The notes: generated by a model from the sequence alone, not told the origin. DNA of 64,000 bases from an uncultured Thermoleophilia bacterium (GCA_963702475.1 CAVPCT010000009.1:32001-96000); one strand, 5' to 3'. Positions 1 to 64,000 are shown, counted from the first letter of the stretch. Made by a program: numbers and translations.

Positions 1-741
1 CACTCCAAGTGGGCCACCATCAAGCACAAGAAGGGCAAGACTGACGCCAGGCGCGGCAAGCTCTTCTCCAAGCTCTCGCGCGCCATCACGGTGGCGGCCC
101 GTGAGGGCGGAACCGACCCCGCCATGAACATCTCGCTGGCCAACGCCATCGAGAAGGCCAAGGCCGAGTCCATGCCCAAGGACAACATCGAGCGCGCCAT
201 CCAGCGCGGCGGTGGCGGCGCCGAGGGCGAGCAGTACGAGAGCATCATGTACGAGGGGTACGGGCCGGCCGGAGTCGCCATCATCGTCGACGTCCTCACC
301 GACAACAAGAACCGCTCCGCGGCCGACGTGCGCAACATCTTCTCGAAGCACGGCGGCCAGCTCGCGCAGCCGGGCGCCGTCGCGTGGGTCTTCGAGCGCC
401 GCGGCTCCATCATCGTCGACGGCGCCAAGTACTCCGAAGACGATGTGATGGCCGCGGCCATCGACGCCGGCGCCGACGACGTGGTCGCCGACGGCGAGGA
501 GTTCCAGGTCATCACGCAGCCCGCCGACCTCGCCGCCGTGCGCGACGCGCTCACGGCTGCCGGCATCGAGTTCCAGAACGCCGAGCTCACCATGATCCCC
601 AAGAACACCGTCAAGCTCGAGGAGAACGACGCGCGCAAGACCATGAAGATCATGGACGCCCTCGAGGACAGCGACGACGTGCAAGAGGTCTACGCCAACT
701 TCGACATCCCCGAAGAGGTCCTCGAGGCCCTCGCCGGCTGA
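1..741 (+). CDS. yebC: YebC/PmpR family DNA-binding regulator (5' truncated by window edge)
   Basis: Frame 1 from base 1 reads HSKWATIKHKKGKTDARRGKLFSK; YEGYGP, TDNKNR and DDVQEVY motifs; canonical position upstream of ruvC. Confidence 0.95.
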   Translation, partial: HSKWATIKHKKGKTDARRGKLFSKLSRAITVAAREGGTDPAMNISLANAIEKAKAESMPKDNIERAIQRGGGGAEGEQYESIMYEGYGPAGVAIIVDVLTDNKNRSAADVRNIFSKHGGQLAQPGAVAWVFERRGSIIVDGAKYSEDDVMAAAIDAGADDVVADGEEFQVITQPADLAAVRDALTAAGIEFQNAELTMIPKNTVKLEENDARKTMKIMDALEDSDDVQEVYANFDIPEEVLEALAG

Positions 742-807
742 CCCGCGCGGCCGCCGGGGCGGCGCGCGACGAGGTCGGCTGAACGCGAGGCACACGAGGA
801 GGGGCGC

Positions 808-1416
808 ATGATCGTGCTGGGGTTCGATCCGGGGACGGCGAGCACGGGCTGGGGAGTCATCGAGCAGGAAGGCAACCGTCTGCGGTCGCTTGGGCACGGG
901 TGCATCGTCACCTCGGCCAAGGACCCCACGCACGTGCGCCTGCGGCAGATCCACGACCAGGCGAAGGGGCTCATCACTCGCTTCAAGCCCGATATCGTGG
1001 TGCTCGAGGAGCTGTTCGTGAACGTCAACGTCAAGACCGCGCTCGCCGTTGGACAGGCCAAGGGCGTGCTGATCCTCGCGGCTTGTGATCTGGACGAGGC
1101 GCCGTGCGAGTACTCGCCCCTGCAGATCAAGCTGGCGGTCACCGGCTACGGCCGCGCCAGCAAGGTGCAGGTCCAGGAGATGACCAAGGTCATCCTCGGG
1201 CTGGCCCGTATCCCGCAGCCCGACCACGCCGCCGACGCCCTCGCCGTGGCCATCACTCACACTCACCACAACGGCGCCGCGTTCCAAGCGGCGGTGGGTA
1301 AGGCCAGGAGCGGCGGGGGGCGGAGCGCACCCGCCGTGCCGGGCGACGGCGCCTTGCCGGCGCAGGTCTTGCGCCAGGCCCCTAACCTGGGCGGCCGCAG
1401 GCGGGGCGCCACGTGA
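808..1416 (+). CDS. ruvC: Crossover junction endodeoxyribonuclease RuvC
   Basis: [24 protein letters not shown] and [10 protein letters not shown] motifs; GGAGGGG RBS. Confidence 0.96.
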
Positions 1417-2021
1417 TCGCCTCGGTGCGCGGCACGCTTCGGCAGGTCGAGGCCGAGCGCGCCATCGTCGAGGTCGGCGGAATCGGCCTCGAGGTGCTGG
1501 CATCCGTGCGCACGCTCGCGGCGTTCTCCGGGCGCCTGGGTCACGAGGTGAGCCTGCAGACATACCTGCACGTGCGCGAGGACGCGCTGCAGCTCTTCGG
1601 CTTCCAGTCCGCCGGCGAGCGCACCTTCTTCCTGTGGCTCATCGCCGTGAGCGGCGTCGGCCCCAAGGTGGCGCTGGCCGTGCTCTCCGGGTACCCGGTC
1701 GACGAGCTCGAGCTGGCCGTGGCGCGCGACGACGTGAAGAAGTTCGAGAGCATCCCAGGCATCGGCAGGAAGCTGGCGCAGCGCCTCGTGGTCGAGCTCA
1801 AGGACAAGGTCGGGCAGCTGCCGCCGGTGAGCACCGGCGAAGCCGGCCGCGCCGGCGGCCCGGCTCCCAGCGACGCGTTCCTGGGCGCGCGCTCCGCGCT
1901 GCAGAACCTCGGCCTCACGTTGCGCGAGGCCGAGGAGGCGCTGCGCGGCGCGCCCGACGACGCGTCGCTCGAGGAGCTCGTCAAGCACGCCCTCACGCGC
2001 GAGAAGGAGAAGAAGGCGTGA
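1413..2021 (+). CDS. ruvA: Holliday junction branch migration protein RuvA
   Basis: [37 protein letters not shown]; GTGA overlap with ruvC. Confidence 0.96.
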
Positions 2022-3055
2022 GCCCGCGGACCGACCGCATCGGCGATCCCGAGGAGCGCCCCGACGACCGCGACCTCGAGCTCGGCCTGCGGCCGCGCCG
2101 GTTCTCGGACTTCGTCGGGCAGAGCGTCGCCAAGGAACAGCTGCAGATCTTCGTCGATGCCGCCCGGCAGCGTGGCGACACTCTCGACCACGTGCTCCTC
2201 GCCGGCCCTCCCGGCCTCGGCAAGACCACGCTGGCCGGCATCATCGCCACAGAGCTCGGCGTGGGCATGCACACCACGTCCGGTCCGGCCCTGGAGCGCA
2301 AGGTCGACGTGGCCGGCCTGCTGACCAACCTGCAGGAGGGCGACGTCCTCTTCGTCGACGAGATCCACCGCCTCAACGCCGCCGTGGAGGAGGTCCTCTA
2401 CCCGGCTATGGAGGACTACGAGATCGACATCATGATCGGCGAGGGCCCGGCGGCACGCAGCATCCGCATGCAGGTACAGCCGTTCACGCTCATCGGCGCC
2501 ACCACTCGCACCGGCTTGCTCACGACGCCGCTGCGCGACCGCTTCGGCGTCTGGCAGCGGCTCGAGTATTACGAGATCGAGGAGCTGGCGCGCATCGTGA
2601 GGCGCTCCGCCGGCATCCTCGGCGTGGAGATCGACAACGCCTCGGCTCTCGAGATCGCCGGGCGGGCGCGCGGCACGCCGCGCGTGGCCAACCGCTTGCT
2701 GCGTCGTGTGCGCGACTACGCCCAGGTGCGTCACGAGGGCGTCATCGAGGAGCGCATCTGCCTGGCGGCCCTCGAGCTGTTCCAGGTCGACAGCGGGGGC
2801 CTCGACAAGCTCGACCGCGACATCCTCTGCATCATCGCGCAGAAGTTCGACGGCGGCCCCGTCGGCCTCGACACCCTTGCGGTGGCCCTGGGCGAGGAGG
2901 CCGACACGGTGATGGACGTCTACGAGCCGTACCTCATCATGCAGGGCTTCCTCAAGCGCACCCCGCGCGGCCGCGTGCTCACGCGGACCGGGTTTGCGCA
3001 CTGCGGGCTGAGGCCGCCTGCGGCCGCGGCCGGGACGCTGTTCGACGAGGGCTGA
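2018..3055 (+). CDS. ruvB: Holliday junction branch migration helicase RuvB
   Basis: [45 protein letters not shown]; GTG overlaps ruvA stop. Confidence 0.97.
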
Positions 3056-3096
3056 GGCCGGCGGCCGGCGCCGGGACGCTGTTCCACGACGGCTGA
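3007..3096 (+). repeat. Imperfect tandem duplication of the ruvB 3' end
   Basis: gctgaggccg..gccgggacgctgttcgacgagg is followed immediately by gctgaggccg..gccgggacgctgttccacgacggctgag. Confidence 0.8.
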
Positions 3097-3244
3097 GCGT
3101 CACCGCCACTCTCGGGTGACCCCAGCGCGGCGCGGGCTCTGGGCTCGAGTTCGACTCCGGTGTCCCCGGTCACCGACGTCGACGCTGAGGTGCTCGGCGG
3201 CGTGACGGCCCGGTGGGTCTCCCCTATTGCCGTCTTGTGAGTCG

Positions 3245-3343
3245 TTAGAATGGCTGGCAGTGCGCGACCGCGACGCGCGCGGGCAGGGAGAGTCGCTTGA
3301 GTTCGCGCTCGGCCTGGTCGCTGAAGTTGACGATGTAGGCCAA
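3245..3343 (-). pseudogene. Truncated RelE/ParE-family toxin remnant
   Basis: TTG 9 nt after the antitoxin stop reads MAYIVNFSDQAERELKRLSLPARVAVAHCQPF*; RelE-like N-terminus but stops after 32 aa. Confidence 0.65.
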
Positions 3344-3352
3344 GCGCGTCGG

Positions 3353-3655
3353 TCACAGGCCGAGCTCGGCCTTGATCTCGCTCCACGGCCGGGTCTTCTC
3401 CAGCTCGCCGGTTGCGAGTGCCCGCTCGTAGTCCGCCGAGTCCAGACGGTCCTCGACGTACTGCGCCACGTACATGTCCTCGATGGGCACGATCGCTGCG
3501 AGCGGCTTGCCGTGTCGCTTCACGACGAAGCGGTCCCCGCCGTAGGCGCAGCGCCCGACCAGCTCCGAGAGCCGGTCTCTGAGCTCGCGCGTGGTCACGG
3601 TCTCGGCGTCTCCGAAGTCGTTGTTGGCGATGCGTTCCGCAAGGTCGTCGGGCAT
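3353..3655 (-). CDS. Phd/YefM-family type II antitoxin
   Basis: TVTTRELRDRLSELVGRCAYGGDRFVVKRHGKPLAAIVPIED matches the Phd fold; C-terminal WSEIKAELGL typical of RelE-partner antitoxins; GGAG RBS. Confidence 0.88.
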   Translation of the reverse strand: MPDDLAERIANNDFGDAETVTTRELRDRLSELVGRCAYGGDRFVVKRHGKPLAAIVPIEDMYVAQYVEDRLDSADYERALATGELEKTRPWSEIKAELGL

Positions 3656-3677
3656 GGCGTCATCTCCGGCGGAGTTA

Positions 3678-3711
3678 TGTACACATATGAAACTATCGCC
3701 ACACAGTACAC
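3678..3711 (-). promoter_or_regulatory. Putative TA promoter/operator with TGTACA-type repeats
   Basis: TGTACA at 3678-3683 and AGTACAC at 3705-3711 in an AT-rich patch upstream of the antitoxin; TGTACA is the core of YefM-type operators. Confidence 0.45.
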
Positions 3712-3918
3712 CTGCGCTGAGCGCCGCGCCAGCCCTGCTCAGCGGACAGTCTGGGGCGTTCGCGTAGGGCTGTCGAGAGTGACAATGAAGGATGAGCCAG
3801 CCCACCCCCACCTGGGATCGGCACCCTGTACGTCATGTTGGTCCGTGCCATCTGTCGCTGTGAAGTGCGAGGAGCGCGCAGGCCGCTCGACGGCAGCAGC
3901 GCGGCTATACTCCCAGTC

Positions 3919-4559
3919 ATGGATGATTTGCTCCTGCACGTGTGCTGCGGCCCTTGCTCCACCGTCGCGGTGCCGGCCTGGCGAGAGCGTGGGCTCGAGC
4001 CCTTGGCGTGGTTCCACAACCCGAACATCCAGCCGGCGGCCGAGTACGAGCGCCGGCTGGAGAGCATGCTCAGGTTCGGCCGGGCCGCTGGGCTCGAGGT
4101 GGTCGGCAATCCCGGGGTGAGCGCCTGCGAAGCGGCCGGCTGGGAGGCGTGGGTACGGCTGGAGCGTGTGGCCGCGCCGGCGGAGCGGTGCGCGGCCTGT
4201 ATGCGGTTGCGGCTCGGCGCGGCCGCCGGGGCTGCCGTGCGCCTCGGCGTGAAGCGCTTCTCGACGTCGCTCAGCGTGAGTCCGTACCAGCGTCACGACC
4301 TCATCCAGGAGGCGGGGGAGAGGGCGGCGGCAGAGCACGGCGTCGCTTTCGTCTACCTGGACCTGCGTGGCGCGTTCCGTGAGAGCTACGCCGAGAGCCG
4401 TCGGCTCGACCTGTATCGGCAACCGTACTGCGGTTGCGCGGCGAGCAAGTGGGAGGCGTGGCACGAGCGCCGGGCTCGCCGGCTTGAGCGGGCGCGGCGC
4501 GCCGCCGATCCGGGCAGGGTAGCGCCGGACTCAGCTGCGGGACGGCGGAGAGGCGCCGC

Positions 4560-4563
<4 letters not shown>
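3919..4563 (+). CDS. queH: Epoxyqueuosine reductase QueH (DUF208)
   Basis: [37 protein letters not shown]; adjacent to queA and tgt; TATACT -10 box 7 nt upstream of ATG. Confidence 0.92.
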
Positions 4564-6785
<2,222 letters not shown>

Positions 6786-6790
6786 GCCGC

Positions 6791-7249
6791 ATGGGTGGAG
6801 GCGCGGCCATCATCATCTGGATCCTGGTGTTCTTCGGGATCTTCTACTTCCTCGCCATCAGGCCGCAGCGCCGCCAGAAGGCGCAGCACTCCCAGATGGT
6901 GCAGATGCTCAAGCGTGGGGACGAGGTCGTCACCATCGGGGGCATGTTCGGCACCGTCACCAAGATCGGTGACGACTGGGTCGAGCTCGAGGTCGCCAAG
7001 CGCACCAAGGTGCGCTACCTCAAGCGCGCCGTCTCATCGATCACCAACATCGTCGAGGACGAAGAGGACGAGGACGAGTACATCGAAGCTGAGGAAGAGG
7101 ACGTCGAGGAGATCGAGGCCGCCGAGCCCGAGCAGCTCGAGGCGGAGACCGGGGACGTCGAGGAGGCCGGCGACGACGTCATCGACGCCGAGGCCGCCGC
7201 AGACGAATCTCCGGAGGCGCCCAAACCGCCCAAGGAGCCGGGCGCCTGA
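6791..7249 (+). CDS. yajC: Preprotein translocase subunit YajC with acidic C-terminal extension
   Basis: N-terminal TM helix, FYFLAIRPQRRQ, LKRGDEVVTIGGMFG; follows tgt. Confidence 0.92.
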   Translation: MGGGAAIIIWILVFFGIFYFLAIRPQRRQKAQHSQMVQMLKRGDEVVTIGGMFGTVTKIGDDWVELEVAKRTKVRYLKRAVSSITNIVEDEEDEDEYIEAEEEDVEEIEAAEPEQLEAETGDVEEAGDDVIDAEAAADESPEAPKPPKEPGA

Positions 7250-7286
7250 GGCGTCGTCCGCGACCGCACAGCCATGAGCGCCGCAC

Positions 7287-7319
7287 CGACGAGCCCTGCA
7301 GGTCCTGCAGGGCTCGTCG
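7287..7319 (+). terminator. 15-bp stem hairpin after yajC
   Basis: cgacgagccctgcag-gtc-ctgcagggctcgtcg perfect inverted repeat; no U-tract. Confidence 0.6.
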
Positions 7320-7396
7320 CATTCAGCGGATGCAGGGATTCTTCACTGCGGACAGAACTGCGTTCTGACGTGGTGTCGACACAGGGGTACTGATCC

Positions 7397-8155
7397 ATGG
7401 CGCATGTCATCGCCTTCGCGAACCAGAAGGGCGGCGTAGCCAAGACCACCTCCACCGTGAACCTTGGCGCGGCGCTGCGCGAGCTCGGGCTCAAGGTGCT
7501 GGCCGTCGACATGGACCCGCAGGGCAACCTCACGATGAGCCAGGGCATCGACACCGAGGGCCTGGACAAGAGTATGTACGACGTGCTCGTCCACCGCACG
7601 CCCATCACCGAGGTCATCTACGAACGCGAGATCGACGTCGCCGCCTCCACCATCGACCTCGCGGGGGCCGAGATGGCGCTCGCCCAGATGATAGGCCGTG
7701 AGCGCGCCCTGCAGCGTGCCCTCGACCCCGTGCGGGAGACGTACGACTACATCCTCATCGACACGCCGCCGTCCCTCGGCCTGCTCACCATCAACGCCCT
7801 CACGGCCTCCGAGGGCGTCATCGTGCCGGTACAGTGCGAGTATCTCTCTCTGCGTGGCCTGCTGCAGCTGGAGCGCACCCTGGAGATGATCCGCGAGAAC
7901 CTCAACCCGGACGTGCGCATCAAGGGCATCCTGCCGACGCTCTTCGACGCGCGCACCAGTCACGGCAGGGAGTCCATCGAGGTGCTGCGCGACAACTTCG
8001 GCCCGCTGGTGTTCGATACCGTGGTGCGCAAGACCATCAAGTTCGCCGAGGCGCCCGTCATCGGGGCCTCGGTGCTCAAGTACGACCCCCGCGGCAGGGG
8101 GGCCGAATCGTACCGCGCGCTGGCGCGGGAGGTGCTGAATGGCCGATCGTCCTAG
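7397..8155 (+). CDS. ParA/Soj-family ATPase
   Basis: Deviant Walker [43 protein letters not shown]; no MinD-type C-terminal membrane helix. Confidence 0.95.
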
Positions 8156-9344
8156 CATGAAGGATGGACTGAGCGAGCTCTTCCGGCGCACGGACTCAGC
8201 GGGATCGCCGCCGGCCGGCGAGTCCGCCCAGGAGGCCGTCGTCAAGGGGCGGCCCTACGTCACCACCATCAAGGTGGTCGGGGTGGGCGGCGCCGGCACC
8301 AACGCCGTCAACCGCATGGTCGACTCGGGCGTCAAGGGTGTGGAGTTCATCGCCATCAACACCGACGTGCAGCAGCTCGACGTGTGCGACGCCGACGTCA
8401 AGATCCACATCGGCCAGGAGCTCACCCACGGTCTGGGCGGCGGCGCCGATCCCGTCGTGGGGCGCGAGGCCATGGAGATCTCGCGCGACCAGCTCAAGGT
8501 GGCGCTGCGCGGCGCGGACCTCGTGTTCGTCACCGCCGGCGAGGGCGGCGGCACCGGCACCGGCGGCGCGCCCGTGGTCGCGCAGACCGCGCACGAGCTG
8601 GGCGCCGTGACCATCGCCATCGTCACCCGGCCCTTCCACTTCGAGGGCAACCGCCGCCGCCGGCAGGCCGAAGCGGGCATCGAGGTGCTCAAGCAGGTCG
8701 CCGACACGGTCATCAGCATCCCCAACGACCGCCTGCTCGAGGTGGTGGAGCGCAACACCAGCGTCGTGGAGGCGTTCAAGCACGCCGACGACGTCTTGCG
8801 TCAGGGCGTGCAGGGCATCACCGACCTCATCACCGTGCCTGGGCTCATCAACCTGGACTTCGCCGACGTGCGCACCATCGTGCAGGACGCCGGTACAGCG
8901 CTGCTGGGTATCGGCACCGGCAGCGGCGAGAACCGCGCCCAGGAGGCCGCGTTCGCGGCTATCCACTCGCCGCTGCTGGAGACCAGCATCGATGGCGCTC
9001 GAGGCCTGCTGCTCAGCTTCAGCGGCGGCAGCGACCTCACGCTGTTCGAGGTCAACGAGGCCGCCGGCATCATCAGCGACGCGGCCGACGACGACGCCAA
9101 CATCATCTTCGGCGCCGTTCTGGACGAGCGCCTGGAGGGCGAGCTCACCATCACCGTGGTGGCCACGGGGTTCGGCGACGTGGTCCCGCGCCGCGCACCG
9201 GAGGCGGAGCCCGAGCGTCCGCGTCTCGCCGAGACGGTGCGGGAGGCGCCGGCGGGACCACCGGCGCGCCGGTTCGGGCCGGCTCCCACGTTCGACAGCG
9301 GCGACTTCGAGATCCCGTCCTTCGTGCGGCAGCCCGAGGAGTAA
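8139..9344 (+). CDS. ftsZ: Cell division protein FtsZ with ~40-aa N-terminal extension
   Basis: [24 protein letters not shown] tubulin signature, T7 loop [11 protein letters not shown]-terminal core peptide DFEIPSFVR. Confidence 0.96.
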
Positions 9345-9363
9345 GTGAGAGTGACGCCGGAGC

Positions 9364-10146
9364 GTGGAGGTGACGGTGCGCGCTGAAGCGGCGGCCGTCG
9401 CCGCACCCCCGGTCGCCCTGGAGCTGGACCTCGACGTCTTCGACGGGCCGTTCGACCTGCTCATCACCCTGATCCTCAAGGATGAGATCGACATCTGGGA
9501 GGTCAGGGTCTCCAGCATCATCGCCGAGTATGTGCTGCGGCTGGCCGACAGCGGGGAGTTCGACCTCGACGCGACCTCCCAGTTCGTGGTACTGGTCGCG
9601 GCGCTCCTGGAGATGAAGTCCCGGCTGCTGCTGGAGGAGGACGCCGAGGAGGAGCTGGAGGACCTCGACCCGGACGAGGCGGCCGAGCGTCTGCTGGAGC
9701 GCCTCGTCCGCTACGGCCAGTTCAAGAACGCCGCCCAGGCGCTCCACGGGCGCTGGGAGGAGCACAGCGGGCGGCTGTACCGGAGCGCTCCGGTGCCGGC
9801 GAATCTGCTGCGCCAGCCGGCCGCCGAAGGCGCCCTGCCGGCGCAGGCGCTGGCGGCGGCTCTTGCGCCGCTGCTCCGCGAGCCGCCCGTGCCCGACACC
9901 AGCCACCTCGCCGACCTGGCCGTCTGCCTGATCAAGGAGCTGCGCCGCCTGCGCCTCATCCTCGGCGACGCCGGCGAGTTCACCTTCTCGTCGGTAGCGC
10001 CCAAGGACCGGCTCGAGCGCGCCGTCACCTTCTTCGCCCTGCTGGAGCTGCACTCCGGCGGTGAAGCCCTGCTCAGACAGCGTCGTCACTTCGACGACAT
10101 CGTCGTGACGCGCCTGCCCGGCTTCGCCCCGGCCGCGGCCGGGTGA
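9364..10146 (+). CDS. scpA: Segregation and condensation protein A
   Basis: FDGPFDLLITLI, AALLEMKSRLLL, VTFFALLEL. Confidence 0.93.
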   Translation: MEVTVRAEAAAVAAPPVALELDLDVFDGPFDLLITLILKDEIDIWEVRVSSIIAEYVLRLADSGEFDLDATSQFVVLVAALLEMKSRLLLEEDAEEELEDLDPDEAAERLLERLVRYGQFKNAAQALHGRWEEHSGRLYRSAPVPANLLRQPAAEGALPAQALAAALAPLLREPPVPDTSHLADLAVCLIKELRRLRLILGDAGEFTFSSVAPKDRLERAVTFFALLELHSGGEALLRQRRHFDDIVVTRLPGFAPAAAG

Positions 10147-10153
10147 GCCCGCC

Positions 10154-10478
10154 CGGCGGGTGACGCCGGCCGCCTCGGCCGGCCGTGCGACCGTCGGCAC
10201 CATCGCATCCGAGCACCCGAGCCCTGATCGTGCCGCATCGGCCCGCCACTCAGGATGGACGCCTCGCCGTGCCCCCGCACCGACCGTGTCCAGCCCGGTC
10301 ACCTCTGCGAAGGTTGTATTCTGCAACGATCCGTGAGGGCGCCGCACCGGTGACCATCTGCGCGGGAGGGAGACGTTGCGGTGTCGGACCCCGTCAGCGG
10401 CCTCGCATCTGACGCTCGCCCGGCGCGCCCTGAGCCCGGCGGACCGTCTCGCGCGCGCGGCGGGTGACGCCGGCCGCC
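10154..10478 (+). repeat. 21-bp direct repeat bracketing the scpA-scpB spacer
   Basis: cggcgggtgacgccggccgcc at 10154-10174 and 10458-10478. Confidence 0.8.
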
Positions 10479-10526
10479 GTCCTGCGGTAGCATCGGGCAC
10501 ACGTCCACCGGCCGACCCTGGACCCC

Positions 10527-11102
10527 ATGCCCACTCTCGTTCAGCGCTTCGAAGCGCTCCTCTTCATATCGTCGCGCCCGCTGCCTCTCGCCGAGCTGGC
10601 GGCGGCGTGCAGGGTCGGCGAAGAGGATGCGGCGGGCGTGCTGGAGGCGCTGCGCGCCGAGTACGCCGAGGGCCGCCGCGGGCTCGTGCTCAAGGAGGTG
10701 GCCGGCGGCCTGGCGTTCGCCGTGGCCCCCGACTGCGAGGACGACGTCCGTCGCCTCACCGGGGCGCAACGCCCGGACGACCTTACGCCGGCCCTGCTCG
10801 AGACGCTGGCCGTGGTGGCCTACCTGCAGCCGGTGACGCGCGCCGACGTGGCTGAGGTCCGCGGCGTCTCCTCCGAGTGGGCCCTGAGCTCGCTCGAGGA
10901 GCGCGGCCTGGTGCAGCAGCAGGGCCGCGCCGACACCCCCGGCTCGCCGATCCTCTACGGGACCGGCGAGCGCTTTCTGAAGCTGTTCGGCCTCGATGCC
11001 GCCGACGGCCTGCCGCCGCTCGAAGAGTTCGCGCTGCAGGCGTCGGACGTGGAGGAGATCCGCGCGAGGCTGTTCGCCAACGCCGAGAGGAGACGGGTGT
11101 GA
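10527..11102 (+). CDS. scpB: SMC-Scp complex subunit ScpB
   Basis: EALLFIS, LKEVAGG, LETLAVVAYLQPVTRADVAEVRGV, PILYGTGERFLKLFGL. Confidence 0.95.
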   Translation: MPTLVQRFEALLFISSRPLPLAELAAACRVGEEDAAGVLEALRAEYAEGRRGLVLKEVAGGLAFAVAPDCEDDVRRLTGAQRPDDLTPALLETLAVVAYLQPVTRADVAEVRGVSSEWALSSLEERGLVQQQGRADTPGSPILYGTGERFLKLFGLDAADGLPPLEEFALQASDVEEIRARLFANAERRRV

Positions 11103-11110
11103 GTCAGCCC

Positions 11111-12306
11111 ATGAACCTGGTCGTCTACCTGGCACGTGCCGGCGTCGGTTCGCGGCGCTCGTGTGACGAGCTGGTGCGCGACGGAGCCGTCACCGTGAAC
11201 GGAGAAGTCGTCACCTTTCCACGACAAAGATCGCCGAGGGCGACGTGGTCGCCGTCAACGGCGACCCCGTCGAGCCGCGGGAGCTCAGGTACTTCCTGGT
11301 CAACAAGCCGCGCGGGGTGGCCAGCACGCGGAGCGACCCCCACGCGGACAAGGTCATCGTCGACCTCGTGCCCAACGGGCGCACGCTGTTCCCGGTGGGC
11401 CGTCTGGACGTGGACACGACGGGGCTGCTCGTCCTCACCAACGACGGGGTGCTGGCCAACCGGCTCATGCACCCGCGGTACGGCGTGCCCAAGACCTACG
11501 CGGCCCGGGTGCGCGGCAAGGTGAGCCGCCGGGCCCTGGCCACGCTGCGACAGGGGGTGGAGCTGGAGGACGGTCTCACGGCGCCGGCCGAGGTGAACCT
11601 CAAGAAGCAGAGCTCGAAGACGGCCCTCGTCGAGATCACCATCCACGAGGGCCGCAAGCGCCAGGTGCGTCGTATGTTCGCGTCCGTCGGCCTGCCGGTC
11701 GAGGAGCTCCACCGGCGGCGGTACGGCCCAATCAACGACAAAGGCCTTGAACCCGGCGGCTACCGCGAATTGGCCGGTGACGAGGTCGAGGCGCTGCGCC
11801 GCGCGGGCGAGGAGACCGCGGAGGCCGCAGGTCGTGAGCCGGAGGGCCAGCCCGTGATGCTGGCCGCCGTGGAGGCGCCGCAGGCCGCGGGCGCAGAGAC
11901 CGCGGAGGCCTCAAGCCGCGAGCCGGAGGGCCAGCCCGTGATGCTGGCCGCCGTGGAGGCGCCGTCGGCCGCAGTCGAGGAGCCGCCGGTCGTTGCGGAG
12001 GCGCCGCCGGCCGTCGCGGACGATGCGGGTCGGGAGGAACAGCCGCCTGTGGCGGGCGCCGAGGCGCCCGCCCCGGCCGAAGCGCGACCGGACGAGGCTG
12101 CACCCGGGACGGGCACGGACGACGCCGACGGCGACGCCGGGGAAGCCTGGACCGATGACGACGCGGCCACCGATGACGCCGACGACGCCGACGAGGACGC
12201 GGCGGACGACGAGGTGGCGGACGACCCGGCCCCCGCGCCGCAAGACGACGCGACGCAGGCCGGTCCCGGCCCCGTCGGTCCCGGCGAAGCTGCGGACGGG
12301 CGCTGA
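11111..12306 (+). CDS. rluB: RluB/RsuA-family pseudouridine synthase with long acidic tail (frameshift near 11222)
   Basis: S4 domain YLARAGVGSRR in one frame; NKPRG, PVGRLDVDTTGLL, EGRKRQVRRM in the next. Confidence 0.88.
11801..11968 (+). repeat. 84-nt (28-aa) tandem repeat x2 in the rluB tail
   Basis: ETAEAAGREPEGQPVMLAAVEAP and ETAEASSREPEGQPVMLAAVEAP; gagaccgcggaggcc at 11812 and 11896. Confidence 0.85.
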
Positions 12307-12355
12307 GCGCCATGGGCGCGGGACCGGGCGCGACGGCACAGGCAACGGGGACTCC

Positions 12356-13474
12356 GTGAGCGACGGCCGCGCGCGGAGCATCGCCGTCATCGGCGTCGGG
12401 CTCATGGGCGGCTCGCTCGGCCTGGCAGCGCGCGAACGCGCCGGCGCGGCCGAGGTGCGCGGCTTCAGCCAGACGCGGGCCACGCTCGACCTCGCCCTGG
12501 AGCGCGGCGCCATCACCGTGGCCTGCGACAGCCTGGAACAGGCCGCCGCCGGCGCCGACCTCGTGTTCGTGTGTACGCCGGTGCGTCTCGTCGTGAAGCA
12601 CGTGAAAGCGGCGCTCGCAGCGGCGCCGCCGCACGCCGTGATCAGCGATGTGGGCAGCACCAAGGGGCCGCTCATGCGCGCGCTCAGCCCGCAGGAGCAG
12701 GAGCGCTGCGTGGGCGGCCACCCGCTCTGCGGCTCCGAGACGGCCGGCGTCGGCAACGCCCGCGCCTCGCTCTACGACGGTGCCACCTACTTCGTCACGC
12801 CCGGCGACCACGTCTCCAGCGAGGCGTACCAGCGCCTGTACGGCTTTCTCGGCGACATCGGCGCCCGGCCGGTGGCCGTCGACGCGGAGGAGCACGACCG
12901 CCTCATGGCCGTGGTCAGCCACCTGCCGCACGTACTCGCCAACGTGCTCATGACCCAGGCCGGCCTGCACCCGGGCTCGCGCGACGCCCTCATGTCGGCC
13001 GGCCCCAGCTTCCGCGACCTGACGCGCACCGCCGGCAGCAACCGGCGCGTGTGGACCGACATCTTCCTCGAGAACCGGGCGGCCCTGCTGGCGGCGCTCG
13101 CGACCTTTCAGCAGGGCCTGCAGGAGGTGCTTGAGGCGCTCGCCGCCAACGACGCGGAGCGGCTCGGCCAGACCATCGTCAGGGCGCGGGACCAGCGCCA
13201 GCGCATGCTGGCCGCCGGCAGCCTCGAGCCCAGCGAGCTGCGGCGCCTCATCGTGCACGTGTCCGACCGCCCCGGCGTGTTCAGCGAGATCATGGTGGCT
13301 CTGGGCGACGCCGGCATCAACATCGAGGACCTCTCGATGCACCACATGAGCGCCGAGCTGGGCGGCACGCTCACCGTGTACGTGCAGGGCGCCGAGGCGG
13401 CGGTGCGTGCATCCCACATCCTCGCCGGACTCGGGTACGACGTCATCGTCGGGAGCGTGGAGGACGGGGAGTGA
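12356..13474 (+). CDS. tyrA: Prephenate dehydrogenase with C-terminal ACT domain
   Basis: GVGLMGGSLG, SDVGSTK, GGHPLCGSE, HDRLMAVVSHLPH, SFRDLTR, DRPG ACT motif. Confidence 0.92.
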   Translation: MSDGRARSIAVIGVGLMGGSLGLAARERAGAAEVRGFSQTRATLDLALERGAITVACDSLEQAAAGADLVFVCTPVRLVVKHVKAALAAAPPHAVISDVGSTKGPLMRALSPQEQERCVGGHPLCGSETAGVGNARASLYDGATYFVTPGDHVSSEAYQRLYGFLGDIGARPVAVDAEEHDRLMAVVSHLPHVLANVLMTQAGLHPGSRDALMSAGPSFRDLTRTAGSNRRVWTDIFLENRAALLAALATFQQGLQEVLEALAANDAERLGQTIVRARDQRQRMLAAGSLEPSELRRLIVHVSDRPGVFSEIMVALGDAGINIEDLSMHHMSAELGGTLTVYVQGAEAAVRASHILAGLGYDVIVGSVEDGE

Positions 13475-14130
13475 CGGTCGTGGCGGTCGACGGTCCGGGG
13501 GGTTCCGGCAAGAGCACGGTGGCGCGCCGCGTCGCCGAGCGCCTGGGTTACTTGTACCTGGACACAGGCGCCATGTACCGCGCCGTCGGGCTTCTGGCCA
13601 CGGAGGCCGGCGTTTCGCTGACGGACGAGCCGGCCGTGGTGTCGGTCGCCCGGGGGGCCTGTCTGCACTTCGACGGTGACGGCCGCCTGCTCGCCGGAGA
13701 GCGCGACGTGAGCGACGCCATCCGCACGCTGGAGATGGGGGAGGCCGCGTCTCTGGTCTCGGCCCTGCCCGGCGTGCGCGCCCTGCTCGTGGACGAGCAG
13801 CGCCGCATCGGCCACGGCACCGACATCGTCATGGAGGGCCGGGACATCGGCACCAACGTGTTCCCCGATGCGGAGGTCAAGATCTACCTGACGGCGCGCC
13901 CGGAGGTCCGAGCGGCGCGCCGGGCCGCCGAGCTCCGTGCCAAGGGCGAACAGGCCGACGACGCCACGGTACTGGCCGCGGTCGAGGAGCGCGACGCGCG
14001 CGACTCCACGCGCAGCGTGGCCCCCCTGCGAAAGGCCGACGACGCGGTGGAGGTCGACACCTCCGGCATGACCCTCGACGAGGTCGTGGACGCGGTGGTC
14101 GCGGCGGCGCGCGCGGCGGTGGCGTCGTGA
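13471..14130 (+). CDS. cmk: Cytidylate kinase
   Basis: DGPGGSGKST, LDTGAMYRA, MEGRDIGT. Confidence 0.96.
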   Translation: MTVVAVDGPGGSGKSTVARRVAERLGYLYLDTGAMYRAVGLLATEAGVSLTDEPAVVSVARGACLHFDGDGRLLAGERDVSDAIRTLEMGEAASLVSALPGVRALLVDEQRRIGHGTDIVMEGRDIGTNVFPDAEVKIYLTARPEVRAARRAAELRAKGEQADDATVLAAVEERDARDSTRSVAPLRKADDAVEVDTSGMTLDEVVDAVVAAARAAVAS

Positions 14131-14163
14131 GAGCGCAGGCTTCGGGAGCCGGGAGGTGACCTC

Positions 14164-14832
14164 GTGAGCGTCCCGGTCAGACCGCGTCTGTTCGGGCTGC
14201 CGCTCCGCGGCGACGGCGACAGTCGGCTGTACACGTTCTGTCGCTTCCTCGCCGTGCCGCTGTTCGGCGGGGTGTACGGCTGCCGCTGCCTGGGCGGCGA
14301 CAACCTCCCGCCGTCCGGGCCGGTCATCGTGGCCTGCGATCACAAGTCCTTGGCCGACCCGGTCGTGGCCGGCATGGTCTGCCGCCGGCCGCTGCGGTAC
14401 ATGGCCAAGAAGGAACTGTTCGTGAACCCGTATCTGCGCCGGCTGATCACGAGCCTGGGCGCCTTTCCGCTCGACAGGGGGGCCGGAGACCGCGAGGCGC
14501 TGGTCAGGGCGCTCGACATCCTGAAGGAGGGCGGGCTGCTGCTGATGTTCCCGGAGGGCACGCGGCAGCCGGACGACGCCATCCACGAGTTCTTCCCGGG
14601 AGCCGGGATGATCGCGGTGCGGAGCGGTGCGCCGGTGGTCCCGCTCGCCATGGACGGCACCCAGCGGATGCTGCCGCCGGCCGGCGGTGTGCGCCTGACG
14701 AAGCTGCGCACGGCCATCGGCCCGCCCATCGACCTGAGCGACCTGACGGCGCGCAACAGCAAGACGTACCAGGAGGCGGCGCGGCGCATGCAGCAGGCCG
14801 TGACCGAGCTGTATGCCGGACTCTGGCGCTGA
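14164..14832 (+). CDS. plsC: 1-acyl-sn-glycerol-3-phosphate acyltransferase
   Basis: HxxxxD motif (DHKSLAD), MAKKELF, FPEGTR. Confidence 0.9.
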   Translation: MSVPVRPRLFGLPLRGDGDSRLYTFCRFLAVPLFGGVYGCRCLGGDNLPPSGPVIVACDHKSLADPVVAGMVCRRPLRYMAKKELFVNPYLRRLITSLGAFPLDRGAGDREALVRALDILKEGGLLLMFPEGTRQPDDAIHEFFPGAGMIAVRSGAPVVPLAMDGTQRMLPPAGGVRLTKLRTAIGPPIDLSDLTARNSKTYQEAARRMQQAVTELYAGLWR

Positions 14833-15820
14833 CGCGGCCGAGGGTCGTTGCGCGCCGGCCGGCGGGGCGGGCGAGCCGAGGTCCGCTGAGGGACCGCCGG
14901 ACGGCGAGCCCCGCCGCGAGTACGTGGACGAACGGGAGCGCCGCGCCGAGCTGCGCCAGCTGCGTGCCGGCGACGTGGAGATCGTCGTGGCCCGCTACGC
15001 CGGCTACTGCTACGGGGTGGAGCGGGCCCTGCGCACCACAGAGGAGGCGCTCGAGGGCGCCGTGGGCCCGGTCGCGAGCCTCGGGCCCATCATCCACAAC
15101 CCCACCGTGGTGAAACAGCTCGAGGAGCGCGGAGTGGCGGTGGTCGACGACGCCGATCAGGCGACGGGCGGCACGCTCATCGTGCGCACGCACGGGGTGC
15201 CGCCGGGCGTGGTGCAGCGGGCGCGTGAGCGGCACCTCCAGGTGGTCGACGCCACGTGTCCGTTCGTGGCCGTGGCCCAGCGCAAGGCCGAGAGCCTCAA
15301 GGAGGCGGGCTACGCGGTGGTGATCCTCGGCGAGCGCGATCACCCAGAGGTCGTGGGGCTGCAGGGCTTCGCCGGGCGCGGGGCCGCGGTCGTGGAGGAT
15401 GCGGCCGGGCTGCCGCTCGAGCAGCTGCGCGGCAAGCGCGTCGGCCTCGTGGTGCAGACCACGCAGACGCGCGCCAATCTCAGCAGCGTGGCAGCGGCGC
15501 TGGCGCCGGTGGCGAGGGAGATGCTGGTCTACAACACCATCTGCGACGCCACCGAGAAACGGCAGAGCGCGGCCTGCGAGCTGGCCGCCGAGGTGGACGC
15601 CGTGGTGGTGGTCGGCGGCCGCAACAGCGCCAACACGGCGCGGCTGGCGCAGCTCTGCGAGGGCATGCAGCCGCGCACGCACCACATCGAGTCGGCCGCC
15701 GAGCTGCGGCCGGAGTGGTTCACCGGCGCCTCACGCGTGGGCGTGACGGCCGGAGCCTCCACGCCGGACGAGGAGATCGAGGCCACCGTGCTGGCGCTCC
15801 TGGACCTCTGTGGCTGCTGA
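14813..15820 (+). CDS. ispH: 4-hydroxy-3-methylbut-2-enyl diphosphate reductase (start uncertain)
   Basis: GYCYGVERA, IIHN, RTHGV, DATCPFV, HPEV, QTT, TICDAT, NSANT, TAGASTP. Confidence 0.94.
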   Translation: MPDSGADAAEGRCAPAGGAGEPRSAEGPPDGEPRREYVDERERRAELRQLRAGDVEIVVARYAGYCYGVERALRTTEEALEGAVGPVASLGPIIHNPTVVKQLEERGVAVVDDADQATGGTLIVRTHGVPPGVVQRARERHLQVVDATCPFVAVAQRKAESLKEAGYAVVILGERDHPEVVGLQGFAGRGAAVVEDAAGLPLEQLRGKRVGLVVQTTQTRANLSSVAAALAPVAREMLVYNTICDATEKRQSAACELAAEVDAVVVVGGRNSANTARLAQLCEGMQPRTHHIESAAELRPEWFTGASRVGVTAGASTPDEEIEATVLALLDLCGC

Positions 15821-17153
15821 CGCTGCGGGAGCCCGCCGCCGGGCGGGCGGCCGGGACGCCGTGCCCGCCGGCGGCCTGGTCGTGGCCGCCGTCCATGACG
15901 CCGCGTCGCGCGCCGGGCTCCGTCCCGGCGATTGCATCACCCGCATCGGGGGTGAGGTTCCCGTCGACGTGCTCGACCTGGAGCTGGCGGCGGCCGACGA
16001 CGTCTTCACGCTCACGGTGCTCCGCGACGGACGTTCGCTGGAACTCGCCGTGGCGCCGCGGCCGGGGGAGTGGCACGGAGTGTCGCTCGACCACGACGGT
16101 CTGGGCGACGAGCCGCGCGTGTGTCGCAACCGCTGCCGGTTCTGCTTCGTCGACCAGGTGCCGCGCGGCCTGCGTCCCGCCCTGTACGTGAAGGACGACG
16201 ACTACCGCCTGTCGTTTCTGCACGGCAACTTCACGACGCTGACGAACCTGCGCGAGGCCGACGTGCAGCGCATCCTGGATCTGCGGCTGTCGCCGCTCTA
16301 CGTCTCGCTGCACGCCTGGGACGACGCGGCGCGCGTGCGCCTCATGGGTCGCGCCGCGGCCGGCTCCCGCGAGACGCTGCTGCGTCTCGCCGCGGCCGGC
16401 CTGGAGCTGCACCTGCAGGTCGTGCTGTGCCCGGGCTGGAACGACGGCGACGTGCTGCGCGAGACAGTGGAGCGGACGGCGGCCCTCGAGAGCGTGTCCG
16501 ACCTCGGCGTGGTGCCGGTCTCGCTGGCCGCGGAGGGCGACCTGCGCCGGGTCACGCGGGACGACGCGGAGACGCTGCTCGGCACGGTCGAGGGGTGGCA
16601 GCGGCGCTTCGAGAAGGAGCGCGGCGTTGACTTCGTGCACGCCGCCGACGAGTTCCACCTCTTGTGCGGGCGCGTGCCGCCGCCGAGCGACGCGCCCGAG
16701 CAGTACGAGAACGGCATCGGGATGTCGGCGCTGCTGCTGGAGGAGGCGGCTGGACTGGCGCACGAGGCGGGACTCGCGACCGGCGCGGCGGGCGAGCCGC
16801 TCCGCGCCGTCCGCCTGCTCACCGGCACCCTGGCGGAGCCGGTCGTGGCGCGCGCCGGCGAAGCCCTGCGCGCGCGCCTCGGCGTGCCCGTGCGGCCCTT
16901 CGCCGTGGTCAACGACCTCTTCGGGCCGCACGTCACGGTGACCGGGCTGCTGGGCGGCGTCGAGGTGCTCGCGGCCGTTGGCCGCGACCCGCTCGGCGCC
17001 GGCGAGTGGCTCGTCGCCCCGCGCGTCTTCCTGCCGGAGGCACTCGGGCGCACGCTCGACGATGTCGGCGAGGACGAGTTGGCGGCCGCCTGCGGCGGCC
17101 GCCTGGTCCTCGTCGCCTCGCTCCGTGAGGCGTTTGCTACACTTGCCAGATGA
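15810..17153 (+). CDS. DUF512 putative radical-SAM protein with N-terminal PDZ-like domain
   Basis: CRNRCRFCFVDQ (CxxxCxxC), LYVKDDDYRLSFLHGNF, ADEF, QYENGIG. Confidence 0.88.
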   Translation: MAADAAGARRRAGGRDAVPAGGLVVAAVHDAASRAGLRPGDCITRIGGEVPVDVLDLELAAADDVFTLTVLRDGRSLELAVAPRPGEWHGVSLDHDGLGDEPRVCRNRCRFCFVDQVPRGLRPALYVKDDDYRLSFLHGNFTTLTNLREADVQRILDLRLSPLYVSLHAWDDAARVRLMGRAAAGSRETLLRLAAAGLELHLQVVLCPGWNDGDVLRETVERTAALESVSDLGVVPVSLAAEGDLRRVTRDDAETLLGTVEGWQRRFEKERGVDFVHAADEFHLLCGRVPPPSDAPEQYENGIGMSALLLEEAAGLAHEAGLATGAAGEPLRAVRLLTGTLAEPVVARAGEALRARLGVPVRPFAVVNDLFGPHVTVTGLLGGVEVLAAVGRDPLGAGEWLVAPRVFLPEALGRTLDDVGEDELAAACGGRLVLVASLREAFATLAR

Positions 17154-18492
17154 CTGAACCCACCTCATCCACATCCGCGCCATCCCCGCCGATCCCCACC
17201 GTGGTGGTCGTCGGCTCCCCCAACGCCGGCAAGTCCACCCTCGTGAACCGCCTCGCAGGGTCGCGACAGGCGGTCGTCCACGAGACGCCCGGGGTGACCC
17301 GCGACCGCAAGGAGTTCGAGGTCGAGTGGGAGGGCCGCCTGTTCACCATGGTCGACACCGGTGGGTACGACACCAGCGAGGACGCGCCCTTCGCGGTCCA
17401 CATCCGCGAGCAGGTCCAGCTCGCCATCGCCTCGGCCGACGTCGTGGTCTTCGTGGTCGACGGCCGCGTGGGCCCGCTGGCCGACGACTTCGAGATCGCC
17501 GCGGCGCTGCGGCGGGTCGACGTCCCCGTCGTGCTCGTGGCCAACAAGATCGACGATCCCACGGCGGTGAGCGCCGCCCAGGAGCTGTACCAGCTGGGCC
17601 TCGGCGAGCCGCTCATCGCCTCGGCCACCCACGGTCTCGGCACCGGCGAGCTGCTCGACGCGCTGGTCGCGCTGAGTGGCGCGCGGCGCCCGGACGAGGA
17701 CGCGCCCGAGCTGCCCGGCGAGATCCCCGTGGCCATCGTCGGCCGGCCCAACGCCGGCAAGTCGTCGCTGTTCAACGCCATCGTCGGCGAGCCGCGCACC
17801 ATCGTCAGCGAGATCGCCGGCACCACGCGCGACGCCATCGACACCTGCGTGCAGACGGCCGGCGGCACCTTCCGCTTCATCGACACCGCCGGCATGCGCA
17901 AGGCCGCCAAGGTCAGCGGTGTGGAGTACTACTCCTACCTGCGCAGCGTGCAGAGCCTGAACCGCGCCCACGTGGCCGTGGTCGTGGTCGACGGCACCGT
18001 GCGCTTCGGCGAGCTCGACCTCTCCATCTGCACCGAGGCGGCGCGCAATCACTGCGCCACCGTGATCGCCGTGAACAAGATGGACGTCGCCGAGCCGGAG
18101 CTTGACGACATCGCCGGCATCGCCCGCCGCAAGCTGCGCCAGCGCCCCGAGGTCGTGCCGGTCTCGGCGCAGACCGGCGCCGGCGTGCACACGCTGCTCT
18201 CGGTGATCGCCTCGCTGGAGTCAGCGCTACACCATGCACCTACCCACCGGTGAGCTCAACCGCGCCCTCAAGGCCCTCAGCGGCCGACCGACCCATGCCG
18301 CAGAAGCACGGCAAGCGCCTCAAGATGTACTACATCTCGCAGTTCGGCACGGCGCCGCCGCGGTTCGCCATCGAGGTCAACGACCGCACCCTGCTCACGC
18401 GCGACTACGGATTCTTCGTCGAGAACCGCCTGCGGGCCGCCTTCAGTCTCGAGGGCATCCCGTGCGTCATCGACTTCAAGGGTAAGCGATGA
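17150..18492 (+). CDS. der: Ribosome biogenesis GTPase Der (frameshifts near 18225-18290)
   Basis: Two GTPase domains (GSPNAGKS/DTGG/NKID; GRPNAGKS/DTAG/NKMD); KH domain LKMYYISQ..PPRF..ENRLR in another frame. Confidence 0.93.
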
Positions 18493-19136
18493 TCTTCTGG
18501 ATCGAGGCCGTCGCCTTCGTGGTCATGCTGTTCGTCTCCTACCTGATCGGGTCGATCCCGTTCGGGCTGGTCGTCGGCAAGCTCTTCTACCACGTGGACG
18601 TGCGGCGGCACGGGTCCGGCAACGTCGGCACCACCAACGTCTTCCGCGTGCTGGGCACGAAGGCCGGCGTGGCGGTGCTCGTCCTCGACATGCTCAAGGG
18701 CTACGTGCCCGCGCTGGTCGCGTCGCTGGTCTTCAATCCGTGGTTCACCATCTTCATCGCGGCGGCCCCGGTGGTCGGGCACATGTACTCGATCTTCCTC
18801 AGGGGCCGGGGTGGCAAAGGCATCGCCACCGGCGCGGCCGTGGTACTCGCCCTGGAGCCCAGGGCGTTCGCCGTCATCATCATCGTGTGGATCCTGATGG
18901 TGCTGGTCACCCGTTACGTGAGCCTCGCTTCGCTCACCTCTACCTCCCTGGTGCCGGTGCTCGTCATCTGGTGGGGCGATCCGCTGCCGTACCAGATCGC
19001 GGCCGTGCTGGTCACGATCGTCATCTTCTACGCGCACCGCGGCAACATCGGCCGGCTGGTCCGCGGTAAGGAGCACCGCGTAAGGCTGCCGTGGTCGCGC
19101 AACGGTTCCGCCGTGGCCGGGAGCGGGGGGGTCTGA
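18489..19136 (+). CDS. plsY: Glycerol-3-phosphate acyltransferase PlsY
   Basis: YLIGSIPFG, GSGNVGTTN, GGKGIAT, HRGNIGRL. Confidence 0.95.
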   Translation: MIFWIEAVAFVVMLFVSYLIGSIPFGLVVGKLFYHVDVRRHGSGNVGTTNVFRVLGTKAGVAVLVLDMLKGYVPALVASLVFNPWFTIFIAAAPVVGHMYSIFLRGRGGKGIATGAAVVLALEPRAFAVIIIVWILMVLVTRYVSLASLTSTSLVPVLVIWWGDPLPYQIAAVLVTIVIFYAHRGNIGRLVRGKEHRVRLPWSRNGSAVAGSGGV

Positions 19137-19138
19137 CC

Positions 19139-20128
19139 GTGGACGTCACCGTCATCGGCTCGGGGAGCTGGGGCAGCGCCTTCTCGCGGCTGCTGGTGCG
19201 CAAGGGGCACGGCGTGCAGGTGCTCACGCTCACGCCCGAGGAGGCGGCATACCTCAACGCCACGCACGAGAACCCGCACTTTCTGCCGGGGGTCGCGCTG
19301 CCGCCCGAGGCGCGCTTCGTGGCCATGGACGAGGCCGACCTCTCGGCCTCTGGTCTTGTCGTCTACGCCGTGCCGACACAGGTGGTGCGCCGGGTGGCGC
19401 GGTGGGCCTCCGCCCGCCGCGCTCCGGATTCCCTGCAGCTCTCCCTGGCCAAGGGCTACGAGCTGGGCACGCTCAAGCGCCCCACACAGGTCATAGAGGA
19501 GGAGACGGGGTCGCCGGCGGCCGCGCTCTCGGGGCCCAACCACGCCGAGGAGGTGGGCCGCGACATGCCGTCGGCGACGGTGATCGCGGCCGCCGACGAG
19601 GCCATGGCGGTGGCGTTGCAGGCGGCGGTCACCAGCGACACCTTCCGCGTGTACACCAACGAGGACGTGGTGGGCGTGGAGTTCTGCGGGGCCGTCAAGA
19701 ACCCGATCGCCGTGGCGGTCGGGATGTCTGACGGCCTTGGCTTCGGCGACAACTCGCGCGCCAGCCTGATCACGCGCAGCGTGGCTGAGATGACCCGCCT
19801 CGGCATGATCCAGGGCGCGCACATCGCGACCTTCACCGGCCTCGCCGGGATCGGCGACCTCATCGCCACGTGCACGTCGCGGCACAGTCGCAACCGACTG
19901 GCCGGCGAGCTGCTGGCCAAGGGCCGCTCGCCGGCCGAGGTCGAGGCCGAGGTGGGCCAGGTCGTGGAGGGCATGCCCACGGCGTACGCCCTCCACGACC
20001 TGGCGGGCCGCCTCGGCATCGACATGCCTGTCACCGAGAACGTGTACCAGGTGCTCGAGGGCCGGCGCACCCCGCAGGAGTGCGTCGCCGACCTCATGGG
20101 GCGTACGCCCAAGCACGAGCGGCGCTGA
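19139..20128 (+). CDS. gpsA: NAD(P)H-dependent glycerol-3-phosphate dehydrogenase
   Basis: GSGSWGSA, LSGPNHAEE, GAVKN, GLAGIGDLIATC, SRN. Confidence 0.95.
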   Translation: MDVTVIGSGSWGSAFSRLLVRKGHGVQVLTLTPEEAAYLNATHENPHFLPGVALPPEARFVAMDEADLSASGLVVYAVPTQVVRRVARWASARRAPDSLQLSLAKGYELGTLKRPTQVIEEETGSPAAALSGPNHAEEVGRDMPSATVIAAADEAMAVALQAAVTSDTFRVYTNEDVVGVEFCGAVKNPIAVAVGMSDGLGFGDNSRASLITRSVAEMTRLGMIQGAHIATFTGLAGIGDLIATCTSRHSRNRLAGELLAKGRSPAEVEAEVGQVVEGMPTAYALHDLAGRLGIDMPVTENVYQVLEGRRTPQECVADLMGRTPKHERR

Positions 20129-20343
20129 GGTCGCCGCGGTGGCCCGCGCCAGTGCGCGAGGCCTGCCGCCGGCGACGCCCTTCGTATACGATTGCCGCAT
20201 CTCCGGCGCGCGGTCAGGGGCCGAGACGGCGCCGACGCCCGGTGGGCCGTCGCCGCGACGCGGCGGTCGTCTCGCAGGGCGCCGCGCCTTTCGCGGGCCT
20301 CGCCGCCGGTGCGCCGGCCGGCCTCAGGGAGGGGAGGGTACCG

Positions 20344-22623
20344 ATGCCGCCGTCAAACACCCCGGTCGCGTCAGCACGTCCACGCACCGGCACGGCGCCT
20401 GCGGCCGCGCGCCGGCGCCCTCGCTTGCCGGCCCTTGCCGTCCTGGCCGTGCTGGTCGCGCTCCTGTGCGCGGCCGGTGACGCGCTCGCCGTGGCTCCGC
20501 CGGGCGGCGCGGGCGGCGGCGACCGCGACAAGCCCGACCCGTACGCCGTGAGGCAGCTGCGGCACGGCATCATGCCCGGCGTCTCCGTCGCGGGGGCGTC
20601 GCGTGCCGGGCGCGCCGCCGGTCTGCGGCTGGACAAGGTCCTCACGATCCTCGTGGAGTTCGCCGGTACCGACTCCGTGGGAGGCGCCTCATACACAGGC
20701 CCCCTGCACAACCGGATCCCGGCGCCGTCGCCGGGCGACAACACCACCTACTGGGTCGCGGACTTCTCGCCCCAGCACTACCGGGACATGCTCTTCGGCA
20801 CGTCGCAAGGGTCGCGCTCCATGTCCGCGTACTTCCGCGATCAGTCCGGGGGCGCGTACAGCGTGAGCGGCGAGGTGTATGGCTGGGTGGAGGTGTCGCA
20901 CGCGGAGGCGTACTACGGCGCGGCTCAGGGCGCGCGCGTGCCTGAGCTCGTCGCCGAGGCCGTCAAGGCGCTTGGCGACGAGGTGCCATGGTCTGACTAC
21001 GACCAGGACCACGACGGCGTGGTGGACCACGTGCAGGTCGTGCACGCCGGGGCTGAGGTGGCCGGCAGCTGGACCATCTGGGCGCACTCCGCGACCCTCA
21101 GCAAGGGCGTGCCCACCAGCGACCCGGGCGTGGTGGTCCGCTCGTACACCATCCAGCCCGAGAACGGCACCATCGGCGTCTTCTGTCACGAGTTCGGGCA
21201 CAGCCTGGGCCTTCCGGACCTCTACGACATCGCCTACACCGGCGAGGCCAGCACCTCGTACTGGACGCTCATGAGCACCGGCTCGTGGGTGGGGGCGCCG
21301 GGGGAGGCCGTGGGCACCGCGCCCGCCAGCCTCGGGCCGTGGGAGCGGGCGCAGCTCGGCTGGGTGAAGCCGGTCGTGGTGACGCCCGGGCAGCGCAAGA
21401 AGAGCGTGAAGCTCTCGCCGGCGGGAACCACCGGCGGCACCCGGGCCATCCGCATCGACCTGCCCGACTACGAGTGGACCTTGAGCGTGCCCGTCCCGCA
21501 CGGCGGCGCGCAGGCGTGGTGGAGCGGCAGGGGAGACCTGATGACCACCACGCTCACGCGAGACGTCATGCTGCCCGCCGGCTCGGTGCTCGCCTTCTGG
21601 ACCTGGTACGACATCGAGCCCGGCTACGACTACGGGTACGTCGAGGTCCGGCCCACCGACAGCGACGAGTGGAAGCGGGTGAAAGGGTCGATCACCACCG
21701 ACGACGACCCCTACTTGGCCAATGAGGGCAGCGGCATCACCGGCCCGAGCGTCTGGGCACCGGGCAACGTGGACGGCTCCGTGCTCGCGACGTTCGACCT
21801 CTCCGCCTTCACGGGGCCGTGCACGCTGCGCTTCCGGTACGTCACCGACACCGCCATGACAGGGGACGGCTGGACCTGGAGCGACCTCGCCATCCGCGCA
21901 GGGGGCGAGACGGTCTTCTCCGACAGCGGCGCCTCTCTGCAGGGCGGGTGGCAGTCCCAGGGATGGCGGCAGACCGCGGGCGAGATCCGCCAGACGGCCG
22001 ACAACTACTACATGCTGGAGTGGCGCGCCCCCGTCGGGTCCGACGTGGGCATGACGTGCTGGCCGAACTGGGTCTCGGACACGACGTCGGAGCCGTATCG
22101 GGCGCTGCCCGGCATGCTGGTGTGGTACTACACCGACCAGTTCTCCGATGAGCTGGTCGGCAAGCACCCGTGGCAGGGCATGCTGCAGGTGGTGGATGCC
22201 AGGCCGGGCCGGCTCTCGGCCGCCGGCACCCAGACCTGGGCGCAGCAGGACTTCGGCGTGGACGAGGGGTTGCCGGCGCCGGTGTGGGTCAACCTCGCCG
22301 ACGCGACGTTCAACACGGGCCTGCAGCCGGGCCAGCGCGTCTCCGTCGGGTATGACCAGGGTACCGCGCAGGTGACGATCCCGGCCGGCCCGCGCGAGGC
22401 GCGCTTCGACGATGCGAAGCCCTGGACCGACCAGTTCTGGCGGCCGTCGCTGCGCTGGGACTCTGGCGTGTGGCCGGCGTGCTTCACCCCCAGGGTCCTG
22501 ACCGAGTCGCTGAACAGCACGGTCGTGCCGCTGCGCGGCGTGAAGATCTCGGTCAAGCCGGGCGCGGGGACCTTCTCGGGCGGTCTCGTGACGGTGGACT
22601 ACAGAAAGCCCGTCAAGCCGTGA
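20344..22623 (+). CDS. Secreted M6-family (immune inhibitor A-like) metalloprotease
   Basis: Signal-peptide-like N-terminus, ILVEF, YFRDQSGG, HEFGHSLGLPDLYD zinc motif, LMSTGSW, WYDIEPGYDYGYVE, LRFRYVTD. Confidence 0.9.
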   Translation: MPPSNTPVASARPRTGTAPAAARRRPRLPALAVLAVLVALLCAAGDALAVAPPGGAGGGDRDKPDPYAVRQLRHGIMPGVSVAGASRAGRAAGLRLDKVLTILVEFAGTDSVGGASYTGPLHNRIPAPSPGDNTTYWVADFSPQHYRDMLFGTSQGSRSMSAYFRDQSGGAYSVSGEVYGWVEVSHAEAYYGAAQGARVPELVAEAVKALGDEVPWSDYDQDHDGVVDHVQVVHAGAEVAGSWTIWAHSATLSKGVPTSDPGVVVRSYTIQPENGTIGVFCHEFGHSLGLPDLYDIAYTGEASTSYWTLMSTGSWVGAPGEAVGTAPASLGPWERAQLGWVKPVVVTPGQRKKSVKLSPAGTTGGTRAIRIDLPDYEWTLSVPVPHGGAQAWWSGRGDLMTTTLTRDVMLPAGSVLAFWTWYDIEPGYDYGYVEVRPTDSDEWKRVKGSITTDDDPYLANEGSGITGPSVWAPGNVDGSVLATFDLSAFTGPCTLRFRYVTDTAMTGDGWTWSDLAIRAGGETVFSDSGASLQGGWQSQGWRQTAGEIRQTADNYYMLEWRAPVGSDVGMTCWPNWVSDTTSEPYRALPGMLVWYYTDQFSDELVGKHPWQGMLQVVDARPGRLSAAGTQTWAQQDFGVDEGLPAPVWVNLADATFNTGLQPGQRVSVGYDQGTAQVTIPAGPREARFDDAKPWTDQFWRPSLRWDSGVWPACFTPRVLTESLNSTVVPLRGVKISVKPGAGTFSGGLVTVDYRKPVKP

Positions 22624-22819
22624 CGGAGATACGGCCCGGCCGGCCGCGCGCAGTGCGGCCGGCCGGGGCCGTTGGTCTCCGTCCTGACGGTCTGGTAGAC
22701 TGCCGGGCGGCTCGCGCCTCTCGCCTCGGCATGCTCTCCGGGCGTGTCGCGGCCACGACGCTCGCTCACGCAACCCGCGCCGGCCACCATCGCGCCGGGC
22801 GCAGTTCCCAGGAGGCACG

Positions 22820-24036
22820 GTGGAGAAGCGCACGCACCTGTTCACGTCGGAGTCGGTCACCGAGGGCCACCCCGACAAGCTCGCCGACCAGATCTCCGAC
22901 GCGATCCTCGACGCGATCCTCGCCGACGATCCCTACGGCCGCGTGGCCTGCGAGACGCTCGTGACCACCGGCCTCGCCTTCGTGGCCGGCGAGATCACCA
23001 CCGAGTGCTACGTCGACATCCCCAAGATCGTGCGCGAGACGGTGCAAGAACGTCGGCTACACCAACGCCCTGTACGGTTACGACTACGAGACCTGCGGCG
23101 TCATGGTGGCCATCGACGAGCAGTCGCCCGACATCGGCCAGGGCGTGTCCAAGGCCTACGAGGTCCGCACCGACGTCAACGACGACGACGTGCTCGATTC
23201 CCAGGGCGCCGGCGACCAGGGCATGATGTTCGGCTTCGCCTGCACCGAGACGCCCGAGCTCATGCCGCTGCCCATCGCGCTGGCGCACAAGCTGGCGCAC
23301 CGCCTCGCCGACGTGCGCAAGGCCGAGATCCTTCCCTACCTGCGGCCCGACGGCAAGTCGCAGGTCACGGTGCGCTACGAAGACGGCAAGCCCGTCGAGA
23401 TCGTCAAGGTCGTGCTCGCCTCGCAGCACGCCGAGAGCGCCGACCTGCAGAGCATCATCTACCCGGACCTCATCGAGCACGTCGTCGAGCCCATCCTCCC
23501 CAAGACCATGTACGACGTGAACAAGATCGAGGACCTCGTGGTCATCAACGCCACCGGCAAGTTCGTCATCGGCGGCCCCATGGGCGACTGCGGCCTCACC
23601 GGCCGCAAGATCGTCGTCGACACCTACGGTGGCGCCGCACCGCACGGCGGCGGCGCCTTCTCGCGGCAAGGATCCGAGCAAGGTCGACCGCTCCGGCGCC
23701 TACGCCGCCCGCTACGTGGCCAAGAACGTGGTGGCCGCCGGCCTCGCCGAGCGCTGCCAGGTGCAGGTGGCCTACGCCATCGGCGTCGCGCATCCGGTCT
23801 CCGTCATGGTCGACTGCGAGGGCACCGAGAAGATCGAGCTCACCACCATCGAGTCGCTCATCGGCGAGCACTTCGACCTGCGCCCGGCGGCTATCCTCCG
23901 CGACCTCGACCTCCGCCGTCCCATCTATCGCAAGACGGCGGCCTACGGGCACTTCGGCCGCAACGACCACGACTTCACGTGGGAACGCACCGACAAGGCC
24001 GGGGCACTGCGCGCGGCCGCCGGGCTCACGGCCTGA
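22820..24036 (+). CDS. metK: S-adenosylmethionine synthetase (frameshifts near 23048 and 23662)
   Basis: [29 protein letters not shown] and [13 protein letters not shown] spread over three frames. Confidence 0.94.
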
Positions 24037-24070
24037 TCGTCCCGACGACGCTCGAGGACGGCGGCGTGGC

Positions 24071-26542
24071 GTGAATAGCCGACGCCGCGGGGCTATCGAG
24101 CGGGGCGACGAAGCGTCACCGCTCCGCTACGCCGCCGTCTTCCCGCTCGTGCGCACGCGCGCCTTCGCGGAGGCGTTCGACTACGAGGTGCCGTCCGGGC
24201 TCGAGGGGCGCGTGGCGCCCGGGGCGCTCGTCGCCGTCCCGCTCGGATCGCAGACCGTCGTCGGCGTCGTACTCGAGCTGCGCGCCCACACCGCGCACGC
24301 CGGGCGCGTCGTGGCGCTGCACGACCTGCTGGACGTGCCGCGCATCCCCGCCGACCTGCTGGCGCTGGCGCGCCGCATAGAGGTCTACTACCTCACGTCG
24401 TTCTCGGCGGCGCTGGCGCTGGTGTGCCCGCCGACCGGCGCCCTCAAGGTGCTGCGCAGCTGGGAGCTCACCGACGCCGGGCGCGCCGCGCTGGAGGCCG
24501 GCGAGGAGCAGCTCGACGAGCTCGCCGGAGCCAAGGTCTCGGGCGGCCCCGCCGGCAGGCTCGCCGCGAAGTACCGCCGCAAGGGCTGGCTGCGCGTCGC
24601 CTACCGCGTGCACGTGGCCGGCGCCGCGCCGGCCGGGCGCGAGCTCGCGCGCGGCGACGTCACCCCCGCGCGGCTGGGACCGAGGCAGCGCGCGGCGCTC
24701 GAGCTCGTCGAGAAGACCGGTGTCGGCGACGAGCTCACGGTGCGCGCCGCCACCGGCCTCTCGCTGCCCGGTCTGCGGCGTCTGCTCGAGGCGGGCGCGC
24801 TGGTCGAGGCGGGCGGCACGCCGGGCCCGGATGCCGCCGCCCCGGAGGCGGTGGCCGCGGCGGACGCGGCGCAGGACGCGAGCGGGGCGGCTCCGGGCCC
24901 GGGCTCGGCCGCAGCCGCCCAGGCCTCGCGCGCCGTCGCCTGTGCTGCGCTCTCCGACGTCCCCGACCTGCTGCCCGAGCAGCGCGCGGCCGTGCACGCC
25001 ATCCTTTGCGCGGCGCGCCCCGGGGAGGAGGTACTGCTGCACGGGGTCACCGGCAGCGGCAAGACGGAGGTGTACCTGCAGGCCGCCCAGGCGGCGCTGG
25101 AGGGCGGCCGGTCCGTGCTCTTCCTCGTCCCCGAGATAGGCCTCACCGGCCAGACCGTGACGCGCGTGCGGGAGCGGTTCGCGGGTCAGAAGGTGGCCGT
25201 GCTGCACTCCGGCCTCACGGCCCGCGAGCGCCTTCTCTCGTACCGGGCGATCGCCGACGGCGAGGTACGGCTCGTGGTCGGCGCGCGCTCGGCGGTGTTC
25301 GCGCCGCTCCGCGACCTCGGTCTCGTCATCGTCGACGAGGAGCACGACACCAGCTACAAGCAGGAGAGCGAGCCGGCGTACGACGCTCGCACCGTGGCCG
25401 GCTGGCGCGCCGCGCAGGGCGGCGCGGTGATCGTACTGGGCTCGGCCACGCCCAGCGTCGAGGCCTACGCCCGTGTCCCGCTGCATGCCGACCTGCGGCG
25501 CCGCGTGGACGGCTCGGTGCCGCCGGCCATGGAGGTCGTGGACATGCGCGACCACCACGGCGTGTTCTCGGATACCTTGGCCGCCGCGCTCACCGCCACT
25601 GTCGACGCCGGGGAGAAGGCGATCCTCTTCCTCAACCGGCGCGGGTTCGCCTCGTACCTCATCTGCGACCACTGCGGCCAGGCCTGGATGTGCCCGCACT
25701 GCGACGTCACCCTCGCGCTGTTCTCGGGACAGCGCCTGCGCTGTCGCACCTGCGGTCACACCGAGCCCGCGCCGGGTGCCTGCCCCGAGTGCGGCAGCAC
25801 CGACCTCGTGCGCCACGGGTTCGGAACGGAGCGCCTCGAGCATGAGGTGCGGACGCTGCTCCCCGGGATCGAGCTCCTGCGCCTGGACTCCGACGTGGCC
25901 GCCTCGTACCACCGGCTCCGGGCCGTGCTCGACCGCTTCGCCGCTCCGGGGGCGAAAGTCCTCGTGGGAACGCAGATGATCGCCAAGGGTCACCACTTCC
26001 CCGAGGTCACGCTCGTGGGCGTGGTCAACGCCGACGTCACGCTCCACTTCCCCGACTTTCGCGCGGAGGAGCGCACGTTCGCCATGCTGATCCAGGTGGC
26101 GGGGCGCAGCGGCCGCGGCGAGCGTCCCGGCCGTGTGGTGGTGCAGACGCTGAATCCGGACGCCCGGCCCATCGCCGCGGCGGTGGGGCGTGAGGAGGAG
26201 CGGTTCTACGCGGAGGAGGTGGACAGGCGGCGCGAGCTCGGCTACCCGCCCGCCGGTCAGCTCATCGCGCTCGAGGTCTCGGGGACCGACGTACAGAAGG
26301 TGGGCGTGGCCGGCCGCTACACGGCGGAGAAGCTCGCGGCGCGCTTGAGTCACGGCGAGCAGGTCCTGGGCCCAGGACCGTTGTGGCGGGAGAGAGGCCG
26401 TCACGCCTGCCGCGTGGTGGTGAAGACCACGCAAAGCGGGCACACTCTTGACAGCCTGCGCCGTTGGCTGGCGGCCGACCGAGACAGGTACGGCGCGCGC
26501 GGCGTCCGGCTGGTGCCCGACGTCGACCCGCAGTGGCTGTGA
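24071..26542 (+). CDS. priA: Primosomal protein N' (replication restart helicase)
   Basis: [26 protein letters not shown], four CxxC pairs, [20 protein letters not shown]. Confidence 0.95.
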
Positions 26543-26564
26543 AGGCATGAGGTACGATTGAGTC

Positions 26565-27146
26565 ATGAGCGACACGACACACATCGAATGCGAGGAAGAG
26601 GTCCTCACCCGGCGCGAGCGTGAGGCGCGCACCGAGATCCGTGTCATCGGCGACCCCGTGCTCCGCGAGCGGGCGCGCGAGGTCACCGTCTTCGACCGCA
26701 ACCTGCGCAAGCTCGCCAAGAGGATGCTCCGTATCATGCACGACGCCCCCGGCGTGGGCCTCGCGGCCCCGCAGGTGGGCGTCGTACAGCGTCTGCTCGT
26801 GTACGACGTGGACGAGGACCCGAAGGTCCTCGTGAACCCCGTGCTCGACGAGCCCTCGGACGAGACGGAGGAAGGCGAGGAGGGGTGCTTGAGCGTCCCC
26901 GGCCTGCGCATGCCGGTCGAACGGCCCGTCGGCGTGCGCGTGCGGGCCTTCGACGTCGACGGCGAGCCTCTGGACTACCGAGTGGAGGGCTTCGAGGCGC
27001 GCGTCATCCAGCACGAATACGACCACCTGGAGGGCGTGCTCATCGTCGACCGAACCACGCGCGCCGCCCGCGCCGCCGCCATGCGCGTGCTGCGCGAGCG
27101 CGACGCCGACGGCGTCAGCTGTCTCGGCGGCGGCGGAGGTCTCTGA
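26565..27146 (+). CDS. def: Peptide deformylase
   Basis: GVGLAAPQVG, EGCLSVP, QHEYDHLEG. Confidence 0.96.
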   Translation: MSDTTHIECEEEVLTRREREARTEIRVIGDPVLRERAREVTVFDRNLRKLAKRMLRIMHDAPGVGLAAPQVGVVQRLLVYDVDEDPKVLVNPVLDEPSDETEEGEEGCLSVPGLRMPVERPVGVRVRAFDVDGEPLDYRVEGFEARVIQHEYDHLEGVLIVDRTTRAARAAAMRVLRERDADGVSCLGGGGGL

Positions 27147-27193
27147 GTGGCGGGCGGTCGCGGCGCCGCGCGCGGCGCCGCCTGCGCCCGCCC

Positions 27194-28096
27194 GTGAGCG
27201 GTCCGCGCTTCGCGTACGCCGGCACGGCGCCGTTCGCCGAGCTCGTTCTCGCGCAGCTGCTCGAGGCCGGTCGCGTGCCGGCGGTCGTCGTCACCAACCC
27301 GGACCGCCCGCGCGGCCGGCACGGTACGCCGCGGCCGCCGGGCATCAAGCTCACGGCCGTGGAGCGCGGCATCCCCGTCATGCAGCCGCCGCGCGTGTCG
27401 GAACAGGCGGCCGTGGACGAGCTGCTCGGCTTTGCGCCGGACGTGCTGGCGGTGTGCGCGTACGGGCAGATCGTGGGCCGGCCGCTGCTCGCGGCCCTGC
27501 CGGTCATCGTCACGCACCCCTCGCTGGTGCCGTGCTGGCGAGGCGCCGCCCCCGTGGAGCGCGCGCTCATGGCCGGCCAGACCGACCTCGGCGTGACGAC
27601 CCTCAAGATGAGCGAGGGCGTGGACGAAGGGCCGGTCGGCGACACGCGGCACGTGTACGTGCCGCCGGACGCCGACGCCGGCCGGGCGTACGAGCTGCTC
27701 GCCGGCCCGGCGGCGGAAGGCCTCGCGGCCACGATGGACGCGGTCGTGGCCGGCACGGTGGTGTGGCAGGAGCAGCTCGGCGAGCCGACATACGCCGCGA
27801 AGATCGGCTCCGGCGACAAGGTCATCGACTGGGACCGCCCGGCGGCGGAGATCGTCGATCAGGTGCGGGCGCTGTCGCCGCACCTCGGCGCCGTGACGGA
27901 GCTGCTGGGCAGACGCACGTTCGTCTGGCGCGCGGCGGTGGGGGAGGGCCCCCGGCCCGAGCCCGGACCCGCGCGCCTCACCCTCGACGCCGGCGACGGC
28001 TGGGTCGAGGTGCTCGAGCTGCAGCAGGAGGGGCGCGCACGGGTGAGCGCCGCGGAGTTCCTCCGCGGCGCCGGGCGCGCGCTGGCCGGGCGATGA
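27194..28096 (+). CDS. fmt: Methionyl-tRNA formyltransferase
   Basis: AGTAPFA, TNPDRPRGR, AYGQI, HPSLVPCWRGAAP, TYAAKI. Confidence 0.92.
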   Translation: MSGPRFAYAGTAPFAELVLAQLLEAGRVPAVVVTNPDRPRGRHGTPRPPGIKLTAVERGIPVMQPPRVSEQAAVDELLGFAPDVLAVCAYGQIVGRPLLAALPVIVTHPSLVPCWRGAAPVERALMAGQTDLGVTTLKMSEGVDEGPVGDTRHVYVPPDADAGRAYELLAGPAAEGLAATMDAVVAGTVVWQEQLGEPTYAAKIGSGDKVIDWDRPAAEIVDQVRALSPHLGAVTELLGRRTFVWRAAVGEGPRPEPGPARLTLDAGDGWVEVLELQQEGRARVSAAEFLRGAGRALAGR

Positions 28097-28165
28097 GGTC
28101 CCGAGAGCAGGCGGCAGGCGGCGCCGAGGCTGCCGCACGTACGCCGGCTGCCGGCCCGGAGCCCG

Positions 28166-29512
28166 GTGAGCGTCGCCCCCGCCCGCGCCGCGGCCCTCGC
28201 GGTGCTGCTCCGTCTCCGCGCCGAGGGCGACCGCGCTGACGACTCTCTCGCCGCGCTGCCGGAGCTCGATGCCCTCGGCGAGCGGGACCGTGCCCTGGCC
28301 AACGAGCTCGTCGTCGGCACGGTGAAGCGGCGCGCGTCGCTCGACGCGGTCCTCGCGGCGTTCGCGAAGGCGCCGCTCTCGCGCACCGACGGCCGTGTGC
28401 TCGAGGCCCTGCGGCTCGCCGCGTTCCAGCTGCTGTTCCTCGACCGCGTCCCGGCCTACGCGGTCGTCGACGACGCGGTCGCGCAGGTGAAGAAGCAGGG
28501 TGCGCGCACGCAGGGCTTCGTCAATGCCGTGCTCAGGCAGGTCGCGCGGGAGGGGCGCGCAAGGTTCGCCGCCCTGTCCGAGGGCGACGCGACGCGCGCC
28601 TGGACGATCCGCTACTCGTGCCCGGAGTGGCTCGTGCGTCTGCTGCGCTCCGAGCTCGGCGACGAGGCGGCGGCACGCTTCCTGGCCGCCGCCGCCGAGC
28701 CCCCCGAGCGCTGCCTGCGCGTCAACGCGCTGCGTGGCGGTGGCGCGGCGGCGCGGCAGGCGCTGGCCGCCGCCGGCTACACGACACGCGGCGTGCCCGG
28801 TCTGCCGGAGGCGCTGCTGTACGACGGGCCGCCCCTGGAGCGCTCGGCCCCGTTCCGCGAGGGGCTCGTCACGCCGCAGTCGCAGGGCTCGCAGGTCGCG
28901 GGCCTCGTGGCGGCCGCGTCGGTGCCGTCCGGGGCGGCGCTGCTGGACCTCTGCGCCGCGCCCGGCACGAAGACGGCGCAGCTGGCGGCCGCGCTGCCGC
29001 ACGCGCGCCTCACCGCCGTGGACGTGGACGAGGTGCGTCTCGGGCGCATGCGCGCCAACCTGGCGCGCCTCGGCGCGACCGGCGCCGACGTGCGCAGCGC
29101 GGATGCTCTCGATCTTCCTGGTTCGTTCACGGGAGCGTTCGACGCGGTGCTCCTCGACGCCCCGTGCAGCGGCTTCGGCACGCTGGCGTCGCGCGCCGAC
29201 CTGCGCTGGCGCCGCCGCGAGGCCGACGTCGCCCGTCTCGCGCAGCTCCAGCGCCGCCTGATCCGCCGCGCGGCCGTCTGCGTGCGGCCCGGTGGCCGGC
29301 TCACCTACGCCGTCTGTACGCTGCCGCGCGCCGAGACCGTCGAGGTCGTCGACGCCCTCCTCGCGGAGGGTGGCTGGGCCCTCGAGGACCTCGGCGCGGC
29401 CTGGCCCGAGCTGCGCCACCCTGAGGCCGGGGGCTGCCTTCTCGTCCTGCCGCCGGCGCACGGCGCCAGCGGGTTCTTCGTGGCCCGCCTGCGGCGCGAG
29501 CAGGCGGGCTGA
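28166..29512 (+). CDS. rsmB: 16S rRNA m5C967 methyltransferase RsmB (Sun)
   Basis: NusB-like N-terminus with FVNAVLR; DLCAAPGTKT, DAPCSG, YAVCT. Confidence 0.9.
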   Translation: MSVAPARAAALAVLLRLRAEGDRADDSLAALPELDALGERDRALANELVVGTVKRRASLDAVLAAFAKAPLSRTDGRVLEALRLAAFQLLFLDRVPAYAVVDDAVAQVKKQGARTQGFVNAVLRQVAREGRARFAALSEGDATRAWTIRYSCPEWLVRLLRSELGDEAAARFLAAAAEPPERCLRVNALRGGGAAARQALAAAGYTTRGVPGLPEALLYDGPPLERSAPFREGLVTPQSQGSQVAGLVAAASVPSGAALLDLCAAPGTKTAQLAAALPHARLTAVDVDEVRLGRMRANLARLGATGADVRSADALDLPGSFTGAFDAVLLDAPCSGFGTLASRADLRWRRREADVARLAQLQRRLIRRAAVCVRPGGRLTYAVCTLPRAETVEVVDALLAEGGWALEDLGAAWPELRHPEAGGCLLVLPPAHGASGFFVARLRREQAG

Positions 29513-29616
29513 GCCCGGCCCACGCGCCGCCCGCCATCCTCCGCAGGCGCGCGCCGTCGGGGTAGAATGTCGGCGCGCCGCCCGTCGGTGGCGCGCGAGC
29601 CTCGGAGGGAAGCGCC

Positions 29617-30297
29617 ATGACCGACCTGCTGCATGAAGTCCACATCGCCCCGTCCATCCTCTCGGCCGATTTCGCCGCCCTCGCCGCCGACGTGGAGACG
29701 GTCCTCAACGCGGGGTCGAAGGTCGTCCACGTCGACGTGATGGACGGCCATTTCGTGCCCAACATCACCATCGGCCCGCTCGTCGTCTCTGCCCTGCAGT
29801 CGCTCGTGCACGGGGCCGGCGCCCTGCTGGACGTCCATCTCATGATCGAACACCCCGAGAAGTACGTGCCGTCCTTCGCCGCCGCCGGCGCCGACGTCAT
29901 CGTCGTGCATCAGGAGGCCTGCGTGCACCTCCACCGTGTGCTCGGCCTCATCCGCGAGTCCGGCGCCTCGGCCGGCGTCGCCCTCAATCCGGCGACCCCG
30001 GTCGAGACCCTGGCCGAGGCGCGGTACCACTGCGACCTCGTGGTCGTCATGTCGGTCAACCCCGGCTTCGGGGGGCAGAGCTTCATCGACACCTCCATGG
30101 ACAAGCTCCGCCGGGCGCGCGCCTACCTGCCGGAGTCGGTGGCCATCGAGGTCGACGGCGGGGTCTCGACCATGAACGCCAGCGCTCTGGTGGCGGCCGG
30201 AGCGAACTGGCTCGTCGCCGGCTCGAGCGTGTTCGGTGGGCCCGACATCGCCGAGCGGTACGGCGCGCTGGCGTGCGCTGCCGGCGAGGCCGTATAA
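29617..30297 (+). CDS. rpe: Ribulose-phosphate 3-epimerase
   Basis: APSILSADF, HVDVMDGHFVPN, DVHLM, MSVNPGFGGQ, EVDGG. Confidence 0.96.
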   Translation: MTDLLHEVHIAPSILSADFAALAADVETVLNAGSKVVHVDVMDGHFVPNITIGPLVVSALQSLVHGAGALLDVHLMIEHPEKYVPSFAAAGADVIVVHQEACVHLHRVLGLIRESGASAGVALNPATPVETLAEARYHCDLVVVMSVNPGFGGQSFIDTSMDKLRRARAYLPESVAIEVDGGVSTMNASALVAAGANWLVAGSSVFGGPDIAERYGALACAAGEAV

Positions 30298-30298
30298 T
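30293..30298 (+). promoter_or_regulatory. -10 box of the rib operon overlapping the rpe stop codon
   Basis: Consensus TATAAT contains the rpe TAA and lies ~17 nt upstream of the riboswitch. Confidence 0.7.
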
Positions 30299-30314
30299 CG
30301 CGTCGTACCACCAA

Positions 30315-30432
30315 GCTGCTTCAGGGCGGGGTGAAAGTCCCCACCGGCGGTCACAGCCCGCGAGCCCTCCATGGAGGGTCGACCAGGTGAGATCCCTGGG
30401 CCGACGGTCACAGTCCGGATGAGAGAAGCAGC
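30315..30432 (+). ncRNA. FMN riboswitch (RFN element)
   Basis: cttcagggcggggtgaaagtccccaccggcggt...agcccgcgag...ggtgagatcc..gccgacggt..agtccggatgagagaag; upstream of ribD. Confidence 0.96.
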
Positions 30433-30456
30433 GTCGCGCGGTGACGCGTGTCGTCG

Positions 30457-30487
30457 GCCCTGAAGCACCGGCTTCAGGGCGTTTTTT
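30457..30487 (+). terminator. Intrinsic terminator of the FMN riboswitch expression platform
   Basis: gccctgaagc-accg-gcttcagggc followed by gtttttt. Confidence 0.88.
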
Positions 30488-31582
30488 GTGAGCGGTGACG
30501 ACGACAGGTACATGGAACAGGCGTTCGCGTTCGCCGAGACGGGCCGCGGCCGCACGCATCCCAACCCGCTGGTGGGCGCCGTGCTGGTGAAGGACGGCGT
30601 CGTGGTCGGGACGGGGTCGCACCTCGCCGTGGGCGAGGCGCACGCCGAGGTCGTGGCGCTGGAGGCCGCCGGCGAGTTGGCGCGCGGGGCCACGCTGTAC
30701 TGCACGCTCGAGCCGTGCAGCCACCATGGCCTCACGCCCCCGTGCGCGGACGCGCTCGTGGCGGCGGGCATAGGGCGCGCCGTGATCGCATTGGAGGACC
30801 CGAACCCTCTGGTCGGGGGGCGCGGACTGCGCCTGCTGCGCGACGCCGGCGTCGACGTGGAGCTCGCCGGCGAAGAGTGGCGGACACGCGCACGCAGGCA
30901 GAACGCGCCGTTTCTCAAGTTCCACACCTGCGGTCTGCCGCTGGTGACGTACAAGGCGGCGGTGACCCTGGACGGAAAGGTCGCGGCGGCCGGCGGCGAT
31001 GCCCGCTGGATCAGCTGCCTCGACAGCCGCCGCGCCGTGCACGAACTGCGCGCGCAGGTGGACGCCGTCCTGGTCGGCGCCGGCACCGTGCGTCGCGACG
31101 ACCCGGAGCTCACGGTGCGGCTCGCCGAGGGCAGGGACCCGGTGCGCGTCGTGGCGACACGCGACGGCTGGCTGCCCGAGGACTCCAGAGTGCTGACGAC
31201 GGCGCACAAGGTGCCGACCATCGTGCTCGCCGAGCACGCCTCGGACGCCGCGCGGCACCTGCTTGCGGCGCGCGGCGCCGAGCTCCTCGAGTACGGCGAC
31301 GGCGGCATGCGCGCCGGCCTCGCGGCGCTCGCGGCGCGCGGCCTGCTCGACGTGCTCTGCGAGGGCGGCCCCACCCTGGCCGGCGATCTGCTTGCTCACG
31401 GCCTGGTGGACCGCCTGCTGCTGTTCGTGGCGCCGCTCATCGTCGGGCGCGGCGCGCCCGACCTGTTCGCGGCGCCGGCCGTCGGCTCCGTCGCGGAGGC
31501 CTGGCGGCTGCGCGACATCGAGTGGCGGCAGGTCTGCGACGACCTGCTGCTCAGCGGCACGCTGACGCCCGAGGACACCTGA
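30488..31582 (+). CDS. ribD: Riboflavin biosynthesis deaminase/reductase
   Basis: PNPLVGAV, HAE, TLEPCSHHGLTPPC, TLDGK, EGGPTL. Confidence 0.95.
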   Translation: MSGDDDRYMEQAFAFAETGRGRTHPNPLVGAVLVKDGVVVGTGSHLAVGEAHAEVVALEAAGELARGATLYCTLEPCSHHGLTPPCADALVAAGIGRAVIALEDPNPLVGGRGLRLLRDAGVDVELAGEEWRTRARRQNAPFLKFHTCGLPLVTYKAAVTLDGKVAAAGGDARWISCLDSRRAVHELRAQVDAVLVGAGTVRRDDPELTVRLAEGRDPVRVVATRDGWLPEDSRVLTTAHKVPTIVLAEHASDAARHLLAARGAELLEYGDGGMRAGLAALAARGLLDVLCEGGPTLAGDLLAHGLVDRLLLFVAPLIVGRGAPDLFAAPAVGSVAEAWRLRDIEWRQVCDDLLLSGTLTPEDT

Positions 31583-31605
31583 GATGTCGCGCGGAGACAC
31601 CTGAC

Positions 31606-32244
31606 GTGTTCACCGGCATCGTCGAGGAGGTCGGCACGCTGCGCTCCTTGCGCGTCGGCGACAAGAGCGCCGCGCTGGAGATCTCGGCGAACGTCGTCAC
31701 GCAGGAGCTTGCGGTCGGCGACAGCGTGCTCACCGACGGCGTGTGCCTCACGGTCACGGCCGTGCGGCCGGCCGGTTTCACCGCCGACGTCATGCCCGAG
31801 ACGGTGCGCCGCACCACGCTGTCGGACCGCCGCCCCGGCGACCGCCTTAATCTCGAGCGTGCGCTCACGCTGCGCTCGCGCCTGGGCGGCCACCTCGTCA
31901 GTGGCCACGTGGACGGTGTCGGCGCCGTCGTCTCGGTGAAGCCCGAGGACAACGCCCTCGTGGTCGCCGTCGACGCTCCTGCCGCCGTCGCCGACGTGAG
32001 TGTCGCGCAGGGCTCCGTCGCCCTCGACGGCGTCAGCCTCACCATCGTCGCCGTCGAGGGACGGCGCCTCACCGTTTCGCTCATCCCGCACACCGCCGCC
32101 GTGACCACGCTGACACGGCTGGCGTCCGGCGTGCGGGTCAACCTCGAGGCCGACCTGATCGCCAAGTACGTGTACGCGTTCGTCCACGGCCGCAGGCCGG
32201 AGGCCGGACTCACCTGGGAGAGACTTGCGGAAGCGGGGTTCTGA
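31606..32244 (+). CDS. ribE: Riboflavin synthase
   Basis: (M)FTGIVEE N-terminus, GVCLTV, NLERA, GGHLVSGHVD. Confidence 0.95.
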   Translation: MFTGIVEEVGTLRSLRVGDKSAALEISANVVTQELAVGDSVLTDGVCLTVTAVRPAGFTADVMPETVRRTTLSDRRPGDRLNLERALTLRSRLGGHLVSGHVDGVGAVVSVKPEDNALVVAVDAPAAVADVSVAQGSVALDGVSLTIVAVEGRRLTVSLIPHTAAVTTLTRLASGVRVNLEADLIAKYVYAFVHGRRPEAGLTWERLAEAGF

Positions 32245-32245
32245 C

Positions 32246-33523
32246 ATGACCACCCACGACTCACGCCACGGGGGCAACGGCTCCGGTAGCCCCTTCGCCA
32301 CCGTTCCCGAGGCGCTCGACGACCTGCGCGAGGGCAAGATGGTCATCGTCTGCGACGACGAGGACCGCGAGAACGAGGGCGATCTCACGATGGCCGCCCA
32401 GTTCGCCAGCGCCGAGCGCATCAACTTCATGGCCAAGGAGGGCCGCGGGCTCGTGTGTCTCACGCTCACGCCGCAGCGCTGCGCCGAGCTCAACCTGCCG
32501 CCCATGACGCCGAAGAACGAGGCCCACCTGCAGACCGCCTTCACCGTGTCCATCGAGGCGCGCGAGGGCGTGACCACGGGCATATCCGCCGCCGACCGCG
32601 CCCACACGATCCAGGTGGCGATCGACTCGGAGTCGAGGCCGACCGACCTGGTGCAGCCCGGACACGTGTTCCCGCTCATGGCGCGCCCGGGCGGCGTACT
32701 CGAGCGCGCCGGGCAGACCGAGGCCGGCGTGGATCTCGCCCGTCTCGCCGGCCTGTACCCGGCCTCGGTCATCTGCGAGATCATGAACGACGACGGCACC
32801 ATGGCGCGCGTCCCCGACCTGATCCCGTACGCGCAGCTGCACGGCCTCAAGATCATCACGGTGGCCGATCTCATCAAGTACCGGCGGCGGAACGAGAAGC
32901 TCATCCGTCGCGGCGCCACCGTCTCGATGCCGACCAGGTACGGCGACTTCAAGGCCATCGGCTACGAGTCGGTCATCGACGGGTCGCATCACGTGGCGCT
33001 CGTCAAGGGCGAGCCGGCGGGGCACAGGGACGTGCTCGTACGCGTCCACTCCGAGTGCCTCACCGGCGACGCCTTCGGCTCGCTGCGCTGCGACTGCGGC
33101 GAGCAGCTGGCCGAGGCCATGCGCCGCATCGAGGAGGAGGGCCTCGGGGTGGTGCTCTACATGCGCCAGGAGGGCCGCGGCATCGGCCTGCTCAACAAGC
33201 TCAAGGCCTACGCCCTTCAGGAACAGGGACTCGACACGGTCGACGCCAACGTGGAGCTGGGGTTCGCCCCCGACCTGCGGGACTACGGGATCGGCGCGCA
33301 GATCCTCGCCGACCTCGGCCTCTCCACCATCCGCATCATGACCAACAACCCCAAGAAGATCGTGGCCCTGGAGGGGTACGGGCTGAAGATCACGGGGCGC
33401 GAGCACATCGAGGTCGCGCCGCAGGACGGCAACCTGGCGTATCTGCGCACCAAGAAGGACAGGATGGGCCACCTGCTCGAGCACGAGGATCTCTTCGGGC
33501 AGGACGAGGGACCGGAGGGCTGA
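32246..33523 (+). CDS. ribBA: Bifunctional DHBP synthase / GTP cyclohydrolase II
   Basis: [46 protein letters not shown]. Confidence 0.96.
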
Positions 33524-33579
33524 GGCGCTTCGCCGCAGCCCCGCCGGACGCGACGACCACCAGCAGAAGGAGCCGCACG

Positions 33580-34044
33580 ATGACCACCTACGAAGGCATG
33601 CTCAACGGCACGGGGATGAAGTTCGCCCTGGTCGTCGGGCGTTTCAACGAGCTCATCAGCAGCCGCCTGTACGACGGCGCCCTGGACTGCCTGCGGCGGC
33701 ACGACGTCGCCGACGGCGATGTGGACACCGCCTGGGTGCCGGGCGCCTTCGAGATCCCGCTCGTGGCCAAGAAGCTCGCCGAGAGCGGCAAGTACGACGC
33801 CGTGATCTGCCTGGGCGCGGTCATCCGCGGCGGCACGCCGCACTTCGACTACGTGGCCGGCGAGGCCGCCAAGGGCATCGCCAAGGTGAGCCTGGACACC
33901 GGCGTCCCGGTCATCTTCGGCGTGCTCACCACCGACTCCATCGAGCAGGCCGTGGAGCGCGCCGGCAGCAAGGCCGGCAACAAGGGCTGGGCCGCCGCCG
34001 CCACGGCCATCGAGATGGTGAGCCTGGGGCGCACGCTGCCCTGA
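33580..34044 (+). CDS. ribH: 6,7-dimethyl-8-ribityllumazine synthase
   Basis: [36 protein letters not shown]. Confidence 0.96.
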
Positions 34045-34257
34045 CCGGCGCCGCCGGCCCCGGCCGACCGGTCCTGCCGGCGGTCGGGGGCCCGGCCCGC
34101 GCTCTCTGTGGCGACGACCGCCGCGGGCGGTCGTGCTCTGGTAGCATCTGAGATATTCCGTGGCTCGGCCCGCCCGGTCCGATGGCCGGTCGTGCGGGTT
34201 CTGCCGGCCGGGCACGTGGTGCGCGCTGCGTCCCGCAACGACGGACAGGAGCAGGCG

Positions 34258-34977
34258 GTGAGCGAGCAGGACGAGCTGATGGAGCTGTTCGAGCGGTTCT
34301 CGCCGCTCGGGGTCAACGGGCTCAAGCCGTCACAAGCCGCGCGCATCCACCGCGAGCTGCGGGTGTCCATCACCCTCGGCGAGCTGCGACCGGGCGCCGT
34401 GATCGTCGAGGGTGCTCTGGCGGAGCAGTTCGGCGCGTCCAAGACCCCCGTGCGCGAGGCGCTTCGCCAGCTGCAGCACGAAGGGCTCGTGAACGTGCTT
34501 CCCCGCAAGGGGTACGTGGTCAGCTCGTTCGGTCTGGACGATCTTCTGGACGTGTACGCGCTGCGCAGCCTGCTGCAGCCTCCGCTCGCCGCCGCCGCCG
34601 CGCGGAACAGCGACGAGCGGTTGCTGCGCGAGCTCGCCGCCGCCGCGCGGCGGGACTTCGAGGCGACCACGTACCTCGCCGGGCTGGTCGCGGGCGTTGA
34701 GTTCCAGATCGTCATCGCTCAAGCTGCCCGCAACGGTCGCGCGGCGCGCGTGGTCACGGAGCTGATGCTGGAAGCGATGCGCTTCTGGCTCCTCGTGCCA
34801 CCGCCCTCCGGGATGCTCCAGGAGGCGCTCGGCTTCCAGCGCGAGGTCTACGCGGAGCTGCAGGTCGCCATGACGTCCCACGACGAGGAGGCAGCGTCCC
34901 GTGTCATGGCCGACGTCGTGGAGAGGTCGAGGCGGGAGATGGCGTCGCGCATGATGTCGAGGGGACTGACGCCCTGA
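34258..34977 (+). CDS. GntR-family transcriptional regulator (FCD-type)
   Basis: wHTH LAEQFGASKTPVREALRQLQHEGLV..PRKG. Confidence 0.88.
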   Translation: MSEQDELMELFERFSPLGVNGLKPSQAARIHRELRVSITLGELRPGAVIVEGALAEQFGASKTPVREALRQLQHEGLVNVLPRKGYVVSSFGLDDLLDVYALRSLLQPPLAAAAARNSDERLLRELAAAARRDFEATTYLAGLVAGVEFQIVIAQAARNGRAARVVTELMLEAMRFWLLVPPPSGMLQEALGFQREVYAELQVAMTSHDEEAASRVMADVVERSRREMASRMMSRGLTP

Positions 34978-35037
34978 CCTCGAGCGCCTTGCCCCCCGAC
35001 TGTCTCGGGACGCGCACGTTCGCGAGGTGCTCCCCCG

Positions 35038-36461
35038 TCAGGATGTGCGCGCGGCGGCGGTCGCGGCGAGGCAGGCCTCGATGGTCGCCTCCGCCTCCTC
35101 GGGCAACGTGAACGCCGGCTCGGCGGCCCGCAGCTCTGCGACCCTGGCGCGTAGTCTCGCGACGAGGTCGAGGGCGCCGTCGGCACGCCAGTGGTCGTGC
35201 GGCCACTGGTCCAGCAGTGCGGCGACGCGGTAGTCGCGCACGTGCTGTCGCGTGTAGCGACGGGCGAGGTGGTTGCCGCGCGGACCGACCGCCTCGATCT
35301 CCTCCAGGGCCAGGGTGACTTCATCGACCGGGACGCCCCTCTCGAACGCGTCGAGGTAGTCCACCAGCTCGTCGGTGAAGACGACCGCCTCGTAGGAGCT
35401 CTGCAGGCCCGACTCGAGGAACCCGAGGTCGTGCACCAGCGTGGCCCGTGAGAGAGCGCCGAGCGCCAGAGTGACGGCGGTCTCGGCCGCCCACTGCCCG
35501 TCGAGCAGGTTCGAGTCGGAGGCGCCACCAAGGGTGAACGACGGCAGGCCGTAGAAGCGTGCGAGGTCGCAGCACGCGTGCTGGACTGCGTAGGCCTCTG
35601 GGGCGCAGTAGAGCATGCTCCCACTGCGCAGGTTGAGGGCGCCTTGGGCGACCCCGTAGACGAAGGGGGCGGCGGGACTGGCGAGCTGCGTGATGACGAG
35701 TCCGCTCAGCGTCTCCGCGTTGCCGGTGACGGCGACGGCCGCCCGGGACATGGGCGCCGTCGCCCCGGCCGACGGCGCCGTGGCGTACACCATCGGGATG
35801 CCGAGCTCTGCGCACACGACCAGCTTGTCGACGGCCTCGCGCTCATGGGAGAGCGGCGACGCCGGCATGGCGTAGATGGCGAAGCTCCGCGCCTCGCCGC
35901 AGGCAGCCGCCATCTCGCGCATGGCGGGGAGGATGCGGCCGTCGCGGGCCGACAGGATGACCGGCTTCCTCGAGCCGCGCAGCATGGCCGCGAACTGAGC
36001 CAGGTCGTCGATCTCCTGCGGCACGTCCGCCGGCAGGCCCATGGACATGACGAAGTCGATGTGGGGCAGCTGCTCCGAGACGGCGGCGATGCCGCGGATG
36101 TCGGCGACGGTCGCGCGCCGCCGTTCGCCGGACTCCGGGTCGCTCACATACAGGCAGTCCGACCCGGTGCCGTAGTAGGTGTGCGCGGTGTCCATGACGA
36201 GCGTTGCCGTGGCGCCGCGCGACGGCAGCTCGAACGACTTCGGCGCCGAGGCCAGGGCGTCGGCGACGAGTCCGCGGGGATGCGCGCGCGCACGCCGCTC
36301 ACGTCGGCGCCGGCGTCCTCGAGGAGCTCCAGCGCGCCCTGGTGGTGGACGTCGACGCCCGTCGTGGAGAGGATCCGCAGCGTCGCCTGGTGGACGGCGG
36401 CGCACGTCTCCTCGTCCCACATGCGCAGCGCCGGGTTCTCGTTCGGTCCGGTGGTGGTCAC
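35038..36461 (-). CDS. Trimethylamine-methyltransferase (MttB) family protein, non-pyrrolysine (frameshift near 36280)
   Basis: VHQATLRILSTTGV, GATAPMSRAA, GNAETLSGLVITQL..PFVYG, YGLPS, SDSNLLDGQ, GFLESGL; no in-frame amber codon. Confidence 0.87.
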
Positions 36462-38183
36462 GATCCGCTCCCCTCTCTGTGGTCCTTTGGCCTCAACCCG
36501 TCGGCGACGGCGCAGCGACGGGGGTCGGCGACCGCGGTGTACGTGCCGTCTCTCCCGTCGCGGGCGATCATCGCGAACGACCCCATGTGGTAGTCGTAGC
36601 CGGCGACCACCGAGACGCGGACCCCGAGGCGGTGCAGGCCCGCTATCGCCTCGGGCGTGAGGCGGTCCTCCACCGTGACCTCCCGGGCCTCGGTCATGGG
36701 GAGCATGCGTGGGGCGTCGACCGCCGCCACGGGATCGAGGCCCAGGTCGAGCGCGTACGCCAGCACCTGCGGGACCGTGCAGTACACGTTGCCGGGGGTC
36801 CCCAGCGAGAGGATGGGCCGGCCGTCCCGGAGGACGAAGGTGTTGCCGACGCAATTGCGCGGTCGCGCGCCCTTGACGAGCGTGGCGTCCAGGGCGCTGG
36901 TGAGCGCTCCGAAAGTGACGTGGCTCCCGACCATGGGGACGCCGCCGACGACCATCCCGGGGATGCCCGAGGCCTGTAGCGTGTCCATCATCTGCACCCA
37001 GTTGCCGGCGGCGTCCACGACGGCCAGCTCGCAGGAGCCGGTGGGCCGGTCCGAGTCCGGCCTGGCGGAGCGCGGACGGCCGCCGCCCGCCGCGAGGGCG
37101 GCGAAGACGTCCCCGCCGGCGTCCGTGGCAAGGCGCAGATGCTCCGTCAGGTCCACGGTGGGGCGTGCAGCGCGGATCATCCTCGCGAGGTGGGCGTGGT
37201 AGGCGTCGTCGAGGACCTCGTCGCGGGGGACCCCGTAGATCGTGTCGTCCTGGGCGTACTCCCAGTGCCGCGCGGCCTGGCGCAGCGCGTGCCCCATCAT
37301 CCAGACGTGCTCGGCGGAGCACGGCTCCACATCGCGGATGCCGAGGTGCTTCAGGACACCCAGGGCGACGCCGATGAACAGGCCCTGCGTCTGCGGCGGG
37401 CCCAGGCTGACGATCTCGGCATCGTGGTGCCGGTAGCGCAGCGGTTCGACCCACCGCGGCGGCGTCTCCGTCATGTGCTCCGGGCGGATGGCCCAGCCCA
37501 TCTCGTTCGCCCTGGCGACGAACTGCCGGGCCCAGGGCCCGGTGATCATGTGGTCCGGCCCCTCCTCGGCGACGCCGCGCAGGGTCTCGGCGAGGCCCTG
37601 TGGGACCATCGTCTCGCCGACGTTGGGGAACCTGCCGTCAGGCTGGAAGAAGTCGCGTCCCTCGGGGAAGTAGGTGATGAACCGGTCGGCGAACACGTAG
37701 ACGCCGTACTCGAAGGTCGACACGGCGTGGCCCCGCTCCGCCCACAGCACGGCGTCCTCGCACAGGTCGGCCCAGGGCAGGGAGCAGAACCGCCGGTGTA
37801 CCTCCTTGAGGGCCGGCATGAAGCCCGGGATGACGGCCGCGGGTGGCACCGCCGCGTACGGGCCGGTGCCGGCGGGCACCGGCTTGAACGGCGGCAGCCC
37901 TGACGGGAAGGTGCCGCTGCCGTCGAGCTGGTGGATCGTGCCGGTCTCTCGCCTCGTAGTAGAGGAACGAGATCAGGCCGGCGTGGTTGGTCATGAACGG
38001 CTCCACGGCGGCCTGGACCATGGCGCCGGCGACGGCGGCGTCGGCGGCGTTGCCGCCTCGTCGGAGCACGTTCACCATCGTCTCGGTCACGATGGCCGAG
38101 TCGGTGCTCACGGCGGCCGTGAGGCCTCGTGGGGACGGCTTCGGACCGGGGTCCACCAGGTAGCGCCGGAGATCGTCGGTCAT
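36458..38183 (-). CDS. Gamma-glutamyltransferase family protein (frameshift near 37950)
   Basis: LRRGGNAADAAVA..VEP, IPG, LPWADL, GPP, AVDAPR, VADPRR. Confidence 0.85.
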
Positions 38184-38400
38184 GACCGCACCCTCCCTCA
38201 TCGTCAGGCCGTACCTTGACAACGCATCTGAAGTATCTTACAAGCATCCGACATCGGACGGACGGCGTCCAGTCCTGCGCCGACAGGGCTCTGAGTCCGG
38301 GTGTCGCCCGACCCGGGGGCCGGTCGCCGGAAGCTGGGTGACGCCGGCCGCGGAGCGGAGGAGCGTCCGACCGTCGCGACGCTCGTGAGACGGGAGGCGC

Positions 38401-40499
38401 ATGAGCGGACCCCACGGCAGCTCCGGCGGAGCCGCAGGCCTGTGCGCGTGGAGGCGGGCGGCCTGGAGTACGACGACCCCTTCGTGTGGCTCGAGGAGGA
38501 GAGCGCCGAGACGCTCGCGTGGCAGGCGGCGCAGAACGCCGTCGCCGAGCGCCGCCTGCGGGGTGTCGAGGGCTTCGAGGCCCTCAGGGCGCGACTCGCC
38601 GCCTGCCTCGAGGCCACCTACGTCAGCGCCCCGCATCAGTGTGGCGAGCGCTGGCTGCGCCTGGCGCACGGCGACGACGGCGAGCGCATCGAGACGTGCC
38701 GCAGGGCCGGCCGGTCCGTGGCGCTCCGTGTTCTCGGTCGCCGGCCTCTCCGAGCCGGGCAACACGGCCTCGCTCGACTGGTTCTTCCCCTCGCCCGACG
38801 GCCGTTTCGCGGCGGTGGGGATCTCGTGGGGCGGCGACGAGCAGTGCGTCCTGCGCCTGCTGGACGTCGAGCGCGCGGAGCTTCTCCCCGTCGCCGTGCC
38901 CGACACGTGGTTCGCGCGGGTGGCCTGGCTCCCCGATTCCGGCGGCTGCTACTTCCCGACCGGCGACTTCATGGAGGCCAGGCCCCGCGATCCTCTGCTT
39001 CCTGCGGCCGGGAGACGCCGCGCCGCTGCGGGAATCCCTCGCGGGCGTCGGCGTTCGAGTCGGCGTCGCCGGAGGCGCCCGCCGGCTACCCGCAGGTGTC
39101 CGCGGACGGCCGCTGGCTGACGCTCGCGAGCGAGCGTTCGGCGGCCGCGTCGCCCTCGCCCGGCGACTGCCCGGACGGCGAGTGGTTCGAGGTGCTCGAG
39201 GACACGCATGACCGGCCGGGCCTACGGCTTCGTCGACGGCGACGACTACGTGGCCATCGTCACCGAGGGCGCCCCGCGCGGCAGGCTCGTGCGCGTGCCG
39301 CTGCGAGACCGCCCGCGACCGCACCACGTGGGTCGAGGTGCGTACCGGAGTCCGACGAGGTGCTCGTGAGCGTCGACCTCGTCGCCGGCCACTACGTGGT
39401 CGCAGGGCTCGTCGGCACGGCCGCGCGTCGTCCGCGTCCTCGACCGGCAGGGGGCCCTCGTCGCCGAGGTGCCGCTGCCGGAACGCGGCGTCGTGGCCGA
39501 GCAGGCGTACAGCGGCAACTACAAGATCTTCCCGCCCATGGAGGGCGGCAGCGTCGTCCCGTGCGGCGAGGGCTTCACGTTCACGTTCGCCGCCCCCGGC
39601 AGCGCGCCGGCGACGTACCTCTACGACATCCCGCCGCGCCGTCTGACCCTGCTCGAGCCGCCGGCGGTCGTCCTGGACGACGTCACCGCGGAGCTGCGCG
39701 CGCTTCCGGCCCCGCCGGGCGCGAGGTGACGTACACGCTCGTCTCGCCGGCGGGCGCCCTGCCCGACGGGCCGCGGCCGACCCTCATCTTCGGCTACGGC
39801 GGGTTCAACGCCGCCTTCGTGCCCGACCTATCTCGGCAAGCTCGCTCCCTTCGTGCGAGGCCGGCGGCAACGTCGTCATCCCCAATCTCGCCGGGGGCGG
39901 CGAGTACGGCGAGGAGCAATGGCAGGCGGGTCGCATGGCCGCCAAGCAGGGCACCTTCGACGACCTCTACGCGATCGCCGAGGCTCTGGTCGCCGACGGC
40001 GTCACCACGCGCGGACCAGCTCGGCCTCGTGGGTGAGTCCAACGGCGGACTGCTGCGCGGCCGCGGCCGTCGCGCAGCGGCCCGACCTGTGGGGCGCCGT
40101 GTGCGTCCAGGTCCCGCTCGACGGACATGCTGCGCGCCCCGCTGGACCCGTTCGGCGCGGCCGTCACCATGGAGTACGGCGACCCGTCGTCACCCGACGA
40201 CGCGCCGCGCCTCATGGCCTGGTCGCCGTACCACAACCTGCGCGAGACCGAGTATCCGCCGGTGCTCGTGTGGACCGCGCGAGAACGACTCGCGCTGCGC
40301 TCCGTGGCACGCGCGCAAGTTCGCGGCGCGCCTGCAGCAAGTCGAACCGCTGCGTCCAGCCCCGATCCTGCTGCGCGCCCGCGCCGACGGCGGCCACCTG
40401 AGCGTCGGCACCGACCCCGACCAGGTGGCCGAGTGGCTCGGCTTCCTGATGCCCGCGCTGGGGCTGCCGCTGCCGGGCGCGGCGCGGCAGCAGGCATGA
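38401..40499 (+). CDS. Prolyl oligopeptidase (S9) family serine peptidase, multiple frameshifts
   Basis: DDPFVWLEE, PSPDGR, GYGGFN, GESNGGLL nucleophile elbow, EYGDP, WSPYHN, NDSRC, GGH. Confidence 0.82.
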
Positions 40500-40523
40500 G
40501 CGGCGGGCGAGTCCGAGGGAGGC

Positions 40524-42032
40524 GTGAGGAGCGACACCACGCCGAGCGTCGCCGACCGGCTCTGGCCTGAGGAGGCGCTCGAGGCCATCCACGCGGCCTC
40601 GCTGGAGGTGCTGGCCCGCGCCGGCGTCCGTGTCGAGTCGGCGCGCGCCCGGGACGTGCTGCTGAGGGCGGGCTGCCGCGAGGGTCCGGACGGGCGGGTG
40701 CTGGTCCCCGAGGGCGTGGTGACGGAGGCCCTGGCGGCGTGTCCGCCGTCGTTCGGGGTGGCCGCCGGCCCCGGCGGCCACGACCTTCTGGTCGACGCCG
40801 CAGCCGGCCCAGACCTACGTGCACAACGTCGGCGACACGCGCGACGCCGTCGACCCGCGCACGGGGGAGACGCGCCGTGCAGAGGTCGCCGACCTGGCGC
40901 GCATGACCCGCGTGCTCCACCACCTCGACAACGTCGACGCTATCGTGCCGCCGCATCAGCCTGCCGGGGTCCCAGACGTGCTCGAGGACCTGTACGCGCT
41001 GCTGGTGATGGCGGCGGAGACGCACAAGCCCGTGATCGGTCCCGGCATCTCCTCGTCGTTCCAGGTGCGCCACCTCCGCGAGATGTCGGTGGCGCGCACC
41101 GGCGCCGACGGGTCGGGCGGCCGTCACGCCTGCCTCTTCGGCTTCTCACCGGTCAGCCCGCTGCGGCTGGGCGGGGAAGTGAGCGAGGCGATGCTGGACG
41201 CGGCGGCGCTGGGCGGCGTCGCCTTCCTGGCGCTGCCGTGCCCGCAGATCGGCACCACGGCGCCGGGCAGCCTCAGCGCCGCCTTGGCGCTGCAGAACGC
41301 CGAGGCGCTCGCGGTGATCGCGCTCCTGGAGTCGGCGCAGCCGGGCGCGCCGGTGCTGTTCGGGGCGCGCCTCTCCGGCATCGACCCCCGGAGCGGCCGC
41401 TTCACCACCGGCACGCCCGAGATGGGCCTGACGGCCGTCGCCGCCGTGCTGCTGGCGCGGTCCTACGGCCTGGCGGCCGACTGTTTCGGCCCCACGAGCT
41501 GCGCGCGGGTGATCGACGCGCAGTTCGGCTGGCAACACGCCGTCAACGCCTTCCTCGGCCTCGTGGCCGCCCCGCGGTTCCTCAGCGGCGCCGCCGACAT
41601 GCACTCCGCCGAGGGCACGTGTCCCGAGTCCGCCGTGCTCGACGACGAGATCCTCGGCGATCTGAGATACGCGTGCGGACCGCGGGCCTTCGATGGAGAG
41701 GCGCTGGACGTGGACGCCATCGTCGACGGCGCGCTGCGCGGCGGGTACCTGGGCGCGAAGCACACCCGCCGCTACCTGCGCGCCGAGCTGCGGCGGCCGG
41801 GCGTGGCCTTCGTCGGTGAGCGGCGCGAGTGGGCGGAGACGGGCTACGCGAGCGTGGTCGACGCGGCGTCGGAGCGGGCCGCGGAGCTCATCGCCAGAGG
41901 TCCGCTGGGTCTGGACGACGGGCTCGCAGCCATGTTCGCCGAGACGATGGCCGCCGCCGCGTCGGAGGCGGGGCTCGGCGAGTGGCCCGACCCCCGCGCG
42001 GTGCTCGCGGCCTCGCGGAGGTGCGCGCGTGA
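40524..42032 (+). CDS. Second MttB-family methyltransferase, non-pyrrolysine (frameshifts near 40800 and at 3' end)
   Basis: IHAASLEVLARAGV, SPVSPLRL, GTTAPGSLSAAL..NAEALA, PGAPVLFG, GTPE, DAQFG, LDDEI; no amber codon. Confidence 0.84.
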
Positions 42033-43310
42033 GGCCCGGCGACGTTCACGCTGCATCATGTGCACGTCCTCGAGCAGGACGGCGGCTTCTCCGCGGCCAC
42101 GAGCGTCGTCGTCGAGGACGGCGTCGTGACGGCCGTCGCCGCCGGCGCCAGGGGTCCGGCCGGCGCCCCGGAGTACGACCTCAGCGGGCTCTGGCTCATG
42201 CCGGGCGTCTTCGACTGCCACGGCGCACGTGGGCTCTCGACCGTCGACTCCGGCGAGCTCCTGCGGACACCGGAGTCCTACGCCGTCCTGGAGACGGCCG
42301 TGAACCTGCGCAGGACGCTCGACGCCGGGGTGACCTTCGTGCGCGACCTGGGAGCATCGACGCCGGCGTCAAGAGGGCCGTCGCCGACGGGCTCGTGCCC
42401 GGGCCGCGCCTGCAGGTCGCGATCCGCCTGCTCAGCCAGACCGGCGGCCACGGGGACATGTACTCCGGCCGCATAGGCGTCGAGCCCGACCCGGTGTGGC
42501 GCTTCCTGATGACCACCGTGGACGGCGTGGAGAACATGCGCCTCGAGGTCCGCAGGCTGCTGCGCGACGGCGCCGACTGCATCAAGCTGTGTACCAGCGG
42601 GGGCGTCGTTTCGCCCCACGACACGCCGTTCGACGTGAGCTTCACCCCGGAGGAGATCGCCGTCGCCTGGCCGAAGCATCACGGCGACGGCGCCCGGTCG
42701 CGGTGCACGCGACCGGCGGGCGGGGCATCGACAACGCCGTGGCCGCCGGGGTGCGGTCCGTGGAGCACGGCACGCTGCTCACGGAGGAGCAGGCGGCCGC
42801 GATGGCTGCGGCCGGCTGCTGGCTGGTGCCGACCCTGAGCGTGCTCCGCGAGCTCATCGACGATGCGGAAGAGCCGGCCGCCGACGGCTTCGCGCCGTCG
42901 TACGCGCGGCGCAAGATCCTGGAGCCTGCGCGACCGGTTCGGCGACTGCGTGCGCGTGGCGCGTGCGGCCGGCGTTCGCATCGCGACCGGCTGCGACTGG
43001 ATCGACCGGCGCCAGCACGGCAGGAACCTGGAGGAGCTGGCGCTGCTGCACGAGGTGCGGCATGCGAGCCGAGGAGGTCCTTCTGGCGGCCACAGCCGTC
43101 GGCGCCGAGCTGTGCGGCGTCGGCGACCGCTACGGGCGCCTGGCGCCCGGCTGCGTCTTCGACGCCGTGGTGCTCGGCGCCGATCCGTCGGACATGTCGG
43201 TGTTCCGCCGGCGAGAGACGGTGCTCGAGGTGTTCAAGGAAGGTGTCCCCTGCCGGACCGGCGCGGCGCTTCTCGCGGAGCGTCGCGCCGGTGGGGAGGG
43301 GGCGCCGTGA
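42029..43310 (+). CDS. Metal-dependent amidohydrolase (Xaa-Pro dipeptidase-like), frameshifted
   Basis: LMPGVFDCH, AGVTFVRD, QTGGHGD, GADCIKLCTSGGV, SVEHG, ATGCD. Confidence 0.85.
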
Positions 43311-43405
43311 GGCGCCGGGGTGGACGCGTCTTGACGCGGGCCACCCGGCGCGGCAGCGGACCGTCGACGGCGGCCGGAGGGTCGCCGTCAATGAAAGGGG
43401 GAGGC

Positions 43406-45118
43406 GTGACAGCTCGTCAGTTGCAGAAGCAGGCGGCGGTGCTCGCCGTCATCGTGCTCCTGGTGGCGCTCGCCGCGCTCGCCGGGTGCGGCAGCGGGTC
43501 GGACGGGAGCTCGAGGGGACGGCACGGGAGGCAGCGGCTCCGCCAGCCCGTCGGCCGACCAGCCCATCTTCAGGCTGGGCTCCGTGAACGATCCCTACGA
43601 CTCGCTCAATCCGTTCAACGCCCGGTACAGCAGTTCGTTCACGGCGATGACGCTCATGTACCCCAACCTCGTCGAGTTCTCGTCCGCGCTCGAGGCGATC
43701 CCCGACCTCGCCGACTCGTGGGAGTCGAGCGCCGACGGCCTGACCTGGACGTTCAAGCTGCACCCCGGCGCGGTGTGGACCGACGGTGAGCCCATCACCG
43801 CCGCCGACGTCGTGTTCACCATCGAGACGGTGCTGAAGTACAAGGACGACGCGAGCGCGTACCTCAACACGTTCATCCCCGTGGTGACGGGTGCGACCGC
43901 GGTCGACGACACCACCGTCGAGCTGACGCTGTCGGCGCCCTCGGCGACGCTGCTCTCCGACATGTACATGCTGCCCATCCTGCCGGAGCACGTGTGGGCG
44001 CCACTGGCCACGGGCGACGGCTCCCAGCTCAAGACGCCGATCAACGACCCGGCCAAGGAGGACGTCGTCGTGGCCGGCCCCTTCACCATCGAGAAGCTCG
44101 ACCTGAAGGGCACGTCGATCTACAGGCGCGTCGACACCTTCTACGGGACCAAGCCGCTCATCACCGGCTACGGCTTCCAGCTGTTCACCAACGCCGATGC
44201 CGCGGTGCAGGCCCTCAAGACCGACCAGATCGACGCCGCCTACTTCCTGCCGGCCAGCAGCGCGACGGCCTTCCAGGAGGGCACCGGGTTCACCGTCCAG
44301 GGTTTCGGCCAGCTGCCGTGGTTCCTCGCCCCGAACTGCTCCAAGAACTACACGGCGCACCCCGAGATGCAGGACCCGAAGGTCCGTCAGGCGTTCTCGC
44401 TGGCCGTCGACAGGCAGCCCCTCATCGACGCCGTGAACCGCGGGTTCGCCGCCTCCGGCGGGTGGCCGCTGCTCGACGCTTATGTTCCCCAGTTCCTGTC
44501 GCAGCCCATGACCGATCCCGGCTCAGGACGTGGCCGCCGCGAACCAGCTGCTCGACGACCTCGGCTACGCCAAAGGCGGCGACGGTATCCGCGTCGCCGA
44601 CGGCGTGAAGATGAGCTACGACATCCTGGTGTACGCGCCGTGGCGGGCTACGGACGGGCGCAGCGCCGAGCTCATCCGGCAGGACTTCGCCGCGATCGGG
44701 GTGGAGGCCAAGCCGAAGCTGCTGGACGACCCGTACACGGCCATGTGGGGCAACGACTACACGGACTACGCCTTCCTCCTGACGGCCTGGGGAGTCTCTC
44801 CCGACCCGTCGGGGATGCTGATCCTCTCCACCAGCGCCCTGCTCGGCAGCTCGAATCCTACAGGGTTACTCGGACCCCACCTTCGACAAGCTCTACGACG
44901 AGCAGCCGTCGGAGCTCGACCCCGAGAAGCGCAAGGCGATCATCGACGAGATGGCCGGCATGCTGCAGGACCAGCAGGTCTACATCCCGCTCTACGCCGG
45001 GCAGGTGATCACCGCGTGGAGCGACAAGTGGACCGGCGTCCAGGAGGCCGGCTCCCCGCTGGGCTTCTACATGCCGCTGAACAAGCAGATCTTCAACGCG
45101 CTGGCCGTGCAGCAGTGA
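43406..45118 (+). CDS. Peptide/nickel-type ABC substrate-binding lipoprotein 1, frameshifted
   Basis: Lipobox LAGC; SLNP, PDLADSWE..DGLTWTFKL, WTDGEPITAADVVFT, DPKVRQA. Confidence 0.85.
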
Positions 45119-45149
45119 GCTGAGAGCCTGCCGACTGCGGAGCGACCGT

Positions 45150-45955
45150 CGGCCGGGGCGGCCGGGCTTGGGCCCGGCCGCCCCGGCCGCTGGCGGCTCC
45201 GGTGCGGGGAGGTGCCGGGCCCGCAACGACCTTCGCCCGGTGTCCGGTTCGGTGAACGCCTCCACGATGCCGGCCCGGCCGCGGCGAGCGCGCTCTCGCC
45301 GTCGGCGGCCACCCGCAGCGGGACCTCCCCGTCCATCCGCATGCGCAACAGGAGCCGGCCTCCAGCGCCTCGACGGCCCACACCAGGTCCGCCATCGAGC
45401 GTCCCGGACGAGCCTTCGACCGGCGTAGCGCACGATCGCCGCGAGCAGCTCGCCGGTCTCGGCACGTAGCGCTCGTTGGCGGGGCGGTCGCCGGCGGCAA
45501 CGTCCCCCGGCCGCCGCGAGCGCGCCCAGGCCGATCATGAGGAACATGGACGGCTCGGCGAACGACTCGCGGAAGTCCACCTCGATGGTCTCGGCGAGCA
45601 CGGCGCGCCATGGCAGTTTCCGCGCCAGACCGTCAAGTGTCGCGGCGCGCACCCGGTCGATGCCCGGCGTGGCCGCCTGGTCGAGGATACGGGAGAGCAG
45701 GTCCGCCTGGAACTCCGCCGGGTGGGCCAGATGTTGTACACGGCCCCGGTGGTCATGGCGCGCCCGTCCGCGCCGTTCCCGCCGGCCCGGTTCGCCTCTT
45801 CGAGCACGTCCGTGAAAAGGACGTCGGCGAGCGGATTCACGGAGGCGCCGTAGTCGCCGGCCACGCGCGCCTCAACCAGCCGCACCGCCGCCGCCAGCAA
45901 CAGGTCGCGGGTCTCTTCGCGTGTGTCGCCGTCGCGCGACGCCGTGTTTGCCCAT
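45150..45955 (-). CDS. Divergent TetR-like regulator, frameshifted, 3' end uncertain
   Basis: GGAGG RBS; ETRDLLLAAAVRL and MTTGAVYNIWPT resemble TetR HTH helices with insertions. Confidence 0.55.
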
Positions 45956-46112
45956 AGACACCTCCTCGCCGAAAGGCTACCATGCACAGCGTAGATTCCC
46001 TACGCATTCGCTCTACGGTGTCAATGCGGTCGCGCGTGTCGCGCGCGACCGCGGTCCAGTCATCAAGAGGGCGAATCGGCGGCGGTGCGCCGGCGCGCAT
46101 CAAGGAGGCGGA

Positions 46113-47829
46113 CACGACCGGAACCCGCATATCTGGCGTAGGCCACGCGCGGCTGGTGGCGGCGCTCGCCCCCGTCGTGCTGGTGGCGGTCGCCGCCACC
46201 GGCTGCGGCGGGACTCCGGGGCGCCGGGACCACCGGCTCGGCCAGCCCCAGCGGCGACCAGCCGGTCTTCAGGCTGGGCACCGTGGGCATATCCTACGAT
46301 TCGCTGAACCCGTTCGTCGGCGTGTACGCCCAGGACTACGCGGCGTGGATGCTGATGTACCCTAACCTCGTCCAGTACACCAACGACCTCGAGGCCCAGC
46401 CCTGATCTTGGCGGAGTCGTGGACCACGAGCGCGGACGGCCTCACGTGCAACGTTCGCACTCAAGTCCGGCGCGGTCTGGACGGACGGTAAGCCCATCAC
46501 GGCCGGCGACGCGGCCTTCACCATCAACACCGTCGTTACGCTGCAGGGTGGCGCGGCCGCCGCGCTCAGCCCGTTCGTTCCCGGCATCGAGAGCGCCACG
46601 GCCGTCGACGACACCACGCTCGTGGTCAAGGTCGGCGCGCCGTCCGCGGCACTCCTCGCCAACCTGTTCCAGCTCCCCATCCTTCCCGAGCAGTTCTGGC
46701 TGTGTACGCCGAGGGCGACGGGGGCAAGCTGAAGACCGCGACCATGGACCCCGCCAAAGAGACGGTCGTCGCGGCGGGACCCTTCACCATCGAGAAGCTG
46801 GACCTCAAGGGCGCGACGATCTTCAAGCGCGTGGACACGTTCTACGGCCCCAAGCCGCTGATGACGGGCTACGGCTTGCAGCTGTTCACCAATGTGGATG
46901 CGGCGATCCAGGCCCTCAAGGCCGGCCATATCGACGCCCTTACCAATTCCCGCCCACGCCCGCCGAGAGCGGTGAAAGCGACGCCCTCTTCAGACCCAGG
47001 GGATCGCGGTAGCATCCCTCCTACCTCGTCGTCAACTATCCGAGTCAACAACAAGAAACACCCTGAGTTGCCCGACCTGAAGGTGCGCCACGCCCTCGAT
47101 ACTGGCCGTCGACCGCGCGGCGCAGATCTACACGGCTTACAGCGACTTTGCCATGCCCGGGGGCTCGTTCTCCTTCCCCCTGTACGCGCCCAAGTTTATG
47201 TCGGCGGAGGGCCCAGTCACCGAGCGCGATGTCGACCAAGGCGAACTAGATCCTCGACGACCTGGGCTTCGCCAAAGGTAGTGACGGCATCCGAGTCGCC
47301 GACGGGGTGAAGATGGAGTACACGGTCCTCGTCGGCACAGCGAACCGGCGCCATCAAAACGCCGCCTTCGGAGAATCCTCGCAGCAGGGCCTCGCCGAAA
47401 TAGGCATCGGCCTGGAGCGAAGGTCCTCGACAACCAGGTCCACGCTCATTATCGCCGCGCCGAGAGCCCTACACGGACTACGACATGACGTTCCTCGATA
47501 TCGGGCCTCACGCCCGACCCGGACAGGTCCGCACTCCTCTCGACCACCACCATGCTCGGCGCGTAACTTCACCGGCTACTCCAATCCCGCAGTACGACGA
47601 CCTCTGACTCAACAGACGAGCGCGATAGACCCCGACAAGCGCAAGGGGATCATCGACCAGATGGCGGCCATGCTCGCAGCAGGACCAGGTCTATCAGGCC
47701 CATCTGCGACATCCAGATGGTCATGGCGGGGAGAAAGGCGTGGCAGGGGGTACCCGACGCGGGCGGCCCCTTCGGCTATACAGATATCGGAACAAGGGCC
47801 CAGTTCAACCGCTCTGGCGGTAAGCAGTA
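46113..47829 (+). pseudogene. Peptide ABC substrate-binding lipoprotein 2, heavily disrupted
   Basis: Lipobox ATGC; YDSLNPF, MYPNLV, AGPFTIEKLDLKG, KRVDTFYG shared with SBP1; many indels and stops. Confidence 0.7.
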
Positions 47830-47875
47830 AGGGGCGGCAGGAGAGCCGGACGCAATATGACTCTGCTCGAGGGCG

Positions 47876-48841
47876 TTGAGCAAGCGCCAGAAGTACGTCG
47901 TGCGTCGCGCCGGGAGCGCGCTGCTGATCGCCTTCGTCGCGATCGGCTTCAGCTTCGTGCTGTTCCGCGTGCTCCCGGGCGACGCAGTCTCCGAACTTCG
48001 GTCGCGTCCCCAACATCACCCCCGAGATGTGGGGCCGCCATCCGGCCCAGTTCGGATCGACCGGCCGCTGACCGCGCAGTACGTCCTCTATCTCGGGGAA
48101 GCTGGCCCGCGGCGACCTCGGTGTCTCGCTACCAGACGCAGCAGCCGGTGCTCGGGACCTCCTGACGTCGGTACGCAACACCATTCCCATGTTCCTCGCC
48201 GGCGCCGGTCGCCATACTCGTCGGGACCCTTGTCGGGGTGACCAGCGGGTACCGCCAGGGCAACCCGCGAGACCGCCTCATCACCGGCTCCGCCATGCTC
48301 CTCTATCCGATGCCCATCCAGTGGCTCGCCCTGTTCCTGCTCGTCTGGCCTCGCCGGCTGGTTGCCCAATCCGGCATGAGCGATCCCTACCTCTTCGATG
48401 CCGGGCCCTGGCAGGTGGTCGTCGACCGCGCCCGCCACATGCTGCTGCCGGCGACCTGCGTCGCGCTCATGCTCTTCGGGTCCTTCGCCCTCGTCGTGCG
48501 CAGCTCGCAGCTCGAGGCGCTCGGCGACGACCACGTGCTCACCGCGCGCGCCAAGGGCTATCGCAACCGCCGCATCGTGTGGCGTGAGGCGTTCCGCTCG
48601 GCGATGCTGCCCCTGGTCACCCTCTCTACCCTCACGCTCGGGTGGGTCATCGGCGGGGACCATCCTCGTGGAGTCGGTCTTCACCTGGCCCGGCGTGGGT
48701 CTCGCCACGGTGCAGGCCGTGGCGGCGCGCGACTACCCGCTGCTCCAGGGCATCTTCCTCGTCGTCACCGTCTCCGTCGTGGGCTTCAACTTCCTCGGCG
48801 ACGTGCTGCACTCGGTGCTCGACCCGCGGGTCGTCGAATGA
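47876..48841 (+). CDS. Peptide ABC permease (OppB/DppB-like), frameshifted
   Basis: PGD, HMLLP, LTARAKG EAA loop, VESVFTWPGVG, RDYPLLQG, LDPR. Confidence 0.8.
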
Positions 48842-49712
48842 GGCTGGCCCGCCTCCTCCTGCGCCGCCCCACGATCGTCGCCGGGATCGTCATCGTCGCG
48901 CTCTTCACGGCGGTCGCGCTGCTCGCGCCCGTGCTCGAGCCCTACTCGATCACGCGCCCCAGCGGCGCCCCTTCGAGCCGCCCTCGGCGGCCCACTGGAT
49001 GGGCACGGACGACGCCGGCATCGACATGCTACCTCGTAATCGCCGGCGCCCAGAACTCGATGCTCGTTGGCTTCGCCGCCGCGTTCGTCGCGGTACTGAT
49101 CGGCGGGACGCTGGGCATCGTCGCCGGTACAAGGGGAGCTGGGAGAGACCACCGTCACCGGCGTCACCGACTTCTTCCTCGTCATTCCGGGCCTGCCTCT
49201 GATGATCGTCTGGCCGCGCTCTTCGGGCAGACCATCTACCACATCGTGCTCGTGATCGGTCTGCTCAGCTGGATGAGCGTGACCTACGTGGTGCGCGCCC
49301 AGGTGCACACGCTCAAGGAGCGCGGCTTCGTCGCCCGGCGAGGACCTGGGCGCCGGCGATCTCTACATCATCCGGCGCCACATCCTCCCCCACGTGGCCC
49401 CGTTGCTCGTGGCTCAGACGGTGCTCACCGTCGCCTCCGCGGTCTTCTTCGAGGCGGCGCTCGCCTTCATCGGGCTCGGCGACCCACGCGTGTCCTGGGG
49501 CACCATCATCGAGAACGCCTTTCTGCACTCGGCCGTCTCCTCCGGCGCCTGGTGGGCGATCGTGCCGCCCGGCATCTGCATCGCCCTCGTCGTGCTCGGC
49601 GGCTTCCTCGTCGGCCAGGGCGTGGAAGAGGCCATGAACCCGCGCCTCGGCACGCCCACGTCTCGCCGAGCTGTACCGCCGGCGCCGCGCGACGGCGGAG
49701 GACGAGGCGTGA
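48838..49712 (+). CDS. Peptide ABC permease (OppC/DppC-like), frameshifted
   Basis: HWMGTDDAG, RHILPHV, EAALAFIGLG, SWG, WWAIVPPG. Confidence 0.8.
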
Positions 49713-50665
49713 GCGTGCTCGAGCTCACCGGCCTTCACGTGTGGTTCGACGCCCCGGACGGCCGGTCCGCCCACGCCGTGCGGGGCGTCGACCTCGCGGT
49801 CGGGGCCGGCGAGCGCGTCGGCGTGCTCGGCGAGTCGGGCTGCGGCAAGACCACCCTGATCCTCGCGGCCATGGGCCTGCTGCCCTCGTTCGCGGCGGTC
49901 GCGGGCAGCGTGCTGCCTCGACGGCGTCGAGGTGCTCGCGCGCGGCGAGGAGAGTGCCCGGGCCGTCCGCTGGACGCACGCCGCCATGGTCTTCCAAGGG
50001 GCCATGAGCGCCCTCAACCCGGTCTACCGGGTCGGCAAGCAGATCGCCGACCCCATGGTGGTGCACGGGCAGCGCTCGAAGGCCGAGGCCCGAGCGCGCA
50101 CCGGCGAGCTGCTCGAGCTCGTCGGCCTGCCCGCGAGTGTCGCCCGCCGCTACCCGCACGAGCTCTCGGGCGGCATGCGCCAGCGCGCTGTGATCGCCAT
50201 GGCGCTCGCCTGCGACCCCAAGGTGCTCTTCGCCGATGAGCCCACCACGGCCCTGGACGTCGTCGTGCAGGCGCAGATCGGCGACCTCCTCGCGGAGCTC
50301 GCCGACAGGCTGGGGCTCGCCCTCGTCATGGTCACCCACGACATAGGCATGATCGCCGAGACCAGCGCCCGGGCGGTCGTCATGTACGCCGGCGTGATCG
50401 TCGAGGACGGCCCCACCTTCGATGTGCTCACGGAGCCGCGCCACCCGTACACGCGGCTGCTCCTCGAGGCCACGCCGGTGGTCAACCGCGACCGTCCGCT
50501 CGTCTCCATCCCCGGCACGCCGCCGCGCCTCGACGAAGCCGTCAGCGGCTGCGCCTTCGCCGCCCGCTGCCCGCACGTGTTCGCGGCCTGCTCCGTGCGG
50601 CCGCAGCTGTCTGGCGAGGGCACGCCGCCGCCTGCCACGCCCTGGAGCAGGGGAGGCTCGCGTGA
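49709..50665 (+). CDS. Peptide ABC ATP-binding protein (OppD-like), frameshifted
   Basis: GESGCGKT, YPHELSGGMRQR, DEPTTALD, HPYT. Confidence 0.85.
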
Positions 50666-51743
50666 GCGCCGGCCGCCTCAGCCCCCGGCGACCACGCGCG
50701 GCCCGGCGACGGCGAGCACCTCCTCGAGGTGCGAGACCTCTCCGTGCACTTCACGCTGAAGCGCTCGTTCTCCGACCGCCTCGCGATCGCGGCGGGCAGG
50801 TGGCCCGCGCCGTCGACGGGGTGTCGCTCGCCCTCGACCGCGGCGAGCTCCTCGCTCTCGTCGGCGAGTCGGGCTCGGGCAAGACCACAACGGCGCTCGC
50901 CGCCCTGCGCCTGCTCGACCCCACTGCCGGCGCCGTGCTGCTCGACGGTCGCGACGTCACCGCGCTGTCGCACCGTGAGCTGCGCCCGCTGCGCCGCCGC
51001 GCCCAGCTCATCCACCAGGACCCGTACGCCGCCCTCGATCCTCGCCTGCGCACCCGTGACCTCATCGCCGAGGCCCTGCGCATCCACGGGCTCGCGCCCT
51101 CGGAGGAAGCGGAGCGCGCGGTGGTCCACGACGCGCTGGAGAAGGTCGGCCTCACCCCGTTGAGACCTTCGCGGAGCGCTACCCGCACCAGCTCTCCGGC
51201 GGTCAGCGCCAGCGTGTGGCCATCGCCGGCAGCCTGGTGCTCGGCCCGTCCTGCTCGTGGCCGACGAGCCCGTCTCTATGCTCGACGTCTCCGTGCGCGC
51301 CGGTATCCTGCAGCTGCTCGACAAGCTCCGCCGCGACGAGGGCGTCGGCATCCTGATGATCACCCACGACCTGGCCACGGCGGCGCACGTCTCCGATCGG
51401 GTCGCGGTCATGTACCACGGCAACCTCGTCGAACTCGGGCCTGCCCGCACCGTCATCGATGCGCCACAGCACCCGTACACGCAGGCGCTCATCTACGCCG
51501 TGCCGCGCGTGCACCGCGAGGAGGAGCGCGTGCGCACCTTGCCCGGCGAACCGCCGGACGCGGCGCACGTGCCGTCCGGTTGCCGCTTCCACCCACGCTG
51601 CCCGCTCTGCGAGGAGCGCTGCCGCAGCGAAGTGCCGACGCTGTTGCCGGCCGCCGGCGAACCGGGCGTGCTGCGTGGCCTGCCATCTGAGATCGGACGG
51701 CGCGGTCGCGCCGCGTCCGTCCGGAGAGGAGCCGCGACCGTGA
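50662..51743 (+). CDS. Peptide ABC ATP-binding protein (OppF-like), frameshifted
   Basis: [43 protein letters not shown]. Confidence 0.85.
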
Positions 51744-52615
51744 AAGTCTCGATAGGCGACGTGTCACTGTGGTTCGACGTGCTCAACGCCGGGCTGGTCA
51801 CGGACGGCCCGGTCATGCGTGAGAAGCCGGTGGTGCTGGCCCTCCACGGGGGCCCCGGCTTCGACCACACCGACTTCAAGGACATCCTCGAGCCGTTCTT
51901 CGACCTCGCGCAGGTGGTGATGTACGACCACCGCGGCAACGGGCGCAGCGACGACGGCGATGTGGCCCGGTGGAACCTCGAGCAGTGGGGCGACGACGTG
52001 CACGCCTTCTGCGGCGCGCTCGGCATCGAGAAGCCGTTCGTGCTGGGCTGGAGCTTCGGTGGCATGGTCGCCCAGTCGTACGCGTCGCATCACCCGGACG
52101 CGATCGGCGGCCTTATGCTGCTCTCCACCGCCCCGCGCATCTCGGAGGAGCAGTTCGGGCCGGTCTTCGAGCGGGTCGGCGGCCCGGAGGCGCGCGAGAT
52201 CGTGCGGCGCTTCCTCGTGGATCTCGACGAGAGCGCGTTCGACGAGTACACCCGCGTCTGCCTCCCGTACTACACCGTCAAGCGCGATCCCCTGCACCTG
52301 AGCTACCGCGAGACTCGACCCATCATCCGGACCGAGGTGACCCGCCACTTCTTCACCGGGGAGGCCTGGCGGATGGACCTGCGTCCCGGGCTTACCGCGG
52401 TCACATGTCCGACGCTGATCCTCAACGGCGTGCACGACCCCATCACGCCGCCGGAGTGCTCCGACGAGCTCGCGGCGGCGCTGGCCGGCGCGCCGGTGAC
52501 GCGCGTGATCGGACAGGCCAGCTCGCACGACGTACCCGAGGACGAGCCCGAGCTGTTCGAGGGCGCCGTGCGTGACTTCCTGAGCGGCTGTCTGGCGGCG
52601 CGGGAGGCGCAGTGA
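51740..52615 (+). CDS. Alpha/beta hydrolase (proline iminopeptidase-like)
   Basis: LHGGPG, DHRGNGRS, GWSFGG nucleophile, HDPITP, SSH. Confidence 0.87.
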   Translation: MKVSIGDVSLWFDVLNAGLVTDGPVMREKPVVLALHGGPGFDHTDFKDILEPFFDLAQVVMYDHRGNGRSDDGDVARWNLEQWGDDVHAFCGALGIEKPFVLGWSFGGMVAQSYASHHPDAIGGLMLLSTAPRISEEQFGPVFERVGGPEAREIVRRFLVDLDESAFDEYTRVCLPYYTVKRDPLHLSYRETRPIIRTEVTRHFFTGEAWRMDLRPGLTAVTCPTLILNGVHDPITPPECSDELAAALAGAPVTRVIGQASSHDVPEDEPELFEGAVRDFLSGCLAAREAQ

Positions 52616-53915
52616 GCGCCGCCGCGGGTCCTTCGTTCGCCCTGCGCCACGCGTGTGTGCTTGAACAGGACGGCGGCTTCTCCGGCGAACAGGACGTGGT
52701 CGTCGAGGGCGGCATCGTGACGGAGGTCGGCACCGGCCTTACTGTCCCGGAGGCACGCCGGTCTACGACCTGAGTGGCCTCTGGCTGATGCCCGGCGTCT
52801 TCGACTGCCACGCCCACATGGCGTCCTCCACGGTGGACGAGCGTGAGCTGCTGCGCACGCCGCTCTGGTACGCCACGCTGGAGACGGCCGTGAACCTGCG
52901 CAAGACGCTCGACGCCGGAGTCACCTTCGTGCGGGACGCGGGAGGCACGGACGCCGGCTGCGAAGCGCGCCGTGGAGGATGGCCTCGTGGCCGGCCCACG
53001 GCTGCAGGTCGCGATCGTCCTGCTGAGCCAGACGGGCGGCCACGGCGACACCTACTCCGAGCGCGTGGGCGTGGACCCCGACCCGGTCTTCGGCCATCTC
53101 CTGACCACCGTCGACGGCGTCGACGACATGCGCGTCACGGTGCGGCGCCTGCTGCGCGACGGCGCCGATTGCATCAAGCTCTGCACGAGTGGGGGCGTGG
53201 TCTCCCCCACGACACGCCCTGGGACACGAGCTTCACCACCGAGGAGATCGCCACCGCCGTCTTCGAGGCCGGCCGGCGAGGAAAGCCGGTGATGAGCCAC
53301 GCCATCGCCGGCGAGGGCATCGACCTGGCCGTCGCCTGCGGGATCCGCTCGATCGAGCACGGCACGATGCTGACCGAGCGTCAGGCGGCCGCGATGGCGG
53401 CTGCCGGCTGCTGGCTGGTCCCGACACTGTCCATCGTCAACGACCTGATCGAGACGGCCTCGGCCAAACGGAGCGAGGAGTCGGTGGCGGCCCCTTCGTA
53501 CGCCATCAAGAAGGTGCTGGAGCTGCGCGACTCGTTCGGCGAGTGCGTGCGCATCGCCCGCGACGCCGGCGTGCGTATCGCCACCGGCTGCGACTGGATC
53601 GACCGCCGCCAGCACGGCCGCAACCTCGAGGAGCTCGCGCTGCTCCGCGAGGCCGGTCTCACGGTCGAGGAGACGCTGCTGGCTGCGACCGCGAGCGGGG
53701 CCGAGCTCTGCGGCGTCGGCGACCGCTACGGGCGAGTCGCGCCCGGCTACGTCTTCGACGCGATCGTGCTCGGCTGCGACCCCTCGGACGCGGCGGTCTT
53801 TCGCGACAGGGGGACCGTTCGCGAGGTGTTCAAGGGCGGGGTCGCCTGCCGCAGCGACGGCGACCTTCTTGCGGACGTGGGCCGGCGTCGGCCGAGCCGC
53901 CGGCGGGCGGCCTAA
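52612..53915 (+). CDS. Metal-dependent amidohydrolase, paralog of 42029-43310, frameshifted
   Basis: DCHAH, AGVTFVRDAGG, CIKLCTSGG, MSHA, SIEHG, ATGCD. Confidence 0.87.
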
Positions 53916-54110
53916 GGTGTCCGCCTCCATCCCGCGCTCTCCCGGCGTGACGCACACACGGGCGATCGTCGTCGGCGTGACGGCGACGCGTCGGGCGGCT
54001 CCGGAGGGCGGCCTGATCGCGCCGCCCGAAGGGCGCCGCAGGGCGGTCCCCTCCGGCGGCCCGGCGCCCGGCTCCGGGGCAGCCCCGGTGACGCCGGTCG
54101 CACCCGGGTG

Positions 54111-54180
54111 TTGTATCCAGCGCCAGAACGTCGCATACTGCACGCGTCTTGTGGGGAAGTGATATATCCATATCACTTCC
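54111..54180 (+). promoter_or_regulatory. sigma70-type promoter plus palindromic operator upstream of AOR
   Basis: TTGTAT-17-CATACT (54111-54139); GGAAGTGATAT-atcc-ATATCACTTCC at 54155-54180. Confidence 0.72.
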
Positions 54181-54249
54181 GGTCAGCTCCGGGCGGCGGA
54201 AGGCTGAGCGTGGGCGACGCTCCGGCCCCGGGAAAGGATGTGAGCGACC

Positions 54250-55962
54250 GTGACCGACTTCCTTACTGTCGACCTGACGACGGGCTCCGCGATCCAGGGA
54301 CCCCTGGATCCCGCGTTCGTGGCGGTGGGGGGCCACGGTCTCACCTCGGCCATCGTGGAGAGGGATGTCGAACCGACGGCCGACCCGCTCGGCCCGGGCA
54401 ACGTCCTGGTTTCGCCGCCGGCGTCTTCGCCGGCACGTCGGTGCCGAACGGTCACCGGCTCTCGGTGGGCGGCAAGAGCCCGCTCACCGGCGGCATCAAG
54501 GAGGCCAACTCGGGCGGCTCGGCGGCGCGCTCGCTCGCGCAGCTCGGCCTGCGCGCGCATGGAGCTCACCGGCTGCGCGGCCGAGCTCAGCGTGCTCGAG
54601 GTGGGCGCGGGCGGGGCGAAGCTGGTGCCCGCGCCCGAGCTCGCCGGCCTCGGCTCCTACGCCACAGTCGACCTGCTGAGGGAGAAGTACGGCGACAAGG
54701 TCTCGTTCATCTGCATCGGCCCGGCCGGAGAGCTGCAGATGAAAGCCGCCGCCGTCATCGTCACCACCGCCGACCACTACCTGCGCGCCGCCGCCCGCGG
54801 CGGCCTCGGCGCCGTGATGGGGTCCAAGAACCTCAAGGCCATCGTCATCGACGGCGCCGGCGGGCCGGGCGTGTCCGTGGCCGACCCGGCGGCGCTCAAG
54901 GATGCCTCCAAGGCCCTCACCACCGGCATCCTCTCGCACCCTGCCATGGCCGCGCTCGAGGCGCTCGGCTCCGCCTTCCTCATCAACGTGACCCAGTCCA
55001 TGGGCTGCCTCGCCACGAAGAACTTCTCCGCCGGTACCTACGAAAACGCGGAGAACATCACCGGCGAGCACATGGTCGAGCTCATGAACGCGCGCCCCAT
55101 GGCCGACCCCAAGCACAGCTGCATGCGCGGCTGCATCATCAACTGCTCGCAGGTGTACACCGACGAGGACGGCACCCCCATCACCTCCGGCCTGGAGTTC
55201 GAGACCATCGGCCTCGTGGGCTCCAACTGCCTCATCGACGACATCGACCAGGTGGCGCGCATCGATCGCCTGTGTGACGACCTCGGGCTCGACACCATGG
55301 ATGTCGGGGCCGCCATGGGCGTGGCGATGGAGGCGGGGCTCCTGGCGTGGGGCGACGGCCAGGGCGCCTACGACATGCTCAGCAAGCTGACCGGCGGCGA
55401 CGAGAACGCCAGGCTGCTGGCCAGCGGCTGCGCCGTCACCGGCAGGGCGCTGGGCGTCTCGCGCGTCCCCGCCGTGAAGGGCCAGAGCTTCGCGGCCTAC
55501 GACCCGCGCGTGCTCAAGGGCACCGGCACGACGTATGCGACGGCCCCACAGGGCGCGGACCACACTTGCGGCAACGCCCTGCCCAGCCCGGCGAACCCGG
55601 CGTACGACCCGGCGTCGCCCGAGGGCCAGGCGCAGATCTCGGAGTTCCTGCAGTGCTACTTCGCGGCGATCGACTCACTCGGCATGTGCCTGTTCGCGAC
55701 GCTCCCGGCCCTCGACATCCCCGAGCTGCAGGGGCTCATGGTCGATGCGGCGCGAGCCGTCACCGGCGAGGACCTGCCCGACGACTTCCTCATCAGCATG
55801 GGCGACACGGTCGTGCGTGGGGAGCGGGAGTTCAATCGCAGGGCGGGGTTCACGGCTGCGGACGACAGGCTCCCGTCGTTCGTGATCGAGGAGGCCGTGC
55901 TGCCGTCGGGCAACCGCTACGACGTGGCGGAGGCCGACATCGACGCCATGTTCGCAGGCTGA
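54250..55962 (+). CDS. Aldehyde:ferredoxin oxidoreductase (AOR family, W/Mo-pterin), frameshifts near 5' end
   Basis: DPLGPGN, KSPLTGGIKEANSGG, IGPAGE, RGGLGAVMGSKNLKAI, CxxCxxxC, CDDLGLDT, DDRLP. Confidence 0.9.
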   Translation: MTDFLTVDLTTGSAIQGPLDPAFVAVGGHGLTSAIVERDVEPTADPLGPGNVLVSPPASSPARRCRTVTGSRWAARARSPAASRRPTRAARRRARSRSSACARMELTGCAAELSVLEVGAGGAKLVPAPELAGLGSYATVDLLREKYGDKVSFICIGPAGELQMKAAAVIVTTADHYLRAAARGGLGAVMGSKNLKAIVIDGAGGPGVSVADPAALKDASKALTTGILSHPAMAALEALGSAFLINVTQSMGCLATKNFSAGTYENAENITGEHMVELMNARPMADPKHSCMRGCIINCSQVYTDEDGTPITSGLEFETIGLVGSNCLIDDIDQVARIDRLCDDLGLDTMDVGAAMGVAMEAGLLAWGDGQGAYDMLSKLTGGDENARLLASGCAVTGRALGVSRVPAVKGQSFAAYDPRVLKGTGTTYATAPQGADHTCGNALPSPANPAYDPASPEGQAQISEFLQCYFAAIDSLGMCLFATLPALDIPELQGLMVDAARAVTGEDLPDDFLISMGDTVVRGEREFNRRAGFTAADDRLPSFVIEEAVLPSGNRYDVAEADIDAMFAG

Positions 55963-55980
55963 GGGAGGGGAGCCGTCCCG

Positions 55981-56823
55981 ATGCCACAGGAGACCCGGTC
56001 CGCTGCGAAGAAGCGCCAGACGGCGGACGGCGTCAACAGCTCCGAGCGCGGCGACGCCTTCGTGGTCCGGGCGCTCGCCAAGGGGCTCGGCATGCTGGGT
56101 CTCTTCGACGCCGTCCACCGCGAGTGGACGCTGGACGAGATGGTCGCCGAGCTTCAGCTGCCGCGCATGACCGGGTACCGCATGGCACGCACGCTGCAGA
56201 GCGCCGGCTATCTGGTGACCGACCGCACCAGCGGCCGCTACCGGCTCGGGCCGGCACTGCTGGCGTCGACCTACCTGTCCGAGGGGTACGCCGAGCTGGT
56301 CACCATCGCCCGTCCGTACATGGAGGCGCTGGTGGCCGAGACCGGTGAGTCGGCCACGCTGGCGGTCGATGTGGACGGGGTCGCGGTGTGCGTCGACATG
56401 GTCGACTCCCCGCGTCCGCACAAGCGCGAGGTCGCCGTGGGCCGCGTCATCGGTGACACGGCCAACGCCCACGGCAAGATGTTCGCGGCCTCGCTGCCGG
56501 ACGAGGAGCGGGCGCGCGTTGTGGCCACGCCTCACGCGCGCCTCACGCCCCGTACCATCACCGACCCCGACGAGCTGGCGGCCGAGCTGGAGCGCGCCCG
56601 TCGCGAGGGCGTGGCTCTCGACCTGGAGGAGCGCAACGTGGGTACCTGCGCAGTCGCGGCGCCCGTCTGCGACCAGGTCGGACGGGTCATAGGGAGCATC
56701 GGGGTGGTCGTCCCGACCGGCCGCTTCGGGCCACCCGAGCGGGAGGCGTGCATCGAGGCCGTGAAGAGAAGTGCCGCGGAGCTCTCGGCGTATCTGGGAT
56801 ACGCCGGCAGCACGCGCCGCTAG
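55981..56823 (+). CDS. IclR-family transcriptional regulator
   Basis: ALAKGLGML, LPRMTGYRMARTL, YRLGP, TANAHGK, RREG..DLEE, VAAPV. Confidence 0.92.
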   Translation: MPQETRSAAKKRQTADGVNSSERGDAFVVRALAKGLGMLGLFDAVHREWTLDEMVAELQLPRMTGYRMARTLQSAGYLVTDRTSGRYRLGPALLASTYLSEGYAELVTIARPYMEALVAETGESATLAVDVDGVAVCVDMVDSPRPHKREVAVGRVIGDTANAHGKMFAASLPDEERARVVATPHARLTPRTITDPDELAAELERARREGVALDLEERNVGTCAVAAPVCDQVGRVIGSIGVVVPTGRFGPPEREACIEAVKRSAAELSAYLGYAGSTRR

Positions 56824-56876
56824 ACAGGCGCGACGGGCAGAGCGAGCGGCGCGCCGCGAGGGCACGGCCCAGTGAG

Positions 56877-56931
56877 CGTACGTGCGACGGCGGCCGGGGG
56901 CGCAGCGCCTCCGGCCGCCGTCGCACGTACG
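56877..56931 (+). terminator. Long GC hairpin after iclR
   Basis: cgtacgtgcgacggcggccgggggcgc / gcgcctccggccgccgtcgcacgtacg; ~25-bp stem with one G-T pair. Confidence 0.65.
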
Positions 56932-56982
56932 GCCCGCCGTCCGGGCTTGTTCCGCGCGATGGCGAGGGCGGCCCGTTCCCAC

Positions 56983-57044
56983 TTGAACTGAGGCTCCCGA
57001 TGCCCTAGGCTCAGGTCTGCAAAAAGTGATATGTGAATACCATT
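56983..57044 (+). promoter_or_regulatory. sigma70-type promoter plus operator related to the AOR operator
   Basis: TTGAAC-17-TAGGCT (56983-57011); AAGTGATAT-gtga-ATACCATT at 57024-57044. Confidence 0.65.
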
Positions 57045-57059
57045 AGGAGCTCACCGCGC

Positions 57060-57145
57060 GTGCCACCAGCGAAGGGAACGTAGCGGCGATCGGAGCCGGG
57101 ACGATGGGTCCGGCGCGGGCGATCCTCGGCATCACCAGGACATGA
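57060..57145 (+). pseudogene. N-terminal relic of a 3-hydroxyacyl-CoA dehydrogenase-like gene
   Basis: After an AGGAG RBS, the frame from 57071 reads EGNVAAIGAGTMGPARAILGITRT*; GTG at 57060 is one base out of frame. Confidence 0.5.
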
Positions 57146-57170
57146 CAGAGATGGAAGGGACACGCTGACC

Positions 57171-57941
57171 ATGGAAGACATCTTCTCGCTGAAGGGCAGG
57201 AACGCCGTGGTCCTCGGGGCCGGCGGCATGGGCACGGCCATCGCCGCCGGGCTACTCCGCTACGGCGCCCGGCTCGAGATGGCCGACCGCGATGCGGCGG
57301 GTCTGGAGCGGAGCGTCAACGCCCTCGCCAAAGCGGGGCACGGCGCTGTCTTCACCCACGAGGTGGACGCCACCGACGAGGACAGCATGCAGGGGCTCGT
57401 CGACAAGACGGTGGGGAACATGGGCAGCGTCGACATCCTCGTCAACGCCCTGGGTTACAACTTCAAGGCGCACGCCACCGAGTACCCCATGGACGAGTGG
57501 GACAAGCTGTTCGCCGTCAACGTCAAGGCCGTGATGATGGCCTGCAAGCTGTTCGGCGCGCACATGATCCAGCAGGGTGGCGGCAAGATCATCAACCTCT
57601 CGTCGGTGCGCGACGACCGCGGCGCCCTCGGCGGCAACGCCGGGTACTGCGCCACCAAGGGCGCCGTCAAGATGATCACCAAGCAGCTCGGCGTCGAGTT
57701 GGCGCCGTACAAGGTCTACGTCAATGCGCTGGGTCCGATCATCACGAGGACGCCGATGACGGCCGAGCGCATCAAGCAGGACTCCTCGCGGTACGAGCGC
57801 ATGTTGCTCAACGTGCCGATGGGCCGCATGGCCGACGTCGAGGACCTTGTCGGCCCGGCCGTGTTCCTGGCCTCGTCGGCCTCCGACTTCATCACCGGCA
57901 CCGTCCTGTACGTCGACGGCGGGATGATGGCCTACGCGTGA
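57171..57941 (+). CDS. SDR-family oxidoreductase
   Basis: GAGGMG, DILVN, NLSS, YCATK, VNALGP, DGG. Confidence 0.92.
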   Translation: MEDIFSLKGRNAVVLGAGGMGTAIAAGLLRYGARLEMADRDAAGLERSVNALAKAGHGAVFTHEVDATDEDSMQGLVDKTVGNMGSVDILVNALGYNFKAHATEYPMDEWDKLFAVNVKAVMMACKLFGAHMIQQGGGKIINLSSVRDDRGALGGNAGYCATKGAVKMITKQLGVELAPYKVYVNALGPIITRTPMTAERIKQDSSRYERMLLNVPMGRMADVEDLVGPAVFLASSASDFITGTVLYVDGGMMAYA

Positions 57942-57942
57942 G

Positions 57943-59205
57943 ATGAGGGATCACGCCGGCAGAGAAGCCGCCGCAGGCGAGCTCTCGTGCGGTGCGGCGC
58001 AGCGGCACCGCACATCTGACGTCGTCATCGTCTCGGCCGTGCGCACGGCGCTCGGCCGCATCGGCGGCTCGCTCAGGGACGTCCAACCCGAGGAGCTCGG
58101 GCGGATCGTCATCGAGGAGGCGGTCAAGCGCGCCGGCGTACGACCGGCCGAGGTGGACGAGGTGATCCTCGGCCAGACCAAACAGAGTGCCGACGCCGCC
58201 AATCTGGCGCGGGTGGCGGCGCTCAAGGCCGGCTTGCCCGTCGAGGTGCCGGCCTACACGGTCATGCGCCAGTGCGGCTCCGGCCTGCAGGCGGTGCACA
58301 ACGCCGTGCAGGCCATCTGGTGCGGCGAAACTGAGGTCGTGGTCGCCGGAGGGGTCGAGAGCATGAGCCTGGCGCCGTACTACCTGCGCGGCGCCCGCTT
58401 CGGCTTCGGCGCCGGCAACAGCGTCGTCGTCGACTCCAACACCGAGAGCCAGCAGCGCTCGCAGCCGTACGAGGTGTACGGCGACCTCACGATGGGCCTG
58501 ACGGCGGAGAACCTCGCGGAGAAGTACGACATCCCGCGCGAGGCGCAGGACGCGTACGCCCTGCGCAGCCAGGAGCGCGCCTTCGCGGCCATCGAGGGCG
58601 GGCGGTTCCGGGACGAGATCGTCCCGGTGCAGCTCCCCGCCCACAAGGGGCCGCCCCAGGTATTCGATACCGACGAGTTCCCGCGCCGCACCAGTCTGGA
58701 GCAGCTGGCGGCGCTCGCGCCGGCGTTCAAGGAGGGCGGCACCGTGACGGCCGGCAACTCGTCCGGCCGCAACGACGGCGCCGCCTGCCTGGTGCTCATG
58801 CCGGCCGCGACGGCGCGCGAGCGCGGCCTCGAGCCGCTGGCCACCGTGCGCGCGCAGGCCGTGGCCGCCGTCGACCCGCGGTTCATGGGCATCGGGCCGG
58901 TCCCGGCAGCGCGCACGGCGCTGCAGAAGGCCGGCCTCAACTTCGCCGACGTCGGCCTCATCGAGGTCAACGAGGCCTTCGCCGCGCAGACGCTCGCGGT
59001 CGTGCGTGAGCTCGGCCTCGACCAGGACATCACCAACGTCAACGGCGGCGCCATCGCCCTGGGGCACCCCCTGGGCTGCTCCGGCGCCCGCATCCTCACC
59101 ACCCTGCTGTACGAGATGCGCAGGCGCGGCACGCGGTACGGCCTCGCGAGCATCTGCATCGCCGGCGGCCAGGGTATGGCCACCATCGTGGAGGCCGCCG
59201 GCTGA
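57943..59205 (+). CDS. Acetyl-CoA C-acyltransferase (classical thiolase)
   Basis: RQCGSGL, GGVESMS, TAGNSSGRNDGA, NEAF, GHPLG, CIAGGQG. Confidence 0.94.
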   Translation: MRDHAGREAAAGELSCGAAQRHRTSDVVIVSAVRTALGRIGGSLRDVQPEELGRIVIEEAVKRAGVRPAEVDEVILGQTKQSADAANLARVAALKAGLPVEVPAYTVMRQCGSGLQAVHNAVQAIWCGETEVVVAGGVESMSLAPYYLRGARFGFGAGNSVVVDSNTESQQRSQPYEVYGDLTMGLTAENLAEKYDIPREAQDAYALRSQERAFAAIEGGRFRDEIVPVQLPAHKGPPQVFDTDEFPRRTSLEQLAALAPAFKEGGTVTAGNSSGRNDGAACLVLMPAATARERGLEPLATVRAQAVAAVDPRFMGIGPVPAARTALQKAGLNFADVGLIEVNEAFAAQTLAVVRELGLDQDITNVNGGAIALGHPLGCSGARILTTLLYEMRRRGTRYGLASICIAGGQGMATIVEAAG

Positions 59206-59252
59206 CCGCGGCCTTCACCGCCGGGAGTCACAGCCTCCCCGTCCCAAGGAGA

Positions 59253-60101
59253 GTGAACCAGATGATCGGAACGATGAAGGAGAGAGAGGGTCTCACGGCC
59301 GGTGTCGTGACCGACCCGTACACCGGACTCGAGCTCTACGAGCTCAGCCACGTGTGGGGCCACGGTGTGCCGTCGGAGCCGGGCCAGACCGACGTGCGCA
59401 TGGTGCGCGCCGTCAAGCACGCCCAGCACGGCGTGCTGGCCTGGCGCGTCACCACGAGCCTGCACACCGGTACGCACATGAACGCGCCCATCCATCTCGT
59501 CCAGAAGGGCGCCGACCTGGCCGCCGTGTCGCCGGACCGCCTGTTCGGCAACGGCGCCGTGATCGACGTCCCCAAGCAGGCCTGGGAGCTCGTCACGGCC
59601 GCCGACCTCGAGGCCGCCTCGCCGGCCGTGAAGGACGGCGACGTCATCGTCGTCGTCACCGGCTGGCACCACAGGTACTCCGACGGCCTCGAGTACTACG
59701 GCCAGGCGCCGGGCCTCACGAAGGACGCCGCCGAGTGGCTTATCGCGAAGAACCCGAAGTTCGTGGCCGTGGACACGCCCTTCGTGGACGCCCCGCTGGC
59801 GACCCACATGGGTCCGCACCGCGGCGGCCCGCAGATGAAGCGCCTCGCGCCCGAGTACGCCGCCGCGACCGGCGGCGACGCCAAGAAGGACTTCCCCGAG
59901 CTGTACCCGGCCCACAGGACCATCCTCGCCGCCGGCATCCCGACGGTCGAGCAGGTCGGCGGCGACGTCGACCTCGTCAAGGGCAAGCGCGCGACCCTCG
60001 CCGCCACGCCCTGGAAGTTCGAGCACGGTGACGCCTGCCCCGTGCGCCTGGTCGCCATGATCGACCCGTCCGGCACCTGCCGTATCGGCGCCGGCGCGTG
60101 A
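59253..60101 (+). CDS. Cyclase (kynurenine formamidase-like) family protein A
   Basis: ELSH, HTGTHMNAPIH, TGW, PGL, AHRTIL..GIPTVE, GDACPVRLVA. Confidence 0.85.
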   Translation: MNQMIGTMKEREGLTAGVVTDPYTGLELYELSHVWGHGVPSEPGQTDVRMVRAVKHAQHGVLAWRVTTSLHTGTHMNAPIHLVQKGADLAAVSPDRLFGNGAVIDVPKQAWELVTAADLEAASPAVKDGDVIVVVTGWHHRYSDGLEYYGQAPGLTKDAAEWLIAKNPKFVAVDTPFVDAPLATHMGPHRGGPQMKRLAPEYAAATGGDAKKDFPELYPAHRTILAAGIPTVEQVGGDVDLVKGKRATLAATPWKFEHGDACPVRLVAMIDPSGTCRIGAGA

Positions 60102-60130
60102 CGGCCGCGGACGAGAAGGGACACGACACG

Positions 60131-60913
60131 ATGAGCCTCAAGGTCTACAACCTGAGCCACACGTTCACGCAGTTCATCCCGGAGTGGCCGTCCACGCCGA
60201 GCGTCAACGTGAAGGTGAGCAAGTTCCACGCCAAGGACGGCGTCTACGAGGTGGAGTGGGAAGGCATCATGCACCGCTGCACGCACATGGACGCCCCCCT
60301 GCACGTCACCGAGAACACCCCCAGCATCGGCGACTACCCGCTGTGGCGCCTGTTCGGCACCGGCGTGTGCGTCGACATCCCCAAGGAGAAGTGGGGCGTG
60401 ATCACGCCCGAAGACCTGGAGAACGCGACGCCCGCGATCCAGGAGGGCGACATCGTCATGATCAACACCGGCTTCCACCGCCTGTGGGCCGACACCGACG
60501 AGTACTTCGCCTACGGCTGCGGCATGGGCGCCGCGGGCGCCCAGTGGCTCGTGGACAAGAAGGTCAAGATGGTCGGTTACGGCCACCAGGCCAACGACCA
60601 CCCGATCGCCACGAAGCTCGTCGACCACGGTCTCGGGCCGTCACAGCCGCACCTCATCGACGAGTACAAGGCCGAGACCGGCCGTGACCCCAAGGAGGAC
60701 TTCCCGAGCTGGGAGCCGGCGCACAAGATCCTCATGTGCCAGGGCGGCATCCCGGGTATCGAGAACGTCGGCGGCGACCTCGACGAGGTCACCGGCAAGC
60801 GTTGCACCATCATGGCCTTCCCCTGGCGCTGGCCCGGCGGCGACGGCTGCATGGTGCGTATCCTCGCGGTGATCGACCCCGACCAGACCTTCCGTTTCGA
60901 GAGTGGGAAGTGA
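60131..60913 (+). CDS. Cyclase (kynurenine formamidase-like) family protein B
   Basis: NLSH, HRCTHMDAPLH, NTG, AHKILM..GIPGIEN, GDGCMVRILA. Confidence 0.87.
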   Translation: MSLKVYNLSHTFTQFIPEWPSTPSVNVKVSKFHAKDGVYEVEWEGIMHRCTHMDAPLHVTENTPSIGDYPLWRLFGTGVCVDIPKEKWGVITPEDLENATPAIQEGDIVMINTGFHRLWADTDEYFAYGCGMGAAGAQWLVDKKVKMVGYGHQANDHPIATKLVDHGLGPSQPHLIDEYKAETGRDPKEDFPSWEPAHKILMCQGGIPGIENVGGDLDEVTGKRCTIMAFPWRWPGGDGCMVRILAVIDPDQTFRFESGK

Positions 60914-60914
60914 C

Positions 60915-62126
60915 ATGAGCGACATCCTGAACGGCGTCAGAGTCATCGAGATGGGGCACGTCGTGGCCGTGCCCGCGGCCTCGTCCATGATGGGCGACTG
61001 CGGCGCCGACGTGATCAAGATCGAGCCCCTCACCGGCGACCAGTCCCGCACCTTCCGCGGCACCGACATCAACCCTGGTTTCTACCTGCACAACCGCAGC
61101 AAGAAGAGCATCGCCATCGATCTGCGGCAGCAGGCGGGCAAGGACATCGTCTACAAGATGGTCGCCGACCACGACGTGTTCCTGACCAACTACCAGGCCG
61201 GCTCGCTCGGGCGCCTCGGGCTCGACTACGAGACCCTGGTGGGCTACAAGGCCGACCTCATCTACGGCATCGTCTCCGCCTACGGCACCGTGGGCCCCGA
61301 CAAGGACATGCCCGGGTACGACTTCGCCGCCGGCTGGGCGCGGTCCGGCATCCAGGACATGCTCAGCGCGCCCGGCAAGCAGCCGCCGGCCTCCCGGCCC
61401 GGCATCATCGACCGCGTGTCGAGCATGCAGATCTTCGGCGGCATGTGCGCGGCGCTCTACCACCGCGAGCACACCGGCGAGGGCCAGAAGGTCGAGTTCA
61501 ACCTGTACCACACCGGCGTGTGGATGGTCGGCGCCGACATCATGGACGCGCTCATGGGGCTGCCGCTGCGGCGCATCGACCCCGAGAAGTCCGACAACCC
61601 GTTCTACGACGTGTACCAGTGCAAGGACGGGCGCTGGCTGCAGCTCACGGCCGCCGACCGCTACGCCAAGGCGCACGACCCGGTCGGGGCCAAGTTCTGG
61701 CAGTCGTTCTGCCGCGTGCTCGACCGTCCGGACCTGGCCGAGGACCCGCGCTTCGCCACCACCGACATGCGCCAGCAGCACCGCAACGTGCTCTCGCCGA
61801 TCATCAACGAGGCCTTTCTGCAGCGCACCTACGCGGAGTGGGAGGAGCGCCTGCGCGCCGAGAGCCTCATGTACGGACCCATCCTCACGCCCGAGCAGGT
61901 CATCGAGGACCCGCAGGCCGAGGCCAACGACTTCTTCGTGGAGGTCGATCAGCCCGGCGTCGGCACGTTCCGCACCATCAACTCGCCCTACAAGTTCGTC
62001 CAGAACCCCGCCTACATCCACTCGCTCACGCCCGGTCTCGGCGAGCAGACCGACGAGATCCTCCACGATCTGGGCTACCGCGACGGGGATATCACAGAGC
62101 TGCGGGAGGCCAAGGTCATCGTCTGA
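60915..62126 (+). CDS. Family III (CaiB/BaiF) CoA-transferase
   Basis: GADVIKIEP..GD, NRSKKSIAIDL, LGLDYETL, PGYD, GIID catalytic Asp, PGLGEQT. Confidence 0.92.
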   Translation: MSDILNGVRVIEMGHVVAVPAASSMMGDCGADVIKIEPLTGDQSRTFRGTDINPGFYLHNRSKKSIAIDLRQQAGKDIVYKMVADHDVFLTNYQAGSLGRLGLDYETLVGYKADLIYGIVSAYGTVGPDKDMPGYDFAAGWARSGIQDMLSAPGKQPPASRPGIIDRVSSMQIFGGMCAALYHREHTGEGQKVEFNLYHTGVWMVGADIMDALMGLPLRRIDPEKSDNPFYDVYQCKDGRWLQLTAADRYAKAHDPVGAKFWQSFCRVLDRPDLAEDPRFATTDMRQQHRNVLSPIINEAFLQRTYAEWEERLRAESLMYGPILTPEQVIEDPQAEANDFFVEVDQPGVGTFRTINSPYKFVQNPAYIHSLTPGLGEQTDEILHDLGYRDGDITELREAKVIV

Positions 62127-62159
62127 CCGGGGCACGCAGCCGTACCTAAGGAGCCAAGC

Positions 62160-62609
62160 ATGTCAGACGCAGAAGCCGGCGGACCCAGGCGGGTGCTGCT
62201 CGGTGACGGGCTGTTCACGCCGACCGAACCGGGCGAGGACGGCCAGATCATCGCGACGCACTGCAAGAGCTGCGGCGACTACTTCTTTCCGCGCAGCTTC
62301 ACCTGCCACAACCCCGACTGTGTGGAGCGTGACGTCGAGGACGTCGCCCTCAGCGGCACCGGTGTGGTCGACACCTACTCCGACATGAGCTACCCGCCGC
62401 CGCCGCCGTTCGTGGTGAAGAAGGAGGACTGGGTCCCGACGCCGGTCGTCTCGGTGAAGATGCCGGAGGGCATCCACATCATCGGCATGATGGACGACTG
62501 CACGCCCGAAGAGGTCTCCATCGGCATGGTGGTCCAGACCGTCATCCGTGTGCTCTACACCAACAAGAACGGCGAAGAGCTCGTCGGCTGGAAGTTCAGG
62601 AAGGTGTGA
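62160..62609 (+). CDS. DUF35 Zn-ribbon/OB-fold protein
   Basis: CKSCG..FFP..CHNPDC, LSGTGVVDTYS, VSIGMVV; overlaps the downstream thiolase. Confidence 0.88.
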   Translation: MSDAEAGGPRRVLLGDGLFTPTEPGEDGQIIATHCKSCGDYFFPRSFTCHNPDCVERDVEDVALSGTGVVDTYSDMSYPPPPPFVVKKEDWVPTPVVSVKMPEGIHIIGMMDDCTPEEVSIGMVVQTVIRVLYTNKNGEELVGWKFRKV

Positions 62610-63799
62610 CAGTGGACGACATCGCCATCATCGGAGTAGGCCTGCACCCCTGGGGCAAGTTCCCCGAGAAGTTCTGGACCAACATGGCGTCCGACGCCAT
62701 CAACGACGCCCTCAAAGACGCCGGCATCACCTGGAAGGACATCCAGATCGTGGTCTCCGGCTCGCAGAACTGGGGCGGCCGCAAAGGCATCTACGCCGGC
62801 TCGTACATCGACGAAGTGATGGGCTACACCGGCGTGCCCACCATGAACATCAACAACGCCTGCGCCACCGGCGGCACCTGCATCGCCGTGGCCGCCGCCA
62901 TGGTGGCCTCCGGCCAGGCCGACGTGGTGCTGGCCGTGGCCGCCGACAAGTCGGCCAAGGGCTTCTTCCCGTTCCTGCCGCCGTACCACGAGGAGCCGGT
63001 GCCGGCCGACGACACCATGCGCTGGCTCATGGGCATGCCCAACCCCGTGTACTGGGCGCTCGAGTGCCGCAAGAAGATGGACAGGTTCGGTATCACCGAC
63101 GAGGACCTGGCCGGGGTCAAGGTCGCGACCAGCAAGCACGGCTCCCTCAACCCGGCGGCGCGCTACAAGAAGGAGTTCACCCTCGAGGAGGTGCTCGCCT
63201 CGCCGATGGTGTGCAACCCGCTGCGCCTGTTCGAGATCTGCGCCACCAGCGACGGCGCCGGCGCCGTGATCCTCTGCAACGCCAAGAAAGCGAAGCAGTA
63301 CACGAGCAAGCCCATCTCCATCGTGGGCTCCGGCCTCGGCAGCCCGCTGTACGGCGACCCGACCACCCGGATCCCCGTGCTCGGCTTCCAGCCCAAGGAG
63401 GGCATGCCGATCATCAGCGAGAGCTACGTGGCCGCCAGGGCCGCCTTCGCCGACGCCGGCATGGGCCCCGAGGACATCGACTTCGTCGAGGTCCCGGACA
63501 ACAGCTCGTGGCACTACTTCCAATACCTCGAGACCATGGGTTTCTTCGAGGAGGGCACCGCCCACCTTGCTCTGCGGAACGGCGACACCGTGATCGGCGG
63601 CAAGCTGCCGGTGTGCCCCAGCGGCGGCTTCTCGAGCTTTGGCGAAGCCACCATGGCCCAGGGCTTCGCCCAGGTGTACGAGATGGTGCTGCAGCTGCGC
63701 GGCCAGTGCGGCGCACGGCAGGTCGAGGGTGCCAAGGTCGGTATGTCCGAGGTCTACGGCATGGCCGGCAACAACGCCGCCCTGATCCTGAAGAGCTGA
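62606..63799 (+). CDS. SCP2/Ltp-type thiolase-family protein
   Basis: IGVGLHPWGK, NNACATGG, NPAARY, ICATSDGAGAV, PSGG, QLRG. Confidence 0.9.
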   Translation: MTVDDIAIIGVGLHPWGKFPEKFWTNMASDAINDALKDAGITWKDIQIVVSGSQNWGGRKGIYAGSYIDEVMGYTGVPTMNINNACATGGTCIAVAAAMVASGQADVVLAVAADKSAKGFFPFLPPYHEEPVPADDTMRWLMGMPNPVYWALECRKKMDRFGITDEDLAGVKVATSKHGSLNPAARYKKEFTLEEVLASPMVCNPLRLFEICATSDGAGAVILCNAKKAKQYTSKPISIVGSGLGSPLYGDPTTRIPVLGFQPKEGMPIISESYVAARAAFADAGMGPEDIDFVEVPDNSSWHYFQYLETMGFFEEGTAHLALRNGDTVIGGKLPVCPSGGFSSFGEATMAQGFAQVYEMVLQLRGQCGARQVEGAKVGMSEVYGMAGNNAALILKS

Positions 63800-63811
63800 C
63801 GAGGAGGGCCC

Positions 63812-64000
63812 ATGGAGGCCGAGTACGCGACTGTCATCTACGAGAAGACCGGCCCGACGGCGTGGATCACGCTCAACCGGCCGGAAAAGCGCAACGCGCA
63901 GAGCGACGAGCTGCGCGTGGAGATGGCGCACGCGCTCGAAGATGCGGGCCTCGACAAGGACGTGCACGTGGTCGTGATCACGGGCGCCGGAGAGGCCTTC
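63812..64000 (+). CDS. Enoyl-CoA hydratase/crotonase family (3' truncated by window edge)
   Basis: WITLNRPEKRNA, VVVITGAGEAF; GAGGAGG RBS. Confidence 0.88.
   Translation, partial: MEAEYATVIYEKTGPTAWITLNRPEKRNAQSDELRVEMAHALEDAGLDKDVHVVVITGAGEAF

Follow-up and report, generated by a model that had tools for sequence, protein, structure and literature searches.

A second FtsZ encoded beside an orphan ParA across the class Thermoleophilia

How is the Z ring placed in Actinomycetota that have neither Min nor Noc, and what do orphan ParA proteins such as PldP and Rv1708 contribute to it? In the portions of the literature cited here, this is not yet settled (PMC3989709, PMC10482377). We analyzed a stretch of 64,000 nucleotides (the window) from an uncultured Thermoleophilia bacterium, in which a sequence-only reading had placed ftsZ outside the dcw cluster and inside a four-gene parA-ftsZ-scpA-scpB operon, seen as a single segregation-division module. 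The locus raises the questions of whether this ftsZ is the only one in the genome and which of its neighbors belong with it. No published description of a second, ParA-linked FtsZ in Thermoleophilia was found in the literature searched on the class, its genera, and actinobacterial ParA/PldP proteins.

The ftsZ gene of the window and its paralog in the dcw cluster

The four open reading frames, their motifs and their spacing were as the sequence-only reading had described them. The parA gene (7397-8155, plus strand; 252 amino acids; Pfam AAA_31, E = 4e-61, and CbiA) is followed by ftsZ2 (8139-9344; 401 amino acids; Pfam Tubulin, E = 4e-45, 155 bits; FtsZ_C, E = 1.5e-33, 115 bits), scpA (9364-10146, plus strand; SMC_ScpA, E = 2.7e-20) and scpB (10527-11102, plus strand; SMC_ScpB, E = 3.4e-47; TIGR00281 at 125 bits, cut-off 89.2). 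parA and ftsZ2 overlap by 17 nt (8139-8155); the ATG of ftsZ2 is preceded, at a distance of 6 nt and within the 3' end of parA, by a Shine-Dalgarno-like GGGAGG (8127-8132, plus strand). A gap of 19 nt (9345-9363) separates ftsZ2 from scpA.

A search of the rest of the genome for an ftsZ in a dcw cluster, which the reading had itself proposed, found one. This second gene, encoding FtsZ1, lies at G000:C2:158660-159730, on a contig (C2) other than that of the window (C9), at the end of a canonical dcw cluster with the order rsmH-ftsI-murE-murF-mraY-murD-...-murG-murC-ftsQ-ftsZ, and its product is 65% identical to the FtsZ of the window. The window gene is therefore not a sole ftsZ that has left the cluster; it is an extra paralog, here FtsZ2. 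Annotation hides this paralogy, as public records give both genes the plain name 'cell division protein FtsZ'. In agreement with the absence of ftsQ and mur neighbors, tblastn queries with the FtsQ and MurC proteins of the genome matched contig C2 only and nothing on C9. Two SepF homologs are encoded in the genome, the one nearest to the locus at C9:233171, outside the window.

Both FtsZ proteins scored above the TIGR00065 cut-off (406.5 bits for FtsZ2, cut-off 295.2). The GTPase core and FtsZ C-terminal domain of FtsZ2 (8268-9173, plus strand; Pfam Tubulin at residues 44-203, FtsZ_C at residues 252-345) carry the glycine-rich loop GGGTGTG and the T7 loop NLDFAD, which were invariant across 21 orthologs except for NLDLAD in one family (f4); G136-G142, N238, D240 and D243 were invariant in the FtsZ2 alignment. 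Toward the C terminus lies the peptide DFEIPSFVR (9303-9329, plus strand; residues 389-397), and a motif of the form D-x-(D/E)-(I/V)-P-x-F was found in FtsZ2 of six of the seven families and in 15/15 FtsZ1 sequences. The peptide was absent from three FtsZ2 sequences of family f2, and linkage of FtsZ2 to the divisome may thus not be universal. The parA-linked FtsZ2 sequences formed one clade (34 rows, SH-aLRT 97). FtsZ2 is an intact FtsZ that probably polymerizes.

The orphan ParA and its coupling to FtsZ2 across the class

The ParA encoded upstream, the translation of which has NGRSS as its last residues, carries a deviant Walker A motif (KGGVAKT). Across 21 orthologs from seven families (mean column identity, 77%), K11, G12, G13, K16, T17, D38, D40, D122, K212 and A217-P220 were invariant; the Walker A signature lysine and the Walker A' and Walker B aspartates are among them (K11, K16, D38, D40, D122). 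From these conserved residues, the window ParA may be expected to bind DNA. Its nearest solved structures were ParA/Soj proteins (8ray, E = 7.5e-64; 1wcv; 6iub), and it was 42% identical to the genome's own Soj (encoded in the order rsmG-soj-parB on contig C4) and 46 to 53% identical to scpAB-linked ParAs. FtsZ2-linked ParAs formed a clade of their own (22 rows, SH-aLRT 99) beside, not inside, the scpAB-linked clade, and the Soj clade (SH-aLRT 95) excluded the window ParA; the branching order of these three clades was not settled by the tree.

The rsmG-parA-parB context of chromosomal ParA/Soj proteins, with parB adjacent, was not found around the window ParA. The genome's only parB adjoins the other ParA on C4, no other partner gene lies beside the window ParA, and tblastn with the genome's own ParB gave no match on contig C9 (only C4 matched), in agreement with the reading. 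The genome encodes two ParA proteins, and 4/4 Thermoleophilia genomes of the ParA draw had two or three ParA matches. Against the minD_bact model the window ParA scored 48.9 bits, far under the cut-off of 212.9, and a MinC_C search did not find MinC in the 94%-complete genome. The view of an orphan ParA without a MinD family signature, tightly coupled to an intact FtsZ, held up. The Pfam MipZ model (262 positions) matched residues 3-153 of ParA at 39.5 bits, below AAA_31 at 206 bits; the match does not span the full length of the family model, and there is no adjacent parB.

The distribution of the pair was assessed in a class draw of 71 Thermoleophilia genomes from 10 families. At least two FtsZ matches were present in 69/71, and the same 69 genomes each held exactly one ParA of the FtsZ2-linked type; the other two genomes had one FtsZ match each and no such ParA. 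ftsZ lay directly downstream of parA on the same strand in 67/69, the two genes being on different contigs in the other two. At least two FtsZ matches were also found in 39/41 relatives and, in a phylum draw, in 24/24 Thermoleophilia genomes versus 11/277 genomes outside the class, where a single match was the rule (264/277 Actinomycetota genomes). Ten of these 11 were checked, and nine had tandem copies and one a split gene, with no parA beside ftsZ in any of the 10. Every sampled Thermoleophilia lineage physically couples an orphan ParA to a dedicated FtsZ paralog with the architecture of a ParA partner. The coupling extends to the reading frames, as the proposed ftsZ2 start overlapped the parA end by 4 to 71 nt at 21/21 loci in seven families, with a GGAGG-like element upstream of the start in most of these loci.

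The genes downstream of the pair differed between families. scpA followed ftsZ2 only in the window's family (f1) among the seven families examined. In 16/16 genomes examined from the six other families the parA-ftsZ2 pair was present, followed by unrelated genes (e.g., those for gamma-glutamyltranspeptidase and YdjC), and in the five genomes checked scpA-scpB-rluB lay at a separate site with no parA upstream. A ParA without adjacent parB and upstream of scpA-scpB was accordingly found in the window's family, with ftsZ2 in between, and not in the six others. The conserved unit is parA-ftsZ2, not parA-ftsZ-scpAB. That a sole ftsZ moved from the dcw cluster into a four-gene segregation-division operon, as first proposed, would suit the local gene order, the short spacers and the conservation of that order within the family, but the ftsZ in a complete dcw cluster refutes the 'only ftsZ' part and the unlinked scpAB genes of six families speak against the rest, and we consider this account very improbable. 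What survives of it is the conserved coupling of ParA to FtsZ, which proved to be class-wide; the linkage to scpAB is a feature of one family. A small M50-type peptidase gene was seen before scpA in one Thermoleophilia family and likewise before scpA, there behind a parA, in another class.

Within the genus, the order tgt-yajC-parA-ftsZ-scpA-scpB was found in 19 genomes, with parA upstream in 18/18 and scpA downstream in 18/18 where flanks were present, and at 32 FtsZ2-type loci from named public metagenome-assembled genomes (MAGs) parA was upstream in 29/29 and scpA downstream in 31/31 where the flank was present. The ftsZ/scpA junction was bridged by contigs from two other DNA runs. The window genome assembly is 94% complete and rated 6.5% contaminated, and it has apparent frameshifts in other genes, queA and rsmH; these could be taken to mean that the adjacency arose in assembly, from contamination or by chance. 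Such an origin is refuted by the synteny counts, namely the adjacency in 67/69 class genomes and in dozens of independent MAGs, together with the bridging contigs from other runs, and its probability is negligible.

Between yajC and parA lies a stem-loop (7287-7319, plus strand) with a 15-bp stem and a folding energy of -36 kcal/mol (z = -6.45; 0/200 shuffles folded equally well). Each of the 12 genus loci examined had a comparable hairpin, with energies between -31 and -41 kcal/mol and sequence changes in both arms of the stem. For want of a T-run, the stem-loop was passed over by a simple terminator scan. The stem-loop probably ends a queA-tgt-yajC transcript, with parA starting a new unit. 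No sigma-70-like promoter site was found in 6600-11400, a scan that is uninformative for this phylum, and an Rfam scan of 6500-11500 gave no match. A contig from an RNA library crosses the parA/ftsZ2 junction with 1 mismatch in 272 nt; contaminating DNA is a possible source of it. The ftsZ2/scpA junction had no RNA cover in the metatranscriptome run; the RNA runs consist of contigs that contain small shares of the sampled words. In the window's family, parA, ftsZ2, scpA and scpB are probably co-transcribed.

The N-terminal peptide of FtsZ2 and its possible role

FtsZ2 differs from FtsZ1 in an N-terminal extension, which FtsZ1 does not have, made up of a peptide (8139-8198, plus strand; residues 1-20), a candidate ParA-interaction tag recognized by its conservation among orthologs, and a variable, low-complexity linker (8199-8267, plus strand; 23 residues in the window protein). 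In 21 orthologs from seven families M1, L11, L14 and F15 of the tag were invariant and R4, S6, M7 and T18 were conserved in 90% or more; R or K occupied positions 4 and 8 in 21/21, and position 16 was R in 18/21. Within the genus, codons 9-19 showed synonymous variation only, and the tag, by this sequence comparison, is under purifying selection at the protein level. The linker ranged from 21 to 148 residues across the 21 orthologs and consisted for 75 to 92% of P, A, E, G, S, T, D, K, R or Q, a composition on which alone disorder was judged.

A tag profile matched only the FtsZ2 open reading frame in the whole genome (E = 4e-10), and it gave no match in the tandem FtsZ genes outside the class. 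When the first 40 residues were used as query, 118/118 matches, and 119 of the 120 matches listed, were proteins with an FtsZ domain. An exhaustive profile search gave 996 matches at E <= 0.001. Among the best 150 of these, nearly all started at residue 1, most were short and fragment-like (42 to 330 residues), 14 had the first FtsZ glycine box by a strict pattern, and there was no clear non-FtsZ carrier of the tag. A few tails among these 150 resembled other proteins or were out of frame, and chimeric gene calls are possible there. The FtsZ2-peptide cluster matches that were looked up (n = 8) bore MAG names or none, with no cultured carrier. Sequence similarity of the tag to ParB was considered and dropped: when all 36,688 open reading frames of the genome were searched with a profile built from the N-terminal peptides of 26 ParB proteins, the genome's own ParB ranked first (E = 5.7e-5) and FtsZ2 was not in the best 25. 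By this profile, FtsZ2 resembles ParB in architecture but shows no sequence similarity that could be detected.

A functional link between ParA and FtsZ is likely because the coupling of an orphan ParA to an intact FtsZ is conserved. FtsZ2 also shows features of an activating partner, with an N-terminal peptide bearing conserved basic residues, a flexible spacer, and a gene that adjoins the ATPase gene. We propose that FtsZ2 goes back to an ancient duplication, at the root of Thermoleophilia or close to it, and that its gene has since been passed on in translational coupling with that of an orphan, Soj-like ParA, the housekeeping FtsZ1 staying in the dcw cluster. FtsZ2 would have gained the peptide of about 20 residues, with its invariantly basic positions, on a disordered linker. 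By analogy with the N-terminal peptides of ParB, MinE, PomX and McdB, the tag may dock on the ATP-bound ParA dimer; FtsZ2 filaments would be partner or cargo of ParA, and the distribution of ParA over the nucleoid would set the assembly site of FtsZ2 and, by way of FtsZ2, that of the Z ring. The paralogy, the gene pair throughout the class, the overlap and the tag with its linker are observed facts in this scheme, whereas we infer that ParA binds peptide and DNA, that its ATPase is stimulated, that FtsZ2 assembles together with FtsZ1, and in which direction regulation runs. To the reading in which FtsZ2 is a direct partner or cargo of its ParA, the tag docks on the ParA dimer, and ParA places the Z ring, we assign a probability of roughly 0.55. 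The stronger form, in which FtsZ2 is both activating partner and cargo and the two proteins are a minimal system for sensing the nucleoid and positioning the division ring, is tentative, at a little under even odds.

The same pairing and the same tag would fit equally well a regulation of opposite sign, in which ParA, bound to the nucleoid, inhibits or sequesters FtsZ2 in the manner of MipZ or of nucleoid occlusion, holding it by the tag and so blocking the ring over the chromosome rather than marking the site positively. The partial MipZ match of ParA and the failure to find MinC are compatible with inhibition, but that match sits under the much higher generic one, and sequence does not tell the sign of regulation; we hold an inhibitory ParA to be unlikely. 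Co-expression without contact has to be weighed too. FtsZ2 could be specialized, e.g., for an alternative growth state, with its tag binding the membrane, a SepF paralog or FtsZ1, and ParA could act separately with ParB and ScpA in the manner of PldP/Rv1708. Rv1708 is indeed reported, in the part of the study cited, to bind ScpA and ParB (PMC10482377). Two SepF homologs are available, the tag is not detectably ParB-like, and a helical tag would have L11, L14 and F15 on a single face, which would suit other docking sites as well. Counting against the partner reading, the tag in the genus has as many acidic as basic residues and is less basic than classic activating peptides. A membrane-targeting helix does not usually have acidic residues within its hydrophobic stretch, which counts against membrane binding by the tag. 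Simple co-expression leaves unexplained the start/stop overlap at 21/21 loci in seven families and the strict co-presence and co-absence of the two genes amid changed surroundings, and an arrangement without contact is in our view improbable.

Taken together, the second FtsZ, its coupling to ParA and its N-terminal tag suggest a ring-placement system that has not previously been described. They define a protein pair and provide hypotheses on division-site choice that can be tested with peptides. If FtsZ2 is indeed partner and cargo, this would explain division-site choice in a whole class without a Min system.

Comparison with known systems

Two intact FtsZ genes per genome are also known from the archaeal FtsZ1/FtsZ2 and occur in the tandem ftsZ-ftsZ arrangement of some Actinomycetota families. 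The tandem genes outside the class differ in lying behind ftsQ, with no parA and no N-terminal tag. MipZ of Caulobacter, known from Alphaproteobacteria, is comparable as a ParA-like ATPase acting directly on FtsZ; its partner is ParB, however, and the FtsZ that it acts on is the only one of the cell. The match of the window ParA to the MipZ family is weak and under the generic one. To our knowledge, no ParA/MinD ATPase has been described whose partner is a tubulin-family polymer. In the ParA-ParB, MinD-MinE and McdA-McdB systems, as far as the cited account describes them, an N-terminal peptide of the partner contacts the ATPase dimer and the ATPase gene is directly followed by the partner gene, as in parA-ftsZ2, whereas the partner there is a DNA-, membrane- or cargo-binding adaptor (bioRxiv 10.1101/2022.06.09.495121).

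In PomXYZ of Myxococcus xanthus, according to the part of the report drawn on here, PomZ is a ParA/MinD ATPase with PomX and PomY as activating partners, and a Pom partner has a conserved, charged peptide at its N terminus, next to which comes a region rich in Ala and Pro that is probably unstructured (PMC7993993). FtsZ is positioned in that system by a ParA-type ATPase bound to the nucleoid, as is predicted for the Thermoleophilia pair. The Pom peptide, however, resides on separate scaffold proteins that recruit FtsZ, whereas the Thermoleophilia peptide is on the FtsZ paralog itself; no PomX- or PomY-like gene adjoins ftsZ2, and the likeness is one of architecture, with no homology of the peptides claimed.

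PldP (Corynebacterium cg1610) and Rv1708/MSMEG_3743 (Mycobacterium) are, in the sections cited, orphan ParAs encoded upstream of scpA and linked to division-site choice (PMC3989709, PMC10482377). They share with the FtsZ2-linked ParAs their origin in Actinomycetota and the lack of an adjacent parB, and the ParA of the window's family is likewise upstream of scpAB. scpAB was downstream in 7/45 Actinomycetota ParA loci fetched (window locus excluded), and a separate scpAB-linked ParA was found in none of five Thermoleophilia genomes checked. In Corynebacterium and Mycobacterium, however, no ftsZ lies between parA and scpA, and the FtsZ2-linked ParAs form a clade separate from the scpAB-linked ones. 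If the proposed role of FtsZ2 is true, it hints that PldP-type orphan ParAs elsewhere in Actinomycetota may act on FtsZ via an as yet unrecognized partner.

The window locus and the second ftsZ copy

Four genes of the window gave strong Pfam matches: parA (7397-8155, 252 aa), ftsZ (8139-9344, 401 aa), scpA (9364-10146) and scpB (10527-11102). The open reading frames described in the sequence-only reading, the 17-nt overlap of parA and ftsZ, the 19-nt gap from ftsZ to scpA and the FtsZ motifs (GGGTGTG, NLDFAD and the C-terminal DFEIPSFVR) were all borne out by ORF positions, Pfam and the sequence itself, and GGGAGG was found 6 nt 5' of the ftsZ ATG. The genes queA, tgt and yajC lie 5' of parA, and scpB is followed by a PseudoU_synth_2-domain gene (called rluB) and then by cmk, plsC and ispH, the last three named from their translations.

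The same reading had placed the genome's ftsZ outside the dcw cluster, which did not hold, as a search of the genome for a second copy found one (FtsZ1; C2:158660-159730, on another contig than the window, which is C9:32001-96000) at the end of a normal dcw cluster with the order rsmH, ftsI, murE, murF, mraY, murD, ORF, murG, murC, ftsQ, ftsZ. The ORF at the place expected for ftsW had no Pfam match. FtsZ1 is 65% identical to the window FtsZ over residues 39 to 398, and both copies score above the curated FtsZ threshold (295.2 bits), FtsZ1 with 439 bits and the window copy with 406.5 bits. The window ftsZ is a paralog, FtsZ2. The genome also encodes two SepF homologs (C9:233171-233386 and C1:101781-101990; 91 and 64 bits) and an FtsA-domain match apart from the dcw cluster (C2:340412, 48.8 bits), and no MinC was found in it.

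The dcw cluster ends with ftsZ1, and secD and secF lie behind it (16911-19486 of L003, the C2 locus), an order found in 20 of 48 FtsZ1-type loci of the named set, all 20 with an FtsZ1 84 to 92% identical to that of the window genome. Usually yajC precedes secDF, and in the window yajC (6800-7249) is followed by parA-ftsZ2; together these positions suggest an old rearrangement with breakpoints beside both ftsZ copies. Two further genes appear to be frameshift-split, queA (window 4560-5655, with its N-terminal part in ORF 4560-5456 and Pfam positions 85 to 321 in ORF 4858-5655) and rsmH of the dcw cluster (L003 1734-2195 and 2035-2853), and these splits may be long-read indel errors rather than real pseudogenes. 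Between scpA and scpB, in a gap far shorter in relatives, the window holds about 304 bp of extra DNA (10147-10478) flanked by a 28-nt direct repeat (10147-10174 and 10451-10478, 93% identical). One contig from another run links 10067 to 10462, omitting 394 nt including the extra DNA, and partial copies occur at C4:102405-102521 (78%) and C3:382806-382848; the extra DNA may be a small repeat element. The pseudouridine synthase at 11245-12306 ends in a long C-terminal tail that is acidic, rich in Ala and Pro, and contains a duplicated stretch of roughly 20 to 25 residues, in which EPEGQPVMLAAVEAP occurs twice.

The parA-ftsZ2 pair across Thermoleophilia

Named public records label close relatives as Thermoleophilia MAGs. 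At least two FtsZ matches were present in 39 of 41 relatives and in 69 of the 71 genomes of a class draw, which covered 41 genera in 10 families at a completeness of 90% or more. In a phylum draw, whose FtsZ tally, like that of the ParA draw, counts genomes flagged unpublished (loci were not drawn from these), the same was true of 24/24 genomes of the class and of 11 of 277 outside it, where 264 had one match and 2 had none. Ten of these 11 were inspected (G232 was left out): nine carry a tandem ftsZ-ftsZ, in some visibly behind ftsQ, and in the tenth a single gene is split across two contig ends. Neither a ParA match nor the N-terminal peptide of FtsZ2 was found at these 10. An independent tandem ftsZ-ftsZ duplication was seen in Actinomycetota families f35, f56, f63 and f15 (loci L135-L144 and L221-L229), and in the tandem lineage one copy is fast-evolving, with end branches of up to 3.1 changes per column.

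Exactly one ParA of the FtsZ2-linked type (called at E <= 1e-70) was found in 69 of the 71 class-draw genomes, and the only two with a single FtsZ match, G361 (92% complete) and G365 (95% complete), are those that lack this ParA. When coordinates were compared, an FtsZ match lay immediately downstream of this ParA on the same strand in 67/69; in the remaining two, the fragmented assemblies G306 and G273, parA and ftsZ are on separate contigs. The order queA-tgt-yajC-parA-ftsZ2-scpA-scpB-rluB is shared by the genus and by more distant members of its family; for the 19 genus genomes, parA is upstream in 18/18 loci with upstream DNA and scpA downstream in 18/18 with downstream DNA, and the 32 FtsZ2-type named loci gave 29/29 and 31/31, respectively. 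Six other families, sampled with 16 genomes, likewise have one ftsZ copy immediately behind the FtsZ2-linked parA, and the genes that follow vary, among them those for gamma-glutamyltranspeptidase, YdjC, an aminotransferase and a nitrilase-family protein. For scpA-scpB five genomes were checked, and it lies elsewhere in all five, with rluB next in three; the gene in front of it is lgt or encodes an M50 peptidase or a class I Trp/Tyr tRNA synthetase, and no ParA match was found there.

The parA-ftsZ-scpAB module of the sequence-only reading was partly right: the observation and the parA-ftsZ pairing stand, recurring in 67/69 genomes, and scpAB as a conserved member does not, other genes following in six families. 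What emerges is a parA-ftsZ2 unit that is class-wide and translationally coupled and whose FtsZ2 bears a partner-like tag. In 21/21 loci the end of parA and the proposed start of ftsZ2 overlap by 4 to 71 nt, with a GGAGG-like element upstream in most of the 21. Since a strong conserved hairpin (7287-7319; -36 kcal/mol, z -6.45), kept in 12/12 genus loci examined with changes on both stem sides, separates yajC from parA, parA probably opens a transcription unit. The parA/ftsZ2 junction is bridged at 7924-8195 by a metatranscriptome contig with 1 mismatch in 272 nt, weak evidence as DNA carry-over is possible, and DNA contigs from two other runs cross the ftsZ2/scpA junction.

FtsZ2 and its N-terminal peptide as a candidate ParA partner

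All 21 aligned FtsZ2 orthologs (7 families) start with a conserved peptide, which reads MARKRASMREGPLAELFRATE in one family other than the window's; M1, L11, L14 and F15 are invariant, R4, S6, M7 and T18 nearly so, and positions 4 and 8 are basic throughout. Behind it come a linker of 21 to 148 residues, unconserved in sequence and 75 to 92% disorder-promoting by composition, and a normal FtsZ core. Among 19 genus genomes, six of codons 9 to 19 had synonymous variants and none an amino-acid change. A peptide profile run against all ORFs of the genome matched FtsZ2 alone (E 4e-10); FtsZ1 therefore lacks the peptide. When the first 40 residues of FtsZ2 were compared with large protein collections, FtsZ domains were present in 118/118 matches and, where 397 matches arose, in 119 of the 120 listed. 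An exhaustive profile search gave 996 matches, the best 150 of which were mostly short N-terminal fragments, some unclassified. The peptide was also considered as a ParB-like sequence and this was rejected, similarity to ParB peptides being below detection. Long linkers carry family-specific second motifs, LEETVEHV.DF in one family and SPQERLR.AFSS in another (loci L034, L044, L134 and L036, L046), which were found again in many metagenomic fragments and may be further docking sites.

Partners of ParA/MinD ATPases (for example ParB, SopB, MinE, ParG, PomX, McdB and TlpT) are described as mutually unrelated proteins that have in common a short N-terminal peptide, which is charged, often belongs to a disordered stretch, and stimulates hydrolysis by binding to the ATP dimer, their genes usually adjoining that of the ATPase (PMC7993993; bioRxiv 10.1101/2022.06.09.495121). 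FtsZ2 matches every feature of this pattern that is visible in sequence. Because of this match, and because no other partner gene was found beside the window ParA, we propose that FtsZ2 is both partner and cargo of its linked ParA. Such a pairing would link ring placement to the nucleoid, with ParA either recruiting FtsZ2 in the manner of the Pom system or restraining it, as MipZ restrains FtsZ; the sequence fits both.

Origin and relation to known orphan ParAs

When 80 FtsZ sequences were placed in a quick maximum-likelihood tree, the 34 copies linked to parA grouped as a single, longer-branched clade (SH-aLRT 97), surrounded by a short-branched grade of dcw copies of the class, and both fell in a group (SH-aLRT 95) that also contains one outgroup family and the tandem lineage. 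This topology is compatible with a single old duplication after which FtsZ2 changed faster. A sister relation of FtsZ2 to the tandem lineage (SH-aLRT 80) is weak, involves long branches and is not relied on. Three well-supported clades emerged from a tree of 68 ParA sequences, namely parB-linked Soj (SH-aLRT 95), scpAB-linked ParAs with some orphans (SH-aLRT 99) and FtsZ2-linked ParAs (SH-aLRT 99), with the order among them not recovered.

In another class, orphan parA and scpA are separated by a small M50-type peptidase gene, and such a gene also lies immediately 5' of scpA in one Thermoleophilia family (loci L175 4326-4976 and L177 4210-4833; L166 2822-3490), which hints at an old parA-...-scpAB arrangement. 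The order in the window's family, with ftsZ2 before scpA, may be ancestral for the class or secondary.

Two orphan ParAs that adjoin scpA, PldP in Corynebacterium and Rv1708 in Mycobacterium, have been linked to division-site choice (PMC3989709; PMC10482377), Rv1708 being reported to bind ScpA and ParB (PMC10482377). The ParA of the window's family occupies an equivalent place, but with ftsZ2 inserted before scpA. As the window genome has only this ParA and Soj (rsmG-soj-parB, C4), the FtsZ2-linked ParA may be the Thermoleophilia counterpart of the PldP/Rv1708-type orphan. No description of a ParA-linked FtsZ paralog in Thermoleophilia was found in the literature searched, and parA-ftsZ2 with its tag would represent a new variant of ParA/partner positioning systems that merits experimental follow-up.
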